Virus record (IMG/VR): IMGVR_UViG_3300027861_000016
Span: 1-64,000 of that record
DNA: 64,000 bases
Origin: a virus
Reading direction: 5' to 3' (one strand)
Numbering within the stretch: the first letter of the stretch is position 1; the number at the start of each line of letters is the position of its first letter. Positions 1 through 64,000 of the stretch are shown piece after piece. Position numbers and translations under genes: made by a program. The notes beneath the pieces were generated by a model. That model made no database searches and was not told where the DNA came from. It saw only the letters and a program-made list of their open reading frames with translations.

Positions 1-430
1 GGTATGATAGTAAATAATAATATCCTCCAACAGGTTCAGGTAATGGATAATTACTATTTATTTTCCATGATCTCCATGTGTGAATTTGTTCTACTTCTTC
101 TTCGTCTAAATATGTACGATTAGGTAAGCCCTCAGTAATAGGTTGATCTATATTTGATTCTGAAACCTTAATATAAGGTGAGTAGTTCATAACGCTACCT
201 AAATCATAAGATAACATAAACGGCAAATGGTGTGGCTCAAATGGTAATACTAGGTTTTGTTCTTGTGTTATTGTAGCGGTTATAGTATCGGGGGTTATTA
301 CATTCCTTTTACATCCCACCGCTATAAGGTTATTCACGTAGGTTAAAATAGAGGCATCCAAGTCAGGATTAACCTCTGTTACAGTTTCTACAATGTATTT
401 TTTATGAAGTGTTATTGTTATATCAGCCAT
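1..430 (-). CDS. Hypothetical protein (tail region), 3'-truncated by window edge
   Basis: ATG at 430, 4 nt after the upstream gene's stop; open to position 1 (MADITITLHKKYIVETV...). Confidence 0.7.
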   Translation of the reverse strand, partial: MADITITLHKKYIVETVTEVNPDLDASILTYVNNLIAVGCKRNVITPDTITATITQEQNLVLPFEPHHLPFMLSYDLGSVMNYSPYIKVSESNIDQPITEGLPNRTYLDEEEVEQIHTWRSWKINSNYPLPEPVGGYYYLLSY

Positions 431-434
431 TTTA

Positions 435-2360
435 TTAATTGTTAGTTATTCTTGATTCAGTGTTGTTTTGTGTGCTATTTAGAGTCTTGTTAAACACTCT
501 AATATTTTTTTTATCATCTGTAGATTCCTCAACATATAGGTTATTTATTGTTGTCACTTCTGCAAAAGTCTTTACACCGTCCAACTCAGTACTTACCATC
601 CGTGGGGTTCGTTGTTGCTCTATTGTAGTTCCATCGTTTAACCATGATTCACCATCTTGTACTACCGCATTACTATCATTTAAAGCCGTCCCATCTGCAA
701 AGGTTGTACCATCTTCTAGTAGAGGAATATAGTTAGGTTTTAAGAATCCTTTTTGTGTTTCAAAATATTCGTCTTGGTTACCTACATTGTTTTGTGGAGT
801 TGGATTGGTTACTGTCAAATGATTACCATTCCCACTAATATCATATCGAGTTGTGCCTATTTCGCAAAGTGGATAAATACCAAAAACAGCACCAATACTA
901 GTTTTTAAAGTTAGTCCGTAAACCTTATCTAAATTAGCAATTGACAAGCTTCCTGAGTTAATCACAGGTGTATTACTTAAACCAAACACCTCAGCTGTAA
1001 AATCAGCTAAGATTCCTGCATTTGTTAATATTGCAGTTCCGTCACCCTCAAAGCATCTACCATTTGCATATAAAGTTTTGCTAGGTACATGCCCTATATT
1101 GTGTAAATCACCGCTTACTATATCTTTTAATTCTGGTAATGCTGTGTCGTCTCTTGATACTAACCAAGGTTCTAATACCTCTCCATTTTTTTTAGCATCA
1201 TATATGTAGTAGTAAGTCTCAAATCCCGTGTATCTTCCTAATCCCGCCACCATAGGAAAACTTATATTTGATGTAGATACTTCTATGCTAACTAAATGCT
1301 CTTGATTGTCTGACAGAATACCAGCCATAGTATTTCGGTTTGCAGAGGATACGTCTACCCCGTCAATAAGGATAATACCTGATTCCCCAGTACCAAAATT
1401 ACTACCTGCTGTATTACCCCATTGAAACACTCCCCAATAATTATCTCCAGACCCAACTGCTCCTAGGTGTAAAAGAACACCGTTCCTTGCACTTGTTTTT
1501 ATTTTAAATTCTATAACGTCGTTTACGTCTAAAATAAAAGTATAAATTTGATTAAACCCCTCAACATCTGCAAAACTATAAACTTCTTGTGTTCCCCAAT
1601 TACCGTCATTGGGTAAAGGGTTCATTATTGTCCCTATTGATTTATTGCCTGAGCTTGAATAGATAGTATCTCCTGAACCTTCGAATAGTTTGAAGTGGTG
1701 AGTAGGGGTTTGTGGTATTTTTTTGAAATTATAAATATCTACTAAACTCTGAGTGCCTATATTCTCCTCAAAGAACCTTAAATCAAATACTTCAAAGTCT
1801 TGACCATTAGACGAAAGCAATGTCATACCTTCTGTCGATGCTATTGGGTTACGATTCACATTTGTATGTCCTTGAACTACGCCATTTACACAAAAGTACC
1901 CATCTGTGGTGGGTGAAAAAGTACCTCCTAAATGTACCCACTCTCCGTTAGGGACTAGACCAAAAGGAGCAGAAATACCGTACCCTAATACAGTGTCGGG
2001 GTCATGCTGGTATCTGAAACTAATTGAACAACCTAACGTTTCGTCAACATTATTTGAGTAGATTGAAGCAGTAAATATACCACCACATGAGAAAATTAGA
2101 GGCCTATGATATACTATACTTACACGTTTTAACCAAAAGCTAAATGCATATCCATTACTTACATCCCACACAGCATTAGTACTAACATTTGAAGCACCAC
2201 CACAAACAAAGCTACCTCCACCAATAGCATCTCTATCAGTCCCGAGATTATTGCTTAGATGGTTTTCTTGATCTTCTTTAAGTCCAATTATATTACCGTC
2301 TACATCGGTTAAAACCTTATTGAGTACGGCTGAACTATCTGTTTTATTTCTCCTAGTCAT
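435..2360 (-). CDS. Tail fibre/receptor-binding protein with LamG (ConA-like) domain
   Basis: 641 aa; LamG-like 'FSFWLK...GEWVHLGGTF...FCVNG...DLRFF' pattern; G/N/T-rich; in the tail cluster. Confidence 0.65.
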   Translation of the reverse strand: MTRRNKTDSSAVLNKVLTDVDGNIIGLKEDQENHLSNNLGTDRDAIGGGSFVCGGASNVSTNAVWDVSNGYAFSFWLKRVSIVYHRPLIFSCGGIFTASIYSNNVDETLGCSISFRYQHDPDTVLGYGISAPFGLVPNGEWVHLGGTFSPTTDGYFCVNGVVQGHTNVNRNPIASTEGMTLLSSNGQDFEVFDLRFFEENIGTQSLVDIYNFKKIPQTPTHHFKLFEGSGDTIYSSSGNKSIGTIMNPLPNDGNWGTQEVYSFADVEGFNQIYTFILDVNDVIEFKIKTSARNGVLLHLGAVGSGDNYWGVFQWGNTAGSNFGTGESGIILIDGVDVSSANRNTMAGILSDNQEHLVSIEVSTSNISFPMVAGLGRYTGFETYYYIYDAKKNGEVLEPWLVSRDDTALPELKDIVSGDLHNIGHVPSKTLYANGRCFEGDGTAILTNAGILADFTAEVFGLSNTPVINSGSLSIANLDKVYGLTLKTSIGAVFGIYPLCEIGTTRYDISGNGNHLTVTNPTPQNNVGNQDEYFETQKGFLKPNYIPLLEDGTTFADGTALNDSNAVVQDGESWLNDGTTIEQQRTPRMVSTELDGVKTFAEVTTINNLYVEESTDDKKNIRVFNKTLNSTQNNTESRITNN

Positions 2361-2363
2361 ATC

Positions 2364-3437
2364 CTAAACTATTTGTGCGGATTTCGTTTCAATATAGATT
2401 ACACTACTACCGATATTTGACAATTCAATAATAGCAGTAGCACCAATAGCTAGTGAGTTTATTGGGTCACCGTCACCAAATATATAATCAACAGCTCCTG
2501 AATTATCGTTGAAAGTTATTGAACTAACTGTATTAGGGTTATCAATATTATTTAATATTACTCTTCGAGTTGTTTGTTTTGTTGCTGTGTCGATTGGTGG
2601 AGTAATTTGTATATCTATTGCTGTTTCAGTTGCAAAATTGATTTGAGTTGTCTGATTTAACTCCATATCTACAACCTCAGTAACCCCTGTTCTAGTTCGT
2701 TCAATTAATGTTGGTTTTTCTTCTCCACCACCACTAGTATCAATAGCTTTATATGTTCCATCATCTGCTAGATAGTTATTGCCACTTCCATTTGTAGCAA
2801 TTACTCCAACCTTTGTCTTTTCAGCATCAGTATAAGCATTTGTATCTGCGTTATTTTCGTATGCTGTCTTTGTTTCAGGATCAGTAGGATTTACTTCTGC
2901 GGCTTCTTCAATACCTATTAACTTAGTCTGTTCTGTTGCAGTAAAGTTTTTATTAACAGTACCACTAGACATATTATCTTGATTGAAAGAATCAGATGCT
3001 TTATTTGTAGGATCGTATACAGATTGTAACATATCACCAATAGAACTAGCTTCTGTATCTACCCATGTAGCACCGTTGTAATACCATACACTGCTTGTAT
3101 CATCTTGTATTACATAGTTACCATTTATAGGTGTTGGTACTGCTGAATCTCTTGCTGTTGCATCTGCAAATATACCTTTGAAATTATCTGTTAGATTACC
3201 TAGTTTTACTTTTTCAGCATCTAAAAAGGCATTAGTATCTAAATTATTCTCATATTGAGTTTTAATCTCTAAATCTGTTTGATTAACTTCAGATCCAGCT
3301 TCAATTCCTGTTAGTTTTGTGGTTGCTAAATCTAATTCATCAGCATTAGTATTAACTGTTGATTTTATCTCATTTATCTCAGTCGCATAAACTTTACCAC
3401 CTGTTATTTTATTTGGGTATGTTATTTGATTTGCCAT
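2364..3437 (-). CDS. Tail fibre protein
   Basis: 357 aa; two copies of a ~40-aa repeat (TKLxGIE..EVN.TD.E.KT.YENN.DTNA..DAEK.K); 'GDMLQSVYDP' and 'YLADDGTYK' fibre motifs. Confidence 0.65.
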   Translation of the reverse strand: MANQITYPNKITGGKVYATEINEIKSTVNTNADELDLATTKLTGIEAGSEVNQTDLEIKTQYENNLDTNAFLDAEKVKLGNLTDNFKGIFADATARDSAVPTPINGNYVIQDDTSSVWYYNGATWVDTEASSIGDMLQSVYDPTNKASDSFNQDNMSSGTVNKNFTATEQTKLIGIEEAAEVNPTDPETKTAYENNADTNAYTDAEKTKVGVIATNGSGNNYLADDGTYKAIDTSGGGEEKPTLIERTRTGVTEVVDMELNQTTQINFATETAIDIQITPPIDTATKQTTRRVILNNIDNPNTVSSITFNDNSGAVDYIFGDGDPINSLAIGATAIIELSNIGSSVIYIETKSAQIV

Positions 3438-3450
3438 TTGTTTATTTTAT

Positions 3451-4401
3451 TTAACTTAGTGTAAAAGGTAATGTGTAAGGGAAACCGCTTGAAGGGTTGG
3501 TGTAAGTCATCCAGTCATTTGATACCATATAATAACCATTTTTATCTACTAATAATACTCCTGTATTATCAGCTAAGGCATATTGAGGAAACATTCTACA
3601 ATATCTCTGTGTTTCTTCTAAACAGTCGCCAAATGGTGCATTTTCATTTGGATCATAAGTAACGATCTTATCAACCTTAATGGTGTATTCTTCTCCGCTT
3701 GTCAGTTCATAGAAAATTCTCACTCCGACTTGACTTAGATTGATTAATTCTGTGATTGTCCACTCTCCATAATGTTCTAGTGTGTAAGTAGTCTCACACA
3801 TATTATGCCCTGTTCCTGTTTCTCCAATACCAACATAAACAATCGGATCGCCCAACACGTCAAAGCCTAAATTATTCGGATCGGTGGGAACAAACTCACT
3901 ATTAATACCTATATTATAACCATCTATCAAATTATTAGGCTTTGTATTTAGTGACAATATACGTGTATTTGTAAATGTTCCTTCTATAGTTGCATCTAGT
4001 CCGTTAATTTTGTCATAACAAATAAGTCCTTTATTTTCAGCAAATACATAATAAGAACCATTACTAAGTTCTAAATAATAAGATTCACCTGCTGTATAAT
4101 TTATGTCATTACCATTAATTGTTGGAATAGCATCACCTAAATAACTAACTATAGTAATCCCTGTTAAATCAGCAAAACTCAAATAATTATCAGTTCCATT
4201 AAATTGAACACATGCAGACTCTAAAGGTATTGGTACAATAGGATCTGACAAGTCAGTTTGATAATATAAGCCACTATCTTCGTAAGTTTTACCGAACCAT
4301 TGCGATATGTTTGTTAAACAAGGTTCTGAACTAACACCATAATAGTAAGCATATTTCCTTAGGTTTTTGAATGGGATTCCTAATCCAATTCCCAAATCCA
4401 T
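3451..4401 (-). CDS. Putative virion structural protein
   Basis: 316 aa; N-terminal MDLGIGLGI and C-terminal FPYTLPFTLS motifs typical of phage fibre-associated proteins; shares a domain with the C-terminus of 435..2360. Confidence 0.5.
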   Translation of the reverse strand: MDLGIGLGIPFKNLRKYAYYYGVSSEPCLTNISQWFGKTYEDSGLYYQTDLSDPIVPIPLESACVQFNGTDNYLSFADLTGITIVSYLGDAIPTINGNDINYTAGESYYLELSNGSYYVFAENKGLICYDKINGLDATIEGTFTNTRILSLNTKPNNLIDGYNIGINSEFVPTDPNNLGFDVLGDPIVYVGIGETGTGHNMCETTYTLEHYGEWTITELINLSQVGVRIFYELTSGEEYTIKVDKIVTYDPNENAPFGDCLEETQRYCRMFPQYALADNTGVLLVDKNGYYMVSNDWMTYTNPSSGFPYTLPFTLS

Positions 4402-4697
4402 TATCGACCTATGTATATAGTTGTTGCACCAGTATGTCCTTCTGTATCTATAGCTACTACATTATAGTTATTCCATCCACCTAAGTAGACAGGAATAGTT
4501 ACCCAATTTGCTTGCGTACTTCTCAATTTTACTTTTATAGTGGCTCCTTCTGTAGCATCTACAGGTAAAGCTACTTTGAATGGTGATTCTCTTAAAGCTA
4601 CTCCATTAGCCAATGTAATAAGTTCAACATATTGACTTATCTCAAAGTTAACTTCACTTCCATTTTCACCTACTATTTTTACTTTATCTTTTCCCAT
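4401..4697 (-). CDS. Small putative virion protein
   Basis: 98 aa, beta-rich, translationally coupled (TAATG) to the next gene. Confidence 0.5.
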   Translation of the reverse strand: MGKDKVKIVGENGSEVNFEISQYVELITLANGVALRESPFKVALPVDATEGATIKVKLRSTQANWVTIPVYLGGWNNYNVVAIDTEGHTGATTIYIGR

Positions 4698-4699
4698 AT

Positions 4700-7600
4700 C
4701 TATCGTGCGTTAGCTGCAAAATTATATTTATCTCTATAAGAATAGTCTACGAAGTTCTTATAGAAAGGATTCAATGTTTTGTTTAAATAAACCCATGATT
4801 TATATTCTCCTTTTCTTCTACCACTTCCAAATTGATGAAATTCAGCAGAAGTAGCATCATCTAACATACTATCAAGCATTAGTCCAGTAGTCTTCATTAT
4901 ATTCAAAGCTGCTGTAGGAGTCTCTAGAAATCTAACTGCTTCTCCGGATAAGACTGAAACAGGTGTAAAGAAGAACAATTCATTCCACATCCTTCTACTT
5001 AAATAAGCAGCAAAATATAAAGCTTCATTATCATCATCTTCATCTGCTAAGTCTGCTAATAGTTTAGCTGCAAATAAAGCTCCAAACATTATGCCTATTT
5101 CCATTATAGCTTTTCTAATATTTCCTCTCTCCGAGGTAGTTAAATTATTCCAATCCTTAGTCAATAATTCTGCGCCTAAATGTTCTTTATGTTTATATAG
5201 TTCAGACATAAATCTACCAAGAGTTACATATGTACCTTCTTTAAATGTTTTACTTGCTTCTGAATACCCTAATAGATGTGGATCAATTTCACTTTTATTT
5301 GTCCTCACTGTCTCAAACCCCTTCCATCTACTTTGAATACCTCTTTGAATAAATTTTCTAAGGAAGATACCTAATTTACCCCACCAATATCTTTGAATCA
5401 TTGATTTATTCTCTTGGGAGTAGTTACCTTGTAAATCAGCTACTTTATCTTGAATAATTCTAGAAACATTTGATATTAGGTTTTCAATATTATCTGTATT
5501 ACCTACATTATCAAAATAGAAACCTTTTTTATTTTCAAAGTTTCCTTTACTGTCTACAGTAAACACTTGATCTAATGTAGCTGCATCTTTTTCATCTTTG
5601 ACTATATTTCCTTCTATATCTATATAGTCTCCATCCGGACCCGGTTTGTTTTTAGCTTTATAGGAATCCATAATAGCATACATTAAAGTACCTTGGATGT
5701 AATGCTCGGCCATACCATTAACCATGTGTAGATTCTTAACTTGCCCTAATCTCTTAATCTGTGAATCTTGAGTAAAGTCATTTATAAATCCATCAAATCC
5801 AACTGAGTCTCCTATGAATAATTCCATAAGAATATTAGTTTTACTAGTTGGAGCTAGTTTACCTATGTCTTGCATATTAGCTAACATCTCTGTTGGACTA
5901 GTATATTTAACTTCCCCTTTATGTAGATTTTTTAGATCATACACATCTCCTTGAACTGATCCTAAGAAGTTCATAGTCTTACCTTGTAGTATATTGGCTG
6001 CTCCAGATCCCCAGTTTAAAATCAACATCTGATTAGCTGCAAATTCCATTGTCTTATTAGCAATCTTATCTACAGATAGTCCAAACATTTCACCTCCAGG
6101 AATAGAAGATAGTCCATATAATCTATCCTCAATAACAGAAGTTAGTAATTTATAAGAATTGGATTGTTTACCTCCTTCTTTTATTTGTTGTAATATTTCA
6201 GTCTCTTCTTCATCAGATATATTGAATGTTTTCTTCATTACCTGTTTCATCTTCTTATATGTTCCAGGAGAAGTAACATCGAACTTTCTAGATCCTACTA
6301 GTTCTTTAGTAAGTTCTAATGTATCTTTCAATTCATGTTTATGTTTAAAGTTTAATGATACATACCTATTAGTCACAGCCATTCCTGACAAATCAAATGA
6401 TTGATCTTCTATAGGAACATCAGCTCTAAAGGGAACACTTACACTTTTGAATTGTTGTCCAGATTGAGTACCTATTACTTTTACAATACCATCTTCCGTT
6501 ATAGTATCTAAATTTCCATAAGCATAATCATCTGCTTCTCTTTTAAGGCTATCTGTTTTACGTTTATAATATGATTTACCTGCTTCTTTTAAACTATCAG
6601 CTCTATTTATTAGTTCATTAGTTTTAGTCTTCATACCAGGAAGTTTCATTCCTAATTGTTTCCCACTCCCTTTAACCATCTTATCAGATGATTTATTGAA
6701 GTCTACTAATTTATTATAATAGTCGAATCTAGTAGTATCTTTTTCTAAATCTTTATATTGGCCACTTTCAGCATCTTTTCTAATATATCTATTAGGTCTT
6801 TCTTCTTTCTTAACCTTATCATAGTACATTTCATAAGTACTTTCCCATTCAGCTATATCTGTAGGATCTGTAGGTTTTGTGGTCTTAAATTTACTAAACC
6901 ATTTATTCTCTACTTCAGTTCTCTTAGCAAATAGTTCATTACCTTGTTTAGTTAATTCATCCAGTCTTTCTTTATTCTTTTCAGGATCTTGTTTTAGTTC
7001 TCTAATTTCAGCTACTATAATGTCAGTCTGATAATCTATTTCAGCTAATGCTGCTTTCATTTCAGATAATTCATTATAGTATTCAAACTTTAGTTTTCTA
7101 GTATAGAACCCTGTGTATTTACCTTCAGCATTCTTTTCTAGCATGTTCTTATAAAGCTCACGTTGATCTGTAATCTTTACTCCTTCAGTTCCTACTTTCT
7201 TACTAAATTCTTCAAAAGCATTAGATAATACAGCTCTATCTTTAATAAAATCTGTCCTAATCTTAGATGAAGCTCTGTCTAATAAACCTACTGCTGTTTG
7301 TATGATACTATCTTGCGTTACATTTCTAGGATCAACAATCCATGCAGAAATAGCAGATATATCTCCAGGAGATTCAGATAGTAAATTATAGATATAATCT
7401 CTTTCTTTAACTACTAATTGAGGTCTTTCAGCTATAAGTTGCTTCTCTACAGACGCATTCATTAATTTATCATAAGCTTTCCACTTTAAAGTAGATTTCT
7501 TTTTGTCATTGTCAGCTTTATATATTAGTTCTAAAGCTCTTCTTCTCATTCCAGTTTGTATTGTAGACTCTTGACCTAATACATCTGCTAGTTGACTTTT

Positions 7601-8251
7601 AGCTGCTGACTTATATGTGGAATTTAAACCATTAGATCTACTTTGAAGACTAGCTATTTGTCTAGAAACACTATTAGCTAGTTTCTTAGGTATATCATCT
7701 GTAGTATCTACATATTCTTTAATGGAATCTAATATATCAAAACCTTCTAATATTTCTAAACCTTGATTCAATTGAGTTAATGTAAATCCAGGAATATCTG
7801 TACCTAATTGCTTCTTAGATTCTTCTCTTTCTTTATTGATAGAATCTCTTTTCCTTTCTAAAGAAGATAGAATACCATTAGTATTATTTAAGAATATAGC
7901 TAAAGACTCAGATACATCAGCATTCTCAAAGTTCCTAATAGTAGTTTTTAAATCTGTAAGAATCTTCTTTAGTTCAGTAGTCTGTTTACCGGCTTTCTTC
8001 TTATTGTATATATTTAAAGTAGTATTCAAAGATAATTGGACTGACTTTCTCAAGTCAACCAATCTCTTAACACTTTGAGTAACTTCAGCAGTAATTGGGC
8101 TTTCAACCAATTCCATTCTTAAAGTTTCTATTTGATCCAAGGAAGGAATCTCCTCTTTATTTAATATAAAGAGTTTGATTGCTTCTGGTTCTCCTACTTC
8201 TTTCTCTAATTCTTTCCACTCTTTCGAGTTAGTATTTGGACATGAAATCAT
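4700..8251 (-). CDS. Large ejected virion cargo protein (downstream of vRNAP)
   Basis: 1183 aa helical protein; N-terminal 'SCPNTNSKEWKEL'; C-terminal hydrophobic helices; crAss-like synteny. Confidence 0.7.
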   Translation of the reverse strand: MISCPNTNSKEWKELEKEVGEPEAIKLFILNKEEIPSLDQIETLRMELVESPITAEVTQSVKRLVDLRKSVQLSLNTTLNIYNKKKAGKQTTELKKILTDLKTTIRNFENADVSESLAIFLNNTNGILSSLERKRDSINKEREESKKQLGTDIPGFTLTQLNQGLEILEGFDILDSIKEYVDTTDDIPKKLANSVSRQIASLQSRSNGLNSTYKSAAKSQLADVLGQESTIQTGMRRRALELIYKADNDKKKSTLKWKAYDKLMNASVEKQLIAERPQLVVKERDYIYNLLSESPGDISAISAWIVDPRNVTQDSIIQTAVGLLDRASSKIRTDFIKDRAVLSNAFEEFSKKVGTEGVKITDQRELYKNMLEKNAEGKYTGFYTRKLKFEYYNELSEMKAALAEIDYQTDIIVAEIRELKQDPEKNKERLDELTKQGNELFAKRTEVENKWFSKFKTTKPTDPTDIAEWESTYEMYYDKVKKEERPNRYIRKDAESGQYKDLEKDTTRFDYYNKLVDFNKSSDKMVKGSGKQLGMKLPGMKTKTNELINRADSLKEAGKSYYKRKTDSLKREADDYAYGNLDTITEDGIVKVIGTQSGQQFKSVSVPFRADVPIEDQSFDLSGMAVTNRYVSLNFKHKHELKDTLELTKELVGSRKFDVTSPGTYKKMKQVMKKTFNISDEEETEILQQIKEGGKQSNSYKLLTSVIEDRLYGLSSIPGGEMFGLSVDKIANKTMEFAANQMLILNWGSGAANILQGKTMNFLGSVQGDVYDLKNLHKGEVKYTSPTEMLANMQDIGKLAPTSKTNILMELFIGDSVGFDGFINDFTQDSQIKRLGQVKNLHMVNGMAEHYIQGTLMYAIMDSYKAKNKPGPDGDYIDIEGNIVKDEKDAATLDQVFTVDSKGNFENKKGFYFDNVGNTDNIENLISNVSRIIQDKVADLQGNYSQENKSMIQRYWWGKLGIFLRKFIQRGIQSRWKGFETVRTNKSEIDPHLLGYSEASKTFKEGTYVTLGRFMSELYKHKEHLGAELLTKDWNNLTTSERGNIRKAIMEIGIMFGALFAAKLLADLADEDDDNEALYFAAYLSRRMWNELFFFTPVSVLSGEAVRFLETPTAALNIMKTTGLMLDSMLDDATSAEFHQFGSGRRKGEYKSWVYLNKTLNPFYKNFVDYSYRDKYNFAANAR

Positions 8252-11200
8252 TAACAGTGTGTATTAAGTATATGTTCTAACCAAGTCTTTCCAACTTGTT
8301 CATTTAAGTAAGTGGTTACATCTTCTAAAAGAATTTCTTTAGTATCAAAAGAACCAACTACCTCAGCAGGTAAGCCTATCTCTATTTCCTTACCGTTTAC
8401 TTTCTTAACATACGCTTTCAAACCTCCATTTGTTGTCTTACTGAAACCAAATTCTGCATCTATACCTTCATAAGAGAATGTATTACCTCCATCATAGATA
8501 GATTTAAAAGAATCATTAGGTGTAAATTTAACTCCTTGGGTTGGAATAGTCTCTACTATGTCTAAAGATGTAGGCGGTACATAAGCATCAGCTTCTTGTA
8601 CTTTATCATTTACTACCTTACCTCCTTTATTTACAATAGAGTTAGGAGAATATCTATAGTTATATTCTACCATATTATTTCCTTTTTCACTATAACCTAA
8701 TATTGGAATACGTTCATAAATAATACCAAATCCTTTACCATGCTTTTCAGAAGTATCTACTCCTTTAAATTGATATAAATAAGGAGTAACAACAGTACTA
8801 TTTTCATTTTCTCTAACTTTAGCTGAGATGAATTGTACATATTGAGCATCCTTTCCTTCTACAGAGTTAGCTTTATAATTAGTAGGAATATCCTTTTCCA
8901 TAATTATTCTTTCTAGATTCTGTCCAGGCTTACTTATTAATTTGTTCTTAACCTTACTAGATAAACTCTTAACTATCTTTCTCTCTAAAGGATTATGTTG
9001 AGCTAACTGCTTCATGAACTTATTATCTGGGCCAACTGATTCTTTCAATGATCCTATAGTTTCATTATAAGTATTTGTGAAATCAGTCTGTTCATTCTTA
9101 TCAAACCAAGACATAGGAATCAATTCAAAGAATGATGTTCTACTCTTCTTAAATCCTGAACTAAAGAATGAATAAGTAACTAAGTCAGTAGCTAATTCTT
9201 TTAAATCCGAATCATCTGCTTCTAATGCATGTAACCAAGCTCTAGTTAATAAATCATTAGCATCTACATCTGCTATTTTAGATGCATCAATCTTAATGAA
9301 GTTCATACCTTTACTCCTATCGAATGTGGTATATAAATCTTGTATGAATACATTATCTGTATATTTCTTCTTAGCCTCTTTCAATCTAGTAGGTAACTTC
9401 TCAAATAGATCCTTTCTCTTTGTATCAGAGATTTGAAATAAAGGAGTAGCTGAAGATATGTATCTATAATAGTCATTAGCTACTTTCTGATTAATATCAT
9501 CATTTACAAGATAATTAGGATCTTCACCAACTGATTGATAAACTCCTCTAAGAACTTCTCTGAAACCTTCAGTTTTATAAAGCATTTTATCTCCATAAAT
9601 GGCATTAGATAAATGTAATGTATTCTTTGTATAGGCTCCTGAACTAGTATTAGCAAATAATTTATCTAAGTTTTCAACATTACCTTCATCTACTAATTTT
9701 CTATGTAATTCTTCAACACCTAATTGTTCTATAAATGAACCATAAGCACCGTTAGTATCAGCTTTAGTTACCTTCATTGTATTAGATAATACTTTAGCTC
9801 CTTCCCTAGCACGTAGAAAGAAATTCAATATAGATAATTGTTCTGTATAGAAGTCATAGTCTCTAGGTCTAGTTAAAGCATTATCTAATTTAACCATAGA
9901 TAACTCATTAATTCCTACAGTATTATTAGCTGTTAAAGACATTGTATTCTTTAACTCACCTTCACTTGGATTAGGATCATTTAACATTTGTTGAGTCATA
10001 AACTCAATAGTATCAGTAATAGCTGTATTAGTAGTATTCTTCTCTTTAACATCTACAGTCTCTAATCCTATACTTAATACTGACCTCTTCTTAAACTCTG
10101 ATTTAGTTAATTTACTTTGACTCAAGTTATGATTTTGCACTAACCTTTTTATAATAGGTTGGGACATTATACTATTAACTTGCTTATATGATACTCCAGC
10201 TCTTAATAAATAAGCTACTGTATTAGCAGTATAAGCATTATTATTAATCATAGCAATGTAAGGATCTTTAGCATTATCCACATAAGCATTTAGATATGCT
10301 GATAGAACTTGATTAATCTTCTGTGTTCCATCTAAAGTATAGATTTGAGATAGATCTGTAACTGCTCCTAATCCTAAATCCTGTCTTACACCTAATTTAG
10401 ATTGTTGACCATATACATGATGTACTAAGTGATTAGACATTTGACCTGTACCAGTTTTACCTGCTGCATTCTGTCTTTTAACTTTAAACTGATGCATTGG
10501 ATCATAGAACTCAGCATCAGAAGTCTTTCTTAATTCAGAAGTAGCCTTCTTAACTTGTTCTTCATAAGGTAAATTCAAGAACTCTTTATGTTGTTCAGGT
10601 TTACCTTTCATAGTTGCTATATAAGAAGTAACATAAGCATCTTCTTTTAAATAGTCAGCATCTAAAGATGATACAGCTTCACTATGAGTAGCATCTGAAG
10701 TCATGATAGAATTATATAATTCTAGTAGTCTATTTTGAACTGCTTCTTTACTATTTTGTTCATAGATTGTTTGTTTAGAATAAGTGTCAAGACTATCAAC
10801 TTCGCCTGAGGCAATTACTTCTTTCTTCTTCTCTTCGAATATTGTAGACCATTTAAGTTTTGAAGTTCTAATCTCAATTATATCATTTAGTACTCTTTGG
10901 TATCTCTCATCCTCCGTAACATCCTTATTCATCTCAGTAAGATCGTTCAAGATTTTTATATTCTCTTGTACTATCTTCCAATCTTCTACATGATCCTCTT
11001 TAAGCATAGCATCTAATTCTTTACCATATTTTTTAGATGTATATTTATTAACATATTTATTATATCTTTTTTGTGTGCCTTTTTCAGAAGTATCATTATC
11101 AAATTGAGTCATCTCAACCTTACCTGTTTTCTTATTATATTTAAGATTAGGCATCATCACAAACATCTTATCAACATCAAAATCGGAACCAGTCTTAGCT

Positions 11201-21100: not shown

Positions 21101-24100
21101 TAATAGCTTTATCATATGCAAACTGTACTCTAGTATCCCAGAACTTATCTGATTTATCTATTTCAAATTTAAAGATTGTTCCAGATTTAATCTGAGTAGG
21201 ATCTTCCATCCAATTTGTAAAGTGGATATTCTCATTATTCATATCCTCTTCAGCTATGAATCTTTTGTCTCCTTCTTTAACTCTACCAGCTTTAGTTAAT
21301 GTATATGACTTATAAGCAGGAGTATTCAACATTGAACTATACTTATCTTCTGCAATATCTATAGCTTCTTCATTGACCCCTGTTCCTTCATTAACTTTCC
21401 CAGACATTGGAACACTGTTAGGATCTTCTATAGTAGCTTTAGGACTTGTTGATAATTGTTTATCGTAATAAGCATTAACATTATCTATTAACTCTTGTTC
21501 TGTAGCAGTATCTTTAAACATTTCTCCACTAAGAGATCCGGCTAGTTGCCAAGTATTTTTAGGTTCTCTGCCTCTACGTGCTATAGTCAACCCTTTTATT
21601 TTTTTCAAATCCGCAACTCTATTTTCTTCCAAAACCGAATCAGGGGTCTTTACACTATCCTTAGATGTTTCACTTTCACCTTCTACTTTATCTTTTTTAG
21701 TAGCTTGAGCTTCTTCTTTCTTTATAGCTTCTAATTTCTCTGTATACTTATCCTGTATTCTTTGTACAGCTATATCATTTTGTTTTTTAACTTCCTGTCT
21801 CTCTGCTTCTACTTTTTTAGTAGCTTTGTCAGTATTAACCGCCTCTCCTTTTATATTAAATGTATTTGTATTACTTACATTGTCAGATGTATATTCTATT
21901 AAAGGTTGCTTAGTTACTACATATATATCATCTCTAAGTTCTACAATACCAGGTTCTAATGTTCTTATACTTATATGCTCGGGCAATTTAGCATTGGTTG
22001 CTACAGCAGCCTGGTTTACATATATATCAGGAGAATTTAAAGCTAATTCTGTCATTTCAGCATTCTCACTATTATATGTTAAATATAATGTACCATCTGA
22101 GGATTCTATAACTCTATATGTACTGTACTCACCACTAGTGTTTGATTGCTCTTCAGCATTAAATTTATTATCTAAATAAGGAGCAGATAAAAAAGATTCT
22201 TTCCCAGAAATAGTAATCTGTTTAGAACCATCCTTCTGTTTTGCATTTTTAATAGCAGTTTCTGTTGCTTTATCAAGTGCAGCTAACTCGGCTTTTTTAC
22301 TTTGCTCAAGTTTTTTAATCTTCTCCTTCTTCTCCTTCTCTATAATAGCTTTCTTATCTTTAACACTCTCAGGTTTAACTTCCTCTTCTATATCTTCTTT
22401 CGTAGCTGTTACAGCTACTCTACCACCAAAAGGATCTGCTACTGGTTCAGGTGTAGTCTCAGGTTGTGAATCTTTTCTTTCTTTATTTTCATAAGCTTGT
22501 TTTGTAGACTCTGTTGTATTAGTAGGAGTAGCATGTTCTGTAGTTGTACTCTTTGCTGTAGATTTCTCTGGTCTAGTGTTAACAAAAGATTCTATTTCTA
22601 ATTCAGCCATAAGATCCTCAAATTCAGCTAAAGGATTATAGTTAAAATCTTCTCCATAGTTTCTTTCAACAGTAGCAAAAGTTTTAGTTAAATCTATTAA
22701 CCTTTCAATTTGCTCTTCTATAGCTGTATTATCTGTTTCATATTTCTCAGCTAATTTCTCTGCTTGATCCAAAACTTCTTTAGATAGGTTTGGATTTTCT
22801 AATTGTTCTCTTAGTTTATTACGTCTACCTTCTAAATATCTAATTTCATTTGTGTATTCTTGTATTTTATCTCTATTAACTGTAGAACGTTTTTCTTTTA
22901 TCTCTTCTTCTTTTACTTTAAACTCTTTGTCTCTAACAGTAGTAACAGCTAATTCTTCTAAAGCTTTAAACTGTTTATCATTAACTTTAGATTTAGCTTT
23001 GTCTAAAAGTAAAGCCATAGAATCAGCATTAGTTGATTCACTAATTCTTTGTTTAAAATCTTCAGTAAGAGCTTTTTGTCTCTTCTCTGTAAATTTAGGA
23101 TCAGTTAAAATATTATAATGTTCAGTATAAACTTGTGAAGCTACTAAAGCATCTGCTTTACTTTTATATAAATTATTTAATTCCTCATACTCATCAAAAG
23201 CTTTAACTTCTTTAGGTAATCCTTTAGTTTGTTCTAAGTCATTAAGTTGTTCTTGTACTTCATTTAATTTAACTTCTAACTTCTCTCTAGAATCCCTTAG
23301 TAATTCTGAGGGTTTACCTGTCTCCTCTTCAAACTTAACAGAGTGTTTCTCAATAGCATTAAGTTGCTTTTTTAAAGCTTCATATTGAAACTGTACTGGA
23401 TTTATATCTTCATCTGATACACTTTTAAAGTTAGCAACTAACTTCCCAGTTAAAGAAGCTATATCATTATTCTTTTGAGCTACTACTTCTTGAGTAGAAT
23501 TCTTTCTAGAATTTGCTTTATAAATAGCATTTACTACACCTAATCCTTCATTACCATATTTATGTCGTATTTTATTATAAGACTCATCTAAAGCAGGAAG
23601 TTTGGTCATATACTCAGAAGCAATCTTTCTATCTTCTTCTGGTAAGTTTTCATCATCTATTATTTGTTGAATAGATTCTCTCAACCCATCTACTTTATCA
23701 GCATTAAAATGATCTAAAGCTAATTCTTCAAATTGTTTACTTGTAATATCTTCAAATGTATTACTATCCCCTTGCTCAATAGCTTGGGCTTTTTTAACAA
23801 GATCTTCAGTACTACTTTTAATAGTTTTTCTTAGTTTCTCACTAACCTTATTTACATCACTAAGTTCTTCAAAATCATCTATAGCTCTCCCTGTTACTTT
23901 CTCTTGTAATTTAGCAGCACCTTTCATCATACCACTTTGAACTGGGCCTCCGACAACTCCCATTATACCGGTATAAAGTCCATCGGGAGAAGTAATATAG
24001 TCAAAAGCTCTTCCTACATATGTAGAATTGTTTTCAGCTTTAATATCTAAATCTATTAAAGCATTTCTTTCAACTTCTTTTTGAATAAGTCCAGTAGATA

Positions 24101-25010
24101 CTTCTTCTAAGTACTCTGTACTTGAACTCATTAGTCCATCTTTTAGAAGGTTTTTCTTAGCTTTATCTTTTAATCCTTGAGTGAAGTAATTTGATTTGAA
24201 TATAGATCCAACTTGTGCTGCGTCTGTAAGTATTAAAGCTTTACTTTGCCAAATTACATTATGCATTGCTTCATTACCTTTAGCTTCTGCTGTCTTATAG
24301 TCTATACCTGACATTAATGCTTTGTCCATTACAGATTTTCTAGTCTCAGCAGCATTAATTCTAGCTTCTGCATAGTTTAAAGCAGTAGCAGTACCAAGTT
24401 GTGTAATTAAAGCTGCACCTTTAGCTGTACCTTTCATTACTTTTAATAAAGCAGCCGCACCAGCTCCAATAGCAGAACCTGTTAAGGCTCCTGTAATACC
24501 AAAACCAACAGCAGATTCTAGTGTTGATGATAATGCTTCAGCATAAGAAGCAGGATCACTAAAATCAAATGTAGCACTTGGATCTTCTTTATAAATAGCA
24601 AATTCGTCTCTAAGACTTTCTTTAGCTTCTCTAGCTGATTCAGATAACCAGTTATCCATATTATCAGAAGTCTCAGCCCAATCAGCTATATCTAATAAAT
24701 AACCGGCATTCTCTCCAACAGACAATAGTCCACCAACTAATCCTGTACCAATAGCCCGTCTAAACTGTTCCCCTGCTGTTTGCCTTTCTGCCCTAGAAGC
24801 ATCTAATCCTGCTTGTGAAGTTATGCCTTCTGGGAAATAGTCTTCATACTCACTAATATCAAAATTAGTAAGCTCTCCCTCTAAGAGGGATTTTCTTACA
24901 GAAGGCTCTTCTATATAATCAGATTCTCCTAAAATAGATGTATCTTCCTCTGGTCTATATGCAGCCTCTTGTTCTTCACTATATTCCGGTGTTCCTAGTA
25001 TATCACTCAT
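15165..25010 (-). CDS. Giant virion polyprotein: N-terminal membrane-type helices, coiled coils, zincin peptidase, N-terminal (beta-like) half of virion RNA polymerase
   Basis: 3281 aa; Gly-rich hydrophobic helices near the N-terminus; HEAWH zincin motif at 18921-18935; RNAP-type motifs 'NQGDAQCYIT', 'LKYSQAVLHP', 'FESAMKLG', 'GSQVKK', 'KFKMPGGAFIQMS' near the C-terminus. Confidence 0.82.
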   Translation of the reverse strand: MSDILGTPEYSEEQEAAYRPEEDTSILGESDYIEEPSVRKSLLEGELTNFDISEYEDYFPEGITSQAGLDASRAERQTAGEQFRRAIGTGLVGGLLSVGENAGYLLDIADWAETSDNMDNWLSESAREAKESLRDEFAIYKEDPSATFDFSDPASYAEALSSTLESAVGFGITGALTGSAIGAGAAALLKVMKGTAKGAALITQLGTATALNYAEARINAAETRKSVMDKALMSGIDYKTAEAKGNEAMHNVIWQSKALILTDAAQVGSIFKSNYFTQGLKDKAKKNLLKDGLMSSSTEYLEEVSTGLIQKEVERNALIDLDIKAENNSTYVGRAFDYITSPDGLYTGIMGVVGGPVQSGMMKGAAKLQEKVTGRAIDDFEELSDVNKVSEKLRKTIKSSTEDLVKKAQAIEQGDSNTFEDITSKQFEELALDHFNADKVDGLRESIQQIIDDENLPEEDRKIASEYMTKLPALDESYNKIRHKYGNEGLGVVNAIYKANSRKNSTQEVVAQKNNDIASLTGKLVANFKSVSDEDINPVQFQYEALKKQLNAIEKHSVKFEEETGKPSELLRDSREKLEVKLNEVQEQLNDLEQTKGLPKEVKAFDEYEELNNLYKSKADALVASQVYTEHYNILTDPKFTEKRQKALTEDFKQRISESTNADSMALLLDKAKSKVNDKQFKALEELAVTTVRDKEFKVKEEEIKEKRSTVNRDKIQEYTNEIRYLEGRRNKLREQLENPNLSKEVLDQAEKLAEKYETDNTAIEEQIERLIDLTKTFATVERNYGEDFNYNPLAEFEDLMAELEIESFVNTRPEKSTAKSTTTEHATPTNTTESTKQAYENKERKDSQPETTPEPVADPFGGRVAVTATKEDIEEEVKPESVKDKKAIIEKEKKEKIKKLEQSKKAELAALDKATETAIKNAKQKDGSKQITISGKESFLSAPYLDNKFNAEEQSNTSGEYSTYRVIESSDGTLYLTYNSENAEMTELALNSPDIYVNQAAVATNAKLPEHISIRTLEPGIVELRDDIYVVTKQPLIEYTSDNVSNTNTFNIKGEAVNTDKATKKVEAERQEVKKQNDIAVQRIQDKYTEKLEAIKKEEAQATKKDKVEGESETSKDSVKTPDSVLEENRVADLKKIKGLTIARRGREPKNTWQLAGSLSGEMFKDTATEQELIDNVNAYYDKQLSTSPKATIEDPNSVPMSGKVNEGTGVNEEAIDIAEDKYSSMLNTPAYKSYTLTKAGRVKEGDKRFIAEEDMNNENIHFTNWMEDPTQIKSGTIFKFEIDKSDKFWDTRVQFAYDKAIREGDVALTSLKIEDFSSIPIKMVAYKKDGTKELYNGKSLESYHKTSKKGTAKQYVTERINMIRTLAQGGTAETTIDGVVNGKLSTISVEENLKRIKKGTNVNLYEAFKDTENGLTVLIADLQHNLNLAPGVTDPDHEGQGVNTPGFAYASLDSAEEQDGKKKKGLIRLNPNKVSKEIANEVYEAARAIMSNDKNEKPNTAFKSPSGQVEGLTNLQLINLVAFEGSSSTYKSKTPFWVNTVDKTIDGVDLPKGVYFEGSTTPTFEGDISKNKAEIIELLQNLPTTAQLYSINQNFRDKNIKDTFSFFGTDYSPNDEYNKFIFDQNFVYTNAEVYRGNVLYVNPLATYSEIRMEDATPVVDNNTEASEELKKPEEEKVAKKVVDETGAFDPAAMFSAMSQVNTSELNQVITEKEKEFVKEVVETKEEEVYDIPDNTSIIKGEDGTYDIRHQDEGVIGEYRTLKEAIEIANKYGEKKKVTKEEVKLREEWKEELAEYQIGKQESGDSEADMADLDFAQDRMMPDPDFFDDGDEYDAAVEQVLASKEYNDLSVDKGIAKINAKYEAKLLELKTPKPIVKEKAIDRKQELKSKISSLNSFLETTESTSARTQGIKDLTKAEKELATLEPPVKEVPELDENEFDDLLKELEDEVGDDEDVSFSTVNGQTDLDSINIPAAESWLKKSLPYTNLTVVNGLLNVPGGGFAEGSFRNGLITLSSNASKGTQYHEAWHAVSQMYLTEAQRIKIYDRWRKDNNSTLDNKKVEEKIAEELRQYMFSNREVKVTGWMKWLYDAIMDFIDLFRNSKHQTFSRLRRGQFDYKPTNMSDVELFSETTLSTMNVRDAVNTITYHAANKMGAVDFDRGRLKNSSFNIGLKYAKLQIVKQYKEQVNKNKDLATIYYQLIKDFDTYAAMAKNNLISLDIVESKKKDYTEEDARRRNYEDYDVTGEQIYSKSSLEYAAKDNATGNVKLMLGFIPDKNAENNSIGGRSFYPAGKTWIDVARATAGIVSEGDVYLEMYKAIEEKATIDEYSYLTEVLKRLKGAEEFQRTQFVNAFSVTNVDYRAFISYMSENGDVDLKVVNASSQGSEKIIEKEWTTNFTESFLTEEDAYTKPSKLNTISRVIEEVTPILQAAVKREEKRVRREDSEVLSKAFTDLGIPLTIPQIENYFLELTAKKKTIKTGMYEMSKLFLGNKNTPISISSMLEEGFTWNYNGKNPLGDVNGGSYLIQALSRIASYSSNVQGDSMILGPEGNKYSTLGQYTQMDKTLALWKRSDSAFTKHVNQMFHRHSFMLQDMGKNKGRGIENYSITTHSTNKVEGGNLPDSGSKSANLVSQDDVVERIGATLSANFPILTFGDKPTVRYLTYNDQSKDPAAKFRSGIKFDGTGYQITKTVTDQMIQYFYGEYERIVSVASSGTKVVKDRDGKDVTKFKDEINGGDLKSAFFGSLSYGTDLANELDLYGDMGKGKVHLLDLKDLQENEVLVNYMKELVEKRLKEQKTFLAGEGILIDRGRKIQGLDKELTNFTSQAAIHNNMNELLADYWFMGWTANVETMFIFGGDPAFYSDVSKRIQALGSDGQQLRVDGERVKRTYNVAVLNDLKTGAAKEFYDRNLAKLIKDKKAANPKLSDKQAKKEAKEQLKPYEEINQGDAQCYITLARFREIQNGLGNWTPEHEATYQKMLDPNVEVDYSNILKLQALKGTHFEVRQDENGRGIPSFLKYSQAVLHPRLVKDTQLENVLKQMEVDNVDELLFESAMKLGATEKSSFESIASGETVKGHLKPITLSNFNWKLQVDNPSKYDKKGESLAGSQVKKNILANIALDEDVYSLDGKMVDGREIQRQVLETESALSDIGRNKLLKQYGITQDVDGRLNVPESLQPIYDSLLEEAIADSESINTIYALENNIPLDAIFQIRDKIESKLLAAITKSTVKFKMPGGAFIQMSNAGMKSLKQLSKEDIDISKALSSGLIQMLDEDNNKCGE

Positions 25011-25044
25011 ATTATCCTTATCAATTTTATATTTTATATATTAT

Positions 25045-27300
25045 TTACTCTCTTCCAATTAATCTACCATGCAACTTTACGAGAGCATCATCAATTGTGT
25101 CACCAGATGAGATAGATGATCCATCTTTTCTGAGTATTTCTACTCCCGTAGGCTTCCCACTTTTATTCTTAATCTTCTTAAATGTAAAATTATATGTTTC
25201 ATTTGTAGCAGGATCTGTATATCCCCAACCAGAAGTCTCTTCATTACCTCTTAAAATATTATTAATAGCTACTTTATCTATCTGCTTAAATCTATTACCT
25301 GCTTCTAGACCCATTATAAGCTTATCTATACCAGGTATAATCTTACCATCAGAATCATATCTTTGCTTTTCAAGATCTCCTTTGTATTTTCTATACATTG
25401 ATTGTCCCAATTCAGCATTATTTGCTTTCACATACTGCTCTCTTGTTTCAGTAGTATTTGAGTTTTTTACAATCATTTTATAAATATACTCTGATCCTGT
25501 TGCAGATGTAGGTAAAAATATAACTTCTGATTTACTATTCACTCCTCCTAATTTTTTTAATTCCGTTGAAGCTTTGTTTTGAAAGTCAACAGCTTGTTGA
25601 GTTATTCCCTTTTCATTTGTAAAAGTAAGAGCGTTTACATTATTTTTCATAAACTCACCATTGTAAAGAATTCCTTCATCAGCAGCACTTTGTAAATCTT
25701 TACGAGCAGTGGGGTTCCCCCATATACTTAACTGTCTTCCTGTAGTTCTAAGCTTCTTAGTTTTGGCGTAAGAATCTATAGCGTCTCTATGTTGTGTAAT
25801 ACGTTCCTGTATAAACTTATTATCTTCAGGTGATTTCCTAAGCATTGTTTCTATTTCTTGCTGTTCCTGAGGAGTCATGTTTTGCATATTTGTCTTTTTC
25901 CATGATTTAAAAACATCCTTTTCAAAATCAGTAGCTAACGCACTCTCCAACCAAGAAAGACTATTAGAATCATAAAGTAACTTATTAATTGTTTTATCAC
26001 TTAATCCTTCTTCAGATAAATAGTTTTTATGCTTTTCTAACTCACCTTGTTGAGTAGGATCATTATAAAAAGTATCAATTTCATATTTCTGTTGTGATCT
26101 AGACTGTTCTAGTGTCCTAAGTGTATTCATATGCTGATCTCTTTCTTCAGCGGTAAATTCTCCTTTTTTATACTTCTCCATAATCTTTGTACTGACATGA
26201 TCACTGTCTACAGATCCATCGTCGTTGAATATAAGATTTGGATTATTAGTTATTTCTTTAACATCTAAAGCTCTAACAATATCTTTCTTACTTTGATTTA
26301 TAATCTCTACCTGATCCTGTTGATTAATCTTATCTGTATTTTGATTAGCTATAGTAATTGAAGCTGTACTTAAAGCATCATTATATATTTTAGCTTTTGT
26401 TCTAGCATTTTTTTCTGCTTGAGTAGGCTTACGTAAATCTTTCAAATCCTTATCTGTTTGATCTACTTCAAATTGCATACCTGTAGCTGTAATTAGATTT
26501 TGTATCATCTCATCAGAATCATAACTAGCATCATTCATTATATCTTTAAAGTTCCTAACATCTTTATCAGATAACGCCATTTGATCTAAAGCTTTTGTTA
26601 TTACTTCTTTAGCAAGTTCTTTCTTCTTTGTAGTACTTCTGGTATCATAACCATCAATAGCTAATTGACTTTCTTCTTTTAATAACCCTAAATATGTATT
26701 GATTTGAGGTTTCATTTGTCCAGCAAACTTAGCCATCTTAGCTTGTACATCAGGTGTTGGGGCTAAGTTGTATAAATTATATTCTGCGTCTCCCAACTTC
26801 CCTCCTGCTTCATTATACTTTCTAAGATAATTTGCTTTTATATCTCTAGCCGTCTCAGCACCTCTACCTCCTTTAGCTATTATCTTATCTTGTAGTTCCA
26901 TGTCTCTTTTAAACTGTTCACCACGTTTATGCATTTCACCCAAAGGTCCAGTACTTAATTCCTTTTTTAACTTATTAGCCAAGCCTCTAATTTCATTCTG
27001 AGCTTTTCCATAATCGCCTCCTACAGATTCCGATATTTCTGAAATTCTATTATTATAGTCAGCCAATCGCTCATTCTTATAGGCTTCGTCTGCTCCTATT
27101 TGACCTTCAGCTCCAGGAATAGTATCTATTTTAGCTATTGAGGCATTTATATCATCAATAGTTCCTGTTGTATCATCATATTGCTTTTGTTTCACATCTA
27201 CCGCCTTTTGCATTTGAGCAAAAGGAAGTGGTATATGTTGAGACACATAATCTTGTTGAAATGTGTCTCTAACTGGTTGCATATATTCATTAACTGCCAT
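25045..27300 (-). CDS. Virion cargo (ejection) protein
   Basis: 751 aa helical; N-terminus 'MAVNEY..P....YV..IPLPF' resembles crAss-like cargo proteins; lies upstream of the vRNAP. Confidence 0.6.
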   Translation of the reverse strand: MAVNEYMQPVRDTFQQDYVSQHIPLPFAQMQKAVDVKQKQYDDTTGTIDDINASIAKIDTIPGAEGQIGADEAYKNERLADYNNRISEISESVGGDYGKAQNEIRGLANKLKKELSTGPLGEMHKRGEQFKRDMELQDKIIAKGGRGAETARDIKANYLRKYNEAGGKLGDAEYNLYNLAPTPDVQAKMAKFAGQMKPQINTYLGLLKEESQLAIDGYDTRSTTKKKELAKEVITKALDQMALSDKDVRNFKDIMNDASYDSDEMIQNLITATGMQFEVDQTDKDLKDLRKPTQAEKNARTKAKIYNDALSTASITIANQNTDKINQQDQVEIINQSKKDIVRALDVKEITNNPNLIFNDDGSVDSDHVSTKIMEKYKKGEFTAEERDQHMNTLRTLEQSRSQQKYEIDTFYNDPTQQGELEKHKNYLSEEGLSDKTINKLLYDSNSLSWLESALATDFEKDVFKSWKKTNMQNMTPQEQQEIETMLRKSPEDNKFIQERITQHRDAIDSYAKTKKLRTTGRQLSIWGNPTARKDLQSAADEGILYNGEFMKNNVNALTFTNEKGITQQAVDFQNKASTELKKLGGVNSKSEVIFLPTSATGSEYIYKMIVKNSNTTETREQYVKANNAELGQSMYRKYKGDLEKQRYDSDGKIIPGIDKLIMGLEAGNRFKQIDKVAINNILRGNEETSGWGYTDPATNETYNFTFKKIKNKSGKPTGVEILRKDGSSISSGDTIDDALVKLHGRLIGRE

Positions 27301-29111
27301 TATTTTGTAGTCTTAGTATTAATAAACTCTAATTTTTGTGTGTCTGGATTTATTCTATAGTTGTTAGATAATAAATATTGTAATGTTTTCTGATCCATCT
27401 CATCAGCCTTTTTATCTTTGTTCTTCATATATAACTTCTGAGAGCCTACTTGAGCTAATTTCCCAACATCACTCATAGCTTCACCTAAGAATGCTTCTTT
27501 CTGTGCTTCTCCTCTTCTAGTAGCATCTTGAATATTCAGTTGTTGTTTCTGACTATTCTCTCTTTCCATATTACTCATTTGAGTATTTTGTTGAGCTATT
27601 TGCTGTTGTTTCAATTGCTCTCCTCTATTAATCTGTCCTCTTTGTTCAGCAGCTTTAGCAGAAGTCTGTGATAATCTACCTAAAGCTTGTCCTCTACTTA
27701 GTCCAGATTTATCTATTCCTCTTTGAACTGCTCTTTCAGATTTCAATACATTCTCTCTATCTACATCTGATGTATCTTCATATTTATATCTTTCTAATTC
27801 CAAAGGTACTTCTTTTGGAGCAGAAACTGCTTCTTGACTCTTTAAATATTTATGTAGAGGTGAAGCAAATTGTCCAGCAGTTAAAGCAGCTTGTCCTACT
27901 TTATTTAATCCTGAACCATCTCCTCTTTCTCTATTAGCTAATTTCTCTTTTAATGTAGGTTCTGTAGGATTTACTATTCCACTTTGATTCAAAGAAGAAT
28001 CTGAAATATCATTTACTCTTCCTAATGGTGAAGTCCCTTGTCCTACATTAGTTGCTTTGTTTATAGGATTAACTCTAGAAGTATTTTTATAACTAATACC
28101 ATCAACTCCTATTCCTTCTGTTCCTGTTCTAGTAGCTTTATTCATAGGTCTAGTAGTTTCCCCTTGGTTCATAAATCCAAAGGATGAAGCTAGTGGGTCA
28201 TAAGGCTCATTCTTAGCTACTCCAGGTAATGTATCAAATTGACTACTTAAATATCCTTTAGTTTTATCTTCACCATACTGTCCTGAATCTAATACAACTT
28301 CTCCTCCGTTTGCAAATTTATCAATAGATACTTCATCTGTACCTTGAATCTCACCTGTAATATCTTGTTCATTAGGAGAAAGATTGCCTGTATTAAAAGA
28401 TTGTGTAGAAAACTTATTGGTTCCAGGAACATTAGTAGGATCTCCATCATTACCTTGAGGGTTCTTTACATCAGCAGGCAAATTATCTCTTTCTTTCTCT
28501 AATCTTTTCTTAGCTCCTTTATCCCCATTAAGTTTTACTTTCCTAATATCATTTAGAATAGATTTAGCTTTATCTGGATTATTCTGTGTATCAAATACAA
28601 CATCACCATCTTCCGCCATTACTTTATTACCTCCTTCTGCATGAGATTTAGTTCCTAAGTTCTTTATATTAAACTTAGAATCAGTATGAATTTCAGGAGA
28701 TACTTTTCCTTCGATTTCAATAGCTTTAGTACCTTTTGCGAATTGGTCAATCCTTGTTGTTTGTTGATCAATTTGTGTGTCTCCAATACCTAAGTCTTTA
28801 TATGTTTCATTCTTTCTTAGAGCGTCAGCTCTAGCAGACTCTTCTCTAGCAACAGCTTTTTTACCTGAACCATATCCTTGAGCACCACCGGCAATTCCAC
28901 CGGCGGCTCCTCCAATTACTGTTCCCCAAGGACCAAAAGCACTTCCAATAGAAGCACCAGCAGATGCTCCAGCCATAGCTCCTTGTGCTGTAGTACTTCC
29001 TACATCTGTTGTAACTTCAGGAACTAATATCTGTTTAGCTCCTGCATTATAAGCCTTGACTTTCTTAATGCCTTTAGCTGCTTTCTTTAATTTCGATTTT
29101 CTACAAGCCAT
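27300..29111 (-). CDS. Cargo protein 1-like ejection protein with glycine-zipper membrane hairpin
   Basis: 603 aa; 'GAMAGASAGASIGSAFGPWGTVIGGAAGGIAGG' zipper; 'GTKSHAEGG' motif; Q-rich coiled coil; follows the muzzle gene. Confidence 0.65.
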   Translation of the reverse strand: MACRKSKLKKAAKGIKKVKAYNAGAKQILVPEVTTDVGSTTAQGAMAGASAGASIGSAFGPWGTVIGGAAGGIAGGAQGYGSGKKAVAREESARADALRKNETYKDLGIGDTQIDQQTTRIDQFAKGTKAIEIEGKVSPEIHTDSKFNIKNLGTKSHAEGGNKVMAEDGDVVFDTQNNPDKAKSILNDIRKVKLNGDKGAKKRLEKERDNLPADVKNPQGNDGDPTNVPGTNKFSTQSFNTGNLSPNEQDITGEIQGTDEVSIDKFANGGEVVLDSGQYGEDKTKGYLSSQFDTLPGVAKNEPYDPLASSFGFMNQGETTRPMNKATRTGTEGIGVDGISYKNTSRVNPINKATNVGQGTSPLGRVNDISDSSLNQSGIVNPTEPTLKEKLANRERGDGSGLNKVGQAALTAGQFASPLHKYLKSQEAVSAPKEVPLELERYKYEDTSDVDRENVLKSERAVQRGIDKSGLSRGQALGRLSQTSAKAAEQRGQINRGEQLKQQQIAQQNTQMSNMERENSQKQQLNIQDATRRGEAQKEAFLGEAMSDVGKLAQVGSQKLYMKNKDKKADEMDQKTLQYLLSNNYRINPDTQKLEFINTKTTK

Positions 29112-29115
29112 AATT

Positions 29116-32100
29116 TTATCTTCTATTTACTCGGAATAAGGTCTTTATAAAGTTTACTACGAATTTATTATCATTAGTGTTATTATATTTTAGATCTATA
29201 ATAGAATACTTACTTTTTATTCTATCATCACTAGCTCCTCTAGGAACAGACACTCTATATTCATTGTTCTTAAATTTACATTGTACTTGTGTACTAGGTA
29301 ATGTAGGATAGCCATTATCAATTACTATTTCCTTTTCAGATGTATCTTGTAAATCATTTGACATTTGAACTGTATCAAAAGTATCAAATGGTACATATTC
29401 TCCTAGATTAGAATAAGAATTAGTATTGAGTACTATGTTATCAAATACTTTAGTCACATCTATATTATCATTAACTATGAATCTAATAGTTGATTCTGCT
29501 CTAGTTGTATAATTTACTAATTCGGCAAAGTCTCCTTTAAGTCCATCATTAGTTTTATATAAAGAAACGGTTCCAGTATTACTAACCATATACAAATCAT
29601 TATCTATAGAGATGTAAGCATCTGGTCTATAGTCATGTTCTGATAACCAACAATCTCCTACAAATGAGAATGAATAAGTTAATCCTCCAAAAGAATCTTT
29701 CTTAGTAATTAAATATCTTTTAAGTTCAAAATCATAACTAGCTAAGATACCATACCCTGTATAAGGATTATCTATATAAACTCCTGACTCTACTAATCCT
29801 TTTTTTAATCCATTATTGAATACAGTTAACATTCCATTTCTAGACAGTTCTTGTAAGTCTCCTTGTTTAGATCCAGGTGTAAATATGAATACTTTACCTT
29901 GTAACGCATCTGGAAATATATATCCTCCAGGAGTATGAACACCTGCAAACTGAGATATAGTTCCTGCATATCCTCCTTTAAAGTCTGTACGTCTCTGAGC
30001 ATCAATAGTATAAGCATCTCCTGTTCCTAATATTACTTCAGATATATCACTAGATGTCATTGTAGAGTTATTCTTAGAGAACATTCTCCATAATGATTTA
30101 GGTGTGTGAGAATACAACGTATCATTATAAACAAATAGATCCCATATCTCTCCTGTATGTTTAGGAATATCTTGATAGTTATTTACAGGAAATTGTTTAT
30201 AGTTATCTACTATAGAATCCAATGATGAATTGTCTGAGTAAATAATTCTATCTTCAAAATCCCCTTGAATATTCCCTGATAATGATTTAGAGAAATAAGT
30301 CTTAATAGAATTCTCTATAGAATACTGAGGATTATAACTAATACATCTTCCTTTCTCAGTAGCTACTTTTAATGTTTCATAAGCAGTACTTTTAGGATAG
30401 TATCTAGTTTGTTGTTCATCCTCATCATTAAAGAACTCATGTCTAAAGTCACAGTTAATTCTGGATTCTAAAAATACTTCATATAAACACTTACTGTTAA
30501 TACCTAACTTATCTGGTTCACAATCATCATTAGCTTCTCCTCTAAATTGATAATCTTCATTACCTTCTTCATAAGGATGGTCACTATAATATGATGCCAT
30601 CATAGGTAATACATTCTTATTCTCAACAGAATAAGGAGTAATGAATACATCTCCCCCATAAATATTATTTATAGTAGTAGGTACAGTAGGAGGGTTATTA
30701 GATCTATAAGTTTCTATATATTCTGAATTAGGTAACTCTCCATATTGACCAGTAATGTCAGAAGATACTTCTAATATATTTAATGTAGCAGTAGATGTAC
30801 CTGTATATATTCCTAAATTTGATCTCTTTTCATTAGCATAATAATCAGAATCATTTCTTCTATCTTCATAATCATTAGCATCTATACTATCTGTTTTTGC
30901 TGAATAAGAAGCACTTAACGTTGTTTTAACTCTAGAGCCATTTCTAACATTATTATTGGTTCCTCCTGGAATACTTCCAGTTTTAAGTATATATGATTTT
31001 AATCCATTTAGATTATAAACATCTTCATCGAAACCTACCCCTTTAAAATCTCCAGAGTTAACTGTTACTGTTTTTTCAACTAAACATTCATCATCATATA
31101 CATCGAATTCATCATCATATAATGTAACACTTGATTCTTGAAAAGAACATCCTTGCCATAACTTAGGATTCTTTTTTAGTCTATGGTTAAAATAATCTAT
31201 ATTACCTGGAATACCTATTAACATAGCTTGCCACCATTCTCTTACTCTACTTACTCTAGTTGTAGATTTTAAGTATTTAGGATCAATTTGAAAGTTACCA
31301 GTCTTCCTGAAGAAATCATTAATATCTCCTTTTACTCCTAACTTAGCTTTGATCTTATTATTCTCAAATTTATCAACATCTAAAGAATTACCTAAAGTTA
31401 AATCTGGAGAATGAAAATTCAAAAGATCTCTTTTAATTCCTACAATGTCTAATACAAAATCTTTATTATTAGAATAGTTATCTCCTTTAAACTCAAAAGA
31501 ACCTAAATAAGGTTGAGGACAATAAGCTCTTGAAGCTGCTATTGTATTCCCATTACCCGGTTCATAGTTAGTAAATAGGTCCAACATCGGTAATCCTATT
31601 CCTTGAGCTAATATAGATTTATTACCTTCTTTCTCTCTACTCTCTCTAACTATAGAAAAGTTTTGAATATTGTCTACAAGATCCTGACTAAAAGGAATAG
31701 TAAATTCAGCTTCTAATCCAAGTATTCTTATATAGATCTCTGTAACTTCTTCATCTCCAACAGTTTCAGTAACCTTTCTAAAGTGAGGTTCTTGTTGTAA
31801 TGAAGGCATCTTATGGTGTCTAACATAAGTACCAACAAATCCCTGATCTAATGGATATTCAATATCTGATACATATGTTCCTAATTCTCCTTCTGTATTA
31901 CCCACAACTGTTCCAGGTGAATCAGGTATAGCTTCAATAGTAGTTCCTGTTATTTTATTATTTCCTGGAATATGGTAAGTATATGAATCAGATCCATCCT
32001 TGAATTTAGTTTTTATAGCATAAGAATATACTTCTTCTCTCTTATATCCTTTTCTATATGTTGTGAAGAACTCGTCTTTATAAGCTTGTGATTCATTATC

Positions 32101-33831
32101 TGCTAATATTCCAGTAATTTCATAATCTATTTCATTCTCTACTGATGCTTCTAATTGTGTAGTACTATATGATTTAGAACCATCCCAGTTTTTAATGTCA
32201 AATATTTGAAAATAGTATTCGGTATGTGTGTCATAATTAAAATAAGCATAAGCTTTATTTCCTTCTACTACAATATTTGTAGGAAGTATTTCCTTATCCT
32301 CTAGAGGAGTTCCCCCATCAATACCTGTAACAGTTAATTCTAAACTACCCGCTGTTGTAGTTATTGGGAAAGTTTCATCTCCTGGTCTTATGGTTACCAT
32401 TGTTACCAGACCTCCTAGAGAACTACCTCCAAAATTAAAGACTGTCCCTAGTCTACTATTTTCCATAACAGTCTTTAAAGTTATGGTAGTTGCATTTATA
32501 TCTACTCCTATTAATACATCATTAGAATTAACAACACTTGTCACAAAGGTGAAGATCTCACCGTCTACTGTAATAGTATCATTTTCAAGAGTAGCAATAT
32601 CTAATATTGTTATAGACCCAGAAGATCCTCCTACTTCATAAGCTTTAATAGAATCTAATAAAGGTTCTAGTTCTACATTATCTGTAAATGTAAATCCTAC
32701 AGTATTGGGGAAGTATTCTGTTTCTTCTGCTTTCCATATACCAACTAAATTAAAGTCCCCAACATTCTTATTAGAATATCTATAAGGAACTTCTTCTATC
32801 TTATATCTTAGATTAATGTTATTAGCTATATTCTGTAGCTCATCATCAAATTGATTAGTAGCTTCACTTAGATTTCCAAGTATTAGTCTATTATCTAATT
32901 GTTCTATACACTTAGCTTTATTATAACTAATCAATACTTCTCTTACTTCCTCTAATGGAATTTCTTCATCTTCTAATCCAATACCTGTAAAGTTATAGAT
33001 GCTAGTAGTAGCTGTTAATTCTTTAGGAGGCAAAGCATATGATTTTAATACATTACCATCATCAGTGTATCTATGAGCTATTAATTGATATTGTTTATAA
33101 TCTTGATCAAGATTAGTTAAGTTTATCTTTATAGATTTTGATACTACAGTAGTAGTAGTATTACCATCCTTCTCTTTTCTTTTAGCTCCTACAGCTTCAT
33201 CTACAATTGGTACAGGTTGAGTTGTACCTAACATAATAGTATTAGATAAATCCTCTTTTACATATCTTAATGAAAACTGATAAGTACCACAATATAGTTC
33301 TCCTCCTCCTTGAATAATTTCAGAAGGTACGATGAATGGCTCATCAAGATCAGCAATCAATTTACTATTCTCTTCCAAACTATCATCTTCAGGAGGATTA
33401 TCTAAATTGACAGAACCAAAAGGTACATTGTCATCTGTATAATATAATACTCTTTCCCCTGCATAAGTCTTCTTAGCTACACAATCTACTGGATGATCTG
33501 TTGTAAAGCCTAATTGAGACCCTAAATCATCAGAAGGTGCAATTCTAGTATAAGTCTTATTATAGTCGATTATTCCCACCTGAGAATAGCCCAGATCACT
33601 TGCTAGTACTACTATTATATCATTGTTAAGAACAGTTTGTCCCATTAGTTTAAATCCAGAAGGGAATGATACTCTTTGATTAATTACACCATTCTCATTT
33701 ATTAAAGAATAGGTATCTCCATCCTCAGATATTTGAACCCAATGTTTCAATTCCTTTGCTGTATTCTTAGGTTGAAATAAAGGATTACTATCTTTATTAA
33801 TACCTTTATTAAATTGGTTTACACTTTCCAT
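29116..33831 (-). CDS. Tail stabilisation / muzzle protein (P22 gp10-like)
   Basis: 1571 aa; N-terminal 'NQFNKGINKD', 'NRLILGNL', 'GYKREEVYSYAI', C-terminal 'KVFDNI...RIKSKY'; crAss-like synteny. Confidence 0.8.
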   Translation of the reverse strand: MESVNQFNKGINKDSNPLFQPKNTAKELKHWVQISEDGDTYSLINENGVINQRVSFPSGFKLMGQTVLNNDIIVVLASDLGYSQVGIIDYNKTYTRIAPSDDLGSQLGFTTDHPVDCVAKKTYAGERVLYYTDDNVPFGSVNLDNPPEDDSLEENSKLIADLDEPFIVPSEIIQGGGELYCGTYQFSLRYVKEDLSNTIMLGTTQPVPIVDEAVGAKRKEKDGNTTTTVVSKSIKINLTNLDQDYKQYQLIAHRYTDDGNVLKSYALPPKELTATTSIYNFTGIGLEDEEIPLEEVREVLISYNKAKCIEQLDNRLILGNLSEATNQFDDELQNIANNINLRYKIEEVPYRYSNKNVGDFNLVGIWKAEETEYFPNTVGFTFTDNVELEPLLDSIKAYEVGGSSGSITILDIATLENDTITVDGEIFTFVTSVVNSNDVLIGVDINATTITLKTVMENSRLGTVFNFGGSSLGGLVTMVTIRPGDETFPITTTAGSLELTVTGIDGGTPLEDKEILPTNIVVEGNKAYAYFNYDTHTEYYFQIFDIKNWDGSKSYSTTQLEASVENEIDYEITGILADNESQAYKDEFFTTYRKGYKREEVYSYAIKTKFKDGSDSYTYHIPGNNKITGTTIEAIPDSPGTVVGNTEGELGTYVSDIEYPLDQGFVGTYVRHHKMPSLQQEPHFRKVTETVGDEEVTEIYIRILGLEAEFTIPFSQDLVDNIQNFSIVRESREKEGNKSILAQGIGLPMLDLFTNYEPGNGNTIAASRAYCPQPYLGSFEFKGDNYSNNKDFVLDIVGIKRDLLNFHSPDLTLGNSLDVDKFENNKIKAKLGVKGDINDFFRKTGNFQIDPKYLKSTTRVSRVREWWQAMLIGIPGNIDYFNHRLKKNPKLWQGCSFQESSVTLYDDEFDVYDDECLVEKTVTVNSGDFKGVGFDEDVYNLNGLKSYILKTGSIPGGTNNNVRNGSRVKTTLSASYSAKTDSIDANDYEDRRNDSDYYANEKRSNLGIYTGTSTATLNILEVSSDITGQYGELPNSEYIETYRSNNPPTVPTTINNIYGGDVFITPYSVENKNVLPMMASYYSDHPYEEGNEDYQFRGEANDDCEPDKLGINSKCLYEVFLESRINCDFRHEFFNDEDEQQTRYYPKSTAYETLKVATEKGRCISYNPQYSIENSIKTYFSKSLSGNIQGDFEDRIIYSDNSSLDSIVDNYKQFPVNNYQDIPKHTGEIWDLFVYNDTLYSHTPKSLWRMFSKNNSTMTSSDISEVILGTGDAYTIDAQRRTDFKGGYAGTISQFAGVHTPGGYIFPDALQGKVFIFTPGSKQGDLQELSRNGMLTVFNNGLKKGLVESGVYIDNPYTGYGILASYDFELKRYLITKKDSFGGLTYSFSFVGDCWLSEHDYRPDAYISIDNDLYMVSNTGTVSLYKTNDGLKGDFAELVNYTTRAESTIRFIVNDNIDVTKVFDNIVLNTNSYSNLGEYVPFDTFDTVQMSNDLQDTSEKEIVIDNGYPTLPSTQVQCKFKNNEYRVSVPRGASDDRIKSKYSIIDLKYNNTNDNKFVVNFIKTLFRVNRR

Positions 33832-33832
33832 A

Positions 33833-34690
33833 TTATCTTCTTCCGTCTAAATCTAAATTCTGTGCTAATCCTATATCTGTATAATCAGTAAGTGAAGCAG
33901 ATACATCTCTTACTTGTCTCCAAAGAATATTCTTTAAGTTCTCTATTTGATGTACATCAGGCATGTTAGCATAAGATCTTGCTTGTCCACAATACTTTTC
34001 CCACATCTGTCTACAGTATTCCATATCCCTCATTCTCTGGTTAGGAAGCATATCAGGATTTCTCATAGATATATGATAGGCTATATTCCAAAACATAGCT
34101 TCTCTAAATCCCACATCATCTGGAACTAATGGATAACCTTGTTCATCTGTAGGTATTCCTATATATTGTACAGTTATTTTACCTGTCTCGAAACCCATGT
34201 TAATTTTATTGGCTTGGATGTTATAGTCTAGATCAGTAATAGAATTACTCTTAACATCACCAAATAAATGTTTATTATATTTCAAAGACTGAGGTCTTTG
34301 TGAGCTAGCTCCAGCCATCATCCTAGGTTTAGCAGGATTTAGTATCAAGTTCTGATCATAAATGTTTAATGAACTAAAATCTCCTCCTGACTTCTCTACT
34401 ATCTCTTGATAGGTACAATCATAGAATGTTTTATCACAACAAGAATCATCTTGTTTACATCCTACTTGTAATCTAACTAGTTTATATAGATCACAAGGTA
34501 ATATTCCAGAATAGTCTGTAATATCTACAACAGCCTCCATTTCTTTAAATTGAGCATAAGCTCCAATTTGTAATAAAGCATCAGCTACCCATTCTACAAA
34601 ATCTTGGTAAGGAATATCTTGATTACCTAATCCAAGATCTCTTACGATCTTTGATATTACTACATTAATACTTTCTAATTTATATATCAT
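33833..34690 (-). CDS. Tail ring / tubular protein (P22 gp4-like)
   Basis: 285 aa; 'VISKIVRDLG..EWVADAL..IG', 'LPCDL', 'PTDEQGYPLVPD'. Confidence 0.7.
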   Translation of the reverse strand: MIYKLESINVVISKIVRDLGLGNQDIPYQDFVEWVADALLQIGAYAQFKEMEAVVDITDYSGILPCDLYKLVRLQVGCKQDDSCCDKTFYDCTYQEIVEKSGGDFSSLNIYDQNLILNPAKPRMMAGASSQRPQSLKYNKHLFGDVKSNSITDLDYNIQANKINMGFETGKITVQYIGIPTDEQGYPLVPDDVGFREAMFWNIAYHISMRNPDMLPNQRMRDMEYCRQMWEKYCGQARSYANMPDVHQIENLKNILWRQVRDVSASLTDYTDIGLAQNLDLDGRR

Positions 34691-35103
34691 CTTATGTAAT
34701 TTTTATATCCATTCTTAATAAACCATTTACGCATCATTTGGACAGCAGGTTCTCTAACATATATTCTCCAGTTTCTATGTCTTTTCCAAGTCTTATTCTT
34801 TCGTAAGTTTATTCTTGGAGCCATGTCATCTGTCTCTGGACTAGTTTGTATAACTACATCTCCAGGAACAGTTTCTTGCCAGTTAATACAACTCATCTTT
34901 CTAGCGTGCATGTGTAATACTCCTACAGGAAGTCTAACCTTCTTCATATGAACAATTACATCTTCCATAACCATTTGAATAAAGTCTTCAAATATATCCT
35001 GTCTTTCAAAAGAATGTACTCCTTTAACTCCTTCCTTTTTATAAGATTCTGTATAGAATTTATTATAGCCTTTATGATGTCTATTCCAACTATATTTTAT
35101 CAT
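34687..35103 (-). CDS. IHF/HU-like DNA-binding protein
   Basis: 138 aa, basic; 'VRLPVGVL..ARK...INWQET'; conserved position between ring genes in crAss-like phages. Confidence 0.5.
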   Translation of the reverse strand: MIKYSWNRHHKGYNKFYTESYKKEGVKGVHSFERQDIFEDFIQMVMEDVIVHMKKVRLPVGVLHMHARKMSCINWQETVPGDVVIQTSPETDDMAPRINLRKNKTWKRHRNWRIYVREPAVQMMRKWFIKNGYKNYIR

Positions 35104-35795
35104 TTAGTTGTTATATTAGATGTCTCACTTAAAGCATTATTAGTTGTATCTGTTTGATTTACAGGTACTCTCAATTCAGAATCCATAATCATTTTAAATA
35201 ATGTATCTTCTAAATGAGCAGGGATTGGATATTCAAAGTCATAACCTGTATCTGAACATTGCTCATTATTCTGAGAACAATCACAAGTTCTAAATTCTTC
35301 TGCTATTTGAGGATCTTCAAAGATACCTTGAATGTTAATATAACTCAACATTATGTTAGGTACATTAACTAGATAGATATATCCATTTTGATAATAGTAT
35401 CCCGGAGACTTAGCTGTGTACTTATTAAACTGTTTCCAATATGCAGAATTTGCATTATACCTTTGGAAAGGAGTACCGTTAATCAACCCAACAAAAGATA
35501 AATTCAATCCTATATTAGATTCTAATGGTTTAGGTATTTTAAGTTTAGTTCTAAGAGTACAGTTCTCTATCTCACAACATTCATTCTTATCAAACTTGTC
35601 TACATCTAGTTTACCTAAGTTCTGAATATATAGATCTTTTATTCCTTTACTCTTCTCTTGTTCTTGCTTTATTAACTTAGCTCTATAGTAATTTATAATA
35701 TGTGCCAGTTGGGAATCTGATAAGTTAATATCATCAGATTGAATACCACCACTATATAAATTCTTTATGTTATATATAATTTTTGATAATAGCAT
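35100..35795 (-). CDS. Tail ring protein
   Basis: 231 aa; 'SDD..LSDSQL..IINYYRAKLI', 'GIFEDP', 'EYPIP'. Confidence 0.7.
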   Translation of the reverse strand: MLLSKIIYNIKNLYSGGIQSDDINLSDSQLAHIINYYRAKLIKQEQEKSKGIKDLYIQNLGKLDVDKFDKNECCEIENCTLRTKLKIPKPLESNIGLNLSFVGLINGTPFQRYNANSAYWKQFNKYTAKSPGYYYQNGYIYLVNVPNIMLSYINIQGIFEDPQIAEEFRTCDCSQNNEQCSDTGYDFEYPIPAHLEDTLFKMIMDSELRVPVNQTDTTNNALSETSNITTK

Positions 35796-35833
35796 ACTTT
35801 ACATTTTATAGATTATACTCATAAAAGCAAAAA

Positions 35834-35857
35834 GGGTTCTAAAATTAATTAGAACCC
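35834..35857 (-). terminator. Intrinsic terminator after auxiliary capsid gene
   Basis: 9-bp stem GGGTTCTAA/TTAGAACCC, 6-nt loop, followed by TTTTTGCTTTT on the minus strand. Confidence 0.8.
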
Positions 35858-35896
35858 CCAATGAAAAATATATTAATAAACTAAAACAGAGCCATA

Positions 35897-37213
35897 TTAT
35901 ACATCCAAATTCAATGCTGTAAATCCTAATACTCCATTGAAGTATGAATTCATAATAGCTGCAAAGCTATCGCCAGTATCTTCATCAGACTGAGCAAGAC
36001 CAGTTGGAATATAAACAGTTGCTCTTTGAGGAGCAGGCATTGGTCGACCAAAATCTCCAGGAATCATATTCTCATACTCAATTGTAATTGAATCATATCC
36101 AACAGTGTCACTAACCAATGATACAGGTTTTTTATGCCAGTAATCAGTCTTAGCATGCCATCCAGCAAATGTTTGTGCTTCACGTTCAGCAGCTCTTACT
36201 TGTCTATAGTAACCATTTCCTGCGAAAGGATTAGTAGCATAAGTAATTGTAGCAGCAGCATCTAATGCACTTTCTTTTCCCATCTGAGCAAAAGTTGCTT
36301 CAAATCTTGTAACAGAATATCTATCGTAATCTTCTAGTAATGGTTCAATTGGTAAACCTGTAAGTTTGATACCAAAGCCAGGAGCAGTAACTATAGCAGC
36401 GGCACTTATTTGTGTTAGTAAAGTATCTACAATTGTAGCACTAGTACCCACATAAGGTGTATCTAAAGTCATAGTGTCAGCAGCATCGTTAATACTTGCT
36501 ATTTTATAAACAGCATTAGTATCTGCTGTAGCTCCAGCACCAATAACAATATAAGCTCCTACTATTAATTTAGCTCCTCCACCTGTAACATCATCAATAT
36601 TACCGTTACAAACAACAACGTTTGAACCTTTTACAAAATCAAAGCTTGTAGTAGCTGTTCCTAATACAGTTTTAGCAGCATCTGATACTCTTTCAGCAAT
36701 TACATAAGGATTAGCCCCTACAGAATTTGCATAAAAATCATCTACTAATTTACCTGCAATTGTTTCTTGTGTTACACTAGTACTACCAGTAGAAGCATAA
36801 GAATCAAAGAACCAAGGTCCACGAGGACTAAGTACTTTTGCACCTTTGAACACTACTCTTAATCTGAATTCTTCATCAGCAGTTGTTGGAAGTGAAGTCC
36901 CCGATCCCGTAACACCGTCAAATCCTACATAAGCTACTTGTTCTACTGGAGCATCGTATTTATTACCCAAGTATGTATTTACATCAACTCCTTTGATAGG
37001 CATTGATAAGATTGCTTTACCATTTTCAAAGCAAGAAACGATTTGTACTGTATCATTTTTAGTCAAAGCAGCAGCTTTAGCATCAGTATTAATTAATGCA
37101 CTACCTTTGATTAAAAAAAGATCTCCTTTTTCTATTGTTTGTAATGTGGTTGCTGCGCTATTAACACCATCACCAATAAGTACCTGAGGTACTCTCTTTG
37201 TATTCTTTCCCAT
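35897..37213 (-). CDS. Auxiliary capsid (decoration) protein
   Basis: 438 aa; 'GNGYYRQVRAAE' and 'YDSITIEY' motifs; crAss-like synteny; followed by its own terminator. Confidence 0.65.
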   Translation of the reverse strand: MGKNTKRVPQVLIGDGVNSAATTLQTIEKGDLFLIKGSALINTDAKAAALTKNDTVQIVSCFENGKAILSMPIKGVDVNTYLGNKYDAPVEQVAYVGFDGVTGSGTSLPTTADEEFRLRVVFKGAKVLSPRGPWFFDSYASTGSTSVTQETIAGKLVDDFYANSVGANPYVIAERVSDAAKTVLGTATTSFDFVKGSNVVVCNGNIDDVTGGGAKLIVGAYIVIGAGATADTNAVYKIASINDAADTMTLDTPYVGTSATIVDTLLTQISAAAIVTAPGFGIKLTGLPIEPLLEDYDRYSVTRFEATFAQMGKESALDAAATITYATNPFAGNGYYRQVRAAEREAQTFAGWHAKTDYWHKKPVSLVSDTVGYDSITIEYENMIPGDFGRPMPAPQRATVYIPTGLAQSDEDTGDSFAAIMNSYFNGVLGFTALNLDV

Positions 37214-37235
37214 CTTCTTTTTAATTTAGGGGTTA

Positions 37236-37949
37236 TTATTCAATTGTATTTAAGTTATTCTGATAAGTATTTCCTCTTGGAGATTCTAAAACTTCTATAG
37301 CATCTTTGACAGCCATCTTCACTATTTCTTCATGAGTGTGCTCTGGTAAATCAAATTCTACTATTGGTCCCCGTGTAATGTCTACGTTTACTCTAGCAGG
37401 TTGTTTTAGAAATGTTAATTTAAAATTATCTATTGTATTAGTTTCTGCACATTTAACAAAAATATCACCACTTTCAAAGTAAAGTATTACTCTATCTTTA
37501 GTTGGTTTATTAAATGGATCTTTTAAGACCTTGTTTAAATCATCTTGTTGAATCTGTTTACACTCTTTATATTTCAATCCACAATTAATATCATTTACTA
37601 ATGCTCTACTTTTTAAATAGAACCAATAGACTTCATCAACACTAACTTGTTTTTCCTCATCACTAAATAATGTAGAAGTACTAATTCTATATGTATTATC
37701 TTCATAAGGAACTTCTGTTAGTTCTGGGAACCTAGTTACAACTAATGTACGTAAATCATCAGTACGTTTTTGAATCTCTTCAAACCCAGCACGATAGACA
37801 TTATTCTTTCCGTATCTAGTCTTTGCAAATTCATCAGATGCGTTCTGTAAAAATATATCTATTTCTAAAGAACTAACCTCTGCATAACTTTCAGAGGCTA
37901 GTTTATCTAAATAGATCTTGAACATTCTATGTGCTTCGGTTAATGTCAT
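37236..37949 (-). CDS. Tail ring/adaptor protein
   Basis: 237 aa; 'EIDIFL', 'GFEEIQKRTDDLRTLV', 'LPEHTHEEIVKMAV'. Confidence 0.7.
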   Translation of the reverse strand: MTLTEAHRMFKIYLDKLASESYAEVSSLEIDIFLQNASDEFAKTRYGKNNVYRAGFEEIQKRTDDLRTLVVTRFPELTEVPYEDNTYRISTSTLFSDEEKQVSVDEVYWFYLKSRALVNDINCGLKYKECKQIQQDDLNKVLKDPFNKPTKDRVILYFESGDIFVKCAETNTIDNFKLTFLKQPARVNVDITRGPIVEFDLPEHTHEEIVKMAVKDAIEVLESPRGNTYQNNLNTIE

Positions 37950-38767
37950 TTAACTGTTTTATACTGAGTTTCTATAGCTTGTTTAATCTTAGAATTCTTT
38001 TTATCTAATATGAATCTTGCTACTTGTTCAAGTGTTAATCCTAAAGAGTTACCTTCATATAATAGTTCTTGATCAAATGTTGGTTTAGCAGATCCTTTTT
38101 GAAGTACTCCAGCATTTACATATCTAATCACTGTAGCTTTTGATTTATAAATCTCATCATTAAGTAGATTAATAAATACAGCAGGATTCTCTTCCATTTT
38201 ATCTCCAAGTTCCTTTTTAATTGTATCTGGAACCATGTTCTGAAGAATAGTTAATGACTTACCATATAATGATAAAGCATCTTTCATATCATTCTCAGAT
38301 AATGTATTGAAGATTCCATAAGCAGTACCAATTAAATCTCTACGTTTGTTTTGTGTACTAGCTTCAATTTGTTCAGAAAGTAATATATAAATATATTTAT
38401 GAGGTGCTTTTGCATATTCTATTTTAGAATTAGCTATACCTTTATCTGCTTTTAATATCTTAATTCTTAATCTATCTAAAGGTTGATTGTCATCTAAAGA
38501 CAAACCTTGATCTGGTACATCTATTTTAAATAGATCCCACCAAGAACTATTTGCTTTTAATTGTCCTTGATTTAGTTGTAGTTCTTTTTCAAACTGTTCA
38601 CGTTCTTTTACGGATTCATCTGTGTGATCAAAACTTGTATTTAATGATCCACTTTTACCCATACATAATGAATAAGTAGAATTGCAATTACCAAATGATT
38701 TCATCTGTTTGCCATTCTTTCTTATTGGCCCACCTATTACAGGAGGTATTTCTAATTTATAATTCAT
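37946..38767 (-). CDS. Conserved crAss-like protein downstream of the major capsid gene
   Basis: 273 aa; 'SWWD.FKI...LSLD...PLD' pattern; synteny. Confidence 0.6.
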   Translation of the reverse strand: MNYKLEIPPVIGGPIRKNGKQMKSFGNCNSTYSLCMGKSGSLNTSFDHTDESVKEREQFEKELQLNQGQLKANSSWWDLFKIDVPDQGLSLDDNQPLDRLRIKILKADKGIANSKIEYAKAPHKYIYILLSEQIEASTQNKRRDLIGTAYGIFNTLSENDMKDALSLYGKSLTILQNMVPDTIKKELGDKMEENPAVFINLLNDEIYKSKATVIRYVNAGVLQKGSAKPTFDQELLYEGNSLGLTLEQVARFILDKKNSKIKQAIETQYKTVK

Positions 38768-38802
38768 TTTCTTTTCTGTTTAGCTCTTATTAATATTCAA
38801 AG

Positions 38803-38830
38803 AAAGTAGGAGAAATTAATCTCCTACTTT
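38803..38830 (-). terminator. Intrinsic terminator after major capsid gene
   Basis: 11-bp perfect stem AAAGTAGGAGA/TCTCCTACTTT, 6-nt loop, T-rich tail. Confidence 0.8.
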
Positions 38831-38836
38831 TATAAT

Positions 38837-40306
38837 TTAGTCTACTCTTAAAATCAATTCTCCACAAGTTGTTGGATCTTGAATCTGAACACCAAACTCA
38901 GAAAGCCAATGTGTTTCATATCCATCATAACCAGTTGCTCTTGATGTACCGCCTGTAGCAATACCTGATGTTGGACTTTGTGAACCTTCAACATGCCACA
39001 TTAAGTTCTTACCATTCTTCATTACTACTTTTCGAATGTTAGATTTCATATCTTTAGAACCCATGTTCAAGATAGTATATCTATAAGACTCTACAGGATA
39101 ACCTGTTACTGGATGTTTCTTTCTGAAACGTTGAGTATCATCATATGGAGGAAACTCTTTAACAGTTACTTTAATACCATTCTGTAATACAACAGAAGTA
39201 TAGTAACCACTCAATGTGATATTATCGCCATTGAACTTCAAGAAGGAAGCATCATTCTTAACAATGTTTCTATCATCTGATTCTTTAGAGATAGCATTAT
39301 GGAAAGCTCTAATTCCTTGCTTACCTGTTAACATGATAAACTCAGCATTTCCACCCCATTCTTTAATCTTATATGATAACATTGTAAAGTAATCATCAAT
39401 TCTAGCATAAGTAAGCTCGCCAGTATAATAAGAAATGTTACTCTTAGCAATTTGTTGTCTAACTCCTGCACCTTCATATGCTGGACGACCATTGTTATCT
39501 TTATCTAGTACATGACCTTCTGGGTTCTTGTTGTATGTAGAATACATCAATACTTTATCCATCTCAGCATGCCAGTTTTGGATAGCTACTAATTCTTGAT
39601 GATTAGTCCACAACTTAGTTGTTTTAGTTGGGTCATTAGGATTAGGTAATTCCATAACCATTACAGCATCACTAGCAGATCTAGTACAACCAATAGTCTT
39701 ACGATAGATACCTAAAATATTCTTCATACCATAAGGAGTATGATAAACATCAGAGTTACCTCTCATTGATCCTTCACCAACTAAAGTATAATCTTTAGAC
39801 CATTGTGCATCTGTATCAAGGAATTCAACTGGACAGAATCCATCAAAACCTCCACCGTGTACAACAGCAGTATAAATTACAGCTTCACCATCTTTAACAC
39901 CATCATCAGTTAATCTGATTCTAGTAATAGCATCATCAGCTACTAAAATATCATTTTCACCATACCAATCTCTATCCAAGATAATACGGAAGAAAGTACC
40001 ATTGATACCAGGTTGAGACGCATCATTAATGTAATCAGGTGATTTAACTAATACATTAGAGATCTCTTCATCTTTTGTATAGATGTCCCATTCGTACTCA
40101 TTCGAATCTACTTCACGTACAGCACCCATTCCGCCTGTAAGGTATTCAAAAATATTGATACCTTGATGTCCCATCATTTGGGCCATTACTGGTTCAATTA
40201 TTTGTGGCTTAGTCAAGTAAGCGTTTGCAAGCATATTGGTTTCTCCAAGTCCGTGGAAATCCGTAGACCTTTTAAACTGCAATACACTATTCATGTCTTG
40301 TTGCAT
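38837..40306 (-). CDS. Major capsid protein (HK97 fold)
   Basis: 489 aa; 'EYEWD', 'GAGVRQQI', 'MLTGKQG...F', 'HPVTGYPVESYR', 'DPTTCGEL' crAss MCP motifs. Confidence 0.9.
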   Translation of the reverse strand: MQQDMNSVLQFKRSTDFHGLGETNMLANAYLTKPQIIEPVMAQMMGHQGINIFEYLTGGMGAVREVDSNEYEWDIYTKDEEISNVLVKSPDYINDASQPGINGTFFRIILDRDWYGENDILVADDAITRIRLTDDGVKDGEAVIYTAVVHGGGFDGFCPVEFLDTDAQWSKDYTLVGEGSMRGNSDVYHTPYGMKNILGIYRKTIGCTRSASDAVMVMELPNPNDPTKTTKLWTNHQELVAIQNWHAEMDKVLMYSTYNKNPEGHVLDKDNNGRPAYEGAGVRQQIAKSNISYYTGELTYARIDDYFTMLSYKIKEWGGNAEFIMLTGKQGIRAFHNAISKESDDRNIVKNDASFLKFNGDNITLSGYYTSVVLQNGIKVTVKEFPPYDDTQRFRKKHPVTGYPVESYRYTILNMGSKDMKSNIRKVVMKNGKNLMWHVEGSQSPTSGIATGGTSRATGYDGYETHWLSEFGVQIQDPTTCGELILRVD

Positions 40307-40336
40307 AATCTATTTAATTTAGTTGTTATTTAATTT

Positions 40337-41428
40337 TTACTTTTGCATATAGTGTTCTAACGCATCGAATACAGCAGATTGCTCTTCAATGTTATTATCC
40401 ATTGTTCTTGTGGTATTAGCTGATCTAGAAGCTCCTACTGTTTTGGCTCCTTCTAACTTCTTTTTAAATACCATGTTATTAGTTCTTTCAGCTTTCTTCT
40501 CTAACTTCTTGAAATCAAAGTTCTTCATTTGCATATAAGCAAATAAGTATCTTGATTCATCATTGTCATCTAGTTGTAATTTAGTCTCACCATTCTTACC
40601 AATTGGTTTAGTGATGTATTCTAATAACTTCTTAGACTCTTTCTCATCTACTTTGATTCCTTTTATGTCTCTAAGACCTAATACTTGTTTTTCAAAGTTC
40701 TCTTTTTGAATTCTATCACTCTCAGTCTTTGCTTCTATGTCAGCTAGTCTTTGAGTTTCTTTCTGAGCTATTTCATTCTCTTGAATAGTTTTCAAAGAAG
40801 CTTTAGATGCATTGGCCATCTTATCTAATGAACCTGCTGATTTAAGAGCTTCAACTTGTTCAGCTATATCTGCATTCGATAGTCCTTGTTTTTCTAAAGC
40901 ATATTCAACAATCATTTGTTGATTACCTTCTTCTGACATATCTATACCATCATAATCTATAACAGATTGTTGGTCCTTAACAAAGTCATCTATTGAGAAT
41001 CCTTGTTCAACATGTTCTAATAATCTAACACCTTCTTCTGATAAGCTTTCTTTATATTCTGAAATAGCATCTACTTTGCTATTCTTTAAATTCTCTTCTA
41101 TAAGTGTTACTAACCCATCTTCAGAATCTTCATACTCACCTTCCTCATTGAACTTTAATAGTCCGCTATCAACAAACTTCTTTGCTGCTTCTCCCCATTG
41201 AGTTTCTGGTCCACCTTCTTCAGGTATTGGGTCTGTAACTGGTTCAGTAGGAACTTCTAATTCCTTCTCTTCTGGTTCGGGTATTACTTCAGGTTCCTTT
41301 TGAAGTGGAATATCCTCTACCGGTTTATCTTCAATAACTTTAGTTTCCTCAACCTCTGGTTGTAAGTCACTGAATGCATCAAAGAGTCTCCCCTCATCTA
41401 ACATACTTGCTTGCTCTGCTCTATCCAT
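40337..41428 (-). CDS. Capsid scaffolding-like protein
   Basis: 363 aa; acidic P/E-rich N-terminus and helical C-terminus; immediately upstream of the capsid gene. Confidence 0.7.
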   Translation of the reverse strand: MDRAEQASMLDEGRLFDAFSDLQPEVEETKVIEDKPVEDIPLQKEPEVIPEPEEKELEVPTEPVTDPIPEEGGPETQWGEAAKKFVDSGLLKFNEEGEYEDSEDGLVTLIEENLKNSKVDAISEYKESLSEEGVRLLEHVEQGFSIDDFVKDQQSVIDYDGIDMSEEGNQQMIVEYALEKQGLSNADIAEQVEALKSAGSLDKMANASKASLKTIQENEIAQKETQRLADIEAKTESDRIQKENFEKQVLGLRDIKGIKVDEKESKKLLEYITKPIGKNGETKLQLDDNDESRYLFAYMQMKNFDFKKLEKKAERTNNMVFKKKLEGAKTVGASRSANTTRTMDNNIEEQSAVFDALEHYMQK

Positions 41429-41479
41429 TCTATTATGTATTACGTAAATAAATTATTTTGTTCACTTTTTTAGTTAAAA

Positions 41480-41510
41480 ATTTCACATATTTAGTGAAAA
41501 TATGTGAAAT
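41480..41510. promoter_or_regulatory. Perfect 13-bp inverted repeat (terminator or operator)
   Basis: ATTTCACATATTT-AGTGA-AAATATGTGAAAT; TTTT follows on the minus strand. Confidence 0.55.
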
Positions 41511-41687
41511 AATGTAGGATCACCGGCTAAACCTACTTGCATACTAAAGTTTAAGTCGGTGTGTATGCTTCCCTTTAACACCTAGGCAGTTTTGTTATAT
41601 CCTATCCCGTAGATAGAAAGCGGAACTTTAGGTATTCCGATTGTAAGAACAAGTCTCTAACCATGTCCTTCACCCTTTGAGTGATGA
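41511..41687 (-). ncRNA. Candidate structured RNA between sponge-like gene and scaffold gene
   Basis: No ORF in the track; GC-richer than flanks; at least five hairpins plus loop complementarities. Confidence 0.4.
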
Positions 41688-42107
41688 CTAAAAATTCTCT
41701 ATTCTTTCTACCAATATAGTTAAATAGTATTTCATTGCTAAAAGTTGTTGAGTAAGTCTCTCTTGTTCCTTCTCATCTAGTTTCCCGAAGAAGGGATTAT
41801 CATTTATAAAAATTCCTAAGTCTTCTACCTTAACACTCAATTCCATTGATTCTTTTATAACTCTCTCTTGATGTGGTTGAAGTTTTTCACCTAAATCCGA
41901 ATGAACTTGTAATTCAATTCTCCTATAAGCTTTTTCAAATACCTCTTTTGGACTCCATGATTCGTAACCGTCTTCGTATTTTACTTTATATCCTAATGTT
42001 TCATAGTCCTCTCTTTTTATGAACTTAACACTTCCTTGTCCTTCTCGAAAGTCTCCTTGCTTCATAAATTCTGCTTCAATTAATTTTACTCCTAAATATT
42101 GCTCCAT
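41688..42107 (-). CDS. Two-domain putative anti-defence nucleotide-signal sponge (crAss001_48 / T4 Y16Q-like C-terminal domain)
   Basis: 139 aa; N-terminal 'YLGVKLIEAE...GYKVKYEDGYESWSPKEVFEKAY'; C-terminal 'HQERVIKE..EL..K...L..F....F..L...EQ.RL..QL.AM..Y..IL.ERI..F'. Confidence 0.55.
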   Translation of the reverse strand: MEQYLGVKLIEAEFMKQGDFREGQGSVKFIKREDYETLGYKVKYEDGYESWSPKEVFEKAYRRIELQVHSDLGEKLQPHQERVIKESMELSVKVEDLGIFINDNPFFGKLDEKEQERLTQQLLAMKYYLTILVERIENF

Positions 42108-42130
42108 CTTTATTTATATTTAATTATTAT

Positions 42131-44479
42131 TTACTTTTGTCCTACAACTTTATTTTTTAGAGCTGTGGCATTCTTCTCTTTCTCAATCTTCTCTTTAGAC
42201 TTGATCTCTTCTCTCTTCAAGTTTCTATCTTTCTCTTTATTCAAGTTATCAGAATTTATCTTAGACTGCTCAAGAGCAGTAGAAGCATAATCAAATACTT
42301 CTACAGTTCCGCTATCTTGAGTGTCTGTATCGAATCCAGCAGATTTCATTGCCTCTACTTGTATCTTATTCTCTCTATCTAATTGATTTTGGTCTGCTTC
42401 AAATTGTTGAGCAGCTTGTTGTAATTGTTGAGCACCTTCTCTTTCAGCTTCAGCTTGTTGTTGTTCTGCTGCTTTCTTATTAGTCTCAGCATCTTTAATA
42501 GCATGAGATATTTCAGCAATAGAATTAGATTTAACTAAATCAACTATACCTGAGAATTCAACCATTCCAGATGATAAAGCTGTCTCACCTAATCTTTCTA
42601 ACTTATTAAGTATGTCTCTATCTTTGCCAGAGTTAGTAATGAATACTCCATAATCAGAATCGGGAAACTTTTCCATATCTATATCCATAAATACTCTAGA
42701 TATATCATTCATTACATAAGTTAGTTTCTTCTTACCTTGATAAGCAAATTTAGATACTTCTAATAATGCTGTAAGAACATCTTTCTTAACTATGTTATGT
42801 TGGTAGAACCAAGGTTCGGTTATGTATGTTGAATTGGCTATTGCTGCTTGAGTTCCAGAAGCTGTTTCAGAAGCTTTAGTTTGACCTTCTCTTTGTGGAG
42901 TAATACCAATTACTTTATCTATCAATTGTTCAATCTTACTAAGTATATTAATATACTGCCCTACAGATTCCGACATAGCCATATCTATAGATTGGAATTG
43001 ATTAAAGTTTGGTTGTTGTTGATTCTTTCCTTCTTCTAATGAATTAATAACTGCTATATCCATGTTAGAAAACATGTACATCCATTTATTCATATCTATA
43101 CCTTCTGATCTAGGTATCTGTGCCATATCCATTACAAACTTCTTACCTTGAGCTTTATTCATTTCTCTTTCAAGATTGAACCAAGTAATCATGTACATAT
43201 ATTGAAATGGTTTTAACAAATCAACAACTGATGTAGGAAGAGTATTTGTAGTATTATGTACTTTACCTATGTAAGGTAATTGTACTTTTCTAGGATTATC
43301 CATTGAACGCCCTTGATATTCTAAAGCTGATATATTTAGATAAAGATCAGACTCTACTTTAGTTCCTTGCCATACTTCTGGAATCCAAGTCCAGTCTATA
43401 GTAACTCCTAATTCTTTCATCTCTTCAGTTAATTTGAAAGATTCATCAACCATCATAGACTCTTCAGGATTTTCAGGATCTAATAGAAATCCTATCTTCT
43501 TTAGTGACTTCCAAGTAACTGTAGATACAGTGTATAAATTATTATTAGTATTATCCTCATTAAACATATCTAATTTATGTTTAGGTAAAGCATAACCTAC
43601 TGGTTGATTTACATTAAATGATAATCCTATTTCCCCCTTATCTAATTTTCTAACTTCAGAATCAGACATGAACTCACCGTACTCATCTATAATCTGTCCA
43701 ACAGTCATTAGTCTATCTTCTCTAAACCAATCACCATCTTGAATAGTGTTGTTAGAAGGATTCTTATCATAATCACAATATAGAGGATTACAAACTCTTA
43801 CATTAGGTTCACCATTAACAATTCCTACATGAGCAATCTCATGAGAAGATATTAAAGCGTGTTCCCATAAATCTTGGAATACATTGTGTAAGTCTAATTC
43901 ATATTCTAAATACTTCAATAGATCATTAGCCCATACTTCTCTAATATCTTGAACTGAATAATTAATCCATTTCTTTAATTCTTTGAATGATTGAGGTTCT
44001 CCTTCTTGTTGTTCCGGAGGATTACCAAATTCACCTAAAGCTTTTGCAAATTCAGATTGAGCTACTTTCTTAACCATATCAGCTACCATCTTTTCTTTGA
44101 TAGTAACAGCATTACCATTTACAGCAATTGCTGAATAGTTGAAGGGTCTAGATAACTCTTCACCTTTTAAAAGATTAATCTTATTTATAATAAGGTTATA
44201 ATCTCTCATCTTAGAAGGTTGATTCAAATCCATAGATGAACCATCCATACCATAAGGCTGAGTTACATAGTTGAAATCTGCTGGATCATATATAGAATTG
44301 ACTAGTCCATAGTTTGCTTTCATTTTAGTCTTACCTGAACGAAAGCTCATATCAACTCCTGACATTCCTAATATACCGTCCACATTCTGTTCTTGCCATT
44401 TCTTAGTGTTCTTCACTGATTGTGAAACAGCTTGAGCAGGTCTTCCAATATTTTTATATATTTTTTTTGTAGTATCCAT
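42131..44479 (-). CDS. Portal protein
   Basis: 782 aa; 'KINLLKGEE..RPF', 'WIPEVWQG', 'SVVDLLKPFQYMY', 'GITPQREG'; lies between terminase and capsid genes. Confidence 0.9.
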   Translation of the reverse strand: MDTTKKIYKNIGRPAQAVSQSVKNTKKWQEQNVDGILGMSGVDMSFRSGKTKMKANYGLVNSIYDPADFNYVTQPYGMDGSSMDLNQPSKMRDYNLIINKINLLKGEELSRPFNYSAIAVNGNAVTIKEKMVADMVKKVAQSEFAKALGEFGNPPEQQEGEPQSFKELKKWINYSVQDIREVWANDLLKYLEYELDLHNVFQDLWEHALISSHEIAHVGIVNGEPNVRVCNPLYCDYDKNPSNNTIQDGDWFREDRLMTVGQIIDEYGEFMSDSEVRKLDKGEIGLSFNVNQPVGYALPKHKLDMFNEDNTNNNLYTVSTVTWKSLKKIGFLLDPENPEESMMVDESFKLTEEMKELGVTIDWTWIPEVWQGTKVESDLYLNISALEYQGRSMDNPRKVQLPYIGKVHNTTNTLPTSVVDLLKPFQYMYMITWFNLEREMNKAQGKKFVMDMAQIPRSEGIDMNKWMYMFSNMDIAVINSLEEGKNQQQPNFNQFQSIDMAMSESVGQYINILSKIEQLIDKVIGITPQREGQTKASETASGTQAAIANSTYITEPWFYQHNIVKKDVLTALLEVSKFAYQGKKKLTYVMNDISRVFMDIDMEKFPDSDYGVFITNSGKDRDILNKLERLGETALSSGMVEFSGIVDLVKSNSIAEISHAIKDAETNKKAAEQQQAEAEREGAQQLQQAAQQFEADQNQLDRENKIQVEAMKSAGFDTDTQDSGTVEVFDYASTALEQSKINSDNLNKEKDRNLKREEIKSKEKIEKEKNATALKNKVVGQK

Positions 44480-47295
44480 TAATATCTATAGTTTGTATTT
44501 TGAGTTGGATTATTTGTAAAATAGTTTTCTAAGTTATCGAAGAACGCATCTACTTTAGTTTCTTTAACCATGTCTACTCTTACTTTATAATTATCTAACT
44601 TATGTGTTATTACTAATAACATTGCAATGATTCTATCAAAGTTACCAGTATCATTATAATTAATAAGTTCATCTAGTAATGGTAACGAATAAATCTTATT
44701 AAGGTTTAGTTTTCCGTCTTGATCTTCTTCCATTAACCAATCTCTAAGATACATTTCCATCTCTAACTTAATATCCTTAGTCATATGAATACCATATTGT
44801 CTGTTTACTTTAGATCCTTCTGTTGCTTTTAGAATAGTAGGAGTCTTCTTTAATAGATGTAAACATCTTTTAAATTCTAAATGATATTTTAATGTGTTCC
44901 TCTCATTCTCATATAAGTCTTTTGCATTATAATACATCAAAAGCTTTCTAACATTTTCATGATGTTCATGTGCTGTATCAGGTCTAGCTGTATATTCAGC
45001 TACTAACCAATGATTAATCTGATCTAATCCTCCAAATGTTTTATAGATATACGTAGATCCTAATGAAGTTGTTGTGGATTGATCCTGATCATATGGATCT
45101 GTTCCTGCTATGTAAAGACCAAACGGAATATTCCCTTCATTATCTTTTTTAGGATGTTCCCATATTTGTACACAGCCTGTAGTATCATCAGTCTTTTGCA
45201 TATTATATTTACAAGGAACTAATTTACCTTTTAGATCTGGTTTCCATATTACTTCATTAGCTGTATCTGGTTTTATAAATAATTCACCACATTGACCTTG
45301 AACTAATCCATCAGTTTGTATAGCTGATTGAACCCATCCTCTTTGTTCCATTAACTCTGCTGTGGGAAATATATTTGAGTTACTAACATGAAATGCTTCA
45401 GTTGGTACATCAGGGTTATTCTGTATCTCAGCTTCATATTTGTATCTATCCTTTTGATTTAGTAGCTTTTCACGTTTATCTTCTGTAAACATACTAGCTC
45501 TAGATAGATCAATGACTCCATTAGAATCTCTATATTCATCAAACTTAAACTGATAAGGTATAAAGAATCCTACATTCCCATTACCTTCCCAAATATCTTC
45601 AAAACATAAAGCATCATATCTTTCAGGATGAAAGAACATATCTTTGATTCCTTCTGATACTCCTTTACCCATATCTCCACCAGTCCCTGTTGCATAGATA
45701 GTACCAAACTTATTTAGTCCATCTTTAGTAGCATCTGTAAGTGCTGAGAATGTTTCTATAATATTAGAGAAGAATCCTACTTCCTCTAATACTATTAAGT
45801 TAGGTCCAGTACCATTACCTGCTAATGGGTTATCAGCAAATGTTCTATGATGTATTTTAGATCTAGACCCTTTAGTTACCCAGCCTCCAGGAAGTTTCTG
45901 ATCAAACGCTGCTTCTAAGAATTTACCTGGCATTAGAGATCCTCTACTTTGTTTAGCAAATGGAGAAGGTCTTTCAATACCATTGAAAGTCATATTTCCT
46001 TTTAAATTCTCTAAGATTAGTTTAGTCTTATTTAGTAAATCTCCAGAGTACTTGGAATCAATAGCTCCTACTAATGTTTCAGAAGAAGGTATAGTACCTG
46101 TATTCTTAGCATTTAGAAACATATCATAGTCAGTGGCTCCATCAAATAAATAGTTATGAACTATCATAGATCCTGCACTTCCCCAAGAGTTATGTGTAAC
46201 TACATAATCATTGACTAAGAACAAAGAATCTTTATTATCCACTCTAATACATACTGAGGGTTTTATATCTAAAGGTTTAATATCATGTATTGCACACCAA
46301 GAGACTCCTAGCTCTGGAAGATACGAAGGTATATCATATTTATAATGCTTTATACTACAATCATAATCATAAAAGAATTCAGTTCTAAAATTATCTAGTT
46401 CTAACGTTACTTCCTCTTCTGTTTTTCTGTCTCTTACTGTCCATAAATGTCCACCACCACATGTTACAGTTCTACCGTCCCTCAAAGTAACTTCATATTG
46501 TAACTGATCGTCAAAATCAATTCTCTCTAAAATAGTAGTTGGTTTACCGTCACCTCCAAAGATAATATCCCCTACCTTTACATTTTTAATAACTCTCTTT
46601 GAACCATCAATATAATGTAATAAACTATCTTCATGTAGATCTTTTCCCATACGTCTAGCTTGTATATCCACTACGTTAGAGGCATTATTCTCATATAAAG
46701 GTTTACCATAATTCTTAGGATGTATCCTTCTTAAATAATCTCTAGGATGTACAAAGGTTTTAAACTTACCGTCCTTCTTATAAGCTGTTGGGGGTATAAT
46801 AGCAAGTTCTAATTTTCTTTTATATTGTTCTTTATCTTTATTACTAAGTTCTTCTAATTCTTTTACTATATGTAAGCAAGTGATAGTATCATCCCCATCG
46901 AATCCAGAGAATCCTCTAGACTCCATATAGACATAAGCTTTCTCCCATTCTATATCTCTAAGAAATGGACTACCTAATGATTTACCTTTAGAATTAGGTA
47001 GGTTCAAAAGTATCATACAGAAATTAGTATAGAAATATAAATTACCCGGCATCCATTTACCTTCAACCCAATATCCTTCTATACACTTTCTCTTCTGTTC
47101 TTTCCAGTAATTTGTGTATTTATTTGTATGTGGATTCATGTAACTAGGAAGTTCTATAATGAACTTATTCCTATCTACACCTTTACTATGTAAACCTCTT
47201 TCAGCATATTTCCAGTAGTCACAACTAGCCAGTCTTTTATGTAATTTATCAGCAGGTACTATTTCAATTCCTGATCCGCTTTCCACTTCAGCCAT
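44479..47295 (-). CDS. terL: Terminase large subunit (intein-containing)
   Basis: 938 aa; Walker A 'ARRMGK|S' split by an intein; Walker B 'IVLEEVG'; coupling motif 'GTGG'; RNase H nuclease 'GTDPYD' and 'NFDRI'. Confidence 0.92.
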   Translation of the reverse strand: MAEVESGSGIEIVPADKLHKRLASCDYWKYAERGLHSKGVDRNKFIIELPSYMNPHTNKYTNYWKEQKRKCIEGYWVEGKWMPGNLYFYTNFCMILLNLPNSKGKSLGSPFLRDIEWEKAYVYMESRGFSGFDGDDTITCLHIVKELEELSNKDKEQYKRKLELAIIPPTAYKKDGKFKTFVHPRDYLRRIHPKNYGKPLYENNASNVVDIQARRMGKDLHEDSLLHYIDGSKRVIKNVKVGDIIFGGDGKPTTILERIDFDDQLQYEVTLRDGRTVTCGGGHLWTVRDRKTEEEVTLELDNFRTEFFYDYDCSIKHYKYDIPSYLPELGVSWCAIHDIKPLDIKPSVCIRVDNKDSLFLVNDYVVTHNSWGSAGSMIVHNYLFDGATDYDMFLNAKNTGTIPSSETLVGAIDSKYSGDLLNKTKLILENLKGNMTFNGIERPSPFAKQSRGSLMPGKFLEAAFDQKLPGGWVTKGSRSKIHHRTFADNPLAGNGTGPNLIVLEEVGFFSNIIETFSALTDATKDGLNKFGTIYATGTGGDMGKGVSEGIKDMFFHPERYDALCFEDIWEGNGNVGFFIPYQFKFDEYRDSNGVIDLSRASMFTEDKREKLLNQKDRYKYEAEIQNNPDVPTEAFHVSNSNIFPTAELMEQRGWVQSAIQTDGLVQGQCGELFIKPDTANEVIWKPDLKGKLVPCKYNMQKTDDTTGCVQIWEHPKKDNEGNIPFGLYIAGTDPYDQDQSTTTSLGSTYIYKTFGGLDQINHWLVAEYTARPDTAHEHHENVRKLLMYYNAKDLYENERNTLKYHLEFKRCLHLLKKTPTILKATEGSKVNRQYGIHMTKDIKLEMEMYLRDWLMEEDQDGKLNLNKIYSLPLLDELINYNDTGNFDRIIAMLLVITHKLDNYKVRVDMVKETKVDAFFDNLENYFTNNPTQNTNYRY
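46189..46641 (-). mobile_element. Class-3 mini-intein (151 aa) in the terminase Walker A motif
   Basis: Starts DLHEDSLL, ends VVTHN followed by Ser; W-C-T signature (GHLW, VCIRVD, VTHN); no LAGLIDADG motifs. Confidence 0.85.
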
Positions 47296-47573
47296 CTTTC
47301 TCTATTTCTTTTTTGAATGTATAAGTATCCTCTATATCTATTTTGACTAAACTTCATTTTAAAGAAGCTACCAAAGAACATTTCCATATCATCAGTATCT
47401 CTGGTTATTCCTTTACTAATTAACTTAATCCAGTTAAAAGGAGAATTGAGGAATACGTATAGTTCTTTTTTAGAATACTTTGGATATTTCTCATGTAGTC
47501 TAGCTGCATAATGATTTAATGTGTCCTTAGAGGATAAGTGTAGTGACTTCTCTTTAGATTGCTCCATCATCAC
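47259..47573 (-). CDS. IHF/HU-like protein
   Basis: 104 aa, basic; 'FLNSPF.WIK...FFGSFFKMK'; conserved position upstream of terL. Confidence 0.5.
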   Translation of the reverse strand: MMMEQSKEKSLHLSSKDTLNHYAARLHEKYPKYSKKELYVFLNSPFNWIKLISKGITRDTDDMEMFFGSFFKMKFSQNRYRGYLYIQKRNRERWLKWKADQELK

Positions 47574-48105
47574 TTAGTGAGGTTTCTATACCTCCTTTAT
47601 TAGTTCCTTTGTCTTTTTCAGCCATTACTTTCTTTCTAGCATCTTCTAATTCATTTGCTATCTTAGAAGTAGCAGGTAATAGCTTTTCTAGTATATCACA
47701 ATGCTCTTTGTAGTTTAGTCCATTAATATATTCTGCTCTTTCTATAAACTTGTTCTCATGATTTACCAATGCCTTCTCTAACTTAGAAGTAGTAAGGTCA
47801 GTATATGCTTTCATTAAGTTATTTAGCTTAGTCCTATACTTTACATGCCAATCCTTTTTAGTAGTAGAGATACTACCAATCATGTCATCAAAGATTTCAT
47901 TGATCCTATCTTCTAAAGGACTTTGTGCAAATTCAGAATCACTATCACATATTTTAGTAATAGACCACATAACAGTAGAAGTAAATATCTTCTTAGAAGT
48001 TTTATCTGTAAAATGAAATTCCTTAAAAGGACCAGTCACCTTGAATATAGGATACTCTTCCCAAAAGGAATGTTTTACATCTATAAAGTTTTTATTGAAT
48101 CCCAT
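47554..48105 (-). CDS. Conserved hypothetical protein (possible terminase small subunit)
   Basis: 183 aa helical protein two genes upstream of terL. Confidence 0.45.
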   Translation of the reverse strand: MGFNKNFIDVKHSFWEEYPIFKVTGPFKEFHFTDKTSKKIFTSTVMWSITKICDSDSEFAQSPLEDRINEIFDDMIGSISTTKKDWHVKYRTKLNNLMKAYTDLTTSKLEKALVNHENKFIERAEYINGLNYKEHCDILEKLLPATSKIANELEDARKKVMAEKDKGTNKGGIETSLSDDGAI

Positions 48106-48335
48106 TTGTCTAATTTACATTTATTCTCTATTCTAATAATCTTAGCTGGAAGATAACATCCACAAGCTCCACATATATTTAAAGTCTTCTCTTTACAGTT
48201 GGTACAAGCTTCGACACGTTTAACAACTATGTCCTTTTCCTTATCTGTTAGTTCTATCATATTTAGATTAAGTCTAATTAACTTAGCCCAACTATCATAG
48301 ACTGTTTTCCAACTAAACTTATAGTTCTTTCCCAT
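48081..48335 (-). CDS. Cys-rich metal-binding protein (DUF6171-like)
   Basis: R..AC..C...CGACGCYL.AK.......C...KW. Confidence 0.6.
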   Translation of the reverse strand: MGKNYKFSWKTVYDSWAKLIRLNLNMIELTDKEKDIVVKRVEACTNCKEKTLNICGACGCYLPAKIIRIENKCKLDKWDSIKTL

Positions 48336-48657
48336 TATAAAATACTGTTTTATCTGTGAATTCTAATAATTCTTCTTTCCAACCATTGGGAAGGAATGAT
48401 TTAATATAATCTTTCAGAATCATAGAATGACCTATATGAGATCTAACAAACTTATTAAGTCTTTTAATCTTAGCTACACCTTCTGGAGAATCATCAGTAG
48501 GATCAACTTGTTTTACATTCTTTAGTTTACGCATATGAAGTCTATACTGTTTAGCATAGAATTTCTTCTTAGCTTTCTGCTCTTGACTACTATTGATTGT
48601 TTTAAATTCAACAACCTTTTCCTTCATTCCAGAATCATCTATTTCATTCTTGCTCAT
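48319..48657 (-). CDS. Hypothetical protein
   Basis: 112 aa ORF overlapping neighbours in a tight operon. Confidence 0.6.
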   Translation of the reverse strand: MSKNEIDDSGMKEKVVEFKTINSSQEQKAKKKFYAKQYRLHMRKLKNVKQVDPTDDSPEGVAKIKRLNKFVRSHIGHSMILKDYIKSFLPNGWKEELLEFTDKTVFYNGKEL

Positions 48658-49024
48658 CTTCTATCTGTTTAAATTTAAAACCTATCGAACTTTGTGGTAC
48701 TAATAATTGATTAATTAGTAAATTATCTTTTACTTTAAACAATGCTTTCTTCTCTAATAATGCATTCTTAATATTATGGTATTGATTGATGCTTAATCCC
48801 GTCTCTTCACAAAGTTTAATTATTTCACTCTTACTAAATACCTCTTTATTTAAAAAGAATACATTATGTTTAGGATATTGTTTTTTAAATTCTAAGAGAG
48901 ATATTATTAAGTACAACATAATACGTATCTCAGTATCTGTTAATTTAAGTTCTCCTTGATATAATGATAAATACTTTGAGTAGAAATCATCGGTATCTTT
49001 ATATGGTATTTCTAGTATTCTCAT
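48644..49024 (-). CDS. Winged-HTH protein (RepL-like)
   Basis: 'LTDTEIRIM...LCEETGLSINQYHNIKNALLEKKAL...INQLL' HTH-wing pattern. Confidence 0.55.
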   Translation of the reverse strand: MRILEIPYKDTDDFYSKYLSLYQGELKLTDTEIRIMLYLIISLLEFKKQYPKHNVFFLNKEVFSKSEIIKLCEETGLSINQYHNIKNALLEKKALFKVKDNLLINQLLVPQSSIGFKFKQIEDEQE

Positions 49025-49284
49025 ATTTGTATAAATTGATCATTATATATTGTTGCTCCTCCTATATTAAGTAAAAGTGTTGCTCTGTTCAGTTTACTTA
49101 ATGAGGTTCCTAAAGTCTGTCTAGAAATATCTAGTTCTTTTTGTAGAACTAAACGTACTTGAGAATTAATAACAACAAAACCCGATTCCTCCATATAAGG
49201 AACCAGGCTAAATAACACTTTAATATCAGAGAGAGTTAACTCTCTGAATATTTCATTTGCTCTATCTTTAGTTATCTTTATCAT
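49021..49284 (-). CDS. Winged-HTH protein (RepL-like), paralogue of the neighbour
   Basis: 'LTLSDIKVL...LQKELDISRQTLGTSLSKL...IYN' pattern. Confidence 0.6.
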   Translation of the reverse strand: MIKITKDRANEIFRELTLSDIKVLFSLVPYMEESGFVVINSQVRLVLQKELDISRQTLGTSLSKLNRATLLLNIGGATIYNDQFIQI

Positions 49285-49601
49285 TATTTATCAAAATGTC
49301 CAGCATATGATGTAATAGGTAATTCCCATTTCTCACCTTCTTCAAAATTGAAAGATTTCATACCCATAATATTTTTTAATAGAATATACTGCCCTTTATT
49401 AATTGTTAACTTACCATCACTCGATACAAAATCTTTAGCTACCAATAAAGGCTTGCCATCATCTACCCAGTCCATCTTTTCTTTTTGTACTACAGTATCA
49501 GGTTTAATAGTCTCACTTTTACCTACAGTCATTTTTACAATAGGGACATCTAACATAATGTTGTTAGGAGCAGGTACATACTTACTTAATGGTAACGTCA
49601 T
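49284..49601 (-). CDS. GroES-like co-chaperonin
   Basis: 'YVPAPNNIML...IKPDT...INKGQYILL' resembles the GroES fold with a mobile loop. Confidence 0.45.
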   Translation of the reverse strand: MTLPLSKYVPAPNNIMLDVPIVKMTVGKSETIKPDTVVQKEKMDWVDDGKPLLVAKDFVSSDGKLTINKGQYILLKNIMGMKSFNFEEGEKWELPITSYAGHFDK

Positions 49602-49773
49602 CTTTCTTTACTTTAACTTTTTTAACTTTCTTTTCTTCAACTACAGCTTCTAAAACGAATTCATCTTTATCAGCTACTACTTTAAATGGAACTACTTTAC
49701 CATTTACTTTTAATACTACATCCTTATCTCCTGGATAAGAGTTTAGTGTTTTTACTAGATTACTCTTTTTCAT
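49582..49773 (-). CDS. Hypothetical protein
   Basis: 63 aa; 'MKKSNLVKTLNSYPGDKDV' phage-type N-terminus. Confidence 0.55.
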   Translation of the reverse strand: MKKSNLVKTLNSYPGDKDVVLKVNGKVVPFKVVADKDEFVLEAVVEEKKVKKVKVKKDDVTIK

Positions 49774-49832
49774 ATAATGTTAAATCAATTTAACTTGTTG
49801 TTAATTCTATTACTCATAATGTTAAATAAAGG

Positions 49833-50027
49833 TTACACAAATCCTACTTTCTTTTTCTCAGGCTCATCTATGTCTATACATTTATTATCTACATTAGTCT
49901 CTGCATCATATACTTTAATTCCTAAGAAGTATATTCTCTTTCTAAAATTTCCTGTAGGCATTGCATATACACCTATATCAGGATTCTCTTTATACGTTTG
50001 ATTCTCTTCGTACTTAATCTTTATCAT
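49833..50027 (-). CDS. Hypothetical protein
   Basis: 64 aa; coupled to the upstream gene; ends KKVGFV. Confidence 0.55.
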   Translation of the reverse strand: MIKIKYEENQTYKENPDIGVYAMPTGNFRKRIYFLGIKVYDAETNVDNKCIDIDEPEKKKVGFV

Positions 50028-50302
50028 ATTGTATTAGTTTTAATTATTTCTTTTGCATCCTCTATAGCTTGTAGTCTTTCAGCATACTCATAGTTTGTTT
50101 CCAATCTACCTGTATAAAACACTAATCGTTCTATCCCATCATCTCCTTCTTCTATACTAACTTTATCAATTCGCCATTTGGCTAACTCATCACTTGATCT
50201 ATATATAGTACCATAATCAAAATATGGTTTACCATCTTCCCAAGAATCAGCCTTGACTATTAGTCTTCTTTCATAAATTACTTTCTTGTTATTCTTTATC
50301 AT
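50024..50302 (-). CDS. Hypothetical protein
   Basis: 92 aa in an operon of small genes. Confidence 0.6.
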   Translation of the reverse strand: MIKNNKKVIYERRLIVKADSWEDGKPYFDYGTIYRSSDELAKWRIDKVSIEEGDDGIERLVFYTGRLETNYEYAERLQAIEDAKEIIKTNTI

Positions 50303-50304
50303 AT

Positions 50305-50535
50305 CTACTTGTTTAAATAATAATTAGCCGCATCGTTAAATGCTAAGTTTACATCTTGAATTTTTTGCATTCCTAATCCTTTATGTATATGGGAATGTAC
50401 CATACTTAGTTCTTTAAAGGGATTAACCTTAACGGTCTTTCCTTTCCTCTCCTTAATATACTGCTCAATAACATATACTTGTTCTTCTATAGTATAAGTC
50501 ATTGGTTGTCTATTTACTATCTCTGTTACATCCAT
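50305..50535 (-). CDS. Hypothetical protein
   Basis: 76 aa in operon. Confidence 0.6.
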   Translation of the reverse strand: MDVTEIVNRQPMTYTIEEQVYVIEQYIKERKGKTVKVNPFKELSMVHSHIHKGLGMQKIQDVNLAFNDAANYYLNK

Positions 50536-50666
50536 TACTTTCTCTTTTTAGCTTTTCCATAGAAGTATTTCTTTACTGGTATATAATGTTTAACTACTAT
50601 TGGTTGACCTACTAAATCAACTCCTATTACATATTCGTGTATCATTTCTTCTCCTCCTTTTTATTA

Positions 50667-50873
50667 TTAAACCCAACTATTACGACATATAATATATAAT
50701 TCAAAAAGCTCCTCTTCGTTGAGAGATTCAAGATTTCTCCATTCTGTACTTCCATATTGATCTCTATATAGATGACCAGCCTTTATTGTTAGCGGATTAT
50801 TAAACGCATTATAATTTGGATGACTTCCTTTAACTAGAGCCTCTAAACCTTCTCTATCTAAATCTATTTTCAT
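50667..50873 (-). CDS. Hypothetical protein
   Basis: 68 aa; ATGA overlap with the upstream gene. Confidence 0.6.
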   Translation of the reverse strand: MKIDLDREGLEALVKGSHPNYNAFNNPLTIKAGHLYRDQYGSTEWRNLESLNEEELFELYIICRNSWV

Positions 50874-51067
50874 TTCTTCTCCTCTATTATTTGTTTATTC
50901 CTTTTAATTATTTCTTGTAGTAACTCACTAGCTACTACTTTATCTTTACTTAGTATATCTACAGCTAATTGTCTTAACTCTGGTGTACTTAGATTAGAAT
51001 AGTATGCTTTATTAATTACTTTAAAGTCTTCTTCTGTGTGATGTACTAATGGTGAATCTTTACTCAT
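50870..51067 (-). CDS. Hypothetical protein
   Basis: 65 aa in operon. Confidence 0.55.
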   Translation of the reverse strand: MSKDSPLVHHTEEDFKVINKAYYSNLSTPELRQLAVDILSKDKVVASELLQEIIKRNKQIIEEKK

Positions 51068-51491
51068 AATTTATATTTAATTGTTTAAATAGTTTCTTTA
51101 GTTCACTTTTGTTTTTAATGGTTCCTGCAAATATCTGCTCCCCATGAGAAGGTTCATAAATAAAAACTAACCCCTCTTCTAACCAAATCTGATCTCCTTT
51201 CTTATTCACAAAGAACTCAGGATTCTCTTCAAAACCTAAACTTTCTATATCTAAAGAGTCTAAGTGTTTTACTCTGACACCACATAAACCATTATCTGCA
51301 TTTTTACCAAACAACATTCTTTCTATATAGGGAGAATCTTGGCTTCCTGTGATACGTTCTATCCATTTGGCTTTATCATATTCTTCTTGTGTTTTAACTG
51401 TACCATCTCCGAAACGTTCTTTCATTTCATATTCAAATCCAAAATAAAACTCAGATATATCTGGCGTATAATATTTATTCATAGTATTCAT
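51060..51491 (-). CDS. Conserved hypothetical phage protein
   Basis: 'KYYTPDISEFYFGFEYE...RVKHLDSLDIESLGF...GTIKNKSELKKL', a pattern I associate with Bacteroidota phages. Confidence 0.65.
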   Translation of the reverse strand: MNTMNKYYTPDISEFYFGFEYEMKERFGDGTVKTQEEYDKAKWIERITGSQDSPYIERMLFGKNADNGLCGVRVKHLDSLDIESLGFEENPEFFVNKKGDQIWLEEGLVFIYEPSHGEQIFAGTIKNKSELKKLFKQLNINYE

Positions 51492-51693
51492 TAAAATTGT
51501 TTATAAACTCTATATAGTCCTTCTTCTTTTTAGGATAAGGAACTCTTATTTTTTTATATTCTTCAAATCCACAGTTAGGACAACTAAACTGACCATCCAT
51601 CATTGATATTGATTCTCTTTTATATTCAGTATAACATCTATGATTTTGGCATTTAATTACTAATTCATATTTACCTTCATCATCTTCTAACAT
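51475..51693 (-). CDS. Zn-ribbon protein
   Basis: CxxxxC ... CPNCG. Confidence 0.55.
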   Translation of the reverse strand: MLEDDEGKYELVIKCQNHRCYTEYKRESISMMDGQFSCPNCGFEEYKKIRVPYPKKKKDYIEFINNFNEYYE

Positions 51694-51862
51694 AGTTATT
51701 TACTTACTGGATACTTTCTATCTAAATCCTCTCTAATCATTTCTTCTTGTAAAGGATCAATCTCTTCTCCATACATTTCTAGAAGTTCATATCCTGTTAC
51801 CCATTTAACTTTATCTCTATACTTTAATCTAGAGTCTAATTTATGTTGTTCTATTTGATCTT

Positions 51863-52120
51863 CTACATCCATCTTCCAAATCCCGGTTTAGTTTTTAACT
51901 CTTTTCTTTGTAAATATATTTGATTACTTAATCTCATTTGTATATCAGTAATATGATCCATTAGTAAATCAAATTCTATAAGTTCTTGAGTATACTTTTG
52001 ATAGATTTTATCAGCAGGAGGTCTTTTCCAAGTATGTTCTTTTGTAGTATCTATTGGGAAATCCTTTATTACTCTTCTATAATTTAATTGGAACCATTTA
52101 TTAATTCTAAACTCATGCAT
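51863..52120 (-). CDS. Hypothetical protein
   Basis: 85 aa ORF in operon. Confidence 0.55.
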   Translation of the reverse strand: MHEFRINKWFQLNYRRVIKDFPIDTTKEHTWKRPPADKIYQKYTQELIEFDLLMDHITDIQMRLSNQIYLQRKELKTKPGFGRWM

Positions 52121-52129
52121 AGTTTTACT

Positions 52130-52432
52130 TTATTTATATAATTTACAACAACATTCTTCTTTCTCATATCCATTGATACATAATTGATCAATGGTAATCT
52201 CATAAGGTAATTGACTTTCAAAAGGACAATTACTCTTAGGTGTTCTTTCTACTTGACATGGACAATAACCTTCTTTCTTTTCTATACCATCTAATATCTT
52301 GTGTACATATTTAATATCTTGGTTAATTGTTAGTTTTTCTTTCTTCTTAGCTTTTTGCTTCTGTACTATTCCTAATACTTCTTTCATGGCTGCGTCTAAA
52401 TCTCTAACTACTGTTTCTTTATCTAATATCAT
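52130..52432 (-). CDS. Ferredoxin:thioredoxin reductase catalytic subunit-like protein
   Basis: 'GYCPC...CPF...C...CCCKLY' versus the FTR CPC/CPC/CHC pattern; likely ATG start at 52432, just after a promoter. Confidence 0.6.
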   Translation of the reverse strand: MILDKETVVRDLDAAMKEVLGIVQKQKAKKKEKLTINQDIKYVHKILDGIEKKEGYCPCQVERTPKSNCPFESQLPYEITIDQLCINGYEKEECCCKLYK

Positions 52433-52436
52433 ACAC

Positions 52437-52467
52437 CAAATGTACACTAATAATTCTATAAAACAAA
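52437..52467 (-). promoter_or_regulatory. Bacteroidota housekeeping promoter (leaderless mRNA)
   Basis: TTTG-N19-TACATTTG, with ATG 4 nt downstream. Confidence 0.65.
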
Positions 52468-52498
52468 AAATCCTCTAACATTAATTTGTTAGAGGATT
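52461..52498 (-). terminator. Intrinsic terminator
   Basis: 12-bp perfect stem AATCCTCTAACA/TGTTAGAGGATT, 6-nt loop, TTTTGTTTT tail. Confidence 0.85.
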
Positions 52499-52657
52499 AT
52501 AATTTTCCACCAGGAAGCAAACCTTGGTTTGTACATTAATTTGAAAGGACTTATTCATACTTTACCTTTCTTGTATAACCTATCTATGACATAGGCTTCG
52601 TGGAAGTGAAAGAGTCGAACTTTCTTTATACCCTCTAGTAGTAACCATTACTTCCTT
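52463..52657 (-). ncRNA. ~190-nt small RNA with a 5' tRNA-like (acceptor + T-arm) domain
   Basis: GGAAGT...GAAAG-TTCGACT-CTTTC-ACTTCC-A at 52655-52601; own promoter and terminator; further hairpins 3'. Confidence 0.55.
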
Positions 52658-52663
52658 ATTCTG

Positions 52664-52694
52664 CAAATATAATATTATTAATTTAGAATCCTAA
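52664..52694 (-). promoter_or_regulatory. Bacteroidota promoter for the small RNA
   Basis: TTAG-N19-TATATTTG, 8 nt upstream of the tRNA-like 5' end. Confidence 0.6.
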
Positions 52695-52699
52695 TGTTT

Positions 52700-52852
52700 C
52701 TATAGTAAAAGGATTAAAAATACTATCAATACTATGATAGGTAAGAATCTAAATACTTCAAGTACTAATATTACTATATAATACAGAAGTAATAAATTGA
52801 TGTAAAATACTACTATAAGTAAGAGTAGTATTATTTCTATAAATGTTTTCAT
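52700..52852 (-). CDS. Small membrane protein
   Basis: 50 aa, almost entirely hydrophobic (MKTFIEIILLLLIVVFY...). Confidence 0.45.
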   Translation of the reverse strand: MKTFIEIILLLLIVVFYINLLLLYYIVILVLEVFRFLPIIVLIVFLILLL

Positions 52853-52854
52853 AT

Positions 52855-53037
52855 CTAAAATCTAAATATATCTTTTTGTTTTATTCTCTTTATAAACTGT
52901 GATGGACTAATACCTCTCTTATGTATTTCTGAAATATCCATAACAAACTTACATCCTTGTCTTTTCTTACACCTATCAATATTAATTAAAATTCTTCTAT
53001 AGAATTCTTTCTTCTGTTTTCTTGGTAGTCTGCTCAT
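52855..53037 (-). CDS. Hypothetical basic protein
   Basis: 60 aa, begins MSRLPRKQKK. Confidence 0.55.
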   Translation of the reverse strand: MSRLPRKQKKEFYRRILINIDRCKKRQGCKFVMDISEIHKRGISPSQFIKRIKQKDIFRF

Positions 53038-53039
53038 AT

Positions 53040-53204
53040 TTATCTGTGTTTAGCTAAAGGTTTTAAATACTCGTGTACATCTAATATAGTTTTACAATTG
53101 TATGCTGTAAAGCCTTCAAGATTCCATACTATAACATCATCTGAGATTCTACTGTCTTCTTCTTTAATTTTTCTATTGAGATCATTTATAGTTTCTTCTT
53201 TCAT
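53040..53204 (-). CDS. Hypothetical protein
   Basis: 54 aa (MKEETINDLNRK...); preceded by TTTG-N19-TAACTTTA-N4-ATG. Confidence 0.5.
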   Translation of the reverse strand: MKEETINDLNRKIKEEDSRISDDVIVWNLEGFTAYNCKTILDVHEYLKPLAKHR

Positions 53205-53230
53205 AGTGTAAAGTTAAACATATTATTCTT

Positions 53231-53479
53231 TTATCCAAAAATTATATACCCTTCTTCTTTATATACCTTCTTTCTTTGTTCTGTTATAATACTATCCTTA
53301 TGTATATATGTTAACTCTGTACCATACTTTCCTTCTTTATGTGCCCATAGGAAGTAGTCATCAAAATCCTTTACTGTAGTAGATACTTTAAGTCTAGACA
53401 TCTCCTGTACTGTCATATATTTACTCCAGTCTACATCTGTTAGTAACACTTTTATTTGTTTGAATTCATCTTCTTTCAT
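53231..53479 (-). CDS. Hypothetical protein, first gene of the leftward arm
   Basis: 82 aa; TATATTTG element at 53484-53491, 4 nt upstream of ATG. Confidence 0.6.
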   Translation of the reverse strand: MKEDEFKQIKVLLTDVDWSKYMTVQEMSRLKVSTTVKDFDDYFLWAHKEGKYGTELTYIHKDSIITEQRKKVYKEEGYIIFG

Positions 53480-53683
53480 AAGTCAAATATAATAATTTTT
53501 TTTATTTTTTATAATACAAAGTAGATTAATTTATATAGGGAGGTGTACAAATTGTATGAAGGGTTACAAATACCATGGTCTCTATCATACCCTCCCCTAG
53601 TCAGCGGTGGAGATTGGCTGTACCCCCATGTTTATCACAGCTTTAAATTCAATTCATTTATTAATAACTTAATACATAACATT

Positions 53684-54211
53684 ATGTCTACAACAAACAC
53701 AGTAATCGGATCAGTTCTTTTATCAACATTCCTTAAAGAACAAACAAACTTTACCTTCAGAGCAGTTCCTAACAAAGAAAAGCAACCAACTGAAGGTATC
53801 ATGAATAAAGAGAGTGACAATCCTATTAACATGGGTAAGTACTCTATCTTACTTCCTCAAGTAATGAGTGACTTCACTATGATTACTCCTCAAATATCAA
53901 TGGAAGTAACTGAAGATGGTAGGACTTACACTAAAGTACAAGAGAAGGGTTACATCAACTTCTGGGCATTCGCAGGTTTATCTGATAAAGAATTCTCATT
54001 AATACCTGATAAGTGTCACGTACAGATCGAGAAGTCTGTTAATGAGGATACTGGAGACGTGTATTACAACACTAACCTTGTACCTGAAGATGGTGGTTTA
54101 ACTCTTCCTATTGCATCTAAGACTACTAATAAGTCTAATGCACAAACTAGTAAAGCAGGTATTCCTGAAGTACCTGTAAAACAAAAAGAGACTACTGATG
54201 AAACATTCTAG
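53684..54211 (+). CDS. Hypothetical early protein, first gene of the rightward arm
   Basis: Likely start ATG 53684 (MSTTNTVIG) after an A-rich leader; flexible acidic tail ending in F, as in SSBs; followed by a cUUCGg terminator. Confidence 0.6.
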   Translation: MSTTNTVIGSVLLSTFLKEQTNFTFRAVPNKEKQPTEGIMNKESDNPINMGKYSILLPQVMSDFTMITPQISMEVTEDGRTYTKVQEKGYINFWAFAGLSDKEFSLIPDKCHVQIEKSVNEDTGDVYYNTNLVPEDGGLTLPIASKTTNKSNAQTSKAGIPEVPVKQKETTDETF

Positions 54212-54220
54212 TAGATTCTC

Positions 54221-54248
54221 CTCCCTTCGGGGAGTTTCTCTTTTATTT
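54221..54248 (+). terminator. Intrinsic terminator
   Basis: CTCCC-TTCG-GGGAG then TTTCTCTTTT. Confidence 0.75.
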
Positions 54249-54271
54249 TAATTACTTAATACTATAATATT

Positions 54272-54610
54272 ATGAATATTCCTACAATAAATACAGTTGA
54301 TACTGATTGCAAATTAATAAAAGTAGATTCATTCCAAGCTACTCAAATAGCTTGTGGACTTGTACATGATAATAACTTTGTTGAGTTATCAACTCTCAAA
54401 TCTACTTGTGGTATTCCAATGTGTACATGGTTATCAATAACTAATGAGTTGCCTCAATCTATTACATTCCATGAATCTAATAGAACTGTTCTTAGAGAGG
54501 CTATCATTTCACGAATTAGACATTGCAAGAAAGAACGAGATAATGGTGGATTTGATTTTAATCCTCGTACTTATAATGCACAGCTTACTCTTCTGGAGAA
54601 ATTACTTTAA
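54272..54610 (+). CDS. Hypothetical protein
   Basis: 112 aa ORF with an A/T-rich leader. Confidence 0.55.
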   Translation: MNIPTINTVDTDCKLIKVDSFQATQIACGLVHDNNFVELSTLKSTCGIPMCTWLSITNELPQSITFHESNRTVLREAIISRIRHCKKERDNGGFDFNPRTYNAQLTLLEKLL

Positions 54611-54649
54611 TTATCTAACTACAACTTAATTACTTAATAACTAACTACT

Positions 54650-54852
54650 ATGAACAAGATTATATTCAGAGCACTCGTAGAAACAATGACTGACGAAGAA
54701 TTATCAATTCTTAATAAAGATAGTGAGTTTAAATCATTCTATAAGACTTTATAATGCATAAACTAAAAGAATTAATCAAACAAGCAATACCTTACACATG
54801 TTGTGTAGGGTTCTTTGCGGTATTTTACTTTATAACAATAGTGTTTAACTGA
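54650..54852 (+). CDS. Two coupled tiny ORFs (54650-54754, 34 aa; 54754-54852, 32 aa hydrophobic)
   Basis: TAATG coupling; the second stop runs into a terminator. Confidence 0.4.
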
Positions 54853-54876
54853 CCTCTTCGGAGGTTATTTTCTTTC
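54851..54876 (+). terminator. Intrinsic terminator
   Basis: GACCTC-TTCG-GAGGTT then ATTTTCTTT. Confidence 0.7.
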
Positions 54877-54909
54877 ACTTCTGATTCCTAGGAATCATAA
54901 TTTAATCGA

Positions 54910-55150
54910 CTAAAAGAAATGATTGTTCCTCGATATTTATCACAATAGTTAGAAACCTTAGATAAATGATTGTCTCTTGATATATTAATACAACAGTCAG
55001 AGAACAATCTATTCATAGATTAATACAACAGTTTATACAGATATTAAGGCAACAGTCTATTCATGTATGAAATGATTGTTTGTCGAATTTGAGCTTCGAA
55101 CTGGTCTTCGATGTGATTACCTCAACCAACGTGACTACCTTGACCAAGGT
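54910..55150. repeat. Non-coding iteron-like repeat cluster (candidate origin)
   Basis: 3x AAATGATTGT, 4x (A/G)CAA(C/T)AGT, 2x CTATTCAT, and a tandem 17-mer GTGAYTACCTYRACCAA x2. Confidence 0.5.
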
Positions 55151-55173
55151 GGGTATAAATAAAAATAAAAGAT

Positions 55174-55380
55174 ATGACAGTAAATATGTTATTAATAGGA
55201 GTGGGATGTGTGATTTGGTGCTTCCCTTTGTGGACAGTATTATCTAATATGATAACGACTCCTGTGCAGTTTTACCAACCAAAACTATGGGAAAAGTGGG
55301 TATTCTGGTTAACTATTGGTATGATAGTTGTTTCTGTGATAAAGATCATAGTTAACTATGGAGATTACGCATTGTTTTAG
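55174..55380 (+). CDS. Small membrane protein (2 TM)
   Basis: 68 aa with two hydrophobic segments. Confidence 0.55.
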   Translation: MTVNMLLIGVGCVIWCFPLWTVLSNMITTPVQFYQPKLWEKWVFWLTIGMIVVSVIKIIVNYGDYALF

Positions 55381-55645
55381 TTAAAGTATTACTTTAAGTG
55401 GGTGCTATAAGTGGTTGAGTGTTAAGAAGTTAACGTGTTAGTCTCACTCCTTCCTATTCCCTCAACAATCCTCAATATTCACACTTCCATAACTAACCAA
55501 CATTCTTTACCATTTAAACACAATTACAATACAACCCAATTGACACAGACTCTTCATATTACACCCAATAAAGAATATAAATCAATACCAAAACTCTTAA
55601 AAATATGCTTTACAATACAGTAAACGTACAATTAACACTAAACCA

Positions 55646-55792
55646 ATGGAAATACTAGCTCTATCAATAGGAATGTTATTAGGTTTAATAATATGGTTAT
55701 TAGATGTTCTAACAAAGAAAGCACCAATATTTGCTCTAATAATACTACTAGCAATTATAATTTCACTTCTAACTTTAATATTTAATCAATAA
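55646..55792 (+). CDS. Small membrane protein
   Basis: 48 aa, MEILALSIGMLLGLIIWLL..., two hydrophobic helices. Confidence 0.45.
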   Translation: MEILALSIGMLLGLIIWLLDVLTKKAPIFALIILLAIIISLLTLIFNQ

Positions 55793-55845
55793 AGTTCATG
55801 AAAGAAAGACATGTATTAAAACAACACAATTTAAACTAATCAAAT

Positions 55846-56790
55846 ATGAAAATAAAAAGATTTAATAGCTCAGAAGGTAATGTGTGGAAGTATGTATTTG
55901 ACTTCAAAGATGCAATTGCAGAAGCAATATTATATAAATATGATACATTCACAAAAAGAACAGTATTATGCATCTCTGTACAATCAGGATGTCCAGTAGG
56001 ATGTAACTTCTGTGGAACAGGAAAACAATTCATTAGAAACCTAACATCTGATGAAATAGTGAATCAAGTACGACATGTACTAAAAGATATGAATATTGAC
56101 ACTGATGACATAGAAAGATTCCAAATCATGTTCATGTCAATGGGTGAACCTATGTTAAACTTCGATAACGTTAAATGTTCTATTCATGACTTACATTATC
56201 TTTACTCAAATACTGAATTACTATTATCTACTATTGGTGTATTAAATGCTGAAGTAGTAGCTGATCTTATTACTTTAAGTAGAGCAATTGATAAAGTAGG
56301 TCTACAATTTTCAGTACATGAAGCAATTGATACTAAAAGAGATGAATTAATACCCTTTAAAAACAAATTAACTCTTCGTCAAATAAGAGACTTTGGTATA
56401 CTTTGGAATCAACAAACAAATAGACCTGTTTATATCAATTATTGTGTAACAGATACAAACCAAAGCGAAGAAGAGTTATATAGACTAATGGATCTATTTC
56501 CTCCAGCCATATTCAATTTTACATTCTCTGTAGTATGTTCAGACGATGAAACTATGAAAGATAAAGGGTATAAAGACTTAGGCGCAATAAATAAAATATC
56601 TTCTTTATTCTTATCCAATGATTACAATGTCAGAGTATTTAATCCAGCAGGACAAGATGATATTGGAGGAGGATGTGGACAACTATGGTATGTGCAAGAA
56701 TGGATGAAAAAGAATAAAAAATGTTTAACCAACACTAAATATGATGAACAGTTAAAACTTGGAATACCTTTAGATAAAATAATAAACTAA
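55846..56790 (+). CDS. rlmN: RlmN/Cfr-family radical SAM RNA methyltransferase
   Basis: 'LCISVQSGCPVGCNFC' (CxxxCxxC plus upstream catalytic Cys), 'MSMGEP', 'FSVH', 'DIGGGCGQL'. Confidence 0.82.
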   Translation: MKIKRFNSSEGNVWKYVFDFKDAIAEAILYKYDTFTKRTVLCISVQSGCPVGCNFCGTGKQFIRNLTSDEIVNQVRHVLKDMNIDTDDIERFQIMFMSMGEPMLNFDNVKCSIHDLHYLYSNTELLLSTIGVLNAEVVADLITLSRAIDKVGLQFSVHEAIDTKRDELIPFKNKLTLRQIRDFGILWNQQTNRPVYINYCVTDTNQSEEELYRLMDLFPPAIFNFTFSVVCSDDETMKDKGYKDLGAINKISSLFLSNDYNVRVFNPAGQDDIGGGCGQLWYVQEWMKKNKKCLTNTKYDEQLKLGIPLDKIIN

Positions 56791-56803
56791 CTATTTAAAC
56801 CAT

Positions 56804-57007
56804 ATGAAAGTATATCTTTTTAAATTCGATACAAACTATGGAGAAGCCGGTATAATAGTAACAACAGTTCTAGGATTAGAACATGCTAAGAAACTAGCTT
56901 TAGAACAAGGTGCTTGGGATACAAATTGTATTACAGAACTAAGCCCTAAAGAAGGAGCTATAACAAGTGTAAACTTTGGAGTACAAGGTAATTATGGTAA
57001 CTACTAA
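56804..57007 (+). CDS. Hypothetical protein
   Basis: 67 aa. Confidence 0.55.
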   Translation: MKVYLFKFDTNYGEAGIIVTTVLGLEHAKKLALEQGAWDTNCITELSPKEGAITSVNFGVQGNYGNY

Positions 57008-57027
57008 TAATACTAAAACAAAAACCA

Positions 57028-57198
57028 ATGAATAAAACTATAGAATTCGTAACTACATGTGTAAAACATGATAATGATATACTAAGAGAAGACTCTTCTC
57101 CTTACTCTGAACTTTTAGATATAAATGAATTAATAATGAACAATATCCCTGAAGATGAAGAGTATACTCTAACTATTAAACTAGAAAAGAATGAATAA
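57028..57198 (+). CDS. Hypothetical acidic protein
   Basis: 56 aa, MNKTIEFVTTC..., fills the gap in the operon. Confidence 0.45.
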   Translation: MNKTIEFVTTCVKHDNDILREDSSPYSELLDINELIMNNIPEDEEYTLTIKLEKNE

Positions 57199-57439
57199 AA
57201 CAATCTATCTAATACTAGCAATAATACTACTCCACTCATGTGGTGAAAGAATACCTATACTTGATGGAGAAGAGCCATTTGTTGTAGAAAGTATAACAAC
57301 TTATAATGACACCCATTGTATCTATGTAGCACATGATTGGAACAGTGGGTATAGTTTTTGGGCAATGGGTGAGCCACAAATAATACTCCCAACAGGATTA
57401 TATCAAATCAATGATACTATAAGTATTTCACCTAACTAA
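57191..57439 (+). CDS. Putative lipoprotein
   Basis: Signal peptide with lipobox 'LLHSC'. Confidence 0.6.
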   Translation: MNKTIYLILAIILLHSCGERIPILDGEEPFVVESITTYNDTHCIYVAHDWNSGYSFWAMGEPQIILPTGLYQINDTISISPN

Positions 57440-57450
57440 CAATTAATATC

Positions 57451-58044
57451 ATGAACAATCTACCAGAGAACTGGTGTGTAAAAGTGACCAAGGAGAATAA
57501 ATCAGTAATCAATAAATGGAAGATTAAACAAGACTTAAATGCTTCATTATTTGACTATGATTATCGTTTTGTTAAAAACAATGGTTGTGGAGATGTAACA
57601 GAACCAAGACATTTACAACTAATAACATTCGAACAATTTAAAAAATATATACTTATGCAAGAAGAAGAAATAATAGGATATAAACTAAAAGACTTTGTAA
57701 ATATTGAAGACGCTACGAATCTTTTTGAGTGTGAGTTAATACTAAGAAATAATTGTAATATACAAACAGATCAAATTGGATTAGTAAATATGGCTAAAGC
57801 CTTAAAAATATTAGACATATGGTTCGAACCTGTTTATGCACCTAAACTTACTTTACCTATAATTGGTGATTATCATGGATCCTTAGCAAGAGGTAACCTT
57901 AGTGTAGAATATGGTTGTAAAAATATATCACTTGAATTTATCCGAGGACTACTTGCAATAGGAGTCGAATCTCTTAAAATTGAAGGAATTCCTATTTCTA
58001 GGAAACAATTAGAACAAATAGTTAAATACTTTAATAATCTATAG
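57451..58044 (+). CDS. Hypothetical modular phage protein
   Basis: 197 aa; 'LPENWCVKVTKEN...ITFEQFKKYIL' module shared with 61799..62980. Confidence 0.65.
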   Translation: MNNLPENWCVKVTKENKSVINKWKIKQDLNASLFDYDYRFVKNNGCGDVTEPRHLQLITFEQFKKYILMQEEEIIGYKLKDFVNIEDATNLFECELILRNNCNIQTDQIGLVNMAKALKILDIWFEPVYAPKLTLPIIGDYHGSLARGNLSVEYGCKNISLEFIRGLLAIGVESLKIEGIPISRKQLEQIVKYFNNL

Positions 58045-58046
58045 TC

Positions 58047-64000: not shown

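What the first reader, a model, noticed from the sequence alone, without database searches (positions are those of the whole stretch)
52463..52694. Stand-alone small RNA beginning with a minimal tRNA-like domain
Seen on the minus strand: promoter (TTAG-N19-TATATTTG), then GGAAGT-A-...-GAAAG-TTCGACT-CTTTC-ACTTCC-A, a 55-nt unit with acceptor stem and T-arm but only ~23 nt in place of the D and anticodon arms. About 100 nt of further hairpins follow (GCCTAT/ATAGGT, GAAAGG/CCTTTC, ACCA-AGG/CCTGGT), then a 12-bp terminator. There is no ORF inside. Inference: a dedicated ncRNA resembling the tRNA-like domain of tmRNA or Y RNA, possibly processed by RNase P/Z to release a tRNA mimic and a 3' RNA.
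Basis: partly seen in the sequence, partly recalled or inferred. Interest (0 to 1): 0.72.

Follow-up and report, generated by a model that had tools for sequence, protein, structure and literature searches.

The report
Anticodon-less tRNA mimic in marine phage
A marine crAss-like phage carries a short promoter-to-terminator unit that begins with a tRNA lacking its anticodon arm; it fits a widespread, uncatalogued family of phage RNA elements that probably recruit the host's tRNA-trimming enzymes, but no cutting or expression has been shown.

Summary
The sequence features are present as described, on the minus strand. There is a Bacteroidota-type promoter (52694-52664), a 55-nt acceptor/T-arm minihelix (52656-52601), about 100 nt with hairpins, and a strong terminator (52498-52463).

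Two points in the finding do not hold up. A minihelix of this kind is not rare by chance (0.72 per shuffled genome), and the inner hairpins fold no better than shuffles. The claim of "no ORF" is also wrong: a 25-codon ORF lies at 52558-52481.

What makes the element credible is AAUGGUUA directly after the acceptor strand. This is the invariant linker of a family of 41-55-nt anticodon-less tRNA mimics that I found in many viral contigs:
- 42 of 101 distinct pattern hits have the flanking acceptor helix, against 2-9 in controls.
- Syntenic orthologues show compensatory changes.
- The elements are intergenic and co-directional with their neighbours, and 29 of 41 lie within 100 nt upstream of the next ORF.
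- Two of them bracket GOLLD RNA in related crAss-like phages.
- Similar elements lie unannotated in Lactococcus phage p2.

The window copy is atypical. It has a 6-bp acceptor and a 17-nt insert, the covariance model gives only E 0.18, and the nearest relatives have no orthologue.

The best reading is a handle for RNase P and RNase Z processing. It is not tmRNA or Y RNA. This scan has noted the same family before on other DNA. No RNA data were available.

The parts
52664..52694 (-). Bacteroidota-type promoter: TTAG, 19-nt spacer, TATATTTG. Inferred transcription start near A52659.
   Evidence: Read directly from the sequence. The motif TTNG-N18-20-TAnnTTTG occurs only 7 times in the 96-kb genome on both strands. 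Its core, TAATAATATTATATTTG, resembles the conserved promoter of leaderless mRNAs in the phi14:2-like clade, and also window 53500-53484, which is followed by ACTT-ATG. The start site is inferred from those leaderless cases.
52601..52656 (-). Anticodon-less tRNA mimic. Acceptor (A.)GGAAGU/ACUUCC(.A), AAUGGUUA linker motif 52649-52642, 17-nt insert 52641-52625, T arm GAAAG-UUCGACU-CUUUC 52624-52608.
   Evidence: The family it fits is defined.
52597..52600 (-). 3' trailer CGAA, against the family consensus C-UAA. CCA is not encoded.
   Evidence: the R2 alignment puts C52600 at the invariant C of the family.
52577..52597 (-). Hairpin 2: a 7-bp stem with a 7-nt loop.
   Evidence: Present in the minimum-energy folds. 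Not above chance as a group.
52543..52570 (-). Hairpin 3: a 6-bp stem with a 16-nt loop that holds the ATG at 52558-52556.
52481..52558 (-). Possible 25-codon ORF (MNKSFQ...LTN) that ends in the terminator loop.
   Evidence: Translation. There is no evidence that it is translated. By my own estimate, an open frame of this length has roughly a 10-20% chance in AT-rich sequence.
52512..52530 (-). Segment AACCA...UUGCUUCCU, which can pair (9+5 bp) with 52656-52643. This is an alternative to the minihelix.
   Evidence: -48.3 kcal/mol for the long-range fold against -47.5 for the minihelix fold. The minihelix is the minimum-energy fold for the first 140 nt transcribed and has an ensemble probability of about 0.22.
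52463..52498 (-). Intrinsic terminator: a 12-bp stem, a 6-nt loop and a U run.
52437..52467 (-). Next promoter, TTTG-N19-TACATTTG, serving the downstream gene (ATG 52432). It bounds the unit.

Best explanation
The locus is a short transcription unit in an uncultured marine crAss-like phage. Its first ~57 nt fold as the top half of a tRNA: a coaxial acceptor/T-arm helix plus a D-loop-like AAUGGUUA that can dock on the T loop. There is no anticodon arm.

It fits a widespread, uncatalogued family of such elements in phages, as an atypical copy with an insert in the linker.

The most likely mechanism is inferred, not shown. Host tRNA-maturation enzymes would treat it as a pre-tRNA. RNase P would cut at its 5' edge. 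RNase Z or exonucleases would cut after the discriminator, near 52601/52600. CCA might then be added. This would excise a ~55-nt mini-tRNA and fix the ends of the flanking RNAs:
- the 3' end of read-through mRNA from the operon promoter at 53500;
- the 5' end of the ~135-nt downstream RNA, which may be a small RNA or a 25-codon mini-mRNA.
For: The phage:
- The record is a 95.9-kb IMG/VR virus. TerL matches crAss-like phages.

The family:
- The same plan recurs in related crAss-like loci and in many unrelated viral contigs: a 7-bp acceptor, (A)AUGGU(U), a short linker, then a T arm with UUCGAUU.
- 42 of 101 distinct hits to ATGGT-N5-25-GGTTCGATTCC carry a flanking acceptor helix of at least 6 of 7 bp. 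Displaced controls give 2-9.
- Syntenic orthologues show compensatory changes in 5 of 12 pairs, including 4 of 5 T-stem pairs.
- Model R2 finds 31 copies at E<0.01.

Fit of the window copy:
- AAUGGUUA lies directly after the acceptor, the T loop and the G53:C61 pair are present, and the C-NAA trailer matches.
- The descriptor including this motif is expected 0.01 times per shuffled genome.
- The top R2 hit in the window falls on this element.
- Members with inserts at the same point exist: L046 with three, L055, and L300.

Context that fits processing:
- Elements are intergenic and co-directional with their neighbours. 29 of 41 lie within 100 nt upstream of the next ORF start.
- Two elements bracket GOLLD RNA in L051 and L172.
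- In L019, two copies are each followed by a 100-190-nt non-coding stretch ending in a U run.

The unit itself:
- The promoter is of a conserved type and the terminator is strong.
- The minihelix forms first during transcription.

Established knowledge, recalled rather than tested here: acceptor/T-arm minihelices are sufficient substrates for bacterial RNase P and for CCA-adding enzyme. t-elements play this role in plant mitochondria (PMC1920247).
Against: - The nearest relatives have no orthologue. In L194 (67% TerL identity) the strand switch sits where the unit would be.
- The R2 score is weak (16.7 bits, E 0.18) and its alignment uses a different 5' strand.
- Model R1 misses the element altogether.
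- The acceptor has only 6 bp, the stems are AU-rich, and the folding energy is no better than shuffles.
- A long-range fold of nearly the same energy competes with the minihelix.
- The phage encodes no recognisable CCA-adding enzyme, RNase Z or RNA ligase, so everything would depend on host enzymes.
Confidence: 0.45

Rival explanations
1. The excised or intact mini-tRNA is itself the product. It would be a tRNA decoy or sponge that occupies enzymes or defence toxins recognising the acceptor/T-arm/elbow or the CCA end, or a CCA-tailed minihelix that gets charged. The flanking RNA would be incidental.
For: - The unit has its own promoter placed 3-4 nt before the element, which suits making the element itself.
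- The elbow-forming AAUGGUUA and the T loop are the most conserved parts of the family.
- Multi-copy arrays exist: three in L046 and two in L019.
- Phage tRNAs that neutralise tRNA-targeting defences are known. This is literature cited within, not tested here.
Against: - There is no G3:U70 or other identity set confined to the acceptor.
- Most family members sit just upstream of ORFs inside operons, not in stand-alone units.
- No partner protein is conserved next to them.
Confidence: 0.2
2. It is a decaying tRNA remnant or a chance look-alike with no function of its own. The promoter and terminator would simply serve the neighbouring small genes.
For: - The nearest relatives have no orthologue.
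- The model score is weak.
- The acceptor/T-arm descriptor is common by chance, 0.72 per genome.
- The folding energy is unremarkable.
- The genome holds other aberrant tRNA-like genes.
Against: - The exact 8-nt family motif at the exact position brings the expected count down to 0.01.
- The C-NAA trailer matches the family.
- A 265-nt gap in an otherwise tightly packed phage operon is bounded by a dedicated promoter and terminator.
Confidence: 0.15
3. The unit is a mini-gene. The 25-codon ORF (52558-52481) is the product, and the tRNA-like fold is a 5'-UTR element that stabilises or processes its mRNA.
For: - The ORF starts 43 nt after the element, which is the typical element-to-ORF distance in the family.
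- The ATG lies in a hairpin loop within an A-rich context.
- In Lactococcus phage p2 an element sits about 20 nt before an unannotated small ORF.
- The phage has many ORFs of 36-60 aa.
Against: - By my own estimate an open frame of 25 codons has a 10-20% chance here.
- There are no homologues to test for coding conservation.
- Neighbouring genes in this phage look leaderless, whereas this ORF would have a ~100-nt leader.
Confidence: 0.1
4. The RNA adopts the long-range fold: a multi-branched ~150-nt small RNA closed by a 9+5-bp helix (52656-52643 with 52530-52512). The T-arm-like hairpin would then be just one of its arms.
For: This is the minimum-energy structure (-48.3 kcal/mol) and the centroid.
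Against: - The energy is not above shuffles once the terminator is removed (z -0.86).
- The minihelix fold is within 0.8 kcal/mol and forms first during transcription.
- This fold would bury the family motif AAUGGUU.
Confidence: 0.1

Closest known systems
t-elements of plant mitochondria (Forner et al. 2007, PMC1920247)
   Same: These are tRNA-like folds without decoding function. They sit next to mRNA ends and are thought to act as cis-signals for RNase P and RNase Z (abstract read). The intergenic, co-directional placement is the same.
   Different: They belong to organelles, not phages, and share no sequence family with this element. They lack the AAUGGUUA linker. Cleavage was mapped for t-elements but not here.
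mascRNA at the MALAT1 3' end, and the tRNA-like parts of murine gammaherpesvirus 68 TMER transcripts (recalled from memory, not tested here)
   Same: A tRNA-like module is fused to another non-coding RNA, and RNase P or RNase Z cleavage separates the two. The window unit (mimic followed by ~135 nt of RNA) and the GOLLD RNA bracketed by mimics have the same layout.
   Different: Those are eukaryotic, and they keep a cloverleaf with an anticodon-like arm.
Canonical phage tRNA genes and tRNA islands (Rfam RF00005)
   Same: The acceptor stem, the T arm with UUCGAnU, a D-loop GG equivalent, and location in phage genomes. Some family members lie near true tRNAs, ROOL or GOLLD.
   Different: There is no anticodon arm and no D stem. 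Rfam (at its gathering threshold) and ARAGORN never call these elements tRNA.
tmRNA tRNA-like domain, and bacterial Y RNA (YrlA)
   Same: Both are a partial tRNA shape lacking an anticodon.
   Different: In tmRNA and YrlA the two acceptor strands or the module are separated by, or embedded in, a large functional domain. Here the two strands are 43 nt apart. There is no G3:U70, no tag frame, and no ARAGORN or Rfam match.
Phage P1/P7 C4 antisense RNA, matured by RNase P (recalled from memory, not tested here)
   Same: A phage small RNA whose end is made by RNase P acting on a tRNA-like acceptor mimic.
   Different: It is a different fold and family, with no T arm. Rfam found no C4 match in the window.

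Membership tests
Phage anticodon-less mini-tRNA family (uncatalogued; defined here by alignments A3/A6 and models R1/R2) | Acceptor helix of 7 bp stacked directly on a 5-bp T stem | tested here: met
   6 Watson-Crick pairs (GGAAGU/ACUUCC) plus a terminal A.A. The terminal pair is also non-standard in 3 of the 8 seed sequences.
Phage anticodon-less mini-tRNA family (uncatalogued; defined here by alignments A3/A6 and models R1/R2) | AAUGGUU(A) directly 3' of the acceptor 5' strand | tested here: met
   AATGGTTA at 52649-52642. Columns 8-14 are invariant in A6.
Phage anticodon-less mini-tRNA family (uncatalogued; defined here by alignments A3/A6 and models R1/R2) | T loop UUCGAnU closed by a G:C pair | tested here: met
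   UUCGACU closed by G52620:C52612. The family mostly has UUCGAUU with GG/CC.
Phage anticodon-less mini-tRNA family (uncatalogued; defined here by alignments A3/A6 and models R1/R2) | Short linker (9-12 nt) between the acceptor and the T stem | tested here: not met
   The linker is 25 nt, which is the motif plus a 17-nt insert. Members with inserts at the same point do exist: L046 (19, 40 and 50 nt), L055 (68 nt) and L300 (27 nt).
Phage anticodon-less mini-tRNA family (uncatalogued; defined here by alignments A3/A6 and models R1/R2) | Significant covariance-model score | tested here: inconclusive
   R2 ranks the element first in the 64-kb window, but at 16.7 bits and E 0.18, and with an alternative 5' strand. 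R1 gives no hit.
Phage anticodon-less mini-tRNA family (uncatalogued; defined here by alignments A3/A6 and models R1/R2) | Intergenic position, co-directional with the flanking genes, and a C-NAA trailer | tested here: met
   The element lies between minus-strand ORFs ending at 52700 and starting at 52432. The trailer is C-GAA.
Phage anticodon-less mini-tRNA family (uncatalogued; defined here by alignments A3/A6 and models R1/R2) | Orthologues with compensatory changes in related phages | tested here: not met
   No orthologue of this copy was found in 160 TerL-anchored loci. Covariation is shown only for other members.
Canonical tRNA (RF00005) | Cloverleaf with D stem and anticodon arm; detected by Rfam or ARAGORN | tested here: not met
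   ARAGORN finds nothing, with or without introns. Rfam gives no tRNA hit even at E<=10 over 52200-53000.
tmRNA | G3:U70, tag reading frame, pseudoknots; detected by ARAGORN or Rfam | tested here: not met
   Position 3:70 is A:U. ARAGORN's tmRNA search and Rfam are both negative.
YrlA / bacterial Y RNA | Match to the Rfam Y RNA-like model; Ro-binding stem; neighbouring rsr gene | tested here: not met
   No Rfam match. Pfam and PHROGs hits of the neighbouring ORFs include no Ro-like protein.
tRNA-like RNA-processing signals (t-element / mascRNA type) | Cleavage by RNase P at the 5' edge and by RNase Z at the 3' edge in vivo | not testable with these tools
   No RNA run holds the stretch.

The most novel reading that the evidence does not exclude
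Anticodon-less mini-tRNAs are a general phage device for maturing non-coding RNAs. The same handle that heads this ~190-nt unit brackets the giant GOLLD RNA in related crAss-like phages, and it sits next to unannotated RNAs in model lactococcal phages. If so, host RNase P and RNase Z would define the ends of a whole hidden layer of phage RNAs. The released, CCA-tailed mini-tRNAs might also act as decoys for defence toxins that target the tRNA acceptor end.
Probability: 0.25. Interest if true: 0.8.

Novelty: new variant of a known kind. Interest (0 to 1): 0.55.

Why it matters
If these tRNA top halves are processing handles, phages use a tRNA-punctuation strategy so far known from mitochondria, a mammalian long non-coding RNA and one herpesvirus. 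Many 'empty' intergenic gaps in phage genomes would then be functional RNA signals.

The link to GOLLD gives a concrete, testable idea of how that giant RNA gets its ends. Similar elements in Lactococcus phages p2 and sk1 mean the idea can be tested in a laboratory system straight away.

The window copy adds a variant: the handle sits at the very 5' end of its own promoter-driven unit.

Tried and rejected
Known RNA families and sequence relatives:
- Rfam (gathering threshold, and E<=10) and ARAGORN on the locus: no family.
- blastn of the locus against 50,697 phage records: nothing.
- Exact 23-nt pattern in viral contigs: nothing.
- nhmmer and blastn of the locus against 160 TerL-anchored loci: only promoter-like 20-mers.

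Finding related phages:
- TerL as a single query and the neighbouring 222-aa protein in viral contigs: no close relatives.

Covariance models:
- R1 does not score the window element.
- R1 finds nothing in Cellulophaga phage phi14:2.

Expression:
- Sequencing runs: no RNA holder listed. Only two seawater DNA runs came up, and one may be the source of this DNA.
- Laying their contigs gave no variant over the RNA. The second run does not cover it.

Other tests:
- Complementarity of the RNA to the rest of the phage genome: nothing above chance.
- Folding-energy z-scores for the minihelix and the body: not significant.
- Search for phage-encoded tRNA enzymes: only a PNKP-type phosphatase domain and a weak radical-SAM match. 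The plus-strand arm is a DNA-replication module with no CCA-adding enzyme, RNase Z or RNA ligase.
- GOLLD or ROOL in the window: none.
- Literature searches for a described phage mini-tRNA family: nothing found.

I did not use the third model build, structure prediction or complex prediction. None of them could settle the open points.

Full report
**What the window is.** The window is the first 64 kb of a 95.9-kb IMG/VR virus record. It has about 30% G+C, giant ORFs of up to 3281 aa, and a large terminase whose best named relatives are crAss-like phages (Cellulophaga phage phi14:2 at 33% identity). The only sequencing runs that hold the stretch are seawater metagenomes.

The finding lies in a 265-nt gap in a tightly packed minus-strand operon of small genes. 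It is 5.2 kb upstream of the terminase gene and 0.8 kb from the point where transcription diverges.

**Checking the observation.**
- TTAG-N19-TATATTTG (52694-52664).
- A minihelix, GGAAGU ... GAAAG-UUCGACU-CUUUC-ACUUCC-A (52655-52601), with 25 nt where the D and anticodon arms would be.
- Three hairpins.
- A 12-bp terminator with a U run (52498-52463), which the terminator scan also reports.

Two corrections are needed.
- There is an ORF: 25 codons from ATG 52558 to TAA 52481.
- Most of the pieces are not statistically remarkable on their own. A 6-bp acceptor plus a 5-bp T stem plus TTCRANN appears 0.72 times per shuffled genome. The minihelix and the 155-nt body fold no better than shuffles. 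The low z-score of the whole unit comes from the terminator.

**What makes the element credible.** A structural scan of 80 loci anchored on terminase relatives found the same kind of element in other crAss-like phages. The plan is a 7-bp acceptor, (A)AUGGU(U), a few more nucleotides, a T arm with UUCGAUU, and the acceptor 3' strand, 41-55 nt in all.
- L019 has two copies.
- L046 has three in tandem, with inserts of 19-50 nt after the AUGGU motif.
- L045, L051, L058, L060 and L064 have syntenic orthologues.
- In that orthologous group, 5 of 12 pairs, including 4 of 5 T-stem pairs, change on both sides and stay paired.

Of 101 distinct hits, 42 have an acceptor helix of at least 6 of 7 bp exactly flanking the motif. 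When the 5' strand is taken 10-40 nt further upstream as a control, the count is 2-9. So the family is broad and is not confined to crAss-like phages.

A model built from eight ungapped 45-nt members (A6, R2) recovers 31 copies at E<0.01. Its consensus is acceptor - AAUGGUUAAU - T arm - acceptor - C - UAA. One caveat applies: the pair counts on A6 are partly circular, because I chose those sequences for their pairing. The enrichment test and the syntenic group are the independent evidence.

Rfam never calls these elements tRNA at its gathering threshold. I found no paper describing them. This scan's own earlier notes describe the same family on other DNA. I treated those notes as leads only.

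**Does the window copy belong?** In favour:
- AATGGTTA lies directly after the acceptor strand (52649-52642).
- The T loop has a closing G:C pair.
- The terminal pair is mismatched, as in 3 of the 8 seeds.
- The C-GAA trailer matches the family's C-UAA.
- With the motif included, the descriptor is expected 0.01 times per shuffled genome.

Against, or weak:
- The linker carries a 17-nt insert.
- R2 ranks the element first in the window, but only at 16.7 bits and E 0.18, and by pairing a different 5' strand.
- R1 does not see it.
- Members with inserts at the same point do exist, for example L300, which has the same 6-bp acceptor, AAUGGUUA, a hairpin insert, a UUCGACU loop and an A-CG trailer. 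I therefore rate membership at about 0.7.
- Conservation of this copy cannot be shown. The nearest relatives with enough flanking DNA (L194, 67% TerL identity; L196, 61%) lack the unit. In L194 the strand switch lies just upstream of the homologue of window genes at 51.7-51.9 kb.

**Promoter and transcript.**
- The -7 box TAnnTTTG alone is common: 131 copies in the genome. The full TTNG-N18-20-TAnnTTTG occurs only seven times, and two of those flank this unit.
- The promoter core resembles a strongly conserved promoter in the phi14:2-like clade that is followed, after four bases, by an ATG (a leaderless mRNA). It also resembles window 53500-53484, which precedes ATG 53479 in the same way.
- By analogy, transcription should start near A52659, 3-4 nt before the mimic.
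- No terminator separates the upstream operon from the unit. Read-through transcripts would therefore also carry the mimic about 45 nt after the stop of the last gene.

**Alternative folds.** The minimum-energy structure closes the body with a 9+5-bp long-range helix that uses the acceptor 5' strand and AAUGGUU (-48.3 kcal/mol). Enforcing the minihelix costs only 0.8 kcal/mol. The minihelix is also the best fold for the first 140 nt transcribed. The calculation cannot decide between the two.

**How it most likely works.** Across the family, the elements are intergenic and co-directional with their neighbours. In 29 of 41 cases they lie within 100 nt upstream of the next ORF start.
- In L051 and L172, two elements bracket a GOLLD RNA (Rfam, 222-223 bits). 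The downstream element starts 10-87 nt after the end of the GOLLD match. GOLLD is known to lie near phage tRNAs.
- In L019, each of two elements is followed by a 100-190-nt non-coding stretch ending in a U run.
- In Lactococcus phage p2, the 'non-coding' right end holds two unannotated tRNAs and two anticodon-less elements. The last one lies about 20 nt before an unannotated small ORF.

This distribution suits a cis-acting processing signal. The conserved parts (acceptor/T-arm stack, elbow, non-CCA trailer) are what RNase P, RNase Z and CCA-adding enzyme read on a pre-tRNA. That last point is established knowledge, not tested here. The closest described analogue is the plant mitochondrial t-element.

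For the window unit, this predicts excision of a ~55-nt mini-tRNA and release of a ~135-nt 3' RNA. That RNA may be a small RNA or a 25-codon mini-mRNA. All of this is inference. No RNA data exist for the locus.

**Rivals.**
- The mimic could itself be the product, acting as a decoy or sponge.
- It could be a decaying remnant or a chance match.
- The unit could be a mini-gene.
- The long-range fold could be the real one.

I give these 0.2, 0.15, 0.1 and 0.1. The tmRNA and Y-RNA comparisons fail their membership tests. It is only weakly borne out: the PNKP-type phosphatase domain is real, but the arm is a DNA-replication module with no CCA-adding enzyme, RNase Z or RNA ligase that Pfam can see.

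**Verdict.** The element is real, and it is probably an atypical member of an uncatalogued but widespread phage family of anticodon-less tRNA mimics. This scan has met the family before. The family is interesting. This particular copy adds a stand-alone, promoter-driven variant, but it has no orthologues and no expression evidence.

Noticed in passing
window 61262-61383 (+): A tRNA-Glu(UUC) gene with a 45-nt insert after position 37. ARAGORN finds it only with introns allowed, and Rfam's tRNA model gives 48.5 bits over 121 nt. Its trailer is A-CTAA, like the mini-tRNA family.
   Followed up: partly
window 63500-63576 (+): A second aberrant tRNA-like element: a 7-bp acceptor, a perfect T arm (CCAGG-TTCGAGT-CCTGG), and a non-canonical middle with no 7-nt anticodon loop. 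Neither Rfam nor ARAGORN calls it. The trailer is T-CGAA, as at the finding.
   Followed up: partly
L051 3222-3611 (-) and L172 2695-3086 (-): GOLLD RNA (Rfam RF02032, 222-223 bits) in phi14:2-like crAss-like phage contigs. An anticodon-less mini-tRNA lies about 500-570 nt upstream, and another lies 10-87 nt downstream.
   Followed up: partly
L274 (Lactococcus phage p2, GQ979703.1 26537-27595): The roughly 1-kb unannotated right end holds several features. Two tRNAs pass Rfam's threshold (locus 1009-1079 and 1149-1221). There are two anticodon-less tRNA-like elements (near 1350-1420, and 1495-1536). Unannotated small hydrophobic ORFs start at about locus 1557 and 1716. The same stretch is conserved in sk1, P008, bIL66, jj50 and many ASCC phages.
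   Followed up: partly
window 53484-53500 (-) and 52437-52467 (-); L039-L081 about 2 kb upstream of TerL: Promoter-like TAnnTTTG boxes are followed after 4 nt by an ATG. This suggests leaderless mRNAs in this phage and in the phi14:2-like clade, where the motif ...TTTTATTATATTTG(T/A)CGCATG is almost invariant.
   Followed up: partly
window 44479-47295 (-): The terminase large subunit has 938 aa, against about 750-770 aa in its closest relatives. The extra part is in the N-terminal half. Many relatives of 1050-1470 aa carry intein or homing-endonuclease domains.
   Followed up: no
window 59069-59512 (+): A stand-alone HAD-type PNKP phosphatase domain protein (Pfam E 3e-32) with no kinase domain. 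It sits in a replication module that also has an ATP-dependent DNA ligase (G000 72485-73534).
   Followed up: partly
L019 95-125 and 465-500 (-): A repeated motif, TTAATTAAA-TT-ACTAAAATACTTT, lies directly after U-run terminators and a few bases before ATG starts. It may be a phage-specific promoter in that crAss-like phage.
   Followed up: no
L134 3415-4413 (+): ROOL RNA (Rfam, 372 bits) embedded in a tRNA cluster, in a viral contig that also carries a mini-tRNA element at 7768-7810.
   Followed up: no
L045 5894-5989 (-): ARAGORN calls a 96-nt 'tRNA-SeC(tca)' in a phi14:2-like phage contig. It could be an opal-suppressor-type tRNA.
   Followed up: no
L086 595-741 (+): RT-3 RNA (Rfam, 136 bits) in a viral contig that also carries a mini-tRNA element.
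   Followed up: no
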